In this document: positions 1 to 64,000 of the stretch, one piece after another
Layout: each line of letters begins with the position of its first letter
Position numbering within the stretch: position 1 is the stretch's first letter
Source of the DNA: Pristiophorus japonicus
Lineage: Eukaryota
Length of the DNA: 64,000 bases
NCBI RefSeq assembly: GCF_044704955.1
Contig: NC_091996.1
Span: forward strand, 97,526,001-97,590,000
Direction of reading: 5' to 3'
The notes under the pieces: generated by a model
Database searches by the model: none
The model's input: the letters and a program-made list of their open reading frames with translations, nothing else
Told to the model about the DNA's origin: nothing
Program-made: the position numbers and the translations under genes

Positions 1-1330
1 GCGGGGCTCCCTCAGCACTGTCCCTCCGACAGTGCGGCATTCCCTCAGTACTGCCCCTCCGACAGTGCGGGGCTCCCTCAGCACTGTCCCTCCGACAGTG
101 CGGCACTCCCTCAGTACTGCCCCTCCGACAGTGCGGGGCTCCCTCAGTACTGCCCCTCCGACAGTGCAGCGCTCCCTCAGTACTGCCCCTCCGACAGTGC
201 GGCACTCCCTCAGCACTGTCCCTCCGACAGTGCGGGGCTCCCTCAGTACTGCCCCTCCGACAGTGCGGGGCTCCCTCAGTACTGCCCCTCCGACAGTGCG
301 GCGCTCCCTCAGTACTGCCCCTCCGACAGTGCGGGGCTCCCTCAGCACTGTCCCTCCGACAGTGCGGCACTCCCTCAGTACTGCCCCTCCGACAGTGCGG
401 CACTCCCTCAGTACTGCCCCTCCGACAGTGCGGGGCTCCCTCAGTACTGCCCCTCCGACAGTGCGGGGCTCCCTCAGCACTGTCCCTCCGACAGTGCGGC
501 ACTCCCTCAGTACTGCCCCTCCGACAGTGCGGTGCTCCCTCAGCACTGTCCCTCCGACAGTGCGGCACTCCCTCAGTACTGCCCCTCCGACAGTGCGGGG
601 CTCCCTCAGCACTGTCCCTCCGACAGTGCGGCACTCCCTCAGTACTGCCCCTCCGACAGTGCGGGGCTCCCTCAGTACTGCCCCTCCGACAGTGCGGCAC
701 TCCCTCAGCACTGTCCCTCCGACAGTGCGGGGCTCCCTCAGTACTGCCCCTCCGACAGTGCGGGGCTCCCTCAGTACTGCCCCTCCGACAGTGCGGGGCT
801 CCCTCAGTACTGCCCCTCCGACAGTGCGGCGCTCCCTCAGTACTGCCCCTCCGACAGTGCGGGGTTCCCTCAGCACTGTCCCTCCGATAGTGCGGCACTC
901 CCTCAGTACTGCCCCTCCGACAGTGCGGCACTCCCTCAGTACTGCCCCTCCGACAGTGCGGGGCTCCCTCAGCACTGTCCCTCCGACCGGCACTCCCTCA
1001 GTACTGCCCCTCCGACAGTGCGGCACTCCCTCAGTACTGCCCCTCCGACAGTGCGGGGCTCCCTCAGTACTGCCCCTCCGACAGTGCGGCGCTCCCTCAG
1101 TACTGCCCCTCCGACAGTGCGGCGCTCCCTCAGCACTGTCCCTCCGACAGTGCGGCACTCCCTCAGTACTGCCCCTCCGACAGTGCGGCACTCCCTCAGT
1201 ACTGCACCTCCGACAGTGCGGGGCTCCCTCAGCACTGTCCCTCCGACAGTGCGGCACTCCCTCAGTACTGCCCCTCCGACAGTGCGGCACTCCCTCAGTA
1301 CTGCCCCTCCGACAGTGCGGCGCTCCCTCA
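1..1330 (-). repeat. 33-bp minisatellite array (~40 units) derived from Deu-SINE internal segment, truncated by window edge
   Basis: Tandem CAGTACTGCCCCTCCGACAGTGCGGCRCTCCCT units with variants cggggc and cagcactgtc; reverse complement of the unit inside the SINE copies at 36535 and 48141. Confidence 0.95.
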
Positions 1331-1678
1331 GATTTTTTTGTGTGATTGCTAAGATGTGCATTGATGCTATTGAGGGAATGCAGCTTCTGCTACTATAAAT
1401 GTGTATTGTGTCACTAAAATCGCACAAAAGGTCTCAGGGAGTTAGCTGCAATACATGGTTGTTGCCCAAGGATATTGTCCTTGGTCTCTGACTGATGATG
1501 CCCATTTACTTGTCGCACACATGTTAGAAATTATCTCTTCAGTTTTCTTAGAATATATTAAGTTCAGCGGGCTGTAAGGGGTGGTTTTCAGGGGGTCAGC
1601 TTTCCCTTCTGACCTTATATGAGTGGTTCCGAATCGCTCCCACACCCTTGGTTCTAGACACTGGAATTATGAAGGGAC

Positions 1679-3297
1679 TGTGACAGACTTGGACAGACAA
1701 TCGGTTTCAAGGTAGGAAGCAGGTATGGCTTTATTGTGTTTAAAAAGAAGTAAAAAGGCACACCTTTAATAACACACACACAGACCAATACACACTGAAG
1801 GGTACAACACATTGAATAAATTGTCCAATTACAGTCTGTGGGGAAAAGAATACAGCTTAAACTCTAAATGGGGTAAAGAGGAGAATGCAGATACATTTAC
1901 ACAAGTTATCCCAGCCTCCCCGCTCCCAATTCCCCTAACTAACTAAGTTATAGCTCTGAGGGTTCAGGGGCTATGTTCACCAATCCCTTTAGACAGTTGC
2001 CGGTGAATCGTGGTTTCGGGGTTCGCTGCACTTGGCCTTCTAGGCGAGCCGTACCCCGGACGGAGGAGAGGACTTCGGACTGCGTAGTCTTCGGTTGGGG
2101 TGCATCCGTTGATGCGGTAAGTTGCGTTTTGGATGTATGGGGTAAATACCCACTTTCTTTGGTTAGGAATAGTTTAGTTAGTCCCTTTTGGTAATTTCTC
2201 ATCCGTTGGTCGTTCCGAAGTAGATTGTAGAGTGGAAATAAAGGTCGATTCTTCAGGTTTTGCTGATTTGGTTTCGGTTGGTCGTTTCGCTGGTTGTAGT
2301 AGCCCGGGTTTGTCAATTTGGCTGCTGACAACCTTCCATTTCGTGGGCCTCGTGCTCAGTCAGTTCGAGATGAGTTCTAGTAGTTTCCTTCATTGCTCCA
2401 TTTCTTCACTCCCCAGCTCCGGCTGCTTGTGTCTGTGTTCCAGTCTGTGCTCTGCTTCTCTCCTATCTTCTGCTAGTTTCTGTGTTCTGCTAGTCTGCGT
2501 GCTGCTCCTTGCTGCTCTTTCCTTGTAAAAACTGGGGGATAGATATATTCCAAAAAAAAGGCTCCGTTATCTTCCATCAAATCTCTTGGGCTCTGTTTGA
2601 ACTGTTCTGTCCACTGATTTTCAAATGTCTCCTTTGTCAGCAGTATGTGAGAGTGTGCTATCACTGGTTTTGCATTATTTTAGAATTGTCCAGTTTCTTG
2701 ACCATGATTTCCATTGTGCTTGATTGGGTAATTCGATTATCTCTTAGAGGGTGAATAGTTCCCCCAGACAGTCTGGGGTCTTTAATACACGAATTTGGCC
2801 CCACCTCCTGTATTTGGTAACTTTTTTTTTTGCAGCCAAAATGTTGTAGAATCTTAAAATTGATATGCTCCTTCCCATAGATGTTTAGGGGATCTCAAAC
2901 TTCTGTAATTTAGCTCCATTTTGAATTCCCTTTCCTATGAGCCCAAACACTGGGGGGGGGGGGGGTCTCCATGAATGCATCCCCTTTTATCCCCCGCAGG
3001 CTGCGTCTGCCCCTTTAAACTCATTTTAAAAACCCAGAAAGGGATTCTTCTCCTCTGTAGGGGAAAGGTACCTGGAATCTTTGCGAGATATTGGTAAATT
3101 CTACAGGGCTGATGGTTATTGAGCTCCCATACCTAAAATAACAATGGGGGAGTTGGCAATGTTACCCCCTGTTACCCCACTGGGTGAGTTCTCGATTGCT
3201 GCCTGGAGCAGGTTTCTCCCGGACCCTGCAATCCTCCTGGGCAGCTCCTGACCTCTAAGCAGGTTGTCTGATTGTCCTCGACTGGGAGCCAACGACA
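1679..3297 (-). mobile_element. Possible LTR/ERV-like relic
   Basis: Starts tgtgaca with a - strand AATAAA ~50 bp inside (1730-1735); candidate right end acgaca at ~3297; TSD only imperfect (ggac/ggaa); no coding signal. Confidence 0.25.
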
Positions 3298-3412
3298 GGA
3301 AGATCTTAAAGAGGGAAGGCAGGAGAGATGCAGAAAAAAATGTAGCTTTTTAGAATTTGCCTATTGCCCTCCAGGTGTTAGGATGCATGTAAATATCCAG
3401 GGGCCCAGGAGA

Positions 3413-3731
3413 GGCGAGGGCCCAGGGGCAGCACGGACCCAGCCCACACTGTGCGATATGTGTGCTCACTGGGTCCGTGCAGCAGAGCAGGTCTCCAGTC
3501 GTCCTGGTTAACCCTTGTCACTGGACCCAGACCTCACTCTGTCAAGCCCGTGTGGTGGCTGGTGTGCAACGGTCACCCCACGTTAAAACAATCCACCCAC
3601 AGGCATCTTCCACCCTTCAGGATGTAGTTCGGGATCCGGAATATTAGGTCCTTCATTGAAACACCTGTGAACTCATCCTTTTTGGTGTGGAAGCAAGTCA
3701 CACTCGCTTCGAGGGATCGCCAATGATGATG
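3413..3731 (+). mobile_element. Non-autonomous RTE-derived element, copy 1
   Basis: Highly similar to 20710-21011 and 47850-48140; ends in RTE-type tail GGAAGCAAGTCA..CGAGGGA..CC.ATGATGAT also present on the coding RTE fragment ending at ~45155. Confidence 0.7.
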
Positions 3732-3732
3732 T

Positions 3733-5968
3733 CTCCCTTAGTATTGCCCTTCTGACAGTGCAGCACTCCCTCAGTACCGCCCCTCCGACAGTGCGGCACT
3801 CCCTCAGTACTGCCCCTCCGACAGTGCGGCACTCCCTCAGTACTGCCCCTCCGACAGTACGGCAGTCCTTCAGTACTGCCCCTCCGACAGAGCGGCAGTC
3901 CTTCAGTACTGCTCCTCCGATGGTGCAGCACTCCCTCAGTACTGCCCCTCCGACAGTGCGGCGCTCCCTCAATACTGCCCCTCCGACAGTGCGGCAATCC
4001 CTCAGTACTGCCCCTCCGACAGTGCGGCACTCCCTCAGTACTGCCCCTCCGACAGTGCAGGGCTCCTTCAGTACTGCCCCTCCGACAGTGCGGCACTCCC
4101 TCAGTACTGCCTCTCCGACAGTGCGGCGCTCCCTCAGTACAGCCCCTCTGACAGTGCAAGGCTCCCTCAGTACTGCCCCTCCGACAGTGTGACACTCCCT
4201 CAGTACTGCCCCTCCGACAGTGCAGGGCTCCCTCAGTACTGCCCCTCTGACAGTGCGGCACTCCCTCAGTACTGCCTCTCCGACAGTGCGGCGCTCCCTC
4301 AGTACTGCCCCTCCGACAGTGCGGCACTCCCTCAGTACTGCCCCTCCGACAGTGCGGCGCTCCCTCAGTACAGCCCCTCCGACAGTGCAAGGCTCCCTCA
4401 GTACTGCCCCTCCGACAGTGTGGCACTCCCTCAGTACTGCCCCTCCGACAGTGCAAGGCTCCCTCAGTACTGCCCCTCCGACAGTGTGGCACTCCCTCAG
4501 TACTGCCCCTCCGACAGTGCGGCACTCCCTTAGTACTGCCCCTCCGACAGTGCAAGGCTCCCTCAGTACTGCCTCTCCGACAGTGCGGCACTCCCTCAGT
4601 ACTGCCCCTCCGACAGTGCAGGGTTCCTTCAGTACTGCTGCTCCGACAGTGCGGCACTCCCTCAGTACTGCCTCTCCGACAGTGCGGCGCTCCCTCAGTA
4701 CAGCCCCTCTGACAGTGCAAGGCTCCCTCAGTACTGCCCCTCCGACAGTGTGACACTCCCTCAGTACTGCCCCTCCGACAGTGCAGGGCTCCCTCAGTAC
4801 TGCCCCTCTGACAGTGCGGCACTCCCTCAGTACTGCCTCTCCGACAGTGCGGCGCTCCCTCAGTACTGCCCCTCCGACAGTGCGGCACTCCCTCAGTACT
4901 GCCCCTCCGACAGTGCGGCGCTCCCTCAGTACAGTCCCTCCGACAGTGTGGCACTCCCTCAGTACTGCCCCTCCGACAGTGCAAGGCTCCCTCAGTACTG
5001 CCCCTCCGACAGTGTGGCACTCCCTCAGTACTGCCCCTCCGACAGTGCGGCACTCCCTCAGTACTGCCCCTCCGACAGTGCAAGGCTCCCTCAGTACTGC
5101 CCCTCCGACAGTGTGGCACTCCCTCAGTACTGCCCCTCCGACAGTGCGGCACTCCCTCAGTACTGCCCCTCCGACAGTGCAAGGCTCCCTCAGTACTGCC
5201 TCTCCGACAGTGCGGCGCTCCCTCAGTACTGCCCCTCCGACAGTGTGGCACTCCCTCAGTACTGCCCCTCCGACAGTGCAAGGCTCCCTCAGTACTGCCC
5301 CTCCGACAGTGTGGCACTCCCTCAGTACTGCCCCTCCGACAGTGCGGCGCTCCCTCAGTACTGCCCCTCCGACAGTGCGGCACTCCCTCAGTACTGCCCC
5401 TCCGACAGTGTGGCACTCCCTCAGTACTGCCCCTCCGACAGTGCGGCACTCCCTCAGTACTGCCCCTCCGACAGTGCGCGCTTCCTCGGCACTGTACTCC
5501 GACAGTGCATCGCTCCCTCAGTACTGCCCCTCCGACAGTGCGGCGCTCCCTCAGTACTGCCCCTCCGACACTGCGGCGCTCCCTCAGTACTGCCCCTCCG
5601 ACAGTGCGGCGCTCCCTCAGTACCGCCCCTCCGACAGTGCGGCGCTCCCTCAGTACTGCCCCTCCGACAGTGCGGCACTCCCTCAGTACTGCCCCTCCGA
5701 CAGTGCGGCACTTCCTCGGCACTGTACTCCGACAGTGCATCGCTCCCTCAGTACTGCCCCTCCGACAGTGCGGCGCTCCCTCAGTACTGCCCCTCCGACA
5801 GTGCATCGCTCCCTCAGTACTGCCCCTCCGACAGTGCGGTGCTCCCTCAGTACTGCCCCTCCGACAGTGCGGCGCTTCCTCAGTACTGCCCCTCCGACAG
5901 TGCGGCATTCCCTCAGCACTGCACTGGGAGTATCGGCCTGGATTATGCGCTGAGTGTGTAGAGTGGTG
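3733..5968 (-). repeat. 33-bp array (~66 units) followed by a partial SINE head
   Basis: Array 3733-5925 runs into gcactgggag..gcctggattatgcgct, the reverse complement of the SINE head-proximal sequence. Confidence 0.95.
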
Positions 5969-6200
5969 GGAAGAACGATTTAGCATGGAGACATTACTCT
6001 CTCAAAACTTTCTAAGTGTAGCCTGTTGGCCTTCTAGAACACCAAAACTAATTTTGACTAAAATCACCCTGATTTATACGTACCTTTTTATAAACAGAAG
6101 TTTAGAACTTTACTCGATATTCTTAATGTGACAGAAGCAAAGACAAATGTAATGTATTTATTACGGCAGTGCACAGTTGTAAAGCTAGCTGCCAACTCAC

Positions 6201-6266
6201 CCCACATCTTTCTCCACAATATTGCTTTTTGCTTATTGCTAAGAAATGCATGGCCGGGAACAAAAC
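6201..6266 (-). CDS. TM4SF (L6 family) paralogue B, coding exon 2 (VLFPAMHFLAISKKQYCGERCG)
   Basis: Acceptor ttttgcacag| and donor |gtgagt; 66 nt, phase 0/0; same length as and homologous to exon 2 of paralogue A (33276-33341). Confidence 0.85.
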
Positions 6267-6755
6267 CTGTGCAAAAACAAAGCAGGAAATAAAAATAAGT
6301 AAGTGACAGCAAATGGGTAGCTTATTAAGAGGTATAAATCGATTAGCACTGTACATTTATCGATTGCGCTGCATGGTGATCAATAGTTTATCATATTATA
6401 AACTTGCACAACATGGATTATGCAACAATCTTTAAGTGTGGACTCCTCATGTACATATCCAGAAAAACACGATAAGGAAGGGGTGTTTTTGCTCTGACTG
6501 ATAGAGGTGGTGAAAATGATGAAGGGTTCGATAGGGTGGATGCAGAGCAACTGTGTGTACTTGTGGGCGAGTCTGGATAAGGGGTTATCAATGTAAGTCA
6601 CCCACTAACAGATTAAAGAAAGGATTTGGAGGGATTCCTTTATACAGGTGATTGGCGAGAATGTGTACTTTGGAGTGATTGAAACATAAGAGCATTGACA
6701 TAAAATCACAAGAAAGGAAACCAACATCGTTAAAACAGATTATCTGGTCATTATC

Positions 6756-7178
6756 TGGGTATACCGATCTTCTCGCTTGAAAAACGAAGGCTGAGGGGTG
6801 AGCTAATAGAGGTCTATAAAATTATGAAAGGTTTTGATGGAGTGGATACAGAGAGAATGTTCCCACTTGTGGGGAAGAGCATAACTAGAGGCCATCAATA
6901 TCAGATAGTCATCCAGAAATCCCACGGGGAATTCAGGAGAAACTTCTTTACCCAGAGAGCGGTGAGAATGTGGAACTCGCTGCTACAGGGAGGGGTTGAG
7001 GCGAATAGTATCGATGTATTTAAGGGGAGGCTGGACAAGTATATGGGGGAGAAGGGAATCGAGGGTTAAGCTGATAGAGTTAGATGGGGAAAGAGGGGAG
7101 GAGGCTCGAGTGGGTCATAAACGCGGGCATGGACTGGCTGGGCCGAACGGCCTGTTTCTGTGCCGTATATCCGGTGTA
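6756..7178 (+). mobile_element. CR1 LINE 3' fragment inserted into a SINE
   Basis: CR1 ORF2 C-terminus (FFTQRAVRMWNSL); flanking attatc duplication at 6750-6755 and 7179-7184; SINE sequence resumes on both sides. Confidence 0.8.
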
Positions 7179-7289
7179 ATTATCACATGGCTGCGGGAGC
7201 TTGCTGTGCACAAATTGGCTGCCGCATTTTCTACCGGACTTCCTACGTTACGACAGCGACGGCACTTCAAAACTGCGTCATTGGCTGTC

Positions 7290-8535
7290 GTGTCAGCTGT
7301 GGCTCACCTGAGTCCGAAGGTCGTGGGTTCAAGCGCCCATTCTAGGGACTTGAGTATAAAAATCTAGGCTGACATTCCCAGTGCAGTACTGAGGGAGCGC
7401 CGCACTGTCGGAGGGGCAGTACTGAGGGAGTGCCGCACTGACGGCGGGGCAGTACTGAGGGAGCGCCGCACTGTCGGAGGGTCAGTACTGAGGGAGCACC
7501 GCACTGTCGGAGGGTCAGTACTGAGGGAGCACCGCACTGTCGGAGGGTCAGTACTGAGGGAGCACCGCACTGTCGGAGGGGCAGTACTGAGGGAGCACCG
7601 CACTGTCGGAGGAGCAGTACTGAGGGAGTGCCGCACTGTCGGAGGGTCAGTACTGAGGGAGCACCGCACTGTCGGAGGAGCAGTACTGAGGGAGCACCGC
7701 ACTGTCGGAGGGGCAGTACTGAGGGAGCACCGCACTGTCGGAGGGGCAGTACTGAGGGAGCGCCGCACTGTCGGAGGGGCAGTACTGAGGGAGCGCCGCA
7801 CTGTCGGAGGGGCAGCACTGAGGGAGTGCTGCACTGTCGGAGGGGTGATACTGAGGGAGCACCGTACTGTTGGAGGGGCGGTACTGAGGGAGTGCTGCAC
7901 TGTCGGAGGGACGGTACTGAGGGAGTGCTGCACTGTCGGAGGGGCAGTAATGAGGGAGGGCCGCGCAGTCGGAGGGGCAGTACTGAGGGAGTGGTTGGAG
8001 GGGCAGTACTGAGGGAGCACCGCACTGTCGGAGGAGCGGTACTGAGGGAGCGCCGCACTGTCGGAGGGGCAGTACTGAGGGAGTGGTCGGAGGGGCAGTA
8101 CTGAGGGAGTGGTCGGAGGGGCAGTACTGAGGGAGTGCCGCACTGTCGGAGGGGCAGTACTGAGGGAGTGGTCGGAGGGGCAGTACTGAGGGAGCGCCGC
8201 ACTGTCGGAGGTGCCGACTTTCAGACAGGACGTTAAACCAGGGCGCTGTCTGCTCTCTCGGGCAAATGTAAAAGATCCCACGGATACTCTTGGAAGGTGA
8301 GCAGGGGAGTTCTCCCCGGTGTCCTGGGGCCGATATTTACCCCTCAATCAACAAAACAAAAACAGCTGATCTGGTCATTATCACACCGCTGTGTGTGGGA
8401 GCTTGCTGTGCACAAATTGGCTGCCGCGTTTCCCACATTATGACAGTGACTACACCCCAAAAAGTACTTCATTGGCTGTAAAGCGCTTTGGGATGTCATG
8501 AGGGCGTGAACGGCGCTATCTAAATGCAAGTCTTT
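7290..8535 (+). mobile_element. tRNA-headed Deu-domain SINE (SacSINE1/AmnSINE1-like) with internal 33-bp array (~25 units, 7384-8210)
   Basis: Head with B-box-like GGTTCAAG, then array, then body (GACGTTAAACC..AAAGATCCCA..GGTGTCCTGG) and L2-like tail AAAGCGCTTTGGGA..GGCGCTAT. Confidence 0.85.
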
Positions 8536-9114
8536 CTGAAGTGCTTTGTGACGACCTGAGGACGTGAAAGGCTCTATTGTAATGCAATGTCTTTTTTTTC
8601 TAAAATGCTTTGAGACGTCAAGGACATGAAAGGCGCTATAGAAATGCAATTTCTTTGTATCTAAAAGCACTTTGCAACAAAATGAAGGCGTGAAAGGCGC
8701 TATAGAAATGAAATTTGTTTCTTTCCAAAGCGCTTTGGGCCGGTCCCGAGGGTGTGAAAGGCGCTGTAGGAATGCGAGGCCTTCCTTTGTAAATCCTTGG
8801 CGGTGAGAGCCAGATGGGTGAGCTAGGAAAAAGATGTCAAGTGATGGAGGCCCAGGGAGGCTGGGAACAAAATGGCGGCGGGCGGGAGGGGAGGGGAGGG
8901 GAGGCCGCCCGGGGCCCGGCAATGGCGGGGGAACGAGGCCGGCAATCACCTCAGCAAAGGGCGGCCTCCCCCTGGGGGACACAATAAATCCCCTCGGGGA
9001 GACGGTCGGCTCACCGGGCCGCCGCCATCACATCGGAAAATCAAAGTCTCTCGACAACAACAGGCCGTGAGTGAGACACAAAGCCTGTCACACCAGTCAA
9101 AATAACACAATGCT

Positions 9115-9640
9115 CAATTCATTCAAGTTAAACATTAATAACTATAAACCAACTTTAAAATGCTTATTAAACATTATTAATGATAAACTAACTGGATAAA
9201 AACTGTCAATAATTCCAATTAAACATTAATAAAGATAAATGGGAGTAACCGTCCAAAAATATAACTTTGGGAAAATTAACTGGAGATAAATGTCAAGCAA
9301 TACAAAAATAAACATTTTTATCCCGTCAATTTATATTATTCAAGAAATTCAAATTAAACATAAATGAGGAAAACTGGATTTAAAAAAGACAATAATTACA
9401 AATGAAAAGTAAATGAGATGAACTAAACTGGATTCAAAATGCCAAGAATTACAAATGTAAACATTAATAAAGGAAGACTAACGGGATAAAAAAAGTTAAA
9501 TGAAACATATAAATAAGATAAATTAACTGGATAAAAACGTCAAGAAATTCAAATTAAACTTTATAATCGCCAAACTAACGATAAAATTGTCAAGAAATAC
9601 AAATATGGGGAAAATTAACTGTTTTTTTTTAAAAAGCCAA
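9115..9640. repeat. Degenerate AT-rich tandem repeat, ~50-bp period
   Basis: Recurring aattaaacattaat..aactggataaaaa..gtcaag motif, about 10 times. Confidence 0.6.
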
Positions 9641-9804
9641 ATGAAAGCAGTAAGAGTTTAGACTTGAACATAAGATTAAAAGTAGAAGTTGTGATGAAAG
9701 GGAGATTTTGGGGAGGGAGGGAGGGAGGGAGATATAAAAGTGACATTGTTGGGCGCCTCCCGCCCTCAGCCGCCGGACAAGATGTGGCTCGAGAAACAAC
9801 ATGG

Positions 9805-10036
9805 ACACGGGGAGGGGGGGTCCCGTCCGTCCCACGGGGAGGGGAGGGGGTCCCGTCCCCGTCCCCGTCCCCGGTCCGTCCGTCCGTCCCACGGGGAGGG
9901 GAGGGGGTCCCGTCCCCGTCCCCGGTCCGTCCGTCCGTCCCACGGGGAGGGGAGGGGGTCCCGTCCCCGTCCCCGTCCCCGTCCCCGGTCCGTCCGTCCG
10001 TCCCATGGGGAGGGGAGGGCGTCCCGTCCCGTCCCG
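9805..10036. repeat. GC-rich minisatellite (GTCC/GTCCCC-based, 4-5 units) at the start of paralogue B intron 1
   Basis: Repeated ggggaggggagggggtcccgtccccgtccccggtccgtccgtccgtcccac. Confidence 0.9.
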
Positions 10037-10043
10037 CTCTCAC

Positions 10044-10220
10044 CAGGAAGCCTCCTCCCACCGCTCCACCCAGGTACAGCACCTCCACCGTCAGGTGCTG
10101 CTCCTGGATGTACACCAGGCTCCAGTTTGGGAAGAAAAGCAGAAGATTGGCCACCACGCAGAAGAAGATGACGGGGAAGAGTGAAACCGCGATGCATCCG
10201 GCACACTCTCTGGGACACAT
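10044..10220 (-). CDS. TM4SF (L6 family) paralogue B, coding exon 1 (MCPRECAGCIAVSLFP...EVLYLGGAVGGGFL)
   Basis: ATG at 10220; MCxxxCxxC start, TM1, FPN motif and GGxxGGG typical of the L6 family; donor |gtgaga at 10043; 177 nt; ~57% identical by eye to paralogue A exon 1. Confidence 0.88.
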
Positions 10221-11040
10221 GCTCTGCCCCTGGCCCTGCCCTGTGTGTGTCTGGGACCTGGCTCCCCCTCTCTTCCCTTCCTTGGAGAAGACCCCCAGCC
10301 CCTGCCCTGCCCCTGCCCTGTGTGTGTGTGTGTGTCTGGGACCTGGCTCCCCCTCTCTTCCCTTCCTTGGAGAAGACCCCCAGCCCCTGCCCTGCCCCTG
10401 CCCTGTGTGTGTGTGTGTGTCTGGGACCTGGCTCCCCCTCTCTTCCCTTCCTTGGAGAAGACCTCCAGCCCCTGCCCCTGCCCTGTGTGTGTGTGTGTGT
10501 GTGTCTGGGACCTGGCTCCCCCTCTCTTCCCTTCCTTGGAGAAGACCCCCAGCCCCTGCCCCTGCCCTGTGTGTGTGTGTGTGTCTGGGACCTGGCTCCC
10601 CCTCTCTTCCCTTCCTTGGAGAAGACCTCCAGCCCCTGCCCCTGCCCTGTGTGTGTGTGTCTGGGATCTGGCTCCCCCTCTCTTCCCTTCCTTGGAGAAG
10701 ACCTCCAGCCCCTGCCCTGTGTGTGTGTGTGTGTCTGGGACCTGGCTCCCCCTCTCTTCCCTTCCTTGGAGAAGACCTCCAGCCCCTGCCCTGTGTGTGT
10801 GTGTGTGTCTGGGACCTGGCTCCCCCTCTCTTCCCTTCCTTGGAGAAGACCTCCAGCCCCTGCCCCTGCCCTGTGTGTGTGTGTGTGTCTGGGACCTGGC
10901 TCCCCCTCTCTTCCCTTCCTTGGAGAAGACCTCCAGCCCCTGCCCCTGCCCCTGCCCTGTGTGTGTGTGTGTGTGTCTGGGACCTGGCTCCCCCTCTCTT
11001 CCCTTCCTTGGAGAAGACCTCCAGCCCCTGGCCCTGCCCC
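10221..11040. repeat. Compound VNTR, 10 units of 74-88 bp with embedded (GT)n and (GCCCCT)n
   Basis: Unit starts ctggga(c/t)ctggctcccc at 10251, 10336, 10421, 10505, 10585, 10661, 10735, 10809, 10889, 10977. Confidence 0.95.
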
Positions 11041-11144
11041 ACAGCTCTGCTCCCCTCTTGGCTGCTTTTGACAAGCAGAGCTGCAGGACTCCTGTGTGTG
11101 TGTGGGGGGGGGTTTGTTTGTTTGAAAAACCACAAGAATACATT

Positions 11145-11600
11145 TAAAGAAAGACTGTCATTTTTACAGTGTCTTTCACGACCACCCAAAGCAGCTTACA
11201 GCCAACGAAGCACTTTTTTTTTGAAGTGTCGTCACTGCCCTGATGTAGGAAACGCGGCAGCCAGTTTTGCGCACAGCAAGCTCCCACAAACAGCAATGTG
11301 ATAATGAACGGATAATCTGTTTCAGTGATGTTGATTGAGGGATAAATATTGGCCCCAGGACACCCGGTACAACCCCGCCCGCTCTTTCTTCGAAATAGTG
11401 GCCATGGGATCTTTTCTGTCAAGCTGAGGGAGCGGACAGGGCCTCGGTTTTTAACGTCTCACCTCCAGCGATGCAGCACTCCCTCAGTACGGCACTGGAG
11501 TGTCAGTGTCGATTTATGTGCTCAAGTCTCTGGAGTGGGACTTGAACCCACAACCTTCTGTCTCGGAGGGGAGGGGGCTACCCACTGAGCCACAGCTGAT
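11145..11600 (-). mobile_element. Deu-SINE copy with a single (unexpanded) 33-bp-like unit
   Basis: Reverse complement of head (ctgtggctcagtgggtagc..gggttcaagtccc), body and tail. Confidence 0.85.
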
Positions 11601-11719
11601 TTACTGTAGCTTTTACTTCGTTACATAGTACTTACGACCCCCCTCCCCAAGTTTGGAGAGCATAAGACCGTAAATAGGAGCAGGAGCAGGCCCTTCGGCC
11701 CATCTTTTGTGATTAAATA

Positions 11720-12000
11720 ACAAAACGTCTGAAGCAAAAGGAGATGGTAATCTCGCTTGCCTTCCACCCTATCACAGACCTCCCCCTTTGCTCGTTCCTC
11801 CTCTCTCTGCTTTCCCTGCCTCCACACTTGTTTAAAACCTGTTGTATCTCTTAACTTTTTCCAGTTCTGACGAAAGGTCATCGACCTGAAACGTTAACTC
11901 TATTTCTCTCTCCGCTAATGCTGCCCGACCCGCTGACTACTTCCAGCATTTTATGTTTTTATTTCAGACTTCCAGCATCCACAGTATTTTGCCTTTGTAT
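11720..12000 (+). mobile_element. Penelope-like element terminal fragment
   Basis: Contains hammerhead core followed by gctgcc.gacc.gctga..ttccagca, which I recognise as typical of chondrichthyan PLE ends. Confidence 0.6.
11863..11899 (+). ncRNA. Minimal type I hammerhead ribozyme motif (Penelope-type)
   Basis: agtt-CTGACGA-a-aggtc/atc/gacct-GAAA-cgtt-aact: helix I agtt/aact, helix II aggtc/gacct, palindromic AACGTT in place of helix III. Confidence 0.65.
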
Positions 12001-12002
12001 TA

Positions 12003-12740
12003 AGAGCATAAGAAATAGGAGCAGGAAATCGGCCCTTCGAACCTGTTCCGCCATTCAATAAGATCATGGCTGATCTTCTACTTCAAATCCACCTTCTCGC
12101 TCTATCCCTTGATTCCCTTAGTGTCCAAAAATCTATCTCGGCCTTGAATATACTCAACGACTGAGCATCCACAGCCCTTTGGGGCAGAGAATTCCAAAGA
12201 TTCACAACCCTCTGAATGAAGAAATTGCTCATCAATTCATATCTAAATGCCAGATCCCTGATTCTGAGACTGTGACCCCTAGTCTTAGACTTCTCCAGCC
12301 AGAGGAAACATCCTCACAGCATCTACCCTGTCAAACCCCCCTCAGAATCTTATATGTTTCAATAAGATCACCTCTCATTCTTCTAAACGCCAATGAGTAC
12401 AGGCCCAACCTGCTCAACCTTTCCTCATAAGGCAACCCCTTCATCTCAGGAATCAACCGAGTGAACCTTCTCTGAACAGCCTCCAATGCAAGTATATCCT
12501 TTCTTAAATACGGAGACCAAAACTGTACGCAGTACTCCAGGTGTGGTCTCACCAATACCTGTACAGTTGGAGCAGGACTGCTCTGCTTTTCTACTCCATC
12601 CCCCTTGCAATAAAGGCCAACATTCCATTTGCCTTCCTGATCACTTGCTGTACCTGTGTACTAACTTTTTGTGCTTCATGTACAAGGACCCCAGATCACT
12701 TTACCGCAGCATTCTGTAGCCTCTCTCCATTTAAATAAGA
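12003..12740 (-). mobile_element. CR1 LINE 3' fragment
   Basis: VRPHLEYCVQFWSP...RGDLIETYKI; cataagaa tail. Confidence 0.9.
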
Positions 12741-12994
12741 ATTTGCTTGACAGGTAAGGGCATTGAGAGATATGAAAAGAAGCAAAGCAGGTTATTTCCT
12801 GCTGGTTTTTCTGACCTTGGCAATCTGGCCACTCCTTAAAGGCGGTGATGTAAAAGTAGCTGCCTTGTGATGTACCTGTATGGGCCACTTCTCCACAGGA
12901 GCTGTGATCTTAAAGTCAGGCCAGGTTAAACAGCTCCATCTCAAGAGCTAAACGCCACATATTACAGATCTCTGGACTACCTGAGAGCAATTGG

Positions 12995-13300
12995 ATGAGT
13001 CGTTAAACCGAGGCCCCGTCTGCCCTCTCAGGTGGACGTAAAAGATCCCACGGCACTATTTCGTAGAAGAGCAGGGAAGTTCTCCCTGGTGTCCTGGGCT
13101 AATATTTATCCCTCAATCAACGTAACAAAAACAGATGATCTGCTCATTATCACATTGCTGTGTGTGGGAGCTTGCTGTGCGCAAATTTGCTGCTGCGTTT
13201 ACAACAGTGACTACACTCCAAAAGTACTTCATTGGCTGTAAAGCGCTTTGAGACATCCGGGGGACGTGAATGGCGCAAAATAAATGCAAGTCTTTCTTTA
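12995..13300 (+). mobile_element. Deu-SINE 3' half
   Basis: Body and tail match the other SINE copies. Confidence 0.85.
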
Positions 13301-13821
13301 ATTGCACTGGAGATCTGCTTGTCCATTGCAACAGATTACTCTGTGGATCCAACACTAGGATCTGTATGTCTCGACTATTTTATTTCAACAACATTTTACT
13401 TGTAAAAGGAGATTTGTGCATGAAAAATAAATCCCTTTGAATGAAACTCGAGTTTATCTGGACATTTTCTCCATCTAAATGTATCTTTGTTTGTTTTCAT
13501 ATTACTGCAAATTAATCGTCTACGTGAATTCTTGTATTTTACAATAAGAATTGGTATTTATATAACGCCTTAACGTAGAAAAACCTCGCCGATGAGAGGA
13601 AGAAGTGGACGCCAAACCAAAGGAGGAGATATTGGTGACTAAAAGTTAGCAAGTGTTAGTAGGGGGTGGTAAGCCATTCTAAAATGAAAAGATTAGTCCT
13701 TGCAAACATACACTTACAGCAAGGTGCATCTAAATAAATACCCTTGTATTAGATCGAGAATAATATATTGTGATTTTTTGGATTGTTAATGTTATCACTG
13801 CCCATGATCTCCTCTCCTTCT

Positions 13822-14380
13822 TAGGCAGCCCCCCAGACTCGAGGATGACTTGCTCCCACACTGCAATGAGTTCTCAGGTGACTGATGAGACCAATGCGGG
13901 ATCTACAGACCCTGTCACAGGTGGGGCAGACGCTGTTTGAAGGGACGGATGGGTGGGGTGTTTGATTTGTTGTACGCTCCTTCCGCTATTTCTGGTTGGC
14001 TACCGCGTGCTCCCGCGAAGAGATTCGAAGTGTTCGCTGCTTTTCCGGATGCTCCTCCTTCACTTTGAGCGGTGTTGGGCCGGGGATTCCGTGTTGGGCC
14101 GGGGATTCCGTGTTGGGCCGGGGATTCCGTGTTGGGCCGGGGATTCCGTGTTGGGCCGGGGATTCCGTGTTGGGCCGGGGATTCCGTGTTGGGCCGGGGA
14201 TTCCGTGTTGGGCCGGGGATTCCGTGTTGGGCCGGGGATTCCCCCAAGAGTCGGTGGGGATGTTACATTTTTTCAAGGCGGTTTTGAGGGTGTCCTTGAA
14301 GTGTTTTCTCTTGCCCTCCTGGGGCTCACCTACCGTGACATAGCTCGGGGTAGAGCACTTGTTTCGGGAGTCAAGCCCAT
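13822..14380 (-). mobile_element. RTE LINE 3' fragment containing a 19-bp minisatellite (GTGTTGGGCCGGGGATTCC x9, 14072-14242)
   Basis: KKCNIPTDSW motif matches RTE fragment 44586-45155 (KCNIPIDTWESLA); near-perfect 19-bp tandem units. Confidence 0.8.
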
Positions 14381-14914
14381 GATCTAAATGCGAGGAGAAG
14401 AAAAACGTGAAATTAATAATTAGAAGTCATTTTTGTAAAACAAATGAATTGTAAAATCTGCCCATTTAGTTGAATTACATTTTTGAAAATGATCCATTTG
14501 GGCCAACGTGGTCACTTTGGTTGGTCATGTCACCTAAAATAGGACTTTCTTTGGGATATTTTTTAATTATTTAAGGTCAAACATCGTTTAATTATATTAA
14601 ATGGTTTTGTGAAGCCTTTGAAGAAGATTTTCAGAAGGCTTGGGAAGGTCTTCAAAACCGGAGAGAAGGTTTACAATTGTAAAATTAGACAGTTCAAGGA
14701 GGTTATGTTTTGTACACCAAGCGAATCAAGGAATTTGAGGATTGGGCGGGAAAGTGGAGCTGCGGTAAATCAGCCATGATCTCATTGAATGGCAGAGCAG
14801 GCTCGAGGAGGCCACATAGAAACATAGAAACATAGAAAATAGGTGCAGGAGCAGGCCATTCAGCCCTTCTAGCCTGCACCGCCATTCAATGAGTTCATGG
14901 CTGAACATGAAACT

Positions 14915-17806
14915 TCAGTACCCCCTTCCTGCTTTCTCGCCATACCCCTTGATCCCCCGAGTAGTAAGGACTTCATCTAACTCCCTTTTGAATATATTTA
15001 GTGAATTGGCCTCAACTACTTTCTGTGGTAGAGAATTCCACAGGTTCACCACTCTCTGGGTGAAGAAGTTTCTCCTCATCTCAGTCCTAAATGGCTTACC
15101 CCTTATCCTTAGACTGTGACCTCTGGTTCTGGACTTCCCCAACATTGGGAACATTCTTCCTGCATCCAACCTGTCCAAACCCGTCAGAATTTTAAACGTT
15201 TCTATGAGGTCCCCTCTCACTCTTCTGAACTCCAGTGAATACAAGCCCAGTTGATCCAGTCTTTCTTGATAGGTCAGTCCCACCATCCCGGGAATCAGTC
15301 TGGTGAACCTTCGCTGCACTCCCTCAATAGCAAGAACGTCCTTCCTCAAGTTAGGAGACCAAAACTGTACACAATACTCCAGGTGTGGCCTCACCAAGGC
15401 CCTATACAACTGTAGCAACACCTCCCTGCCCCTGTACTCAAATCCCCTCGCTATGAAGGCCAACATGCCATTTGCTTTCTTAACCGCCTGCTGTACCTGC
15501 ATGCCAACCTTCAATGACTGATGTACCATGACACCCAGGTCTCGCTGCACCTTCCCCCTTCCTAATCTGTCACCATTCAGATAGTAGTCTGTCTCTCTGT
15601 TTTTACCACCAAAGTGGATAACCTCACATTTATCCACATTATACTTCATCTGCCACACATTTGCCCACTCACCTAACCTATCCAAGTCACTCTGCAGCCT
15701 CATAGCATCCTCCTCGCAGCTCACACTGCCACCCAACTTAGTGTCATCCGCAAATTTGGAGATACCACATTTAATCCCCTCGTCTAAATCATTAATGTAC
15801 AATGTAAACAGCTGGGGCCCCAGCACAGAACCTTGCGGTACCCCACTAGTCACTGCCTGCCATTCTGAAAAGTACCCATTTACTCCTACTCTTTGCTTCC
15901 TGTCTGACAACCAGTTCTCAATCCACGTCAGCACACTACCCCCAATCCCATGTGCTTTAACTTTGCACATTAATCTCCTGTGTGGGACCTTGTCGAAAGC
16001 CTTCTGAAAGTCCAAACATACCACATCAACTGGTTCTCCTTTGTCCACTTTATTGGAAACATCCTCAAAAAATTCCAGAAGATTTGTCAAGCATGATCTC
16101 CCTTTCACAAATCCATGCTGACTTGGACCTATCATGTCACCATTTTCCAAATGGGCTGCTATGACATCCTTAATAATTGATTCCATCATTTTACCCACTA
16201 CTGAGGTCAGGCTGACCGGTCTATAATTCCCTGCTTTCTCTCTCCCTCCTTTTTTAAAAAGTGGGGTTCCATTGGCTACCCTCCACTCGATAGGAACTGA
16301 TCCAGAGTCAATGGAATGTTGGAAAATGACTGTCAATGCATCCGCTATTTCCAAGGCCACCTCCTTAAGTACTCTGGGATGCAGTCCATCAGGCCCTGGG
16401 GATTTATCGGCCTTCAATCCCATCAATTTCCCCAACACAATTTCCCAACTAATAAAGATTTCCCTCAGTTCCTCCTCCTTACTAGACCCTCTGACCCCTT
16501 TTATATCCGGAAGGTTGTTTGTGTCCTCCTTAGTGAATACTGAACCAAAGTACTTGTTCAATTGGTCTGCCATTTCTTTGTTCCCCGTTATGACTTTCCC
16601 TGATTCTGACTGCAGGGGACCTACGTTTGTCTTTACTAATCTTTTTCTCTTTACATACCTATAGAAACTTTTGCAATCCGCCTTAATGTTCCCTGCAAGC
16701 TTCTTCTCGTACTCCATTTTCCCTGCCCTAATCAAACCCTTTGTCCTCCTCTGCTGAGTTCTAAATTTCTCCCAGTCCCCAGGTTCGCTGCTATTTCTGG
16801 CCAATTTGTATGCCACTTCCTTGGCTTTAATACTATCCCTGATTTCCCTTGATAGCCACGGTTGAGCCACCTTCCCTTTTTTATTTTTACGCCAGACAGG
16901 AATGTACAATTGTTGTAATTCATCCATGCGGTCTCTAAATGTCTGCCATTGCCCATCCACAGTCAACCCCTTCAGTATCATTCGCCAATCACGCCTCATA
17001 CCTTCAAAGTTACCCTTCTTTAAGTTCTGGACCATGGTCTCTGAATTAACTGTTTCATTCTCCATCCTAATGCAGAATTCCACCATATTATGGTCACTCT
17101 TCCCCAAGGGGCCTCGCATCATGAGATTGTTAATTAATCCTCTCTCATTACACAACACCCAGTCTAAGATGGCCTCCCCCCTAGTTGGTTCCTCGACATA
17201 TTGGTCTAAAAAACCATCCCTTATGCACTCCAGGAAATCCTCCTCCACCGTATTGCTTCCAGTTTGGCTAGCCCAATCTATGTGCATATTAAAGTCACCC
17301 ATTATAACTGCTGCACCTTTATTGCATGCACTCCTAATTTCCTGTTTGATGCCCTCCCCAACATCACTACTACTATTTGGAGGTCTGTACACAATTCCCA
17401 CTAACGTTTTTTGCCCTTTAGTGTTCTGCAGCTCTACCCATATAGATTCCACATCATCCAAGCTAATGTCTTTCCTAACTATTGCATTAATCTCCTCTTT
17501 AACCAGCAAAGCTACCCCACCTCCTTTTCCTTTTATTCTATCCTTCCTGAATGTTGAATACCCCTGGATGTTGAGTTCCCAGCCCTGATCATCCTGGAGC
17601 CACGTCTCCGTAATCCCAATCACATCATATTTGTTAACATCTATTTGCACACTTAATTCATCCACCTTATTGCGGATACTCCTTGCATTAAGACACAAAG
17701 CCTTCAGACTTGCTTTTTTAACACCCTTTGTCCTTTTAGAATTTTGCTGTACAATGGCCCTTTTTGTTCTTTGCCTTGGGTTTCTCTGCCCTCCACTTTT
17801 CCTCAT
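14915..17806 (-). CDS. CR1 ORF2: APE endonuclease + reverse transcriptase (963 aa open frame)
   Basis: CLNARS, ITETW, GDFN, SDH (APE); KSPGPDG, NYRPVSL, LDFQKAFD, GVPQGSVLGP, FADD (RT). Confidence 0.93.
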   Translation of the reverse strand: MRKSGGQRNPRQRTKRAIVQQNSKRTKGVKKASLKALCLNARSIRNKVDELSVQIDVNKYDVIGITETWLQDDQGWELNIQGYSTFRKDRIKGKGGGVALLVKEEINAIVRKDISLDDVESIWVELQNTKGQKTLVGIVYRPPNSSSDVGEGIKQEIRSACNKGAAVIMGDFNMHIDWASQTGSNTVEEDFLECIRDGFLDQYVEEPTRGEAILDWVLCNERGLINNLMMRGPLGKSDHNMVEFCIRMENETVNSETMVQNLKKGNFEGMRRDWRMILKGLTVDGQWQTFRDRMDELQQLYIPVWRKNKKGKVAQPWLSREIRDSIKAKEVAYKLARNSSEPGDWEKFRTQQRRTKGLIRAGKMEYEKKLAGNIKADCKSFYRYVKRKRLVKTNVGPLQSESGKVITGNKEMADQLNKYFGSVFTKEDTNNLPDIKGVRGSSKEEELREIFISWEIVLGKLMGLKADKSPGPDGLHPRVLKEVALEIADALTVIFQHSIDSGSVPIEWRVANGTPLFKKGGREKAGNYRPVSLTSVVGKMMESIIKDVIAAHLENGDMIGPSQHGFVKGRSCLTNLLEFFEDVSNKVDKGEPVDVVCLDFQKAFDKVPHRRLMCKVKAHGIGGSVLTWIENWLSDRKQRVGVNGYFSEWQAVTSGVPQGSVLGPQLFTLYINDLDEGIKCGISKFADDTKLGGSVSCEEDAMRLQSDLDRLGEWANVWQMKYNVDKCEVIHFGGKNRETDYYLNGDRLGRGKVQRDLGVMVHQSLKVGMQVQQAVKKANGMLAFIARGFEYRGREVLLQLYRALVRPHLEYCVQFWSPNLRKDVLAIEGVQRRFTRLIPGMVGLTYQERLDQLGLYSLEFRRVRGDLIETFKILTGLDRLDAGRMFPMLGKSRTRGHSLRIRGKPFRTEMRRNFFTQRVVNLWNSLPQKVVEANSLNIFKRELDEVLTTRGIKGYGEKAGRGY

Positions 17807-17883
17807 CTCCTTTCTGTCTTTTGCTTTTGCCTCATTTTTGTCTCCCTCTGTCTCCCTGCATAGGCTCCCATCCCCCTGCCATA

Positions 17884-18546
17884 TTAGTTTAACTCCTCCC
17901 CAACAGCACTAGCAAACACTCCCCCTAGGAGATTGGTTCTGGTCCTGGCCAGGTGCAGACCGTCCGGTTTGTACTGGTCCCACCTCCCCCAGAACCGGTT
18001 CCAATGCCCCAGGAATTTGAATCCCTCCCTGCTGCACCACTGCTCAAGCCACGTATTCATCTGCGCTATCCTGCGATTCCTACTCTGACTAGCACGTGGC
18101 ACTGGTAGCAATCCCGAGATTACTACTTTTGAGGTCCTACTTTTTAATTTAGCTCCTAGCTCCTTAAATTCTTTTCGTAGGACCAAATCCCTTTTTTTAC
18201 CTATATCGTTGGTACCAACGTGCACCACGACAACTGGCTGTTCTCCCTCCCATTTCAGAATGTCCTGCACCCGCTCTGAGACATCCTTGACCCTTGCACC
18301 AGGGAGGCAACATACCATCCTAGAGTCTCGGTTGCGGCCGCAGAAACGCCTATCTATTCCCCTCACCATCGAATCCCCTATCACTATCGCGCTCCCAATC
18401 TTTTTCCTGCCCTTCTGTGCAGCAGAGCCAGCCACGGTGCCATGAACTTGGCTGCTGCTGCCCTCCCCTGATGAGTCATCTCCCCCAACAGTACTCAAAG
18501 CAGTGTATCTGTTTTGCAGGGGGATGACCACAGGGGACCCCTGCAC
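17884..18546 (-). CDS. CR1 ORF1 C-terminal SGNH/GDSL esterase domain (5'-truncated)
   Basis: GDS, PG, GTND and DGLH blocks of SGNH hydrolases directly upstream of ORF2. Confidence 0.85.
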   Translation of the reverse strand: MQGSPVVIPLQNRYTALSTVGGDDSSGEGSSSQVHGTVAGSAAQKGRKKIGSAIVIGDSMVRGIDRRFCGRNRDSRMVCCLPGARVKDVSERVQDILKWEGEQPVVVVHVGTNDIGKKRDLVLRKEFKELGAKLKSRTSKVVISGLLPVPRASQSRNRRIAQMNTWLEQWCSREGFKFLGHWNRFWGRWDQYKPDGLHLARTRTNLLGGVFASAVGEELN

Positions 18547-19169
18547 TATCTTTCTTGCACTACTCTTCCTGCTGGTCTTCCATTCCCTATGGCCGACTCC
18601 TGCTCCTAATTCTTGTCTAGATCAAAAACAGAAGTGGAGACTGTAAATGTAAGTTCTACGCCCAAGAGAGAAAGTGCAGTATAATAGTCACAGAGGAAAC
18701 ATGTGCCTGGGATTTCCCACTTCTGCCACTCCCTGACTTTGCATCCGTTCAGGTTTTATTGGATGGAGAATGGGGAGGGCAGACACCCACAGAATCAGAG
18801 AACGCCACCCCCACTCCCCAGTCAGTATGTGGAAGGGGTGCTCAAGCTAGAAAGCAGAGAAAGAAGATGGCTACAGACATTCCCAGAGGAGGAGCCAGGG
18901 CGCAGGTGGTAAAGTGGATCTGCCCAAATGCTGGACGTGCCCAGGCTACCAATAAAAGAGATTGCATGGTTGTAGGGTCCTGTCACACCGTAAATCTACC
19001 AGTGACGCATTGAGTAGGGACTGTGAACCCGACCGTGATAAATCTATACTGTAATCATGGACTTCGAATGCAATCACGGTGCAGTGTTACTGAGCAAAGT
19101 GCAGACCTACTGGTGAGATTTTCATCACACACTTAAAATACTATTACACGCATGATTCAGATTCTGTTA

Positions 19170-20335
19170 AAAGAAAGACTTGCATTGATATAGCGACTTT
19201 CACAACCACCGGACGCATTACAGCCAATGATGTACATTTTGTTTTGGAGTGTAGTCACTGTTTTAATGTGGGAAACGCAGCAGCCAATTTGCGCACAGCA
19301 AGCTCCCACAAACAGCAATGTGATGGTGAGCAGGTAATCTGTTCTAGCGATGTTGATTGAGGGATAACTGTTGGCCCCAGGGAGAACTCCCCCTTCTTCG
19401 AAATAGTGGCCATAGGATCTTTTACATTTAACGCCTCATCCGAAAGATGGCACCTCCGACAGTGCGACGCTCCCTCAGCATTGCCCCTCCGACAGTGCGA
19501 CACTCCCTCAGTACTGCCCCTCCGACAGTGCGGCACTCCCTCAGCACTGCTCCTCAAACAGTGCGGCGCTCCCTCAGCACTGCTCCTCCAACAGTGCGGC
19601 ACTCCCTCAGTACTGCCCCTCCGACAGTGCGGCGCTCCCTCAGTACTGCCCCTCCGAAAGTGCGGCGCTCCCTCAGTACTGCCCCTCCGACAGTGCGGCG
19701 CTCCCTCAGTACTGCCCCTCCGACAGTACGGCCCTCCCTCAGTACTGCCCCTCCGACAGTGCGGCGCTCCCTCAGTACTGCCCCTCCGAAAGTGCGGCGC
19801 TCCCTCAGTACTGCCCCTCCGACAGTGCGGCGCTCCCTCAGTACTTCCCCTCCGACAGTACGGCCCTCCCTCAGTACTGCCCCTCCGACAGTGCGGCGCT
19901 CCCTCAGTACTGCCCCTCCGACAGTGCGGCGCTCCCTCAGTACTGCCCCTCCGACAGTACGGCCCTCCCTCAGTACTGCCCCTCCGACAGTGCGGCGCTC
20001 CCTCAGTACTGCCCCTCCGAAAGTGCGGCGCTCCCTCAGTACTGCCCCTCCGACAGTGTGGCGCTCCCTCAGTACTGCCCCTCCGACAGTGCGGCCCTCC
20101 CTCAGTACTGCCCCTCCGACAGTGCGGCGCTCCCTCAGTACTGCCCGTCCGACAGTGCGGCGCTCCCTCAGTACTGCCCCTCCGACAGTGCGGCCCTCCC
20201 TCAGTACTGCCCCTCCGACAGTGCAGCACTCCCTCAGTACTGTACTGGAGTGTCAATGTAGATTTTTGTGCCTGGTGTGGAACTTGAACCCACAATCATT
20301 TGACTCGGAGGCGAGGGTGCTACCCACTGAACCAC
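19170..20335 (-). mobile_element. Deu-SINE with internal 33-bp array (~24 units, 19452-20243)
   Basis: Tail, body, array and tRNA-like head in order; private variants cgaaagt and tacggccct. Confidence 0.9.
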
Positions 20336-20584
20336 ACAATGGATATTCATGGTTATTGAGTATGTTTACTTTTATTGTGCTTAGTATTGAACCAGGTGAT
20401 AATACTGGTCATCATATAAAAGTTGTTAAATAAGGTCGTGACGGCTTTGTGTCTGACTGTGGTGCCTCTGATGAAGATTTAAATTGTATTTCACTCTGTG
20501 ATCTTGCTTGTGACAGACTCTACTTGGCTGAATATGATCATGTTTTGGACTGGGTTATGTAGGATTGTGAGCTAATAAAGACGC

Positions 20585-21011
20585 AGTCCCGGCCTGCAAG
20601 ACCATCGGCAGGCCGGGGCCATTAGAGGGAGCAGCGTACTGCGGTATACCACTGCAGGGAGCAGCGCGTGCTGCTGCAGGAGGGCGAGGGCTGACTGCAG
20701 TTTGGGCAGGGCCCAGGGGCAGCATGGGCCCAGCCCACACTGCGATATGTGAGCGCACTGGGTCCGTGCAGCAGAGCTGGTCTCCAGTCGTCCTGGTTAA
20801 CCCTTGCCCCTGGACCAAGACCTCGCTCTGTCAAGCCCGTGTGGTGGCTGGTGTACAACGGTCACCCCACGTTAAAACAATCCACCCACAGGCACCTTCC
20901 ACCCTTCAGGATGTTGTTCGGGATCCGGAATATCATTGAAATAGCTGTGAACTCATCCGTTTTTGGTGTGGAAGCAAGTCATCCTCGCTTCGAGGGACTG
21001 CCTATGATGAA
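20585..21011 (+). mobile_element. Non-autonomous RTE-derived element, copy 2
   Basis: Matches 3413-3731; ends gggactgcctatgatga. Confidence 0.7.
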
Positions 21012-21389
21012 TATAAGCATCGTATTTGAAAGCCGGGACATAGCCTGAAATGAAATGCTGGAAGAAAGTGAGGTTCATCCGATATCTTTCAACAGAGGTT
21101 ACCATTTTGTAATTTGTTGATGAGTTATTTCCTGCACCTTGTGGGCGCTGGGCAACATTTAATGTTCACATTTCCAACATAGCCGTACAGGGTGATATGA
21201 GATACTTGGCCAGGCCGGGAAGTAGGTTCAGATACACCAGGCCAGCAGGACACATGGGCACGGGTTCAGGGTTGTGAGGGCAAGTTTAGAGTAGATACGT
21301 CGAGGCATTTCTTTACCTTTTAGGATCTCCAGTCTGTGCATTTATATATAAGCCAAATGCAATCTGGTGCATGCTCGAGGGGCCTGGAC

Positions 21390-22370
21390 AGGTGACCGAA
21401 AGCTTGGTCAAAGAGGTAGGTTTCAAAGAGCATCTTCGAGGAGGAGAGATAGGTAGAGAGGCAGGGAGGTTTAGGTAGGTAATACTAGAGCTTTAGGGCC
21501 CAGGTGGTGAAGGCAGGGCCGCTAGTGGTGGAGCTATGAGAATCAGGGATGTGCGAGAGGCCAGAATTGGAGGAGCGCAGAGATCTCGGAGGTTGTGGGG
21601 CTGGAGGAGATTACAGAGATAGGGAGGGGCGAGGGCCACGGAGGGATTTGAAAACAAGGATGAGGATTTTAAAATCGAGGCATTGCTAGACCGGGAGCCA
21701 ATGTAGATGAGCGAGCACAGTGGGTGATGGGTGAACGGGGCTCAGTGCGAGTTAGGGTTCGGCCAACAGAGTTTTGGAGGAGCTTAAGATGACTGGAGGA
21801 TGGAAGGTGGGAGAAGAAAGCAGCTTCTGTGGGGAGGGGGGGAGAGTATTGCAGGGGGTAGGGGAGAGGACTAAGAAGAATAGTGCCCGAGGAAAATCAG
21901 CCCGCTGAAGCGAAAATGTCAAGCTGAAGGTAAGCTAGGCGGCCCGAGTATGGAATCAGGTAAAATAGTGAAACAAGTTCTGCAGGCCCTCCCTGGGGGT
22001 GCTGCTTACCTGAGAGCCTGCTTAACTAAACAACAACAACCTGTATTTATAGAGCGCCTTTAACGTGGTGAAACTTCCCAAGGCGCTTCACAGGAGTGTT
22101 AAGCGATAAAAATTTGACACCGAGCCGCATAAGTAGAAATTGGCGCAGGTGATCAAAAACTGGGTCAAAGAGGAATGTTTTAAATGTTTGAAGGAGTGTC
22201 TTGAAGGATGAAAGAGAGGTTTAGGGAGGGAGTTCCAGAGCTTGGGGCCCAGGCAACAGAAGGCACGGCCACCGATGGTGGAACGATTATAATCAGGGAT
22301 GGTCAGGAGGGCAGAATTAGAGGAGCGCAGACATCTCTGTGGGGCTAAAGGAGATTACAGAGATGGGGAG
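21390..22370 (-). mobile_element. L2 LINE 3' fragments (two)
   Basis: (CAA)n tail at 22030 with agcgcctttaacgt; same sequence family as 33620-33920, 40170-40570, 60200-60500. Confidence 0.75.
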
Positions 22371-22609
22371 ATGGTCCCTTAATAAACCTTGAGCATACTT
22401 TGTGTTCAGGTTCCCAGCGTGCTGTTCCCTGGCCGGTGACACTGAGCACAGAAAAGGTCACAGCCGCCTGTGCCTGATTATATGGGGAGCCTTTGCCCAA
22501 TGTGAATTACCAGCCCCATTGTGTGCTACATGGTTTGATGCCCCTGTACCATGTGTCTGTTCGTCCCTCATGAGCAATGCCACGAGCGCCCTGCTAGTTT
22601 AAAATAAAA

Positions 22610-23695
22610 TTCACGAGATGTGGGCATTGCTGGCAAGGCCGGCATTTATTGCCCATCCCCCTAATTGCCCCTTGAGAAGGTGGTGGTGAGCTGCCTTCTC
22701 GAACCGCGGCAGACCGTGTGGCGAAGGTGCTCCCACAGTGCTGTCAGGAAGGGATTTAATCCAGCAAGGATGAGGGGAACGTGGAGGTGGTGGTGTTCCC
22801 ATGCGCCTGCTGCCCTTGTCCTTCTAGGGGGTAGAGGTCGCGGGTTTGGGAGGTGCTGCCGAAGAAGCCTTGGCGAGTTGCTGCAGTGCATCTTGTAGAT
22901 GGTGCACATTCTTATTTTAACCAATACACAGAATGACCGTACACAACCTATGCTGTCACCATCATAGGCAGTCACTTGGAATCGAGAAAGACTTGCTTCC
23001 ACTCTTAAAATGAGGTGACTGAACAGTCCAATACGCGAACCACAGTCCCTGTCACAGGTGGGACAGACAGTGGTTGAGGGAAGGGGAGGGTGGGACTGGT
23101 TTGCCGCACGCTCCTTCCGCTGCCTGCGCTTGGTTTCTGCACGCTCTCGGCGATGAAACTCAAGGTGCTCAGCGCCCTCCCGGATGCACTTCCTCCACTT
23201 AGGGCAGTCTTTGAAACATAGAAACATAGAAAATAGGTGCAGGAGCAGGCCATCCGGCCCTTCGAGCCTGCACCACCATTCAATAAGACCATGGCTGATC
23301 ATTCCTTCAGTATCCCATTCCTGCTTTCTCTCCATACCTCTTGATCCCTTTAGCTGCAAGGGCCATATCTAACTCCCTCTTGAATATATCCAGTGAACTG
23401 GCAGGGACTCCCAGGTGTCAGTGGGGATGTTGCGCTTTATCAGGGAGGCTTTGAGGGTGTCCTTGTAACGTTTCCTCTGCCCACCTTTGGCTCATTTGCC
23501 GTGAAGGAGTTCCGAGTAGAGCGCTTGCTTTGGGAGTCTCATGTCTGGGGCATGCGGACAATGTGGCCCGCCCAGCGGAGCTGGTCGACTGTGGTCAGTG
23601 CTTCAATGCTGGGGATGTTGGCCTGGTCAAGGACACTAACGTTGGTGCATCTGTCCTCCCAGGGGATTTGCAGGATCTTGCGGAGTCGTTGGTGA
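22610..23695 (-). mobile_element. Cluster: LINE/SINE tail fragment and RTE fragment with nested CR1 3' tail (23213-23400)
   Basis: HHQRLRKILQIPWEDR (RTE); catagaaa CR1 tail interrupts the RTE sequence. Confidence 0.75.
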
Positions 23696-23794
23696 TGTGG
23701 GAGTGTTTTGATGTCTTTATCCAGCTCCGACACCCTTCAATAAAAGCAAAACATGAAATAAAGCCACCCCTCAATAAGACATCAGTATCTGTGC

Positions 23795-23800
23795 TTTATT
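23795..23800 (-). terminator. Candidate polyadenylation signal of TM4SF paralogue A
   Basis: AATAAA on the - strand ~300 nt after the stop codon at 24104, in unique AT-rich sequence. Confidence 0.55.
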
Positions 23801-24103
23801 GATAACTGCTCTATTATTACAAGCTTGATGAACTTTTAAACCGTTTGTACAAACAAAAATCACAACCGTACTTGCTTGTTGAGTTTTATAAAAGTTACAT
23901 TAAAAACAGGGCTGTAGATGAAAAAAGGGAACCCTTGTAGTGAAGGAGGTGGCTCTGCCTCTAAGCCAGTTTTGGAATCCCAAGTTTATGAAGAAGATGA
24001 GTTATTCTTATTGCAAGAAGTGCCGTGAGATTTAATTCAATGGCGGCTGGACCGTGTGCAACGTTTTCCAAAATCGTCGCATCACTGGTGACTCCGTCAC
24101 GTG

Positions 24104-24115
24104 TTACACAGGGCC
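24104..24115 (-). CDS. TM4SF paralogue A, terminal coding exon 5 (GPV-stop)
   Basis: Polypyrimidine acceptor cttctgttcttgcatttacag|ggc cct gtg taa; phase 0 fits exon 4; followed by UTR-like sequence and AATAAA. Confidence 0.65.
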   Translation of the reverse strand, partial: GPV

Positions 24116-24199
24116 CTGTAAATGCAAGAACAGAAGGCCTTTAATGCAAAACCGCGTAAGATAGGTCACGAGCATCACCTTAACTGAATCACGTGGGTT

Positions 24200-24535
24200 C
24201 AGGGTCGCCAACTCTGGGCTTATTCCTGGAGGTTTCATCACGTGACCTCTCGCCTCGAGCCCGCCATTGGTCCATCCCCCAACCAATTGGAAGTGGAACA
24301 GCCTAATTGTTACCAAATTGGATCCACCTTGACTGTAGGTGAAACAGCCTTCCCCCCCCACCCCATCTCCAATATTTTTATAATTAATAAATGGAAGTGT
24401 TGAAAGAAAATGAGGAAACATTTGTTAATGTCCCTATAGCTTTCTTTCCCTGAGCCTTTGTTGACTGCAGTGCCCTGCAGGTTAATCATCAATTCCTGGA
24501 GACTCCAGGCCAGTCCTGGAGGGGTGGGCTATGCT
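24200..24535. mobile_element. Degenerate hAT-like MITE (second copy ~40632-40847)
   Basis: AGGGT(C/T)GCCAAC-like termini and shared ctccagg..atcctggaggg subterminal motif. Confidence 0.45.
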
Positions 24536-24983
24536 TCCCTTAGGAGCAGGGAAGGACAATCCAGTGAGCCTCGTTCGAGCGAGGTTTGGAGCTGAGGTTC
24601 TAAGGCCCAGTCTGCGGACCCCCCCCCCCCCGCTCTCATCCAGCGAGGCTCCAGGCCGAAGGTAGAGCTTTGCGAAATGACCCCCAGGATACTTTTAATA
24701 CACGACTGACCACAGCGCGTTCTGTTTGTAACACTTGTGGGAAAATCAATGGAAGAAATTTTATCTTAGACTAGTTTTATTCAAGGTGATATGTTTAACA
24801 AAAATAAAAGACTTGCATTTTTATAGCATCGGTCACAACCTCAAGATGTCCCAAAGCACTTTACAGCCAATGAAGTACTTTTTGGAGTGCAGTCACTGTT
24901 GTAATGTAAGAAATGTGGCAGCCAGTTTGCGCACAGCAAGATCCCACACACAGCAAATATCGACGAGCACACTGGGAAGACCT

Positions 24984-26241
24984 TGTAATGTATTTACTTC
25001 AGGGATTCTTCGCTTAAGAATTCAAAGCAACACATTGCTATTAAGTGCAGGCATCAGCTCCCCAAGGATTGTTGGACATTATATGGACATTGCGTTTTAA
25101 TATTTCCCACTGCAGAAAAAAGCTGGAAACCTGTTGTGGGAGGGGCCTAGGTACTTGTTGTACTCCACATCTGATGGGCGGGGCTGGGCAGTGAAGTTAC
25201 AATGGCCAGGAGAAGGCAACTCATCACAGGTAATGAGCAAAGATGGAGGGTCCATTGTTAAACAATGTGAACTCGTCAGAGATAGATCAGATGTATCTGG
25301 TCAGTGATCAAACCATTACCTGGATCAGATAACCCTGAGAGGCGGGAAACCAGAACAAAAGAAAGCCATTAAGCCCAGACCGGTTGGAAGCAAAACCCCA
25401 ACACATGGGCTACTCAGAAGCCTCGAAACAAGGAAAAATTTTATTGGGCCAGAAAAGGCAAACAGATTTGGGAGATAAAAGATGGCCTTGTGGCCATAGC
25501 TCTCTCTCTTGCTCCACCTCGACAAGGACCGAGCATTCCGTCTGGGATGGATAGACAGTATGGAACTAGAAGAGACACGTTTTCACCAGGAGAAGCGGCG
25601 AGTAAGCCAACAAATCGGTGAGCATCATCCCCACCCACGCATCTTTAAGACCACAGCCACTGTGTGAGGAGGTGGCGTGCGTGCTCCCAACCAAGCCTTA
25701 GCAGGGTTTTAGTGGGGAGGTTTATCTGCAAGGACCATAGGGGTACGCCCAGCCAGTCGGTACAGATTCAGGGGTACACTGTGAATTGAGCAGAGGGTTT
25801 AGACGTTGGGTACTTCGCGATAGGGGCAGTTTAGACACGCCAGGGTATTGGATAGTACTACATCGTCACTGTGTTTACTTGTAGTTTTGCTGTGTTGAGG
25901 TAGCTTTAATAAAAGCATTGCCGGTTGAGACCGAGGTATTTGTCCGTGACTCATTCATCACTCCCAGGTCTAGAACTATTGTAACGTGGGGGTGTGTCGA
26001 AAACACCTAAGGGAAACCACTTACATAAGAACTAGTTGGTTTATTAATAAAGATTTAACAATCACATGACACGTTACCAGTTCATCCACTAGGCTCACAA
26101 CTGTATACCTCATTGTGGATGATCTAGAGCCAACGGGCTGGGGTTTTATTGAGTCTTGTGAACATCACATGACTGGCTAAGCCACTCACAATGCAACAGC
26201 CCCACAAATCTGTAAGCATATTCACAGGTGCATACATTACA
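24984..26241 (-). mobile_element. Solo LTR (~275 bp family) split by a nested LTR
   Basis: Termini tgtaatgtat / atacattaca, 5-bp TSD gacct; other copies at 27994-28268 and 32373-32611. Confidence 0.85.
25046..26025 (+). mobile_element. Solo LTR, 980 bp, nested
   Basis: TG...CA ends, 4-bp TSD taag (25042-25045 and 26026-26029), AATAAA at ~25908. Confidence 0.8.
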
Positions 26242-26827
26242 GACCTCCCCATCTCTTCTTTCCATCTTTTTCGGCCACCCGAGAGAGTAGACGGGGCCTC
26301 GGTTTAACAAAATGTCCGATTATGTGTGCAATCTCTGGAGTAGGAATTGAACTCACAGCACTCCTGACACAGGAGGCGAGAGTGCTACCCACTAAGCCAC
26401 GGCTGTTGGTGTTATTATGATCTGGAACGCGCTGGCTGAAAGGGCAGTGCAAGCAGATTCAATCATAACTTTCAAATGGGTTCAATACTTGAAAAGGAGA
26501 CATTAACAGAGCTGTGGGGAAAGAGCAGGGGGAGTAGATAGCTCTTTCAGAGAACAGACGCAAGCACGATGGCCCAACTGGCCTCCTTCTGTGCTCTGTG
26601 ATTCTATGTATACGCAATTATTAAATAAGCTGATTCTCATCAGTCCTGACATATTACCGCTGCTGTCTTGTCTGTATCTGCCTCTTCCTTCACCCTTACA
26701 CAATCAAACGAATAGTCATACGACTTGACAATTTACAATTATCTTTGTTACCCTTTCTGGGGCTATATTTCAATTAGTGGAAGGGCGAAAAGACATCAAT
26801 CAGCTTCTTGGGAACATTTTGCCAATA

Positions 26828-27161
26828 CAGGTTGAAACTCCCTTATCCAGAACTCCCTTATCCAGAACCACTCCTGGCCACCAGTGGCGCATGCACAGAA
26901 CTTCGACACGAGCAAATTGAAGTCCTTCCTCACTGCCGACTCCCGCAATCGCTGGCCTGACCCCATGATCCATGCACCCCGCCCCCACCCCACCCTGCCA
27001 CGATCTCTCTGCTGCACTCCCAACCTCAAGCCAGCCAACCCCGACATCCCCTTGCTCAGTACCTGTACCATCCAATTTAACGTGACCACCTCTCGTCCAG
27101 AAAAATCCCTTATCTGGAACAGGCCAGGTCCCGAGGATCCGGATAAGGGGGGCTTAACCTG
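26828..27161. mobile_element. Tc1/mariner (Tigger/pogo-like) MITE
   Basis: ~24-bp imperfect TIRs caggttgaaactcccttatcc / ggataaggggggcttaacctg with TA duplication on both sides. Confidence 0.8.
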
Positions 27162-27299
27162 TAGTACAATTGTGAAAACATAGGCAACTTCATTGGACAC
27201 ACTAATTTCCCCCCCTCTAGAGCATGTCTCTGAGATGCACTATTTCCCTTCAGTGATTGTCTTCAAGATGTGCCCCCCCTCCCCCCTTGGGGTGCAGAG

Positions 27300-27845
27300 A
27301 CAGGAGGAGGCCATTCAGCCCCTCGAGCCTGTTCCGCCACTCAATGAGATCATGGCTGACCTGTGACCTAACTCCATACACCCGCCTTTGCCCCATATCC
27401 CTCAATACCTTTGGTTAACAGAAAGCTTTCAATATCAGATTTTAAATTAACAATTGACCCAGCACCAATTGCCGTTTGCAGAAGAGAGTTCCAAACTTCT
27501 ATCAGCCTTTGTGTGTAGAAATGTTTCCTAATTTCACTCCTGAAAGGTCTGACTCTAATTATTAGACTTTGTCCCCTTATCCTAGACTCCCCAACCAGCG
27601 AAAATAGTTTCCCTCCATCTACCCTGTCTGTTCCCCTTAATTACTCGAAAACTTTGATCAAATCACCTCTTAACCTCTATATTCCAAGGTATACAAACCT
27701 AGTTTGTGTAAACTCCTCGTAATTTAACCCTTGCAGTCCGGGTATAGTTCTGGTAAACCGATGCCGTACTCCCTCCAAGGCCAATATATCCTCCCTAAGG
27801 TGTGGTACCCAGAACTGCTCACAGTGCTCCAGCTGTGGTCTAACT
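27300..27845 (-). mobile_element. CR1 LINE 3' fragment
   Basis: CR1 3' hairpin and degenerate ORF2 end. Confidence 0.8.
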
Positions 27846-27993
27846 TATGTCCGTACTATCCTTCCATCAATTTCACATTTAAGAAGCAGTGCTGCTGTAT
27901 ATTGATCTGATTGATGACTCTTCCAACCAGCCTGGCATCACGTGTGTGCCTTGCGTGCCTTATCGCAACAGGCTTTACAATAGCTTCCCCTGG

Positions 27994-28268
27994 TGTGATG
28001 TGTTTGCTTCATGGGTTCTTTGCTTACGAATTCATAGCAACATATTGTTATTAAGAACTAGTTGGTTTATTAGCAAAGGTTTAACAATCACACGATACAT
28101 TAACAGTTCATCCACCAGGCTCACAACCACCTGCCTCATCGTGGACACCTCGAACCCAACTGGACGGGGTTTTATTGAGTCTTGTGAACATCACGTGACA
28201 TGGCTAAGCCACTCCCAACTCAACAGCTCCACCAGCCTGTGAGTTTACTCGCAGGTGCATACATTACA
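27994..28268 (-). mobile_element. Solo LTR (~275 bp family)
   Basis: tgtgatgt...acattaca ends, TSD cctgg/cctgt. Confidence 0.8.
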
Positions 28269-28310
28269 CCTGTCAAAGCTGAAATGCTGAAGTTAATATC
28301 TGGGACTCAC

Positions 28311-28500
28311 CGCCCCCCTTTTTCCGCAAGTTCCACAAAGACACCCCAAGAGGCCATTGAACATCTGAATCCCGCACAGGATGAGCTCAATGGCGCTGAA
28401 GCCTATCAGCAAGGAGAAAAGGATCACGTTGAACACAACCACTTTGTCGGGCCTCGTGCATTTGTTCCAGATCTCGGGATGAAAGAGATAGTTTTTTTCG
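28311..28500 (-). CDS. TM4SF paralogue A, coding exon 4 (EKNYLFHPEIWNKCTRPDKVVVFNVILFSLL...IQMFNGLLGCLCGTCGKRGA)
   Basis: Acceptor cag| at 28503-28501, donor |gtgagt; 190 nt, phase-compatible with exon 3; YL..W..C..P..VV..N and IQ..NG..G..CG motifs of the L6 family. Confidence 0.9.
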
Positions 28501-29089
28501 CTGGTGAATAAATGATATAAGGAGTTAAACTTACAAAACTCTTCCTCGGTGCTTCAGTAGAAATTGAAAAAGCTATTGCAAGTGATACGATCATCAGAAG
28601 TGTACAGAAAATAATAGCAGTACGTAATTTTTACAGCACAGAAACCGACCATTTGGCCCAACAGGTCCATGCTGGTATTCATGCTCCACACGACCCTCCT
28701 CCTACCCCTCTACATCTCACTTCCTCACCATATCCTTCCATTCCTTTCTCCCTCATGTATTTATCCAGCTTCCCCTTAAATGCATCCATTGTTATTTGCC
28801 GTAAGTTCCACATTCAGGTCAATAGTTAAGAGGAATTACTTGTTCAATTATAGTCGACACCTAGGGCATTTGGAGGAGCAACATTCCTATGAAATAAGTC
28901 TTGATGGTGCAAAGATACCATGGACTGCCCAGGTTTGACTCTCTCGCCTGACCTTTTCATCTCTCTCTCCCTCCTCCTCATGCCTCCCTCTCTTCAGCTT
29001 GTCCTTCCTCCTCCCTCCTGCTCTTCCACACCCCCTCCCATCCCACCTTGGCAAAGAAGTTTCTCCTGAATTCCCGATTTCTTTTATTG

Positions 29090-29440
29090 GTTCATAGGAT
29101 GTGGATGTCGCTGTCGCTGGCAAGGCCACACTTATTGCCCATCCTGAAATACCCTTCAGAAGATGGTGGTAAGCCGCCTTCTAGAGGGGCAGTTAAGAGT
29201 CAACCACATTGCTGTGGGTCTGGAGTCACCTATAGCCCAGACTGGGTAAGGGCGGCAGATTTCCTTCCGTAAAGGGGGCATTAGTGAACCAGTTGGGTTT
29301 TGACGACAATCCGATAGTTTCATGGTCACCATCACTGATACTCGCTTTTTATTCCAGATTTATTTAATTAACTGAATTTAAATTCTCTGGCTGCCGTGGT
29401 GGGATTTCAACTCACGTCTCGGGATCAATAGCCCGGATCA
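29090..29440 (-). mobile_element. Second tRNA-derived SINE family (other copies 40960-41270, 55527-55975, 58645-58940)
   Basis: Shared gagttcaaatccc head and gtgactccagacccacagcaatgtggttgac body. Confidence 0.7.
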
Positions 29441-29844
29441 ATTGGATTCATTAGTGACTATCTTGTACTTATAGCCCCTAATTTTAGACTTCCCACAAGT
29501 GGAAACATCTTCTCTACATCTACACTATTGAAGCCCTTCCTAATTTTACAGACCTCTTTCGCTCACTCCTCAGCCTTCTCTATTCTAGAGAAAAGAGAGC
29601 CAGCCTGTTCACTCTTTCCTGATATTTATAACCTCCCAGTTCTGGTATCACTTTTGTAAATTTGTTTTGCTCCTCCCCCAGGGCCTTTATGTCCTTTTAT
29701 GGAGCCTCATTGTCATTGTATAGTCGTTTCAAGAAAAGCAATATGTGCCTTGAAATTTCCTGAGCTGGATGCACAAGTTACTATCCAATACAGAATCTAA
29801 AATGAGAATCATAAATACAGTCAAAGTAAATACTATCTCTTCAT

Positions 29845-30260
29845 GAAAGAAAGCATTGCATTTATAGAGCGCTTTTCATGAACTCCAAACATCCCACAAG
29901 TTTTACAATCAATGAATACATTTGAAGTGTTGTAATGTGGGACACGCGGCAGACAATCTGCGCACAGCAAGCTCCCACAAACAGCAATGTGATAATGATC
30001 GGATCATCTGTTGTAGTGATGTTAATTGAGAGATAAATATTGGCCGGGACACCAGGGAGAACTCCCCTGCTCTTCTTCGAAATGGTGGCCATGGGATCTT
30101 TTCCACCACTGCAGAGGGCAGACGGGGCCTCGGTTTAACATCTCATCCAAACGACGGCACCTCTGACAGTGCAGCACTCCCTTGGTACCTGGGAATATCC
30201 TGAGTATCAACCTGGATGATGTGCTCAAATCCCCAGAGTGGGAATTAGAATCCATATCCT
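29845..30260 (-). mobile_element. Deu-SINE copy with a single unit
   Basis: Tail, body, one ctctgacagtgcagcactccct unit, degraded head. Confidence 0.8.
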
Positions 30261-30922
30261 GGTGACTAAGGCTAGTGATTAGATATTAAGGGGACCGGAT
30301 AGGGTAGCTAGAGAGAAACGATTCCCGCTGGTTGGGGAGTCTGGGACTAGGGGCACAGTCTTAAAAATTAGAGCCAGACCTTTCAGGAGTGAAATTAGGA
30401 AACACTTCTACACACAAAGGGCGGTAGAAGTTTGGAACTCTCTTCCGCAAACGGCAGTTGATGCTGGATCAATTGTTAATTTTAAATCTGAGATTGATAG
30501 TATATTTAAGGTGGAGATAGACAGATTTTTGAGTAATAAGGGAGTGAAGGGTTATGGGGAGCGGGCGGGGAAGTGGAGCTGAGTCCATGATCAGATCGGC
30601 CATGATCTTATTGAATGGCGGAGCAGGCTCGAGGGGCCAAATAGCCGACTCCTGCTCCTATTTCTTATGTTCTAATGTTCTTATGGTAGCTTTCTGTTAA
30701 CCAAAGGTATTAAGCGATATGGGCCAAAGGCGGGTAGATGGAGTTAGGTGACAGATCAGCCATGATCCCACTGAATGTGGGAACAGGCTCGAGGGGCTGA
30801 ATGGCCTCCTCTTGTTCCGGTGTTCCTATGAGTGACACGGTGATGAACACAACCAATGGCAGAGGACGAGTTCATCATTCTCCACTTGGCAAAGAAAAGA
30901 TGAATATATTTGAGACTCTTAC

Positions 30923-31092
30923 ATGTCCTCTAGGTCATAATGGGCATTGTCAAGGTCTCCGCTGAAAGGTCTTGTCCAATTTCCATTATTGTACTCACAC
31001 GTTGGCCCATTCACTAAGCCAAGTATGGAAGTAATGAGGCAGTATCCCGAGCCCAGTGCTCCCAGTGCCGCAAACAGAATGGAGAGGAACAT
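30923..31092 (-). CDS. TM4SF paralogue A, coding exon 3 (MFLSILFAALGALGSGYCL...NGPTC...WTRPF...)
   Basis: Acceptor tttcag|, donor |gtaag; 170 nt; TM3 plus GPxC and WxxPF motifs of the L6 family. Confidence 0.9.
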
Positions 31093-32611
31093 CTGAAAGT
31101 GTGGCAAGATACAGATTTATTATAACATTCAAATATTACCTGCAGATTTCATTGCAAAAGCTCATGCAGACACACACATGTCAATATCAATGTCAATCAT
31201 TCATTATTTCATTCACTTCACTTTGTAATGTGAGACTGTTCCTCGAAGATAATTTTGTTTTTAATCCATCAGGGTAATAATTTCTCACCCATCTCACCCT
31301 CAATCAGCTTCCCGCTGGAGTGAAGCTAATCTACAGAACAAACGGGAAATTGTTCAATCTCCGTCGCCTCCAGTCCAGATCCAAGGTCGGCCCATCCTCT
31401 GCCATCCAATTACAGTATGCAGGCGACACTTGCATCGGAGGTCGAACTCCAAGCCGTCGTCAACACCTTCACCCTGTGAGAGACTGTAGGTCCCACATTG
31501 GACTCATCAGTCACCTGAGAACTCATATTAGTGTGGAAGCAAGTCATCCTCTACTCCAAGGTTCTGCCTAAGAAGAAGAAGAATTTCTAATGTAGCTGAT
31601 TGTCCCCTGGTTGCCCCCGACCTGACTCTATCTCAAACCTCAGGACTAGGTCCCTTTGGTTAAAGGACATGCGCCTGCACCATTTACAGCGTTCTCTGGG
31701 TGGTAATGTAGGAAACGCGGAAGCCAATTTGCACACAGCAAGCCCCCACAAACAGCAATGTGATAATGACCAGATAATTTGCTTTTGTTAAGATGTGTGA
31801 ATTCCCTATTGAATTTATTAGTGACCATCTTACATTTATGACCCCTAGTCTTGGTCTCCCCCACAAATGGAAATATCTTCTCTACGTCTACTCTATCGAA
31901 CCCCTTCATAGTCTTTGAAAGGATGAACGGTTTTGATGGAGTGGATACAGAGAGTGTTTCCACTTGTGGGGAAGAGCATAACTAGAGGCCATCAATATCA
32001 GATAGTCACCCAGAAATCCAATGGGGAATTGAGGAGAAACTTCTTTACCCAGAGAGCGGTGAGAATGTGGAACTCGCTGCCACAGGGAGGGGTTGAGGCG
32101 AATAGTATCGATGCATTTAAGGGGAGGCTGGACAAGAATATGGGGGAGAAGGGAATAGAGGGTTATGTTGATAGAGTTAGATGGGGAAAGACAGGAGGAG
32201 GTTCGAGCGGAGCAAAACACCGGCACGGACTGGTTAGGCCGAACGGCCTGTTTCTGTGCCGTATAGCCGATGTATATGTATGTCATTTTAAAGACCTCAA
32301 TCAGGTCACCCCCTCAGTCTTTTCTTTTTCTCAAGCAAGGAGCCCCAGCCTGTTTTGATAAATATATCCTTATGTAATGTATTTGCTTCTTGGCTTCTTT
32401 GCTTAAGAATCCATAGCAACACATTTCTATTAAGAACTAGTTGGTTTATTAACAAAGGTTCAACAATCGGACTACACATTACCAGTTCATCCACCAGGCT
32501 CACAACTGCATACCTCATCGTGGATGACCTAGTATCAACTGGCTGGGGTTTTATTGAGTCTTGTAACATCACGTGACTGGCGAAGCCACTCACAATGCAA
32601 CAGCTCTACAA

Positions 32612-33128
32612 CTATTTTTAGATAGAACTTTAAATCAAGTGCCTCCTTTTGGTAAGGGCACCAGAACCCGCAAATTTCCAAATCAATTGGGAACTTTGCC
32701 AAATCAAATTAAAATTTGGTTGCCGGGGGTAATGATGCACTCCAGTCCTCCGGCACCCACCTCTCGCGGAAGGCCGCGAGCGTACCGGTGGACACCGCGT
32801 GCTCCATCTCCAGGGACACCCTGGCTCGGATGTAACCGCGGAAGAGAGGCAGGCAGTCGGGCTGAATGACCCCCTCGACCGCCCGCAGCCTGGACCGGCT
32901 GATGGCCCCCTTGGCCAGGCCCAGGAGCAGCCTACGAGGAGGCCTTCCGACCTGCCCGCTCCCCTCCGCACAGGGTGCCCAAAGATCAGGAGTGTGGGAC
33001 TGAAGTGCAGCCAGAATTTGAGGAGCAGCCCCTTCAAATAATGGAAGAGGGGCTGCAACCTCACACACTGCACACACACGTGGAACACGGATTCCTCCAG
33101 ACCGCAGAAATTGCAGGCGGCCTGGGAG
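32612..33128 (-). mobile_element. Tx1-like (L1 group) LINE 3' fragment inserted into a solo LTR
   Basis: ESVFHV..C, LLGLAK.AI, FRERW ORF2 end; 15-bp TSD gcaacagctctacaa at 32597-32611 and 33129-33143. Confidence 0.75.
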
Positions 33129-33275
33129 GCAACAGCTCTACAAACCTTCCACCAAATCAGGTAATGTCCTTGTGAATATGTTTTGCACCTTCTCCAGTGC
33201 CTCCATATCCTTTTGATAATTATGGGGACCCGACCAGTATTCCGGCAAACAGAGTCCAGAACCAGAGGAACTCAC

Positions 33276-33341
33276 CCCACATCTATTTGCACAGCATCCG
33301 CCACCGCCTGTTGCATGGATGTGAATCGCCGGAAACAAAAT
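33276..33341 (-). CDS. TM4SF paralogue A, coding exon 2 (ILFPAIHIHATGGGGCCANRCG)
   Basis: Acceptor ttccaacag|, donor |gtgagt; 66 nt, phase 0/0; Cys-rich intracellular loop. Confidence 0.9.
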
Positions 33342-33619
33342 CTGTTGGAAGAAGTTATTAAGAAAAAGCAATTAAAATATGCAAGCATACTCTTAAGGGA
33401 TTGATATTTAAAGTATTGGGGAAGGAGGCCATTTGGCCCCATCACCTACGTGCTGCCTCCCTCAAAGAGCCATTCCCTTGCCCCATATCCTTTTCATGTT
33501 TATTTTGTTTTTGAAACAGCCATTTCCCTTTTACTTTCTACTTCCCCACTGTTTCTGCTAGGGTAGTACATGTCCTAACAACCCTCTGTGGGGGTGGGGG
33601 CGATGGGAATCCCTTACCC

Positions 33620-33920
33620 TCTCCTCTAATTCTACCTTCCTGACCATCCCTGATTATAGTCGCTCCACCATCGGTGGCCGTGCCTTCTGTTGCCTGGGCC
33701 CCAAGCTCTGGAACTCCCTCCCTAAACCTCTCCACCTCTCTTTTCTCCTTCAAGACGCTCCTTAAAACCCACCTCTTTGACCCAGCTTTTGGTCACCAGC
33801 CCTAATTTCTCCTTATGCAGCTTGGTGTCAATTTTTTTCATCTCAAAATACTACTGTGAAGCACCTTGAGACGTTCCACTACGTTAAAGGCGCTATATAA
33901 ATATAAGTTGTTGTTGTTCA
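33620..33920 (+). mobile_element. L2 LINE 3' end
   Basis: GRAF..LGPKLWNSLP motif; tail aaaggcgctatataaatataagttgttgttg. Confidence 0.8.
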
Positions 33921-33939
33921 TTGTTTTACATGAAAAAAA

Positions 33940-36070
33940 GATTGAGGAGGAATTTCTTCACTCAGAGGGGGGGTGAATCTTTGGAATTCTCTGCCCCAGA
34001 GGACTGTGGAGGCTCAGTCTTTGAGTATATTGAAGGCTGAGATCGAGAGATTATCGGACTCTCGGGGAATCGAGGGATATGGGGATCGGGCGGGAAAGTG
34101 GAGTTGAGATCGAAGATCAGCCGTGATCTCATTGAATGGTGGAGCAGGCTCGAGGGGCCTAATTCTTATGTTCATTGCAACAACATCATCTGCTTTGAAT
34201 AGCTTGGAAACATTGCAAATCACCCTGTCATGCTGTGGGAAGTCTCACTGGAAACAGTAAGAGGTGTGGAAATCTTGATAAGGTGAGCGTTGGGTATAAC
34301 AATCTCGCTTTTCCTCTTCAGTTTTCAGTCACAGGGTTGGGTTTACATTCTTGCAAATGCTGCTGTTAATACCTGACCAATAATTTCAATTTTATGATAA
34401 GGAAGTTAATATTTTAACATAAATGAACTACAAAAGCCTCATTGTCAAAAGCTGGACCAGTTTTTTTCAAAACATTTTTCAAGGTAGTGACACAGAATCC
34501 TACGGCCCATCATGTCTTTGAAAGGACAATTAGTCCCACTCCCCTGCTCGTTCCCCATAGCCCTGCATTTTTTTTTCTTTTCAAGTTTATATGAAAGGTT
34601 TTGATGGAGCGGATACAAAGAGAATGTTTCCACTTGTGGGGACGAGTATAACTAGAGGCCATCAATATAAGATAGTCACCCAGAAATCCAATGGGGAATT
34701 CAGGAGAAACTTCTTTACCCAGAGAGGGGTGAGAATGTGGAACTCGCTGCCACAGGGAGGGGTTGAGGTGAATAGTATCGATGTATTTAAGGGGAGGCTG
34801 GACAAGTGTATGGGGGAGAAGGGAATCGAGGGTTATGCTGATAGATTTAGATGGGGAAAGACAGGAGGAGGCTCGAGTGGGACATAAACCCCGGCACGGA
34901 CTGGTTGGGTCCAATGGCCTGTTTCTGGGCCGTGTATCCAAAGTAATATCCAATTCCCGGTTTGAAAGTTACTATTGAATCTGCTCCCACCGCCCTTTCA
35001 CAACAACTCGCTGTGTAAAAACATTCTCATCTCCTCTCTGGTTTTTTTGCCAGTTATCTTAAATCTGTGTCCTCTGGTTACCGACACTCCTGCCCCGGGA
35101 ACAGTTTCTCTCTATGTAGTCCATCAAAACAGGACATAATTTTGAACACCCCTAACGACTCTCCCCTTAACCTTCTCTGCTCCAAGGAGAACAACCCCAG
35201 CTTCTCTAGTCATCACTAGAATTTCAGTAGTGTTATGGTGATTGAGAGAAATCTTCGCGCCATCTCAATTTTAGCTGTGAGGAGCGCCCAACAGGTACTA
35301 TGCTAATATTTTGTCGTTCTGAACTTGGGCAGTGCCTGAAGAGAGCGTTTTGCGCTATTTTACACTTGGCTGAAGTAATGGTGGCGACATCTGAAACTGC
35401 TAGTGGAAGCAACTGTGTACAGTTCTGGTCACATTACAGGAAAGATGTTAACCGAAGGTATTAAGGGATGTGGGCCAAATGGAGTTAGGTCGCAGATCAG
35501 TCATGATCTGATTGAATGGTGGAGCAGGCTCGAGGGGCTGATTGGCCTCCTCCTGTTCCTATGTGATTGCACTGGAGAGGGTACAGAGAAGATTTACCAG
35601 GATGTTGCCTGGACTGGAGAATTTTAGCTTTGAGGAAAGATTGGATAGACTGGGTATGTTTTCTTTGGAACAGAGGAGGTTGAGGGGACACCTGATTGAG
35701 GTGTATAAAATTATGAGGGGCCTGGATAGAGTGGATAGGAAGGACCTATTTCCCTTAGCAGAGGGGTCAACAACCAGGGGGCACAGATTTAAAGTAATTG
35801 GTAAAAGGATTAGAGGGGAGTTGAGGAGAATCTTTTTCACCCAGAGGGTGGTGGGGGTCTGGAACTCACTGCCTGAAAGGGTGGTAGAGGCAGAAACCCT
35901 CACCACATTTAAAAAGTACTTGGATGTGCACCTGAAGTGCCGTAACCCACAGGGCTATGGACCGAGAGCTGGAAAGTGGGATTTAGGCCGGGTAGCTCTT
36001 TGTCGGCCGGTGCGGACACGACGGGCCGAATGGCCTCCTTCTGTGCTGTAAATTTCTGAGATTCTATGAT
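33940..36070. mobile_element. Cluster of CR1 3' fragments, both strands
   Basis: Repeated FFTQRVV..WNSLP ORF2 ends and 3' hairpins (e.g. 34591-34950, 35560-36070). Confidence 0.75.
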
Positions 36071-36534
36071 TCAATTTGAACTGATCATTAAGACTGACAG
36101 ATGACATTAAAGGATACAATTGCAGCAAGGCTTTCCCTCTGCCCAGACAGTAAATACGCTTGGTGACAATAATGTAAAGTGAGAATTGTCTAAGAGTATC
36201 CAAAAGATAATTCAAAACTATACTTGTTATTCTGACATTTAAATTTGTTTCAGCAAATCTTCAAGTGACTAATAAAGGTAGTGCATGTTAACTGCGGTTT
36301 CCTGTTCTCCAGGGCAGTGCACCATTAGCTAAAAGCTCAGAAACCAAATAAAGTACTTGAAATCTTTGGGACTTGCCAGAGAATGCTGTGCATTCACTGG
36401 CTAATGGTTACTCATTGATCCTCGTGCCTGATTCGTACAGTCCTGGCTAGCAATGTCTGAAGGGCAATGACCAGTTGCTTTGTTCATATATTGCCTGCAC
36501 TATCTTGGTTAGAACTGCTCGAAGTATTCAGCAC

Positions 36535-38312
36535 GCTTCAGCTGGGTAGCACTCTCACTTCTGAGTCAGAAGGTCGTGGGTTCAAGTCCCACTCTCGGAA
36601 CTTGAGCGCATAAATCTAGGCTGACACTCCCAGTGCAGTACTGAGGGAGCCCCGCACTGTCGGAGGGGCAGTACTGAGGGAGCGCCGCACTGTCGGAGGG
36701 GCAGTACTGAGGGAGCCCCGCACTGTCGGAGGGGCAGTACTGAGGGAGCGCCGCACTGTCGGAGGGGCAGTACTGAGGGAGCGCCGCACTGTCGGAGGGG
36801 CAGTACTGAGGGAGCGCCGCACTGTCGGAGGGGCAGTACTGAGGGAGCGCCGCACTGTCGGAGGGGCAGTACTGAGGGAGCGCCGCACTGTCGGAGGGGC
36901 AGTACTGAGGGAGCCCCGCACTGTCGGAGGGGCAGTACTGAGGGAGCGCCGCACTGTCGGAGGGGCAGTACTGAGGGAGCCCCGCACTGTCGGAGGGGCA
37001 GTACTGAGGGAGCGCCGCACTGTCGGAGGGGCAGTACTGAGGGAGCGCCGCACTGTCGGAGGGGCAGTACTGAGGGAGCGCCGCACTGTCGGAGGGGCAG
37101 TACTGAGGGAGCGCCGCACTGTCGGAGGGGCAGTACTGAGGGAGCGCCGCACTGTCGGAGGGGCAGTACTGAGGGAGCGCCGCACTGTCGGAGGGGCAGT
37201 ACTGAGGGAGCGCCGCACTGTCGGAGGGGCAGTACTGAGGGAGCGCCGCACTGTCGGAGGGGCAGTACTGAGGGAGCGCCGCACTGTCGGAGGGGCAGTA
37301 CTGAGGGAGCCCCGCACTGTCGGAGGGGCAGTACTGAGGGAGCCCCGCACTGTCGGAGGGGCAGTACTGAGGGAGCGCCGCACTGTCGGAGGGGCAGTAC
37401 TGAGGGAGCGCCGCACTGTCGGAGGGGCAGTACTGAGGGAGCCCCGCACTGTCGGAGGGGCAGTACTGAGGGAGCGCCGCACTGTCGGAGGGGCAGTACT
37501 GAGGGAGCCCCGCACTGTCGGAGGGGCAGTACTGAGGGAGCGCCGCACTGTCGGAGGGGAAGTACTGAGGGAGCGCCGCACTGTCGGAGGGGCAGTACTG
37601 AGGGAGCGCCGCACTGTCGGAGGGGCAGTACTGAGGGAGCGCCGCACTGTCGGAGGGGCAGTACTGAGGGAGCGCCGCACTGTCGGAGGGGCAGTACTGA
37701 GGGAGCGCCGCACTGTCGGAGGGGCAGTACTGAGGGAGCGCCGCACTGTCGGAGGGGCAGTACTGAGGGAGCGCCGCACTGTCGGAGGGGCAGTACTGAG
37801 GGAGCGCCGCACTGTCGGAGGGGCAGTACTGAGGGAGCGCCGCACTGTCGGAGGGGCAGTACTGAGGGAGCGCCGCACTGTCGGAGGGGCAGTACTGAGG
37901 GAGTGCCGCACTGTCGGAGGGGCAGTACTGAGGGAGCGCCGCACTGTTGGAGGGGTGGTACTGAGGGAGTGCCGCACTGTCAGAGGTGCTGTCTTTCGGA
38001 CGAGATGTTAAACTGAGGCCCCGTCTGCTCTCTCAGGTGGATGTAAAGGATCCCATGGCACTATTTCAAAGAGCAGCAGGGGAGTTTCCCCTGGTGTCCT
38101 GGGGCCAATATTTATCCCTCAATCAGCATAATTAAAACAGATGATCTGGTCATTATCACATTGCTGTGTGTGGGAGCTTGCTGTGCGCAAATTGGCTGCC
38201 GCGTTTCCCAAATTACAACAGTGACTACACTCCAAAAGTACTTCATTGGCTGTAAAGCGCTTTGAGACATCCGGTTATCATGAAAGGCGCTATATAAAGG
38301 CAAGTCTTTTAT
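36535..38312 (+). mobile_element. Complete Deu-SINE with highly homogeneous internal 33-bp array (~41 units, 36636-37985)
   Basis: Head with B box GGTTCAAGTCC (~36579), array CAGTACTGAGGGAGCGCCGCACTGTCGGAGGGG, body from ggtgctgtctttcgga, tail ending caagtctttt. Confidence 0.93.
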
Positions 38313-38409
38313 GTGAGAATGATCATGCCTACATAAGTGAGGATGATTCATTTTGTGTTGTTATGTGTGTTTGAGTGATTGTGTGTGATAAGGAGTAAGG
38401 ATAAACAAG

Positions 38410-39970
38410 ATTTGGAGACACTGGAGAGGGTGCAGAGAAGATCTACAAGGATGATGCCAGAAATGCGAGATTATATATAACAGGAAAGGATGAACAGGCT
38501 GGGTCTCTTTTCTCTTGAATAGAGAAGGCTGAGGGGTGAGCTAATAGGGGTCTTTAAAATGATGAAAGGTTTTGATGGAGTGGATACAGAGAGAATGTTC
38601 CCACTTGTGGGGAAGAGTATAACTAGAGGCCATCAATATCAGATAGTCATCCAGAAATCCAATGGGGAATTCAGGAGAAACTTCTTTACCCAGAGAGCGG
38701 TGAGAATGTGGAACTCGCTGCCACAGGGAGGGGTTGAGGCGAATAGTATCGATGTATTTAAGGGGAGGCTGGACAAGTATATGGGGGAGAAGGGAATAGA
38801 GGGTTATGCTGATAGAGTTAGATGGGGAAAGACGGGAGGAGGCTCGAGTGGGACATAAACGCCGGTATGGTTCTGTGCTGTATATCCTATGTAATCCCGT
38901 CTGTATGTTAATACTTTAGGCCCAACAAGCTCATAATGTGTTCATAGACCATCTCATTACATCCCTCAAGCCTTTCTGTTTCCAGCAACACACCTAGTTG
39001 TCCCATTTGTACTGTCCTCTTCAATGGCCTCTCCCCGTAATTTATTCCAACGCTCTTTGGGTGAAAATGTTCCACCTGACTTCCTTCTCAGTCCTAAGCA
39101 ACGCACTGCCTGAGCGGGCGATGGCAACAGATTCAATAATAGCCTTCAAACAGGAATTGGATAAATACTCGAAGGAGAAAAAAAATTGTAGGGATATGTG
39201 GGAAAGAGCGGGGCAGTGGGACTAACTGGGTTATTCTTCGAAGGAGCTGGTGCAGATTCGATGGACCGAATGGCCTCCATCTGTCGCTACCATATATAAA
39301 GTATATATCCACAGATCCTTAAAGGTTGCAGGACAGGTCGATAAAGTCGTTAAAAAGGCATAGTGAATGCTTTCTTTTATTAACCGAGGCATAGAACACA
39401 AGAGCAGGGGGGTTATGCTTGAACTGTATAAAACCCTCGTTAGGCCACAGCTGGAGTACTGCGTGCAGTACTGGTCACCACATTACAGGAAAGTTGTGGA
39501 GAGGGTACAGAGGAGATTTACCAGGATGTTGCCAGGACTGGAGAATTTTAGCCAAGAGGAAAGATTGGGTAGGCTGGGTTGTTTTCCAAGGAACAGAGGA
39601 GGTTGAGGGCGACCTTATTGAGGTGTATAAAATTATGAGGGGTCTAGATAGAGTGGATAGGAAGGCCCCGTCTCCCCTCAATAACCAGGGGGCATAGATT
39701 TAAAGTAATTGGTAGAAGGATTAGAGGGGAAATGAGGAAGAATTTCTTCACCCAGAGGGTGGTGGGGGTCTGGAACTCACGGCCTGAAAGGGTGGTAGAG
39801 GCAGAAACCCTCACCACATTTAAAAAGTACTTGGATGTGCACCTGAAGTGCTGTAACCCACAGGGCTACGGACCCAGAGCTGGAAAATGGGATTAGGCTG
39901 GGTAGCTCTTTTTCGACTGGGGTGGGCACGATGGGCCGAATGGCCTCCTTCCGTGCTGTAAATTGCTCTG
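38410..39970 (+). mobile_element. CR1 3' fragments
   Basis: VRPQLEYCVQYWSP and FFTQR..WNSL motifs. Confidence 0.8.
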
Positions 39971-41414
39971 CTTTTGTAAGTCTCTTTGCTCCAGTTCCAT
40001 GTTAGAGCCTACCTCTGACCTCAGGCTAAATGTACACCCTATGTTTGCAGTGTTGGAGCGGAACAAGATGCAGTGGCTACTCTTTTTGGCCTCAGTAGAT
40101 GAGCAGTGTGAGAACCCTGTACAATGACCTCGAGCATTTTCTTCATGATAGATGCAAGACTAACTGAACTGCATTTATATAGCGCCATATACATAGTAAA
40201 AACATCCCAAGGGGCTTCATAGGAGTGATTATAAAACAAACATTTGACACCGAGCCACACAAGGGGATATTAGGGCAGGTGACCAAAAGTTTGGTCAAAG
40301 AGGCAGGTTTTAAGGAGTGTCCTAAAGGAGGCAGCGAGGTTTAGGGAGGGAATTCCAGAGCTTAGGGCTCGGGCAGCTTGAGGCATGGCCGCCGATGGTG
40401 GAGTGATAGAAATCGGGAGGTGGGGGTACCAGAATTGGAGGAGCGCAGGGATCTCAGGGGGTTGGAGGAGGTTACGGAAATAGGGAGGGGTGAGTCCATG
40501 GAATGATTTGAAAACAAGGATGTGAATTTTAAGATCGAGGTGTTGCCGGACCGGGAGCCAACGGAGATCCAGCCTTCTAGCACAGATCATGTGTTGGAGT
40601 TTTTCCAATTGTTAACGAGTTGCCGTCAAACTACAGTTGCCAACTCTGGCTGCATGTATCACTAGAGGTTTCATCACATGTCCTCCTGACTCCAATGTCC
40701 CCGCCCCCACCAAGCCAATATTTAACTAATAAACGAACGTGTTCAACGAAAATGAGAAAAAAAAATGCCCCCTATGATTTTTCTCCCGGAGATGAATCGT
40801 GAACTTCCTGGAAACTCCAGGACAATCCTGGAGGGTTAGCAATCCTGTCCTCAAACCCCTGACAGAGATAGAAGACTCCCTCTTCAAGTTTTCAAATCAA
40901 TCTTTTTCACACAAAGTCACTGACAGGTTTTATTCTTCTTATTGTTTGTTGTAGCAGTTTTTGTTACAACTGAGTGGCTCGCTGGGCCATTTAAAAATCA
41001 ACCACATTGCTGTGGGTCTGGCGTCACATATCGGCCGGCCAGACCGGATAAGGACGGCAGATTTCCTTCCCTGAAGGGTATTAATGACCCAGATGGGTTT
41101 TTACGACAATCCGATATCACTGATACTCGCTTTTTATTCCAGATTTATTTAATTAACTGAATTTAAATTCCCCAGCTGCTGTGGTGGGATATGAACTTGA
41201 GTCTCTGGACCATTAGTCCCGGTCTCTGGGTTACTGGCCCAGTAAAATTACCACTATGCTCGCGTTCCCCCTTTAAGTTACCATGCTGCTTTAACAGACA
41301 ACATTCCAACAGTTAACATCACGACCCTGCTCTGTCACAATAAATATCGGTTAGGATCAACGAGAACTATGTGTTAAACAACAATCGTGTACGGAGACTA
41401 AAATGAATTCTCAC

Positions 41415-41594
41415 CAAGATGCCACCTCCAATAATCCCTCCGAGATACAGGACCTCCGGCGTCATTTTGTTGAGGTCTTGCACATATTCCACCTCAAAGT
41501 TGGGGAAGAGAAGGAGGACGTTGGCCACGATACACAAGAAAGCAAAGGGGTACAAGGAGACCCCGATACACTGAGCGCATTTCCCCGTGCACAT
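41415..41594 (-). CDS. TM4SF (transmembrane 4 L6 family; TM4SF5/TM4SF1-like, resembling teleost tm4sf21) paralogue A, coding exon 1; gene spans 41594-24104, 205 aa
   Basis: acaATG start, MCTGKCAQCIGVSL N-terminus diagnostic of the L6 family, donor |gtgaga; all five exons join in frame with GT-AG introns. Confidence 0.93.
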
Positions 41595-41649
41595 TGTGCT
41601 CGAAGGTTACAGGCCAGGTGACAACGAGGGCACTGCACAGAACCTGTCG

Positions 41650-41930
41650 GGTTTTATCAGCAAAGGGCTGGTGACGACAGTTCAGATAAAGCCTACGTTA
41701 CACTTTCCTCTCGCGAAGGGCAGGCTTTCTGACTCGTGCCACCAATGAATGTGCAGAAAATCTGGGACTTCTCCATCTCTCTTATCTCTGTTTGTTTTTT
41801 CCTCGCATATGTCTACCAATGAACGGTAAAGAGATAAGCATGAGAGAGCAGAGGTTGGATACCAAAGCTTTGAACGGCAATAAATGCAAGCAGAGCAATT
41901 GGGTTGTTTTGTGTCCAAAAATGATTAACA
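41650..41930 (-). promoter_or_regulatory. Putative proximal promoter of paralogue A (GATA cluster, HNF1-like site)
   Basis: WGATAA at 41654, 41684, 41782, 41832; GTTAATCATT on the - strand at ~41920-41929; repeat-free stretch. Confidence 0.4.
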
Positions 41931-42429
41931 TCTGGAAAACAAAATGAGCTCACATTACAGTAACGGATATACTGAAATACTCACTTCCCAGTCACTTGGA
42001 TAGGTCCTTCCTCCTCAAGCACTGTAGCCTAGTTTCAGGGGGCGGTTTTAACCCCACTCAACTCAGCAGAAAGATGGTGTGTGGGCAACAACAACCTGTA
42101 TTTATATAGCGCCTTTAACGTCCCCGGGAGCTTCACGGGAGCGTGATAAGACAAAAAAATAAATTTGACACCGAGCCAGATAAAAAGAAATTACAACAGA
42201 TGACCAAAGAACATAAGAATTCGGAGCAGGAGTCGGCCATTCGGCCCCTCGAGCCTGCTCCGCCATTCAGTGAAATCATGGCTGATCTTCGATCTCAACT
42301 CCACTTTCTTGCACTGTCCTCATATCCCGCGATTCCCTCAATATCCAAAAATCTAGCGATCTCTGTCTCGAATGTACTCAAAGACTGAGCTTCCACAGCC
42401 CTCTGGGGCAGAGAATTCAGAGGTTCACC

Positions 42430-44150
42430 CCACATTTTCAAAATGGATTGAATGTGAAATAATGTCGGGAAGCACTGCCACCGCCACTATTGAAAGTCTG
42501 AGGGCCATGTTTGCCACTCACGGCCTGCCTGACATACTGGTCAGTGACAACGGGCCATGTTTCACCAGTGCCGAATTTACAGAATTCATGACCTGCAATG
42601 GGATCAAACATGTCACCTCAGCCCCGTTTAAACCAGCCTCCAATGGGCAGGCAGAGCGGGCAGTACAAACCATCAAACAGAGCCTTAAACGAGTCACAGA
42701 AGGCTCACTCCAAACCCGCCTGTCCTGAGTACTGCATAGCTACCGCACGAGACCCCACTCGCTCACAGGGGTGTCCCCGGCTGAGCTACTCATGAAAAGG
42801 ACACTTAAAACCAGACTCTCGCTGGTTCACCCCAACCTGCATGATCAGGTAGAGAGCAGGCGGCAGCAACAAAATGTAAACGATGGTCGCGCCACTGTGT
42901 CACGGGAAATTGATCTGAATGACCCTGTGTATGTGCTAAACTATGGACATGGTCCCAAATGGATCGCGGGCACGGTGATAGCTAAAGAAGGGAATAGGGT
43001 GTTTGTAGTCAAACTAGACAATGGACAAATTTGCAGAAAGCACCTGGACCAAACGAGGCTGCGGTTCACAGACTGCCCTGAACAACCCACAGCAGACACC
43101 ATCTTTTTCGAACCCACAACACACACCCAAAGGATCAACGACGCCATGCTGGATCAGGAAATCGAATCCATCATTGTATAGGATAATAGTGAGGCCACAC
43201 CTGGAGTACTGCGTGCAGTTTTGGTCACCTTACTTAAGGAGGGATATACTAGCTTTGGAGGGGGTACAGAGACGATTCACTAGGCTGATTCCGGAGATGA
43301 GGGGGTTACCTTATGATGATAGATTGAGTAGACTGGGTCTTTACTCGCTGGAGTTCAGAAGGATGAGGGATGATCTTATAGAAACATTTAAAATAATGAA
43401 AGGGATAGACAAGATCGAGGCAGAGAGGTTGTTTCCACTGGTCGGGGAGACTAGAACTAGGGGGCACAGCCTCAAACTACGGGGGAGCCAATTTAAAACC
43501 GAGTTGAGAAGGAATTTCTTCTCCCAGAGGGTTGTGAATCTGTGGAATTCTCTGCCCAAGGAAGCAGTTGAGGCTAGCTCATTGAATGTATTCAAGTCAC
43601 AGATAGATAGATTTTTAACCAATAAGAGTTATGGGGAGAGGGCGGGTAAGTGGAGCTGAGTCCATGGCCAGATCAGCCATGATCTTGTTGAATGGCGGAG
43701 CAGGCTCGAGGGGCTAGATGGCCTACTCCTGTTCCTAATTCTTATGTTATCACGCCCAACAGCCCAGCAAGGCCAGGCTCACCCAGCAGCCCTGCAGGGC
43801 CAACAACACGCCAGCCCAGCGAGGGCACAGCCAACACACCAGAGCAGACATTTGTATCGAGGCGGTCCACCAGGGAAAGAAAGGCTCCCGAGCGCCTCAC
43901 CTTGTAAATAGTTTTCACTTTGACTTTGGAGGGGAGTGATGTTGTGTATCTGTAAAGCATGCACTCCCATGTTCCGCCACCAGGGAGCACATCCCCTGAA
44001 GTCCCAAGGAATCCCAGCATCCCTTGGGAGCACTGTATATAAGCCGGCCCCTAAGGCCTGTTCCTCATTCTGGAGTGTCTTATTAAAGACTGAGGTCACT
44101 GTTACTTTAACCTCCCTGTGTGCAGCCTCATCTGTGTTAGGAACACAATA
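42430..44150 (+). mobile_element. Gypsy (Mag-like) LTR retrotransposon 3' remnant: integrase, PPT, 3' LTR; interrupted by CR1 fragment 43172-43748
   Basis: VSDNGPCF, PASNGQAERAV integrase motifs with stop at 42726; PPT ggaggggag 43928-43936; LTR tgttgtg..cacaata 43940-44150 with TATA-like tatataag and ATTAAA. Confidence 0.88.
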
Positions 44151-45155
44151 CTCTTCTTGGCAACCCGTAACAAGTGGGGTGCCGCAGGAATCAGTGCTGG
44201 GACCCCAACTATTTACAATCTATATTAACGACTTGGAAGAAGGGACTGAGTGTAACGTAGCCAGGTTTGCTGATGATACAAAGATAGGAGGAAAAGCAAT
44301 GTGTGAGGAGGACACAAAAAATCTGCAAAAGGACATAGACAGGCTAAGTGAGTGGGCAAAAATTTGGCAGATGGAGTATAATGTTGGAAAGTGTGAGGTC
44401 ATGCACTTTGGCAGAAAAAAATCAAAGAGCAAGTTATTATTTAAATGGAGAAAGATTGCAAAGTGCCGCAGTACAGCGGGACCTGGGGGTCCTGGTGCAT
44501 GAAACACAAAAGGATAGTATGCAGGTACAGCAAGTGATCAGGAAGGCCAATGGAATCTTGGCCTTTATTGCAAAGGGGATGGAGAAATACCATCAACGAT
44601 GTCTTCGCAAGATCCTGCAAATCCCCTGGGAGGACAGACGCACCAACATCAGCGTCCTCGACCAGGCCAACATCCCCAGCATCGAAGCACTGACCACACT
44701 CGACCAGCTCCGCTGGGCAGGGCCACATTGTCCGCTGCCAGATACAAGACTCCCAAAGCAAGCACTCTACTCGGAACTCCTTCACGGCAAACGAGCCAAA
44801 GGTGGGCAGAGGAAACGTTACAAGGTCACCCTCAAAGCCTACCTGATAAAGTGCAACATCCCCATTGACACCTGGGAGTCCCTGGCCAAAGACCAGTCCG
44901 CCCTAAGTGGAGGAAGTGCATCCGGGAGGGCGCTGAGCACCTCGAGTCTCATCGCCGAGAGCGTGCAGAAACCAAGCGCAGGCAGCGGAAGGAGCGTGCG
45001 GCAAACCAGTCCCACCCTCCCCTTCCCTCAACCACTGTCTGTCCCACCTGTGACAGGGACTGTGGTTCCCGTATTGGACTGTTCAGCCGCCTAAGGACTC
45101 ATGCTAAGAGTGAAAGCAAGTCTTCCTCGATTGCGAGGGACTGCCTATGATGATG
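44151..45155 (+). mobile_element. CR1 RT fragment (44151-44585) joined to RTE 3' fragment (44586-45155)
   Basis: GVPQESVLGP, FADD, then HQRCLRKILQIPWEDR and tail gggactgcctatgatgatg. Confidence 0.85.
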
Positions 45156-45364
45156 TGTTTACATATGCATGGACGCCGAGCATCGGATGAGATCATAATT
45201 TAAACGGGCCTGAGTGGGGAATTCACCTGGTATTAAAATTGGAGCTGCTGGCAGCAATTTCGCTCCCCTCCCCTCCCCTCCCAGAAGCAAACCTGTCGTC
45301 CCCCCCCCCCCCCCCCCCCCGAGTGTTGTATTGAAGTGTGCTCAAGCCCTGGTGGTCGCAAAAA

Positions 45365-45946
45365 TAAAGACTTGCATTTATATAGTGCCTTTCACCACCA
45401 CTGGACATCTCAAAGCGCTTTACAGCCAATGAAATACTTTTAGAGTGTAGTCACTGTTGTAATGTGGGAAACGCGGCAACCAATTTGTGCACAGCAAGCT
45501 CCCACACACAGCAATATGATAATGACCAGATCATCTGTTTTAGTGATGTTGATTGAGGAATAAATATTTGCCAGGACACCAGGGAGAACTCCCCTGCTCT
45601 TCTTCGAAATAGTGCCGTGGGATCTTTTACATCCACCTGAGAGAGCAGACGGCCCCTCCGACAGTGCGGGGCTCCCTCAGTACTGCCCCTCCGACAGTGC
45701 GGCGCTCCCTCCGACAGTGTGGCACTCCCTCAGTACCGCCCCTCTGACAGTGTGGCGCTCCCTCAGTACTGCCCCTCTGACAGTGCGGCACTCCCTCAGT
45801 ACTGCCCCTCCGACAGTGCGGCGCTCCCTCAGTAGTGTACTGGAGTGTCAGCCTAGATTCTTGTGCTCAAGTCCCTGAATTGGGACTTGAACCCACAACC
45901 TTCTGACTCAGAGGCGAGGGTGTTGCCCACTGAGCCACAGCTGACA
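45365..45946 (-). mobile_element. Deu-SINE with short array (~6 units, 45652-45840)
   Basis: Complete head, short array, body and tail. Confidence 0.9.
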
Positions 45947-47745
45947 CGATCCATAGTGAAACACTCAATAAATTGTATTAATAACCCGATCATGTCGGCT
46001 GTACAACCTTTACACCACAGCTCCAAAATGGTTATGAAAACTGATGACTGGTACTTGTAGTAACAGAATCTGCCGACATAGCACAGTGCAAAGGAGACAT
46101 TCAAAATGGGTGGCGTACTAAACGTGATATATACCGGGCGTTTTCCCCAAGCTATCTCCCTTCTGGTATGCCTCCCAAGTGGCCATTCTTCATGTGTTAC
46201 CCCGGATCATAGAATGCTATAGCACCGAAGGCCATCCGGCCTGTCGAGCCTGAGCCGGCTCTTAGAAATGGCTATCCAATCAGTCCCACTCCCCCCCGAT
46301 CTTTCCCTGTCGTACTGCAATTGTTTTCCAGTATTTATCCAATTCCCGGTTTGAAAGTTACTATTGAATCTGCTCCCACCGCCCTTTCAGGCAGCGCGTT
46401 CCTGATCACAACAACTCGCTGCGTAAAGAAAAATATTTCCTCATCTCCCCCTCTGGTTCCATCGCCAATTATTGTCAATCTGTGTCCCTCTGGTAACTGA
46501 CCCTCCTGCCCCGAGAACAGTTTCGCCTTATTGACTATCAAAACCCCCCATTATTTTGAACACCTCGATCAAATCTCCCCTTAACCTTCTCTGCTCCGAG
46601 GAGAACAATCCCAGCTTCTCCAGGTAATTGAATTCCCTCCTCCCTGGTAACATTCGAGCTAATCTCCTCTGCACCCTCTCTTACAGTGTTAACATCTTTT
46701 TTGCAACTTCTCCAGTGCCTCTGTATCCTTTTTGTAATATGGAGACCAGAACTGTGCACAGTGCTCCAAGTGTGGCCCAACCAAGGTTGTGTACAACTCC
46801 CACATAACTTCCCTGCTGCTCAGTTCTATTCTCTCGAAATGAACCCCAGTGCTTGGCCATTTTTTATGGCCTTGTGAACCTGCATTGCTATTTGTAGTGA
46901 TTTGTGAATGTGTATCCCTGGATCCATTTGCTCCTCTATCCCATTTAGACTGTTATTATCCCAGGAGTATACGACCTCCTTATTCCTACCAATATGCCCC
47001 ACCTCACACTTACCTACGTGGAAATGAATTTGCCACCTTCACGCCCGTTCTGCCTGTTCCCGCCACACCGTGTGGTGTTGGGCCACTTACCCACCGAGTT
47101 CCCAGGTTCTTCCGTTTGTGTCGAGGTGTCTGGTGACAGGGCAGAAGGGTCGATAACCCGGGGGCACAGATTTAAGGTGAGGACCGGAGACGACTTGAGG
47201 GAAAACATTTCTCATGCAGTGAGTGGTTAGAGTTTGGAACGCACTGCCTGGATACAGATTCAATAGCAGCCTTCAAAAGGGAATCGGAAAGTACGTGAAG
47301 GAGAAATAACTGCAGGGCTACGGGGAAAGAGTGGGGGAGGGTAGGACTAACTGGGCTGCTCTTCGAAAGAGCGGGGCAGGCTCAAGGGGCCGAATGGCCT
47401 TCTGTGCTGTACTATTCAACGTGGCCTCATCATGTCCCTGGATGAGAGGAAGCAAACAGACAGGTTGCCCACTCCAGACGCTTGCTATGTGTGGTCATGG
47501 TGCGAAGACAGGACTAGTGTCAGCTGTCAGGCCCTCCATAACTTTATCGGCACAACAGCAGCTGCTCTCTGTTACATCGGATATACGACACAGAAACAGG
47601 CCATTCGGCCCAAACAGTCGTTGACTGCCCGTCCGTCTGGGTTCTCTCACTGTTTAAAACGTGGGGGATTTTTTTATTAATAAATTCAAACATTTCAAAA
47701 AGCCAATCATTAGAAATGAATTACTTCGAAGCCATAGTTTGGTTT

Positions 47746-48595
47746 GTCAGCTGTGGCCCAGTGGGCCAGGTCAGTGATTGGAGCGTGGGCAGGTACAGCA
47801 GGAGTGGCGAGAGACTGTGGAGGGATGTGACCGGGGCCCGGGAGAGGCGAGGGCCCAGGGGCAGCACGGGACCAGCCCACACTGCGATATGTGAGCTCAC
47901 TGGGTCCGTGCAGCAGAGCTGGTCTCCAGTCGTCCTGGTTAACCCTTGCCACTGGACCAAGACCTCGCTCTGTCAAGCCCCGTGTGGTGGCTGGTGTACA
48001 ACGGTCACCCCATGTTAAACAATCCACCCACAGGCATCTTCCACCCTTCAGGATGTAGTTCAGGATCCGGAATATTAGGTCCTTCATCCCTTTTTGGCGT
48101 GGAAGCAAGTCATCCTCGCTTCAAGGGACTGCCTCTGATGAGTGGGTAGCACTTTCTCTCACCTTTGAGTCAGAAGTTGTGGGTTCAACTCCCATTCCAG
48201 GGTCTTGAGCACAAAAACAAATCCAGGCTGACACTAACACAGTGCTGAGGGAGCGCTGCACTGTCGGAGGTGCCATCTTTCGGATGAGACGTTAAACCGA
48301 GGCCCCGTCTGCTCTCAAGTGGGCGTAAAAGATCCCATGGCACTATTTCAAAGAGCAGGGGAGTTATCCCCGGTGTCCTGGGGCCAATATTTATCCCTCA
48401 ATCAACATAACAAAATAAAACAGATTATCCAGCCAAGATCACATGGCTGTTTGTGGGAGCTTGCTGTGTGCAAATTGGCTGCTGCGTTTCCCACATTACA
48501 ACAGTGACCACACTCCAAAAAGTACTTCATTGGCTGTAAAGCGCTTTGGGACGTCTGGTGGTCGTGAAAGGCACTATATAAATCCAAGTCTTTTT
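47746..48595 (+). mobile_element. Single-unit Deu-SINE whose A-box is split by RTE-derived element copy 3 (47766-48140)
   Basis: gtcagctgtggccc-agtggg [insert] agtggg-tagcact; 6-bp TSD agtggg. Confidence 0.85.
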
Positions 48596-49034
48596 AATTA
48601 TTTGAGTGAGGGCAGTGGCAGGTCAAGAAATCCATCTTAAGGCTCTGTCGGGTTTTTTCCCACTTGTTCTCAACCACAGACACTTATCACTTCAGAGATT
48701 TACATGCTATAATCTTGTAATGAGATAATTTTTTCTAAATGTCATGGACTAAGAATAGATTTTATACACACAGTACTTAGTTCCTGATTACTATATACCA
48801 CAACCTTACATTTGTTATCAAAGTGGGTTACGCAAACGAAGTTGCTCCATATTGTTTGCTGGGATGCACCGTGCACAGTAATGCATGAGTCCAGTGTTAA
48901 ACCTCAACAAACTTTGCTCTTCGTGGCAATCCTGAGCTTATCATTCTTATCATTCCATCTATCGCCAGTGGGTCAGAATCATCGTCAACACCAGGGAATG
49001 TTTCCCAGCCTTCAGTGAGGACATATCTCATACC

Positions 49035-50830
49035 GGTCAGCACCCAGCGCCCACACAGGGTCAGCACTCAGCACCCACACAGGGTCAGCACCCAGCACCC
49101 ACACCGGTCAGCACCCAGCACCCACACACAGGGTCAGCACCCAGCACCCACACACAGGGTCAGCACCCAGCACCCACACACAGGGTCAGCACCCAGCACC
49201 CACACACAGGGTCAGCACCCAGCACCCATACAGGGTCAGCACTCAGCACCCACACACAGGGTCAGCACTCAGCACCCACACACAGGGTCAGCACCCAGCA
49301 CCCACACAGGGTCAGCACTCAGCACCCACACACAGGGTCAGCACCCAGCACCCACACACAGGGTCAGCACCCAGCACCCACACACAGGGTCAGCACCCAG
49401 CACCCACACAGGGTCAGCACTCAGCACCCACACACAGGGTCAGCACTCAGCACCCACACACAGGGTCAGCACCCAGCGTCCACACACAGGGTCAGCACCC
49501 AGCACCCACACACAGGGTCAGCACCCAGCACCCACACACAGGGTCAGCACTCAGCACCCACACACAGGGTCAGCACTCAGCACCCACACACAGGGTCAGC
49601 ACTCAGCACCCACACACAGGGTCAGCACTCAGCACCCACACACAGGGTCAGCACCCAACACCCACACACCGGGTCAGCACCCACACAGTGTCAGCACCCA
49701 CACACCGGGTCAGCACCCATCACCCACACCGGGTCAGCACCCAGCACCCACACACCGGGTCAGCACTCACACAGTGTCAGCACCCACACACCGGGTCAGC
49801 ACCCAACACCCACACACCGGGTCAGCACCCACACAGTGTCAGCACCCACACACCGGGTCAGCACCCAGCACCCACACACAGGGTCAGCACTCAGCACCCA
49901 CACACAGGGTCAGCACTCAGCACCCACACACAGGGTCAGCACCCAGCACCCACACAGGGTCAGCACCCAGCACCCATACACAGGGTCAGCACCCAGCACC
50001 CACACACCGGGTCAGCACCCACACAGTGTCAGCACCCACACACCGGGTCAGCACCCAGCACCCACACACAGGGTCAGCACCCAGCACCCACACAGTGTCA
50101 GCACCCACACACCGGGTCAGCACCCACACAGTGTCAGCACCCACACACCGGGTCAGCACCCAGCACCCACACACAGGGTCAGCACCCAGCACCCACACAG
50201 TGTCAGCACCCACACACCGGGTCAGCACCCAGCACCCACACCGGGTCAGCACCCAGCACCCACACACAGGGTCAGCACCCAGCACCCACACACAGGGTCA
50301 GCACCCAGCACCCACACACAGGGTCAGCACCCAGCACCCACACACAGGGTCAGCACCCAGCACCCACACACCAGGTCAGCACCCACACAGTATCAGCACC
50401 CACACACCGGGTCAGCACCCAGCACCCACACACCGGGTCAGCACCCACACAGGGTCAGCACCCAGCACCCACACAGGGTCAGCACCCAGCACCCACACAC
50501 AGGGTCAGCACCCAGCACCCACACACAGGGTCAGCACCCAGCACCCACACACAGGGTCAGCACCCAGCACCCACACACAGGGTCAGCACTCACACAGTGT
50601 CAGTACCCACACACTGGGTCAGCACCCACACACCGGGTCAGCACCCAGCACCCACACAGGGTCAGCACCCAGCACCCACACACAGGGTCAGCACTCAGCA
50701 CCCACACACAGGGTCAGCACCCAGCACCCACACACAGGGTCAGCACCCAGCACCCACACAGTGTCAGCACCCAGCACCCACACAGTGTCAGCACCCAGCA
50801 CCCACACAGGGTCAGCACCGAGGAGTCAGC
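49035..50830. repeat. CA-rich minisatellite, ~26-bp unit GGGTCAGCACCCAGCACCCACACACA (~70 units)
   Basis: Direct tandem periodicity with shorter 24/19/17-bp variants. Confidence 0.95.
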
Positions 50831-51317
50831 ACCTTCAGGAGGAGGGGAGAAAGTTGAAAACACTTCAAAAAGGCAAGGTGGTGAAAAAATAAGGAAGTTC
50901 TGCATAAATACGTAAAGGAATTATCACAATGTCATAAACGGTTTGTTCCAGATGTGATAACATTTATTGGGCTCATGTACTCAGGCCATTAGTCACTGAA
51001 TTTTGCAACACGATCGTGCGATTGTCTGAGATTTTATATTTATTTCTGTTCCTCAAGGTCATCGGTTGTCAGTTCCAAAATCCTCTCTCTGTGTACAGAC
51101 TGAATCATAGACCCGTCACCCTCCCGGAGTTGTATTGAAGTTTGCTATTTAAAAAAAGGTCTTATTTGCATAAGTTACAGATTTATTAAAGTCTGCAGCG
51201 GTCCCCATACACTCGGTACGAACTGACACTGGTACAAAACCGTATTTCCTGTCATCGATCAACAACGAATGGATTCTACATCTTACCAACCACTGTTCTC
51301 AGTGTCATGTAGGCAAT

Positions 51318-52660
51318 ACAGTATGAGGGAGTGCCGCACTGTCAGAGGGGCAGTACTGAGGGAGCGCAGCACTGTCGGAGGGGCAGTACTGAGGGAGTGC
51401 CGCACTGTCGGAGGGGCAGTGCTGAGGGAGCCCCGCACTGTCGGAGGGGCAGTGCTGAAGGAGCCCCGCACTGTCGGAGGGGCAGTACTGAGGGAGCGCC
51501 GCACTGTCGGAGGGGCAGTACTGAGGGACCCCGCACTGTTGGAGGGGCAGTACTGAGGGAGTGCCGCACTGTCGGAGGGGCAGTACTGAGGGAGTGCCGC
51601 ACTGTCGGAGGGGCAGTGCTGAGGGAGCGCCGCACTGTCGGAGGGGCAGTGCTGAGGGACCCCGCACTGTTGGAGGGGCAGTACTGAGGGAGTGCCGCAC
51701 TGTCGGAGGGGCAGTACTGAGGGAGCGCCGCACTGTCGGAGGGGCAGTGCTGAGGGAGCGCCGCACTGTCGGAGGGGCAGTGCTGAGGGAGCGCCGCACT
51801 GTCGGAGGGGCAGTACTGAGGGAGTGCCGCACTGTCAGAGGGGCAGTACTGAGGGAGCGCCGCACTGTCGGAGGGGCAGTACTGAGGGAGCGCCGCACTA
51901 TCGGAGGGGCAGTACTGAGGGAGCGCCGCACTGTCGGAGGGGCAGTACTGAGGGAGCGCCGCACTGTCGGAGGGGCAGTGCTGAAGGAGCCCCGCACTGT
52001 CGGAGGGGCAGTACTAAAGGAGCCCCGCACTGTCGGAGGGGCAGTACTGAGGGAGCGCCGCACTGTCGGAGGGGCAGTACTGAGGGAGCGCCGCACTGTC
52101 GGAGGGGCAGTACTGAGGGAGCGCCGCACTGTCGGAGGGGCAGTACTGAGGGAGCGCCGCACTGTCGGAGGGGCAGTACTGAGGGAGTGCCGCACTGTCG
52201 GAGGGGCAGTACTGAGGGAGCGCCGCACTGTCGGAGGGGCAGTACTGAGGGAGCGCCGCACTGTCGGAGGGGCAGTACTGAGGGAGCGCCGCACTGTCGG
52301 AGGGGCAGTACTGAGAGGCGCCGCACTGTTGGAGGTGCCATCTATTGGATGAGACATTAAACCGAGGCCCCGTCTGCTCTCTCAAGTGAATGATAAAGAT
52401 CCCATGGTACTATTTCGAAAGAGAGCAGGGGAGTTATGCTCGGTGTCCTGGCCAATATTTATCCCTCAATCAAAATAACAAAAAAAAAGATTATCTGGTC
52501 ATTATCACATTGCTGTTTGTGGGAGCTTGCTGTGAACAAGTTGGCTGCCGCGTTTCCCACATTACAACAGTGCCTACACTCCAAAAAGTATTTCACTGGC
52601 TGTAAAGTGCTTTGAGATGTCTGGTGGTTGTGAAAGGCACTATATAAATGCAAGTCTTTC
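51318..52660 (+). mobile_element. Headless Deu-SINE with 33-bp array (~31 units, 51320-52335)
   Basis: Array runs into ggtgccatctattggatgagac body and full tail. Confidence 0.9.
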
Positions 52661-53583
52661 ATAGAAACATAGAAAATAGGTGCAGGAGTAGGCCATTCGG
52701 CCCTTCGAGCCTGCACCGCCATTCAATGAGTTCATGACTGAACATGCAACTTCAGTACCACATTCCTGCTTTCTCGCCATACCCCTTGATCCCCCTAGTA
52801 GTAAGGACTTCATCTAACTCCTTTTTGAATATATTTAGTGAATTGGCCTCAACAACTTTCTGTGGTAGAGAATTCCACAGGTTCACCACTCTCTGGGTGA
52901 AGAAGTTTCTCCTCATCTCGGTCCTAAATGGCTTACCCCTTACCCTTAAACTGTGACCCCTGGTTCTGGACTTCCCCAACATTGGGAACATTCTTCCTGC
53001 ATCTAACCTGTCTGAACCCGTCAGAATTTTAAACGTTTCTATGAGGTCCCCTCTCATTCTTCTGAACTCCAGTAAATACAAGCCTAGTTGATCCAGTCTT
53101 TCTTGATATGTCAGTCCCACCATCCCGGGAATCAGTCTGGTGAACCTTCGCTGCACTCCCTCAATAGCAAGAATGTCCTTCCTCAAGCTAGGAGACCAAA
53201 ACTGTACACAATACTCCAGGTGTGGCCTCACCAAGGCCCTGTACAACTGTAGCAACACCTCCCTGCCCCTGTACTCAAATCCCCTCGCTATGAAGGCCAA
53301 CATGCCATTTGCTTTTTTAACCGCCTGCTGTACCTGCATGCCAACCTTCAATGACTGATGTACCATGACACCCAGGTCTCGTTGCACCTCCCCTTTTCCT
53401 AATGTCACCATTGAGATAATAGTCTGTCTCTCTGTTTCCACCAAAGTGGATAACCTCACATTTATCCACATTATACTTCATCTGCCATGCATTTGCCCAC
53501 TCACCTAACCTATCCAAGTCACTCTGCAGCCTCATAGCATCCTCCTCGCAGCTCACACTGCCACCCAGCTCACACTGCCACCC
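52660..53583 (-). mobile_element. CR1 3' fragment, same young subfamily as 14815-18587
   Basis: Nearly identical ORF2 C-terminus and catagaaa tail; short duplication at the 5' junction. Confidence 0.9.
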
Positions 53584-53719
53584 TTACTCACTTTGTGTTG
53601 TGAACGAGTCAATGTTCCAGTCCATTGTTACTGACTAGTCTTTGAAAGAGGGCCCCCATCCCAAAAGGGCCTGTTGTTCAGGGCCATTCGGCCTCATGGT
53701 GCTGCAGAGCCACACATTG

Positions 53720-55420
53720 ATCATAGAAACATCGAAATTTACAGCGCAGGAGGCCATTCCGGCCCATCGTGTTCGCGCCGGCCGACAAAGAGCCGCACGG
53801 CCCTCGGTCAGCAGCCCTGAAGGTTACATATAAACCTATGAACAATGACGGAAAGGTAAAGAGCACCCAGCCCAACCAGTCCGCCTCACACAACTGTGAC
53901 ACCCCTTATACTGAAACATTCTACACTCCACCCCAACCGGAACCACGTGATCTCCTGGGAGAGGCCAAAACCAGATAAAAACCCAGGCCAATTTAGGGAA
54001 AAACAAATCTGGGAAAATTCCTCTCCGACCCATCCAGGCGATCGACACTAGACCAGGAGATCACCCTGGCCGTATTCTATTCCCTGCAGTACTTACCATT
54101 ATATCTGCGCCGTCCAACAAAAGGTCATCCAGTCTAATCCCAATTACCAGCTCTAGGTCTGTAACCCTGCAGGTTACTGCACTTTAAGTGCCCATCCAAC
54201 CATCTCTTAAAAGTGGTGAGGGTTTCTGCATCCACCACTCTTCCAGGCAGCGAGTTCCAGATCCCCACAACCCTCTGCGTAAAGAAGCCACCCTCAAATC
54301 CTCTCTAAACCTTCCAACCAACCACCTTAAAACTATGCCCCCTCGTAATAGACCCTTCCACCAATGGAAATAGGCCCTTACTATCCACTATGTCCAGGCC
54401 CCTCAATATTTTGTACACCTCAATGAGGTCTCCTCTCAACCTCCTCTGTTCCAATGAGAACAAACCCAGCCTATCCAATCTGTCCTCATAACTAAGATTC
54501 TCCATTCCAAGCAGCATCCTAGTAAATCTCCTCTCCACCCTCTCTAGTGCAATCACGTCCTTCCTATAATACGGCGACCTAAACTGCACGCAGTACTCCA
54601 GCTGTGGCCTAACCAAAGTATTATACAATTTAAGCATAACCTCCCTGCTCTTATATTCTAAGCCTCAGCCAATAAAGGCAAGCATTCCGTATGCCTTCTT
54701 AACCACCTTATCCACCTGGCCTGCTACTTTCAGGGATCTGTGGACAAGCACTCCAAGGTCCCTTTGTTTATCTACACTATTAAGTGGCCTACCGCTTAAT
54801 GTGTTCACCCTTTCCTTATTAGCCTTCCCAAAGTGCATCACCTCACACTTCTCTGAATTAAATTCCATTTGCCACTGCTCTGCCCACCTGACCAGTAGAT
54901 TGATATCCTCCTGCAGCCCATGACTTTCCTCTTCATTAAAATTGGCTGTGTGGTTGATAGTGTCATCTGCAAACTTCTTAATCATACTCCCTATATTCAA
55001 ATCTAAATCGTTGATATATACCACAAAAAGCAAGGGACCCAGTACTGAGCCCTGCGGAACCCCACTGGAAACATCCTTCCAGTCACAGAAACATCCATCA
55101 ACCATTACCCTTTGCTTCCTACCTCCAAACCAATTTTGGATCCAACTTGACACTTTGCCCTGCATCCCAATGGCTTCAACCTTCGTGACCAGTCTACCAC
55201 GTGGGACCTTATCAAAAGCTTTGCTAAAGTCTATATACACTACATCGTACGCACTACCCTCATCGACCCTCCTGGTTACCTCCTCAAAAAGTTCAATCAG
55301 GTTAGTCAAACATGATCTTCCCTTAACAAATCCGTGCTGACTGTCCCTAATTAATCCGTTCCTTTCCAAATGCAGATTTATCCTGTCTTTCAGGATTTTT
55401 TCCAATAATTTTCCCACCAC
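53720..55420 (-). mobile_element. CR1 LINE fragment with disrupted RT and long 3' UTR
   Basis: IDFSKAFD, GVPQGSVLGP, FADD, VRPQLEYC in split frames. Confidence 0.88.
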
Positions 55421-55526
55421 TGGACATGCTGCCAATAACCGTAAGCAACACTGACCTTCCCATTCGCAGACTTGACAAACCCTCCGGCCATTCTGGGAAA
55501 CAGCAGCCCCTAGTTATCGCGATCGG

Positions 55527-55975
55527 TAACATAGTGGTGGTGTTACTGGACCAGTAATTCAGAGACCGAGACAAATGATCCAGAGACGTGAGTTCAAATC
55601 CCACCGCGGCCACTGGGGAATTTAAATTCAGTTAATTAAACAAATCTGGAATAAAAAGCCAGTATCAGCGATGGTGAGCATGAAACTATCGGATTGTCGT
55701 AAAAACCCATCTGGGTCAACTAATGCCCCTTTAGGGAAGGAAATCTGCCACCCTTACCCTATAGGTGGCCTATAGGTGACTCCAGACCCACAGCAATGTG
55801 GTTGACCCTTAAATGACCCTCTGGAATGGCCCCTCAGTTATACCAAACCGCTCCGACAAAGTGGGAGTAACACGGACTGCAGCGGTTCAAGAAGGCGGCT
55901 CACCACCACCTTCTCAAGGGGCAATAAATGCCGGCCTTGCCAGCGACGCCCACATCCCGTGAACGAATTGTTAAA
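55527..55975 (+). mobile_element. Second tRNA-derived SINE family, full copy
   Basis: A-box-like atagtgg, B-box GAGTTCAAATCC, tail gccagcgacgcccacatccc. Confidence 0.75.
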
Positions 55976-55979
55976 AAGC

Positions 55980-56240
55980 TGGTATCGACCCGCTATCCAG
56001 ACGGACGGGATTGTGGGGTGCCCCCTCATCACTGACCCAGCAGCAGGGGTGCCAGGCCTCGCCCTCCCTCCCTCGGAGACAGTGGGCAGCGACCGACCCA
56101 ATCCGCACAGGCCATGGGCAATGTGGCCTTCCGCTCCACAAGTGGACGATGAGGGAGGACCCGAAGTGCGACTGTGGCCATGAGTCGCAGACCGCGGAAC
56201 ACATCACATCGACCTGCCCACTGCGATCTGCTGCGGGAGG
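55980..56240 (+). mobile_element. Vingi/ingi-like LINE C-terminal zinc-finger fragment
   Basis: LPRRQW..RTGHG.C..LHKW..CDCG..QTAEHI..CP (CCHC) motif. Confidence 0.6.
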
Positions 56241-56364
56241 GACCTCATTTTCCCCACTCGGCATCTCAGGAGGCCGGCGAATGGAGAGCCAAACGAGACG
56301 AGACGAGACGTCATACCTTGGTGTCATCCTGAAATAATGAGCTTCCGGCCACATATTCGCAGTA

Positions 56365-56531
56365 TAACTCCCTCAGTACTGCCCCTCCGACAGTGCGGGG
56401 CTCCCTCAGTACTGCCCCTCCGACAGTGCGGCACTCCCTCAGTACTGCCCCTCCGACAGTGCGGCACTCCCTCAGTACTGCCCCTCCGACAGTGCGGCGC
56501 TCCCTCAGTACTGCCCCTCCGACAGTGCGGC
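56365..56531 (-). repeat. Free-standing 33-bp array (5 units) 55 nt downstream of the MBLAC1 stop
   Basis: Same unit, with no SINE head or body adjacent. Confidence 0.9.
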
Positions 56532-56585
56532 AGTCGCAGTCAAAGATAAAAGCGGCGGGGTATAAAGACGCAGGAATCAGTCGCT

Positions 56586-57242
56586 TCACAGAACAGGCTG
56601 GTACTCCTTTATTACTCTGAAGGGTGGCCCATGCCCAGGAACAATCACGTCAGCCAAGGCCTGCACCTTCTCTCTGTGCTGCGCCTGGAGCTGGGGGTCC
56701 TCGCTCAGTTGCTGCCAGCTGCCGTCATCGCCCTCTCGTTCAAACAGGTCCCCGCACACCACCACCGTGCCCTGCTCCGTGCCCCGCACCAGGACGCTGA
56801 CGTCACTGCCGCAGTGGCCGGGGGTGGCGAAGACCTCGAGGTGCTCGTCGATGGTGAACGGCAGGCCGGCGCGGAAGTCATGGCTCAGGTAGATGTCCCC
56901 CCTGCAGATGTCGTAGGACACGATGAAGGTGGCGTCGGGGAACAGGTTGAGGTTGCCCACGTGGTCGGAGTGGCCGTGGGTGCAGACCACGAAGGAGACG
57001 TCCTTGGGCTCGAGGCCATGTCTCGCCAGGCTCTGCAGTATCACCTCCCTGTCCCAAGGGTTCCCGGTGTCCACCATCACCACCCGCGGACCTTTAACCA
57101 GGGTGATGGAGCCATCGGCTCTGGTGTTGCCGTCTTGGCCCGTGTAGGCGTAGCCCTCTTTGATGACAAAAACCGAGTAAGGGTCGCCCAATATGGCGGG
57201 TGCGGCCACTGGCTGTGTCCGAATTTTTAAAGCAACACTCAT
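56586..57242 (-). CDS. MBLAC1: Metallo-beta-lactamase domain-containing protein 1 (218 aa, intronless CDS)
   Basis: accATG at 57242; RADGSITLV, VDTG, THGHSDHVGNL (HxHxDH), TPGH, GDLFE, VPGHG motifs; high GC3; adjacent to TAF6 as in human 7q22.1. Confidence 0.92.
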   Translation of the reverse strand: MSVALKIRTQPVAAPAILGDPYSVFVIKEGYAYTGQDGNTRADGSITLVKGPRVVMVDTGNPWDREVILQSLARHGLEPKDVSFVVCTHGHSDHVGNLNLFPDATFIVSYDICRGDIYLSHDFRAGLPFTIDEHLEVFATPGHCGSDVSVLVRGTEQGTVVVCGDLFEREGDDGSWQQLSEDPQLQAQHREKVQALADVIVPGHGPPFRVIKEYQPVL

Positions 57243-57911
57243 GGTCACACGGCGACGCTGGATAACCGAGAGGAAACTTCAAACGCAACCCAACGGATGT
57301 CAACAGATGTTCTTATCCTGCTTCAAGACAAAAAGAAAAGGCATTGAAAACCAAATAAAGCGGCTGCACAAAGCTCGAGACATTCCTGCTTAAATACAAT
57401 GAGTCTGTATTTGTGTGGCTAGTGGCTGTGGTCAGTGGTCAGCACTCTCTCTCGCCTGGGTCAGAAACACGGAAAATAGGTGCAGGAGTCGGCCATTCGG
57501 CCCTTCGAGCCTGCACCGCCATTCAATAAGATCATGGCTGAACATTCCCTCAGTATCCCTTTCCTGCTTTCAGGCTGGTTGTGGGTTCAAGTCCCACTCC
57601 AGGCCGACACTCCCAGTGCAGTGCTGATGTCCCACAGCAAGCAGGACAGTGACCAAGGGTTAGTGACTGGGCCGTTTCCCACCCCCTCACCATCACCCCA
57701 AGTGTTGCAGAGACATGTCTGTTCCTCCCGCTAATAGGAAGACTCGCATTGATACAGTGCCTTCCAGAGCAGACGGGGCCTCGGTTTAACCTCTTATCCA
57801 AACAGCACTGCTAACTGAGCTGGAGGGGAGCCCTGGTACACACAGGTTTAACCAGGATTCTATTTGCTTTGTACACACAGCATTAACAAAGGTAATACAT
57901 TTCTCTCTCCC

Positions 57912-58111
57912 NNNNNNNNNNNNNNNNNNNNNNNNNNNNNNNNNNNNNNNNNNNNNNNNNNNNNNNNNNNNNNNNNNNNNNNNNNNNNNNNNNNNNNNNN
58001 NNNNNNNNNNNNNNNNNNNNNNNNNNNNNNNNNNNNNNNNNNNNNNNNNNNNNNNNNNNNNNNNNNNNNNNNNNNNNNNNNNNNNNNNNNNNNNNNNNNN
58101 NNNNNNNNNNN
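57912..58111. other. Assembly gap (200 N placeholder)
   Basis: Run of exactly 200 N flanked by CT-rich low-complexity sequence. Confidence 0.99.
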
Positions 58112-58193
58112 CTCTCTCCGCGCCCCCCCTCCCTCTCCGGCAAAAGGTAGTGTATAGTGTGTGCTCTGTATTAAGTGTTTGTCCCCTCCGCAG

Positions 58194-58336
58194 GTAAAGA
58201 TAAGAAGAAGTCGCTGCTGGATGGTGGTGTGATGAAACTGAAGCCTCGGACCACGCACGAACTGTCGGTGGAGCAGCAGCTGTATTACAAGGAGATCACC
58301 GAGGCCTGCGTGGGATCCTGTGAAGCCAAGAGAGCA
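58194..58336 (+). CDS. TAF6: Transcription initiation factor TFIID subunit 6, internal exon
   Basis: cag| ... |gtaaga; [33 protein letters not shown] matches vertebrate TAF6. Confidence 0.95.
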
Positions 58337-58441
58337 GTAAGATCTCTTCATTTATTAGAACGATGTTGTGTTTTACAAACAAGTCTGTTCTGTTTTTGCC
58401 ATAATCTCAAGGGTGACCTCTTTGCTCATTATTTCCAACAG

Positions 58442-58519
58442 GAGGCGCTGCAGAGCATAGCCACGGACCCAGGCTTGTACCAAATGCTGCCCAGATTCAG
58501 CACCTTCATATCGGAAGGG
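58442..58519 (+). CDS. TAF6: TAF6 internal exon
   Basis: cag| [26 protein letters not shown] |gtaaga; 78 nt after a 105-bp intron. Confidence 0.95.
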
Positions 58520-59422
58520 GTAAGATCCAGACCATTGTTCTCCCTGTACAGGCTCCAGTGTATCCGAATCGCCCAGTACAACTTTAGCCCCGTATATAAC
58601 AAGCAGACTGAGGGGTTGGTGATCTGATCGAGATCTTTTTCTCACGGGATGTTGGCATCGCTGGCAAGGCTGGAATTTATTGCCCACCTCTAGTCGGCCC
58701 GAGAAAATGGTGGTGAGCCACCTTCTTGAACCGCTGGTAGTGGCTTCGATAGAACCAGGTGGCTCGCCAGGCCACTCTCAGAGGGCAGCTCAGAGTCAAC
58801 CAGGTTGGTGTAGGACTGGAGTCACGTATAGGCCCAGACCGGGTAAGGGCGGCAGGTTTCTTTCCCCAAAGGGACATCAGTGAACCAGTGGGGTTTTTGC
58901 GACAATTCGACAGCTTCATGGTCACTTTTACTGATACATCATCCACCTTTAAAAGGGGGCAGTCGATGATGTGGCCAATAAACAGGCCACCATTAGCCAA
59001 TTGCATTCACGTCCGTTTCAAAAGTTGATGGTTACAGTGTCGTTGAGCACTCCCTTTATTTTGGGTAGAAACTGCTCTGCTTACTATAGGCTATCCTATC
59101 AGGAAAGACTGGACAGGCTGGGGTTCTTTAGAGAAGAGAAGGCTGAGTGAGGGGCGAGCTGATTGAGGCCTTTAAAATTATGAAAGGGTTCGATAGGATA
59201 GACGTAGAGAAAATGTTTCCAGTAGCGAGTGAGACTAGAACTAGGGGCCATCAATATAGGAAGGTCACTGATAAATCCAACGGGGAATTCAGGAGCAACT
59301 TCTTTACCCAGAGAGCGGTGAGACTGTGGAACTCACAACAACACCCTATATTTATATAGCACCTTTAACATAGTGAAATATCCCAAAGTGTTTCACAGGA
59401 GTGTTGTGAAATGGAAAATTTG

Positions 59423-60202
59423 AAACAGAGAGACAGACTATTATCTGAATGGTGACAGATTAGGAAAAGGGGAGGTGCAACGAGACCTGGGTGTCATGGT
59501 ACATCAGTCATTGAAGGTTGGCATGCAGGTACAGCAGGCGGTGAAGAAAGAAAATGGCATGTTGGCCTTCATAGCGAGGGGATTTGAGTACAGGGGCAGG
59601 GAGGTGTTACTACAGTTGTACAGGGCCTTGGTGAGGCCACACCTGGAGTATTGTGTACAGTTTTGGTCTCCTAACTTGAGGAAGGACATTCTTGCTATTG
59701 AGGGAGTGCAGCGAAGGTTCACCAGACTGATTCCCGGGATGGCGGGACTGACATATCAAGAAAGACTGGATCAACTGGGCTTGTATTCACTGGAGTTCAG
59801 AAGAATGAGAGGGAACCTCATAGAAACGTTTAAAATTCTGACGGGTTTAGACAGGTTAGATGCAGGAAGAATGTTCCCAATGTTGGGGAAGTCCAGAACC
59901 AGGGGTCACAGTCTAAGGATAAGGGGTAAGCCATTTAGGACCGAGATGAGGAGAAACTTCTTCACCCAGAGAGTGGTGAACCTGTGGAATTCTCTACCAC
60001 AGAAAGTTGTTGAGGCCAATTCACTAAATATATTCAAAAAGGAGTTAGATGAAGTCCTTACTACTGGGGGGAATCAAGGGGTATGGCGAGAAAGCAGGAA
60101 TGGGGTACTGAAGTTGCATGTTCAGCCATGAACTCATTGAATGGCGGTGCAGGCTAGAAGGGCCGAATGGCCTACTCCTGCACCTATTTTCTATGTTTCT
60201 AT
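59423..60202 (+). mobile_element. CR1 3' fragment (young subfamily) nested in an L2 fragment within a TAF6 intron
   Basis: Nearly identical to the 3' end of 14815-18587; tail tttctatgtttctat. Confidence 0.9.
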
Positions 60203-60499
60203 AAGTATAAATTAGCGCAGGTGACCAAAAGCTTGTTCAGAGTTGGGTTTTAAGGAGCGTCGTGAAGGAGGAGAGAGAGGCGGAGAGGTTTAGGGAGGGA
60301 GTTCCAGAGCTTGGGGCCCAGGCAACAGAAGGCACGGCCACCGATGGTGGAGCGATTATAATCAGGGATGGTCAGGAGGGCAGAATTAGAGGAGCGCAGA
60401 GATCTCGGGGGGTTGTGGGGCTGGAGGGGATTACAGAGATAGGGAGGGGCGAGGGCCATGGAGGGATTTGAAAATAAGGATGAGAATTTTGAACTCGAG

Positions 60500-61650
60500 G
60501 GGTTTCACCTCTATTAAATCTCCCCGTGACTTTCTCTGCTCTAGGGAGAACAATTTAAGAACAAAGTACAATGAAAATATAATAGCTCCCAATATAACGC
60601 TGTACATAACTCGATAGAAAGACCAACCAAATCACACTTACCAAAACCCCTCGTAATTTTGAACACTTTAGTCGAGGTGATGCTCGCAAAGGATGGTAGA
60701 AGTTTGGAACTCTCTCCGCAAACGGCAATTGGTGCTGGGTCAATTGTTGACTCTATCAATCTCAGATTTAAAATGTTGTTAACCAGAGGTATTGAGGGAT
60801 ATGGGGCAAAGGCGGGTGATGGAGTTAGGTCACAGATCAGCCCTGATCTCATTGAATGGCGGAACAGGTTGAATGGCGTTGTCCTGTTCCTATATTCCTC
60901 GGAAGATTGAAGAGCGAGAATACATTCTGAGTGCTGCACTTTTAAAGGGGGTGCAAGAAGCGACACCCTGGGGGTGTTTGTGAACAAATCTTTGCAGGTG
61001 GCAGGTCAGGTTAACAAAGCAGTTAATAAAGCGTACGAGATCCTGAGCTTTATAAATAGAGGCACAGAGTACAAAAGTTATGCTAAACCCAGGTAAATCA
61101 CCGGTTTGGCCCCAGCTGGAGTATTGTGTCCAATTCTGGGCCCCGCACTTTAGGAAGGATGTGAAGGCCTCAGAAAAGATTGACGAGAATGGTTCCAGGG
61201 ATGAGGGACTTCAGTTACGGGGATAGACTGGAGAAGCTGGGGTTGTTCTCCTCGGAGCAGGGAAGGTTGCGAGGAGATTTGATCGAGGTGCTCAAAATCA
61301 TGAGGGGTCTGGACAGAGGAGATCGAGAGAAACTGTTCCCATTGGTGGAAGGGTCGGGAACCAGAGGGACACAGATTTAAGGCGATTGGCAGAAGAACCA
61401 AAGGCGACACGAGGGAAAACGTTTTTACGCAGCGAGTGGTTAGGATCTGGAATGCACGGCCTGAGAGGGTGATGGAGGCAGACTCAATCGTGGCTTTCAA
61501 AAGGGAGTTGGATAAATACCTGAAGGAGGAAAAAAAGGCAGGGATATGGGCAAAGAGCGGGAGGGGATTGGACTGACAGGATTGTTCTTCGAAAGAGCCG
61601 GTGCAGACATCGATGGACCGAATGGCCTCCCGTGCTGCACTGTTTTGTCA
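60500..61650. mobile_element. Older CR1 fragments
   Basis: RLEKLGLFS..RGDLIEV motif and 3' hairpins. Confidence 0.75.
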
Positions 61651-61857
61651 TCCCTTTTTCACTGTGGCCTCCCTCCCTCCAAAATGGCTGTTAAGACGCT
61701 CGAGGAAAAATAGCAGTAAAACGCTTTGAAAGTATACCGTTGTGTTAGGAATTCGGCAACGGTAAGGAGCAGATTGGGAGGCTCACTGGCCCCTCCCAGT
61801 CCCTACGATTGACTGATGTTTAGGGCAGCGGGTGACCGGGATCTTTCTGTGCCTTAG

Positions 61858-62037
<180 letters not shown>

Positions 62038-62264
62038 TGATACAACAACAACAACAACTTGTATTTATACAGTGCCTTACCAGACGAAAAAATCTGACAC
62101 CAAGTTGCATAAGTAGAAGTGAGCGCAGGTGACCGAAAGCTGGGTCAAAGAGGTCGGTTTTAAGGAGCATCTTGAAGGAGGATAGAGAGGTTTAGGGAGG
62201 GAGTTCCACAGCTTGGGGCCCAGTGGGGTCTGGGTGGAAGGCAAGACTGATTTAAGAGACAAAA

Positions 62265-64000
62265 GGAATCTTGGCCTTTATTGCAAAGGGGGATGGAGTA
62301 TAAAAGCAGGGACGTCTTGCTACAGTTATACAGGGCATTGGTGAGGCCACACCTGGAGTACTGTGTGCAGTTTTGGTTTCCATATTTACGAAAGGATATA
62401 CTTGCTTTGGAGGCAGTTCAGAGAAGGTTCACTCGATTGATTCCGGGGATGAGGGGGTTGACTTATGAGGAAAGGTTGAGTAGTTTTGGGCCTCTACTCT
62501 TTCGAATTCAGAAGAATGGGAGGTGATCTTATCGAAACATATAAGATTATGAGGGGGCTTGACAAGGTGGATGCAGAGAGGATGTTTCCACTGATGGGGG
62601 AGACTAGAACTAGAGGGCATAATCTTAGAATAAGGGGCCGCCCATTTAAAACTGAGATGAGGAGAAATTTCTTCTGAGGTTGTAAATCTGTGGAATTCGC
62701 TGCCTCAGAGAGCTGTGGAAGCTGGGACATTGAATATATTTAAGACAGAAATAGACAGTTTCTTAACCGATAAGGGGATAAGGGGTTATGGGGAGCGGGC
62801 AGGGAACATAAGAACATAAGAATTAGGAACAGGATTAGGCCATCTAGCCCCTCGAGCCTGCTCCGCCATTCAATAAGATCATGGCTGATCTGGCCGTGGA
62901 CTCAGCTCCACTTACCCGCCCGCTCCCCATAACCCTTAATTCCCTTATTGGTTAAAAATCTATCTATCTGTGATTTGAGTACATTCAATGAGCTAGCCTC
63001 AACTGCTTCCTTGGGCAGAGAATTCCACAGATTCACAACCCTCTGGGAGAAGAAATTCCTTCTCAAATCGGTTTTAAATTGGCTCCCCCGTATTTTGAGG
63101 CTGTGCCCCCTAGTTCTAGTCTCCCTGACCAGTGGAAACAAACTCTCTGCCTCTATCTTGTCTATCCCTTTCATTATTTTAAATGTTTCTATAAGATCAC
63201 CCCTCATCCTTCTGAACTCCAAGGAGTAAAGACCCAGTCTACTCAATCTATCATCATAAGGTAACCCCCTCATCTCCGGAATCAGCCTAGTGAATCGTCT
63301 TTGCACCCCCTCCAAAGCTAGTATATCCTTCCTTAAGTAAGGTGACCAAAACTCACGCAGTACTCCAGGTGCAGCCTCACCAATACCCTATACAGTTGCA
63401 GCAGGACCTCCCTGCTTTTGTACTCCATCCCTCTCGCAATGAAAGCCAACATTCCATTCGCCTTCCTGATCACCTGCTGCACCTGAACTCAAAAGAGTTT
63501 CATACACAAGGACCCCCAGGTCCCTCTGCACCGCAGCATGTTGTAATTTCTCCCCATTCAAATAATATTCCCTTTTACTGTTTTTTTTTTTCCCAAGGTG
63601 GATGACCTCACATTTTCTGACATTGTATTCCATCTGCCAAACCTTAGCCCATTCGCTTAACCTATCTAAATCTCTTTGCAGCCTCTCTGTGTCCTCTACA
63701 CAACCCGCTTTCCCACTAATCTTTGTGTCATCTGCAAATTTTGTTACACTGCACTCTGTCCCCTCTTCCAGGTCATCTATGTATATTGTAAACATTTGTG
63801 GTCCCAGCACCGATCCCTGTGGCACACCACTAACCACTGATTTCCAACCGGAAAAGGACCCATTTATCCCGACTCTCTGCTTTCTGTTCGCCAGCCAATT
63901 CTCTATCCATGCTAATACATTTCCTCTGACTCCGCGTACCTCTATCTTCTGCAGTAACCTTTTGTGTGGCACCTTATCGAATGCCTTTTGGAAATCTAAA
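62265..64000. mobile_element. Two CR1 fragments tail-to-tail (+ 62265-62805; - 62806-64000)
   Basis: VRPHLEYC on +; GVPQGSVLGP, FADD and (acataaga)n tail on -. Confidence 0.88.

Follow-up and report, generated by a model that had tools for sequence, protein, structure and literature searches.

Tandem arrays of a 33-bp unit inside a tRNA-derived SINE cluster at chromosome ends of Pristiophorus japonicus and may have spread by ectopic gene conversion

In most copies of a tRNA-derived SINE of Pristiophorus japonicus a 33-bp unit occurs once and at the same site, but in the copy described here it is repeated 41 times. How did one and the same SINE come to carry a single unit at some loci and a long array at others? 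The initial annotation had proposed a dispersed SINE-satellite hybrid that spreads by retrotransposition and then expands or homogenises in place. The window (the whole stretch of DNA analysed, 64,000 nucleotides) is part of a 99.8-Mb scaffold of the 5.92-Gb genome, at 2.2 Mb from the scaffold end. The focal element (36535-38312, window coordinates) consists of the following parts:

36535-36634, + strand: tRNA-like SINE head, three-C variant, with an intact B box (36579-36589) and a damaged A box
36635-37986, + strand: array of 41 units of 33 bp (TRF: 41.0 units, period 33, 98% matches)
37987-38312, + strand: body of the SINE with its 3' tail, matching the family consensus computed here at 92%

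The focal array is composed of 29 units of type one, 8 units of type two and 4 single variants on the 3' side, and every inner junction is G. Its 1,352 bp contain 81 G-runs and 111 CpG, with two G-runs and 2-3 CpG per unit. When the Pol III box consensus was used for recognition, both the A box and the B box were visible in the computed SINE consensus (461 bp); scans with ARAGORN and Rfam gave no match. Pol III boxes in the consensus head, high copy number and a simple 3' end identify the element as a tRNA-derived SINE. It had been noted before that the focal copy has no internal TTTT, and indeed the earliest one is at 38307, but the Pol III read-through suggested on this ground appears doubtful because the A box is damaged, although the B box is intact. 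Five of the six frames of the array unit (36635-37986) are open, which creates long ORFs of 11-residue repeats that could yield false gene models. A coding role of these frames was rejected, as they gave only low-score Atlas leads and three weak unnamed matches among 7,987 candidates.

The other arrays and the one-unit copies of the window are:

7303-8535, + strand: SINE with 25-26 units (array 7383-8211), some units with a 26-bp deletion
19174-20331, - strand: SINE with 24 units (array 19453-20242)
45366-45933, - strand: SINE with 5.6 units, the last junction also being G
51319-52662, + strand: headless copy with 31 units and full body
1-1331, - strand: headless array of 40.5 units (locus L017), reaching slightly beyond the window edge into a part-deleted body
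3733-5951, - strand: about 66.5 units (array 3733-5922), preserving the final ~30 bp of the head but no body, with internal higher-order blocks
56367-56532, - strand: 5-unit array with neither SINE flank, starting 54 bp downstream of the stop of a metallo-beta-lactamase-fold ORF
11150-11588, - strand: one-unit copy, degenerate
29850-30270, - strand: one-unit copy with a degenerate 5' half-unit
48143-48594, + strand: one-unit copy

Period 33 was found by TRF in all arrays of the window, and the eight arrays sum to 7,860 bp, in agreement with the earlier figure of roughly 7.8 kb. The unit counts given in the initial annotation were also correct: one in the copies placed at 11145, 29845 (both degenerate) and 48141, 5.6 at 45365, 24 at 19170, 25-26 at 7290, 31 at 51318 and 41 at 36535, with 40.5, 66.5 and 5 in the remaining arrays. 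The expansion is, as described there, at a fixed site at the head/body boundary, and the variant cggggc (CCCCG), described as shared between arrays, was read by eye in five of the eight. That the arrays lie within the same SINE holds for most of them: head, body or both were present in 48 of 56 non-anchor arrays, and both SINE ends in 28, so it is not the case that most arrays lack SINE flanks. However, head, body or both are missing in four of the eight window arrays, those at 51318 and 1-1331 being headless, that at 3733-5922 bodyless with ~30 bp of head, and that at 56367-56532 flankless. The flankless array is likely to be inside the 3' UTR of an intronless ORF of ~218 aa (56586-57242, - strand; Pfam Lactamase_B, E 3e-19), presumably MBLAC1-like.

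Some further repeats were observed in the window. The SINE tail of the copy at 7290 is itself repeated about four times (8481-8722, period near 62-64 bp), and GC-rich tandem repeats unrelated to the 33-bp unit, with periods of 26/52, 80, 19 and 51-63, are present at 49035-50819, 10242-11039, 14072-14242 and 9823-10035. A 200-N gap (57912-58111) lies beside a broken SINE head and body fragment (57400-57802).

The units of one-unit copies and of arrays can be told apart by four bases. In the main one-unit allele, position 6 is G and positions 16, 19 and 33 are T; at position 6, exact matches genome-wide numbered 5,361 for G and 813 for A (6,174 together), and it should be borne in mind that the computed consensus and the one-unit anchors were conditioned on this minor A allele. 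Inner array units have A at position 6 in 306 of 347 cases, mostly C at both 16 and 19, and G at 33, the changes relative to the one-unit copies being 6 G>A, 16 T>C, 19 T>C and 33 T>G. A statement that all array changes are GC-ward was dropped, the fourth change being G>A. The palindrome CAGTACTG, previously ascribed to the units in general, is found in the array unit; among one-unit copies it belongs to the minor allele only, whereas the main allele has G there. Position 6 is G in 9 of 29 first units versus 41 of 347 inner units, and outer half-units retain one-unit alleles.

Exact junctions between units numbered 189,508 with G and 2,224 with T genome-wide, and in the sampled arrays 1,227 of 1,266 junctions were G. 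The G junction was also present in 33 of the 34 two-unit copies (dimers) that were matched in the genome. Because the G junction dominates both arrays and dimers, whereas slippage of a one-unit copy would give T, the arrays have a common ancestry or exchange sequence. Contigs from four of four organisms examined contained unit-G-unit continuations, thus the G-junction array form is not private to this assembly. When the one-unit copy was used as query in four organisms, the SINE was present and no clear array joint was found.

The arrays have a strongly uneven chromosomal distribution. Of the placed array starts, 36 of 37 were within 12 Mb of a scaffold end, compared with 25 of 99 one-unit copies (p=2e-15, full lists). 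This 12-Mb end zone is 15% of the placed DNA, scaffold ends stand in for telomeres, and the test covers placed scaffolds, thus leaving out the unplaced contigs that hold 13 of 50 array matches and 1 of 100 one-unit matches. On scaffolds longer than 60 Mb, 23 of 24 array starts and 21 of 94 one-unit copies were within 10 Mb of an end. Between 20 and 535 Mb of scaffold C1 there were, among the matches listed, 0 of 35 array starts versus 42 of 47 one-unit matches, and, again among those listed, 1 of 33 matches of a second array pattern. Neighbours within 10 kb were 32 arrays versus 13 one-unit copies for array anchors, 1 versus 12 for distal one-unit anchors and 0 versus 12 for interior anchors. 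Arrays do occur in interior places (C1 218-222 Mb, C3 228-236 Mb, C6, C9, C20 at 40 Mb and C21), and four interior arrays had 3.6-5.2 differences per unit compared with a median of 1.8 in 84 distal arrays. Interior patches of C1 (218-234 and 314-337 Mb) and C3 (200-247 Mb) carry the three-C head variant typical of the ends, together with some decayed arrays; the patches on these two scaffolds are possibly former chromosome ends left by old fusions. Shark chromosome ends have been described, in the portions of these papers available to us, as rich in GC and tandem repeats and as having higher substitution rates, attributed to recombination (PMC10620051, PMC13100897).

From these sequence comparisons we favour, with a probability of about 0.55, the view that one founding duplication was spread by ectopic gene conversion into SINE copies resident in distal DNA of high recombination and that the arrays then grew in place. 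The process would have started from a one-unit SINE with a founding duplication that carried the four changes; the 33-bp piece of such a SINE lies between short similar words and can fold to a hairpin. Repair of distal breaks templated by other SINE copies would shuffle alleles with a GC bias, and the same conversion would bring the array allele into distal one-unit copies. Unequal exchange and conversion would then lengthen or shorten each array, some arrays would shed their flanks and become large blocks, and arrays in interior patches would cease turnover and subsequently decay. Host function is not needed in the conversion reading.

Base composition bears on the conversion step. W>S differences amounted to 7.5% in distal arrays, 7.1% in distal one-unit copies and 5.2% in interior copies, and S>W differences to 6.9%, 6.6% and 10.8%, respectively. 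Because distal copies gained G/C, lost less of G/C and have unlinked alleles (see below), we infer that conversion among them would be ectopic and GC-biased. One of the four array changes, G>A, is counter to such a bias, and the presence of arrays in some interior patches is counter to the conversion reading. The SINE may be read as a dispersed element in concerted evolution that depends on chromosome position.

The explanation nearest to the initial annotation, a master SINE with at least two units that was retrotransposed in the manner of SVA, with copies that landed or persisted chiefly in GC-rich distal DNA and then grew in place, is in our opinion rather unlikely. Hominoid SVA elements have a GC-rich VNTR between the fixed ends of a non-autonomous retroposon; all copies carry the VNTR, are dispersed and form subfamilies. 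Here, unlike in SVA, most copies are one-unit copies and the array copies lack a subfamily signal, no dispersed array subfamily with linked diagnostic alleles having been found. A single origin would account for the common G junction and for the order of position-6 alleles in dimers (G/A in 11, A/G in none), the one-unit copies, too, show an approximately twofold enrichment near the ends (23 of 99 in 12.6% of the DNA), and an internal TTTT is lacking in 12 of 22 full array copies. On the other hand, a master SINE predicts unexpanded dimers in low-recombination interiors, whereas the 34 dimers in the whole genome were distal in 26 of 33 cases and followed no single fixed allele pattern.

Nor do array copies look younger. 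Body divergence from the family consensus was 7.3% in 63 distal arrays, 7.3% in 47 distal one-unit copies and 7.7% in 22 interior one-unit copies, and the heads of array copies were slightly more, not less, diverged (10.6% versus 8.9%, p=0.036). After allowing for ~430 tests, no site in head or body separated arrays from distal one-unit copies, and arrays were found on both head variants (47 three-C, 14 two-C), against the linked head/body haplotype expected of a master copy. The three-C variant was carried by 47 of the 62 distal arrays and by 23 of the 35 distal one-unit copies, but by none of 20 interior copies, and on C1-C3 it occurred only at the ends and in a few patches. Among 147 distal copies, linkage at p<0.01 was found for only 2 of 105 site pairs, each with its two sites 3-10 bp from one another; because the alleles are unlinked, master-copy amplification alone does not explain the common distal alleles. 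The SINE tree was star-like (2 of 96 branches starred), with 33 changes of the array label against a shuffled mean of 33.0, a comparison of little power, and interior and distal copies were likewise unclustered. An old subfamily signal would be erased by conversion itself. The proposed spread of a dispersed hybrid by retrotransposition is not supported, given the largely distal arrays, the missing subfamily signal and the age of the copies. In distal copies, whether they carried an array or not, common non-CpG alleles of head and body were unlinked and shifted towards GC.

The excess of headless arrays counts against the conversion reading and for a master SINE: 14 of 42 body-bearing arrays were headless, compared with 7 of 60 one-unit copies (p=0.012), among which headless ones are under-detected. 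This is what 5' truncation inside array-bearing RNA would give, and some retrotransposition of such RNA is possible. The excess may also come from fragility, because arrays lose the body more often too (14 of 56 arrays versus 7 of 67 one-unit copies). Headless arrays were no shorter (14.5 versus 14.3 units). The 74 tail-only matches in the sampled loci had no common upstream LINE end, and no partner LINE was found among them. Four small fragments (L037), duplicate copies (L034), a look-alike repeat (L144), tile-edge arrays and the tiles of giant blocks were left out of the counts.

We also consider it unlikely that each array had an origin of its own, through slippage or unequal exchange of a hairpin-prone unit wherever recombination is high, with alleles swept later by array-to-array conversion or with the G junction built into the duplication step. 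The 33-bp piece does have short similar flanking words and two similar halves, and the distal confinement and the polyphyly of arrays would fit this explanation equally well. Several G-junction dimers consist of two one-unit-type halves: where such a dimer opens with a one-unit allele, the second unit has the same allele in 14 of 25 cases, whereas array donors predict 12%. This is counter to the conversion reading and leaves room for a duplication route that recurs or for dimer-to-monomer donors. The sole T-junction dimer consists of identical units, the outcome expected of plain slippage, and one array (L119) has mostly T junctions. Yet plain slippage should produce T, which was seen in 1 of 34 dimers, and independent events should vary in period and register, whereas period 33 was found throughout. 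A hairpin as driver is no more than a lead: the consensus one-unit piece folds as a 12-pair stem, but real folded copies were not more stable than shuffles (z -1.5 to +0.8). Ectopic conversion would still be required.

Selection could retain the arrays, for example as candidate binding sites that would determine crossovers in distal DNA or the chromatin of subtelomeres. The strong distal restriction, the G-junction form in contigs of all four organisms and the G-runs and CpG of each unit would agree with this, but the decay of CpG sites runs in both directions, as it does in neutral methylated DNA, and adjoining distal segments are without arrays; we hold a selected role to be very improbable. 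That a short repeat was inflated by the assembly is hardly credible, since, although N gaps occur in or near some blocks and array lengths are known from the assembly alone, the order of variants and the higher-order blocks are particular to each array, and independent runs of the four organisms contain head-unit-G-unit junctions.

Expansion or homogenisation in place, which the initial annotation had also proposed, is supported: arrays change in length and become homogenised where they are. At L034 (213-6503) a ~1.3-kb segment with one SINE is present in 4-5 tandem copies that differ in unit number; near-identical segment copies (98.3-99.2%) carry 13.5, 8.5 and 19 units, so unit number changes in place. 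The median length of 40 anchored arrays was 15.5 units, and there was a slight polarity, the outer 3' unit having 2.5 differences versus 1.5 at the 5' end. Three loci at 0.93, 1.35 and 2.03 Mb of C1 (L177, L178 and L179) are likely subtelomeric segmental duplicates; the scores of their heads and flanks are near-identical, and their arrays have 39, 24.5 and 28.5 units. Two loci (L188 and L144) contain a different tandem repeat that partially matches half of the 33-bp unit.

At the other end of the scale, C4 contains at 2.840-3.065 Mb a block whose assembled length is at least 224 kb (~6,800 units), in 23 contiguous tiles with one break of ~1.3 kb and one N gap. Within 110 kb of it, 2,761 of 2,815 junctions were G, and higher-order repeats were evident from recurring distances of ~46, 71 and 271 units; a long head-to-tail block with higher-order repeats is a satellite in the classical sense. 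In this block (L190-L199, L161-L172, L121) a 32-bp variant is frequent and inverted array-body pieces are at the right end. A second large block, 14 kb long, is at 3.03-3.05 Mb of C3 (L174, L175). Array DNA totals at least 6.3 Mb from exact junctions and ~13 Mb by a rough correction. The number of arrays was roughly estimated as ~15,000 (95% range 7,000-38,000), on the basis that the anchor pattern was matched in 5 of 56 arrays; an estimate of 28,000 was dropped, giant blocks inflating the count. One genome thus holds the series from one unit through dimers and short arrays to a block of at least 224 kb.

In a wider form, which we put forward tentatively, a selfish minisatellite allele would home between dispersed SINEs by ectopic GC-biased conversion, only at recombination-rich ends. 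Some 15,000 resident SINEs would thereby have become VNTRs, and satellites longer than 200 kb would have been seeded, leaving every stage of satellite birth in one genome, with decayed interior arrays marking former chromosome ends.

Among systems described before, the closest are the squamate sSat1-3 repeats, tandem repeats from the inner part of a tRNA-SINE that, according to the text available to us, are subtelomeric and homogeneous between loci (Vassetzky et al. 2023, PMC10702118). In both cases the tandem unit is part of a SINE, arrays range from few to hundreds of units, a SINE remnant is found at the array end, and the location is subtelomeric. Arrays with at least four inner units and a remnant at one or both ends define sSat, and here the median is 15.5 units with 48 of 56 arrays flanked. 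The 33-bp array is a SINE-derived satellite that acts like sSat, but its unit is 33 bp as opposed to about 70-290 nt from Squam1-3, so it is not one of the sSat families described in the available portion of PMC10702118. There, unit number varies at orthologous loci, here between near-identical tandem segment copies; arrays with both SINE ends, half of those here (28 of 56), are a minor variant in the sSat text available, and the largest block here, at least 224 kb (~6,800 units), compares with up to about 1,000 units (PMC10702118). The host here is a cartilaginous fish, a group absent from the sSat study as far as its accessible text goes, and allele-level evidence on array spread goes beyond that work (PMC10702118).

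The SINE of this window, which we take to resemble SacSINE1 in sequence, is similar in layout (461 bp computed here, with a putative LINE-type tail) to the SacSINE1/Deu-SINE elements of sharks, reported in the available text to have a tRNA head, a conserved body and a LINE-type tail in ~460 bp, up to 463 bp in the whale shark (Luchetti et al. 2017, PMC5499810; PMC3747384). Word searches of the accessible part of PMC5499810 gave zero occurrences of 'tandem' and of 'minisatellite', and no internal array is described there. Mouse (GGCAGA)n VNTRs from B1 SINEs and Alu-derived minisatellites have, in the text available, grown in place from short internal direct repeats (PMC9659126, PMC6947457). Their units are 6-8 bp or locus-specific, whereas here one 33-bp type with shared derived alleles occupies thousands of loci at chromosome ends. 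Human subtelomeric minisatellites, whose instability is driven by conversion, share with the present arrays GC-rich G-skewed units, distal clustering, mosaics of variant units and slight polarity. Human loci are mostly unrelated mutually; here there is one family inside one SINE. Subtelomeric clustering of human GC-rich minisatellites is stated in the accessible text of PMC6947457. In the open literature (subscription journals, Dfam, Repbase and supplements being outside the scope) no report of the 33-bp array in sharks was found, and word searches of the available text of the dogfish genome paper and of the Squalomix preprint revealed no such array.

The birth of satellites from mobile elements and their spread between chromosomes are usually inferred from end products, whereas here the stages coexist. 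The four marker bases separate resident from donor sequence, therefore the route of spread is directly testable at orthologous loci. The arrays extend SINE-derived satellites beyond squamates, a point that, in the text available, the sSat authors had left open (PMC10702118), and they are a concrete component of the shark chromosome ends described, in the parts available, as GC-rich and rich in tandem repeats (PMC10620051, PMC13100897). They could serve as a read-out of recombination, as markers of old fusions and as VNTR markers. If the conversion reading is true, this SINE family would show satellite DNA being born from a mobile element.
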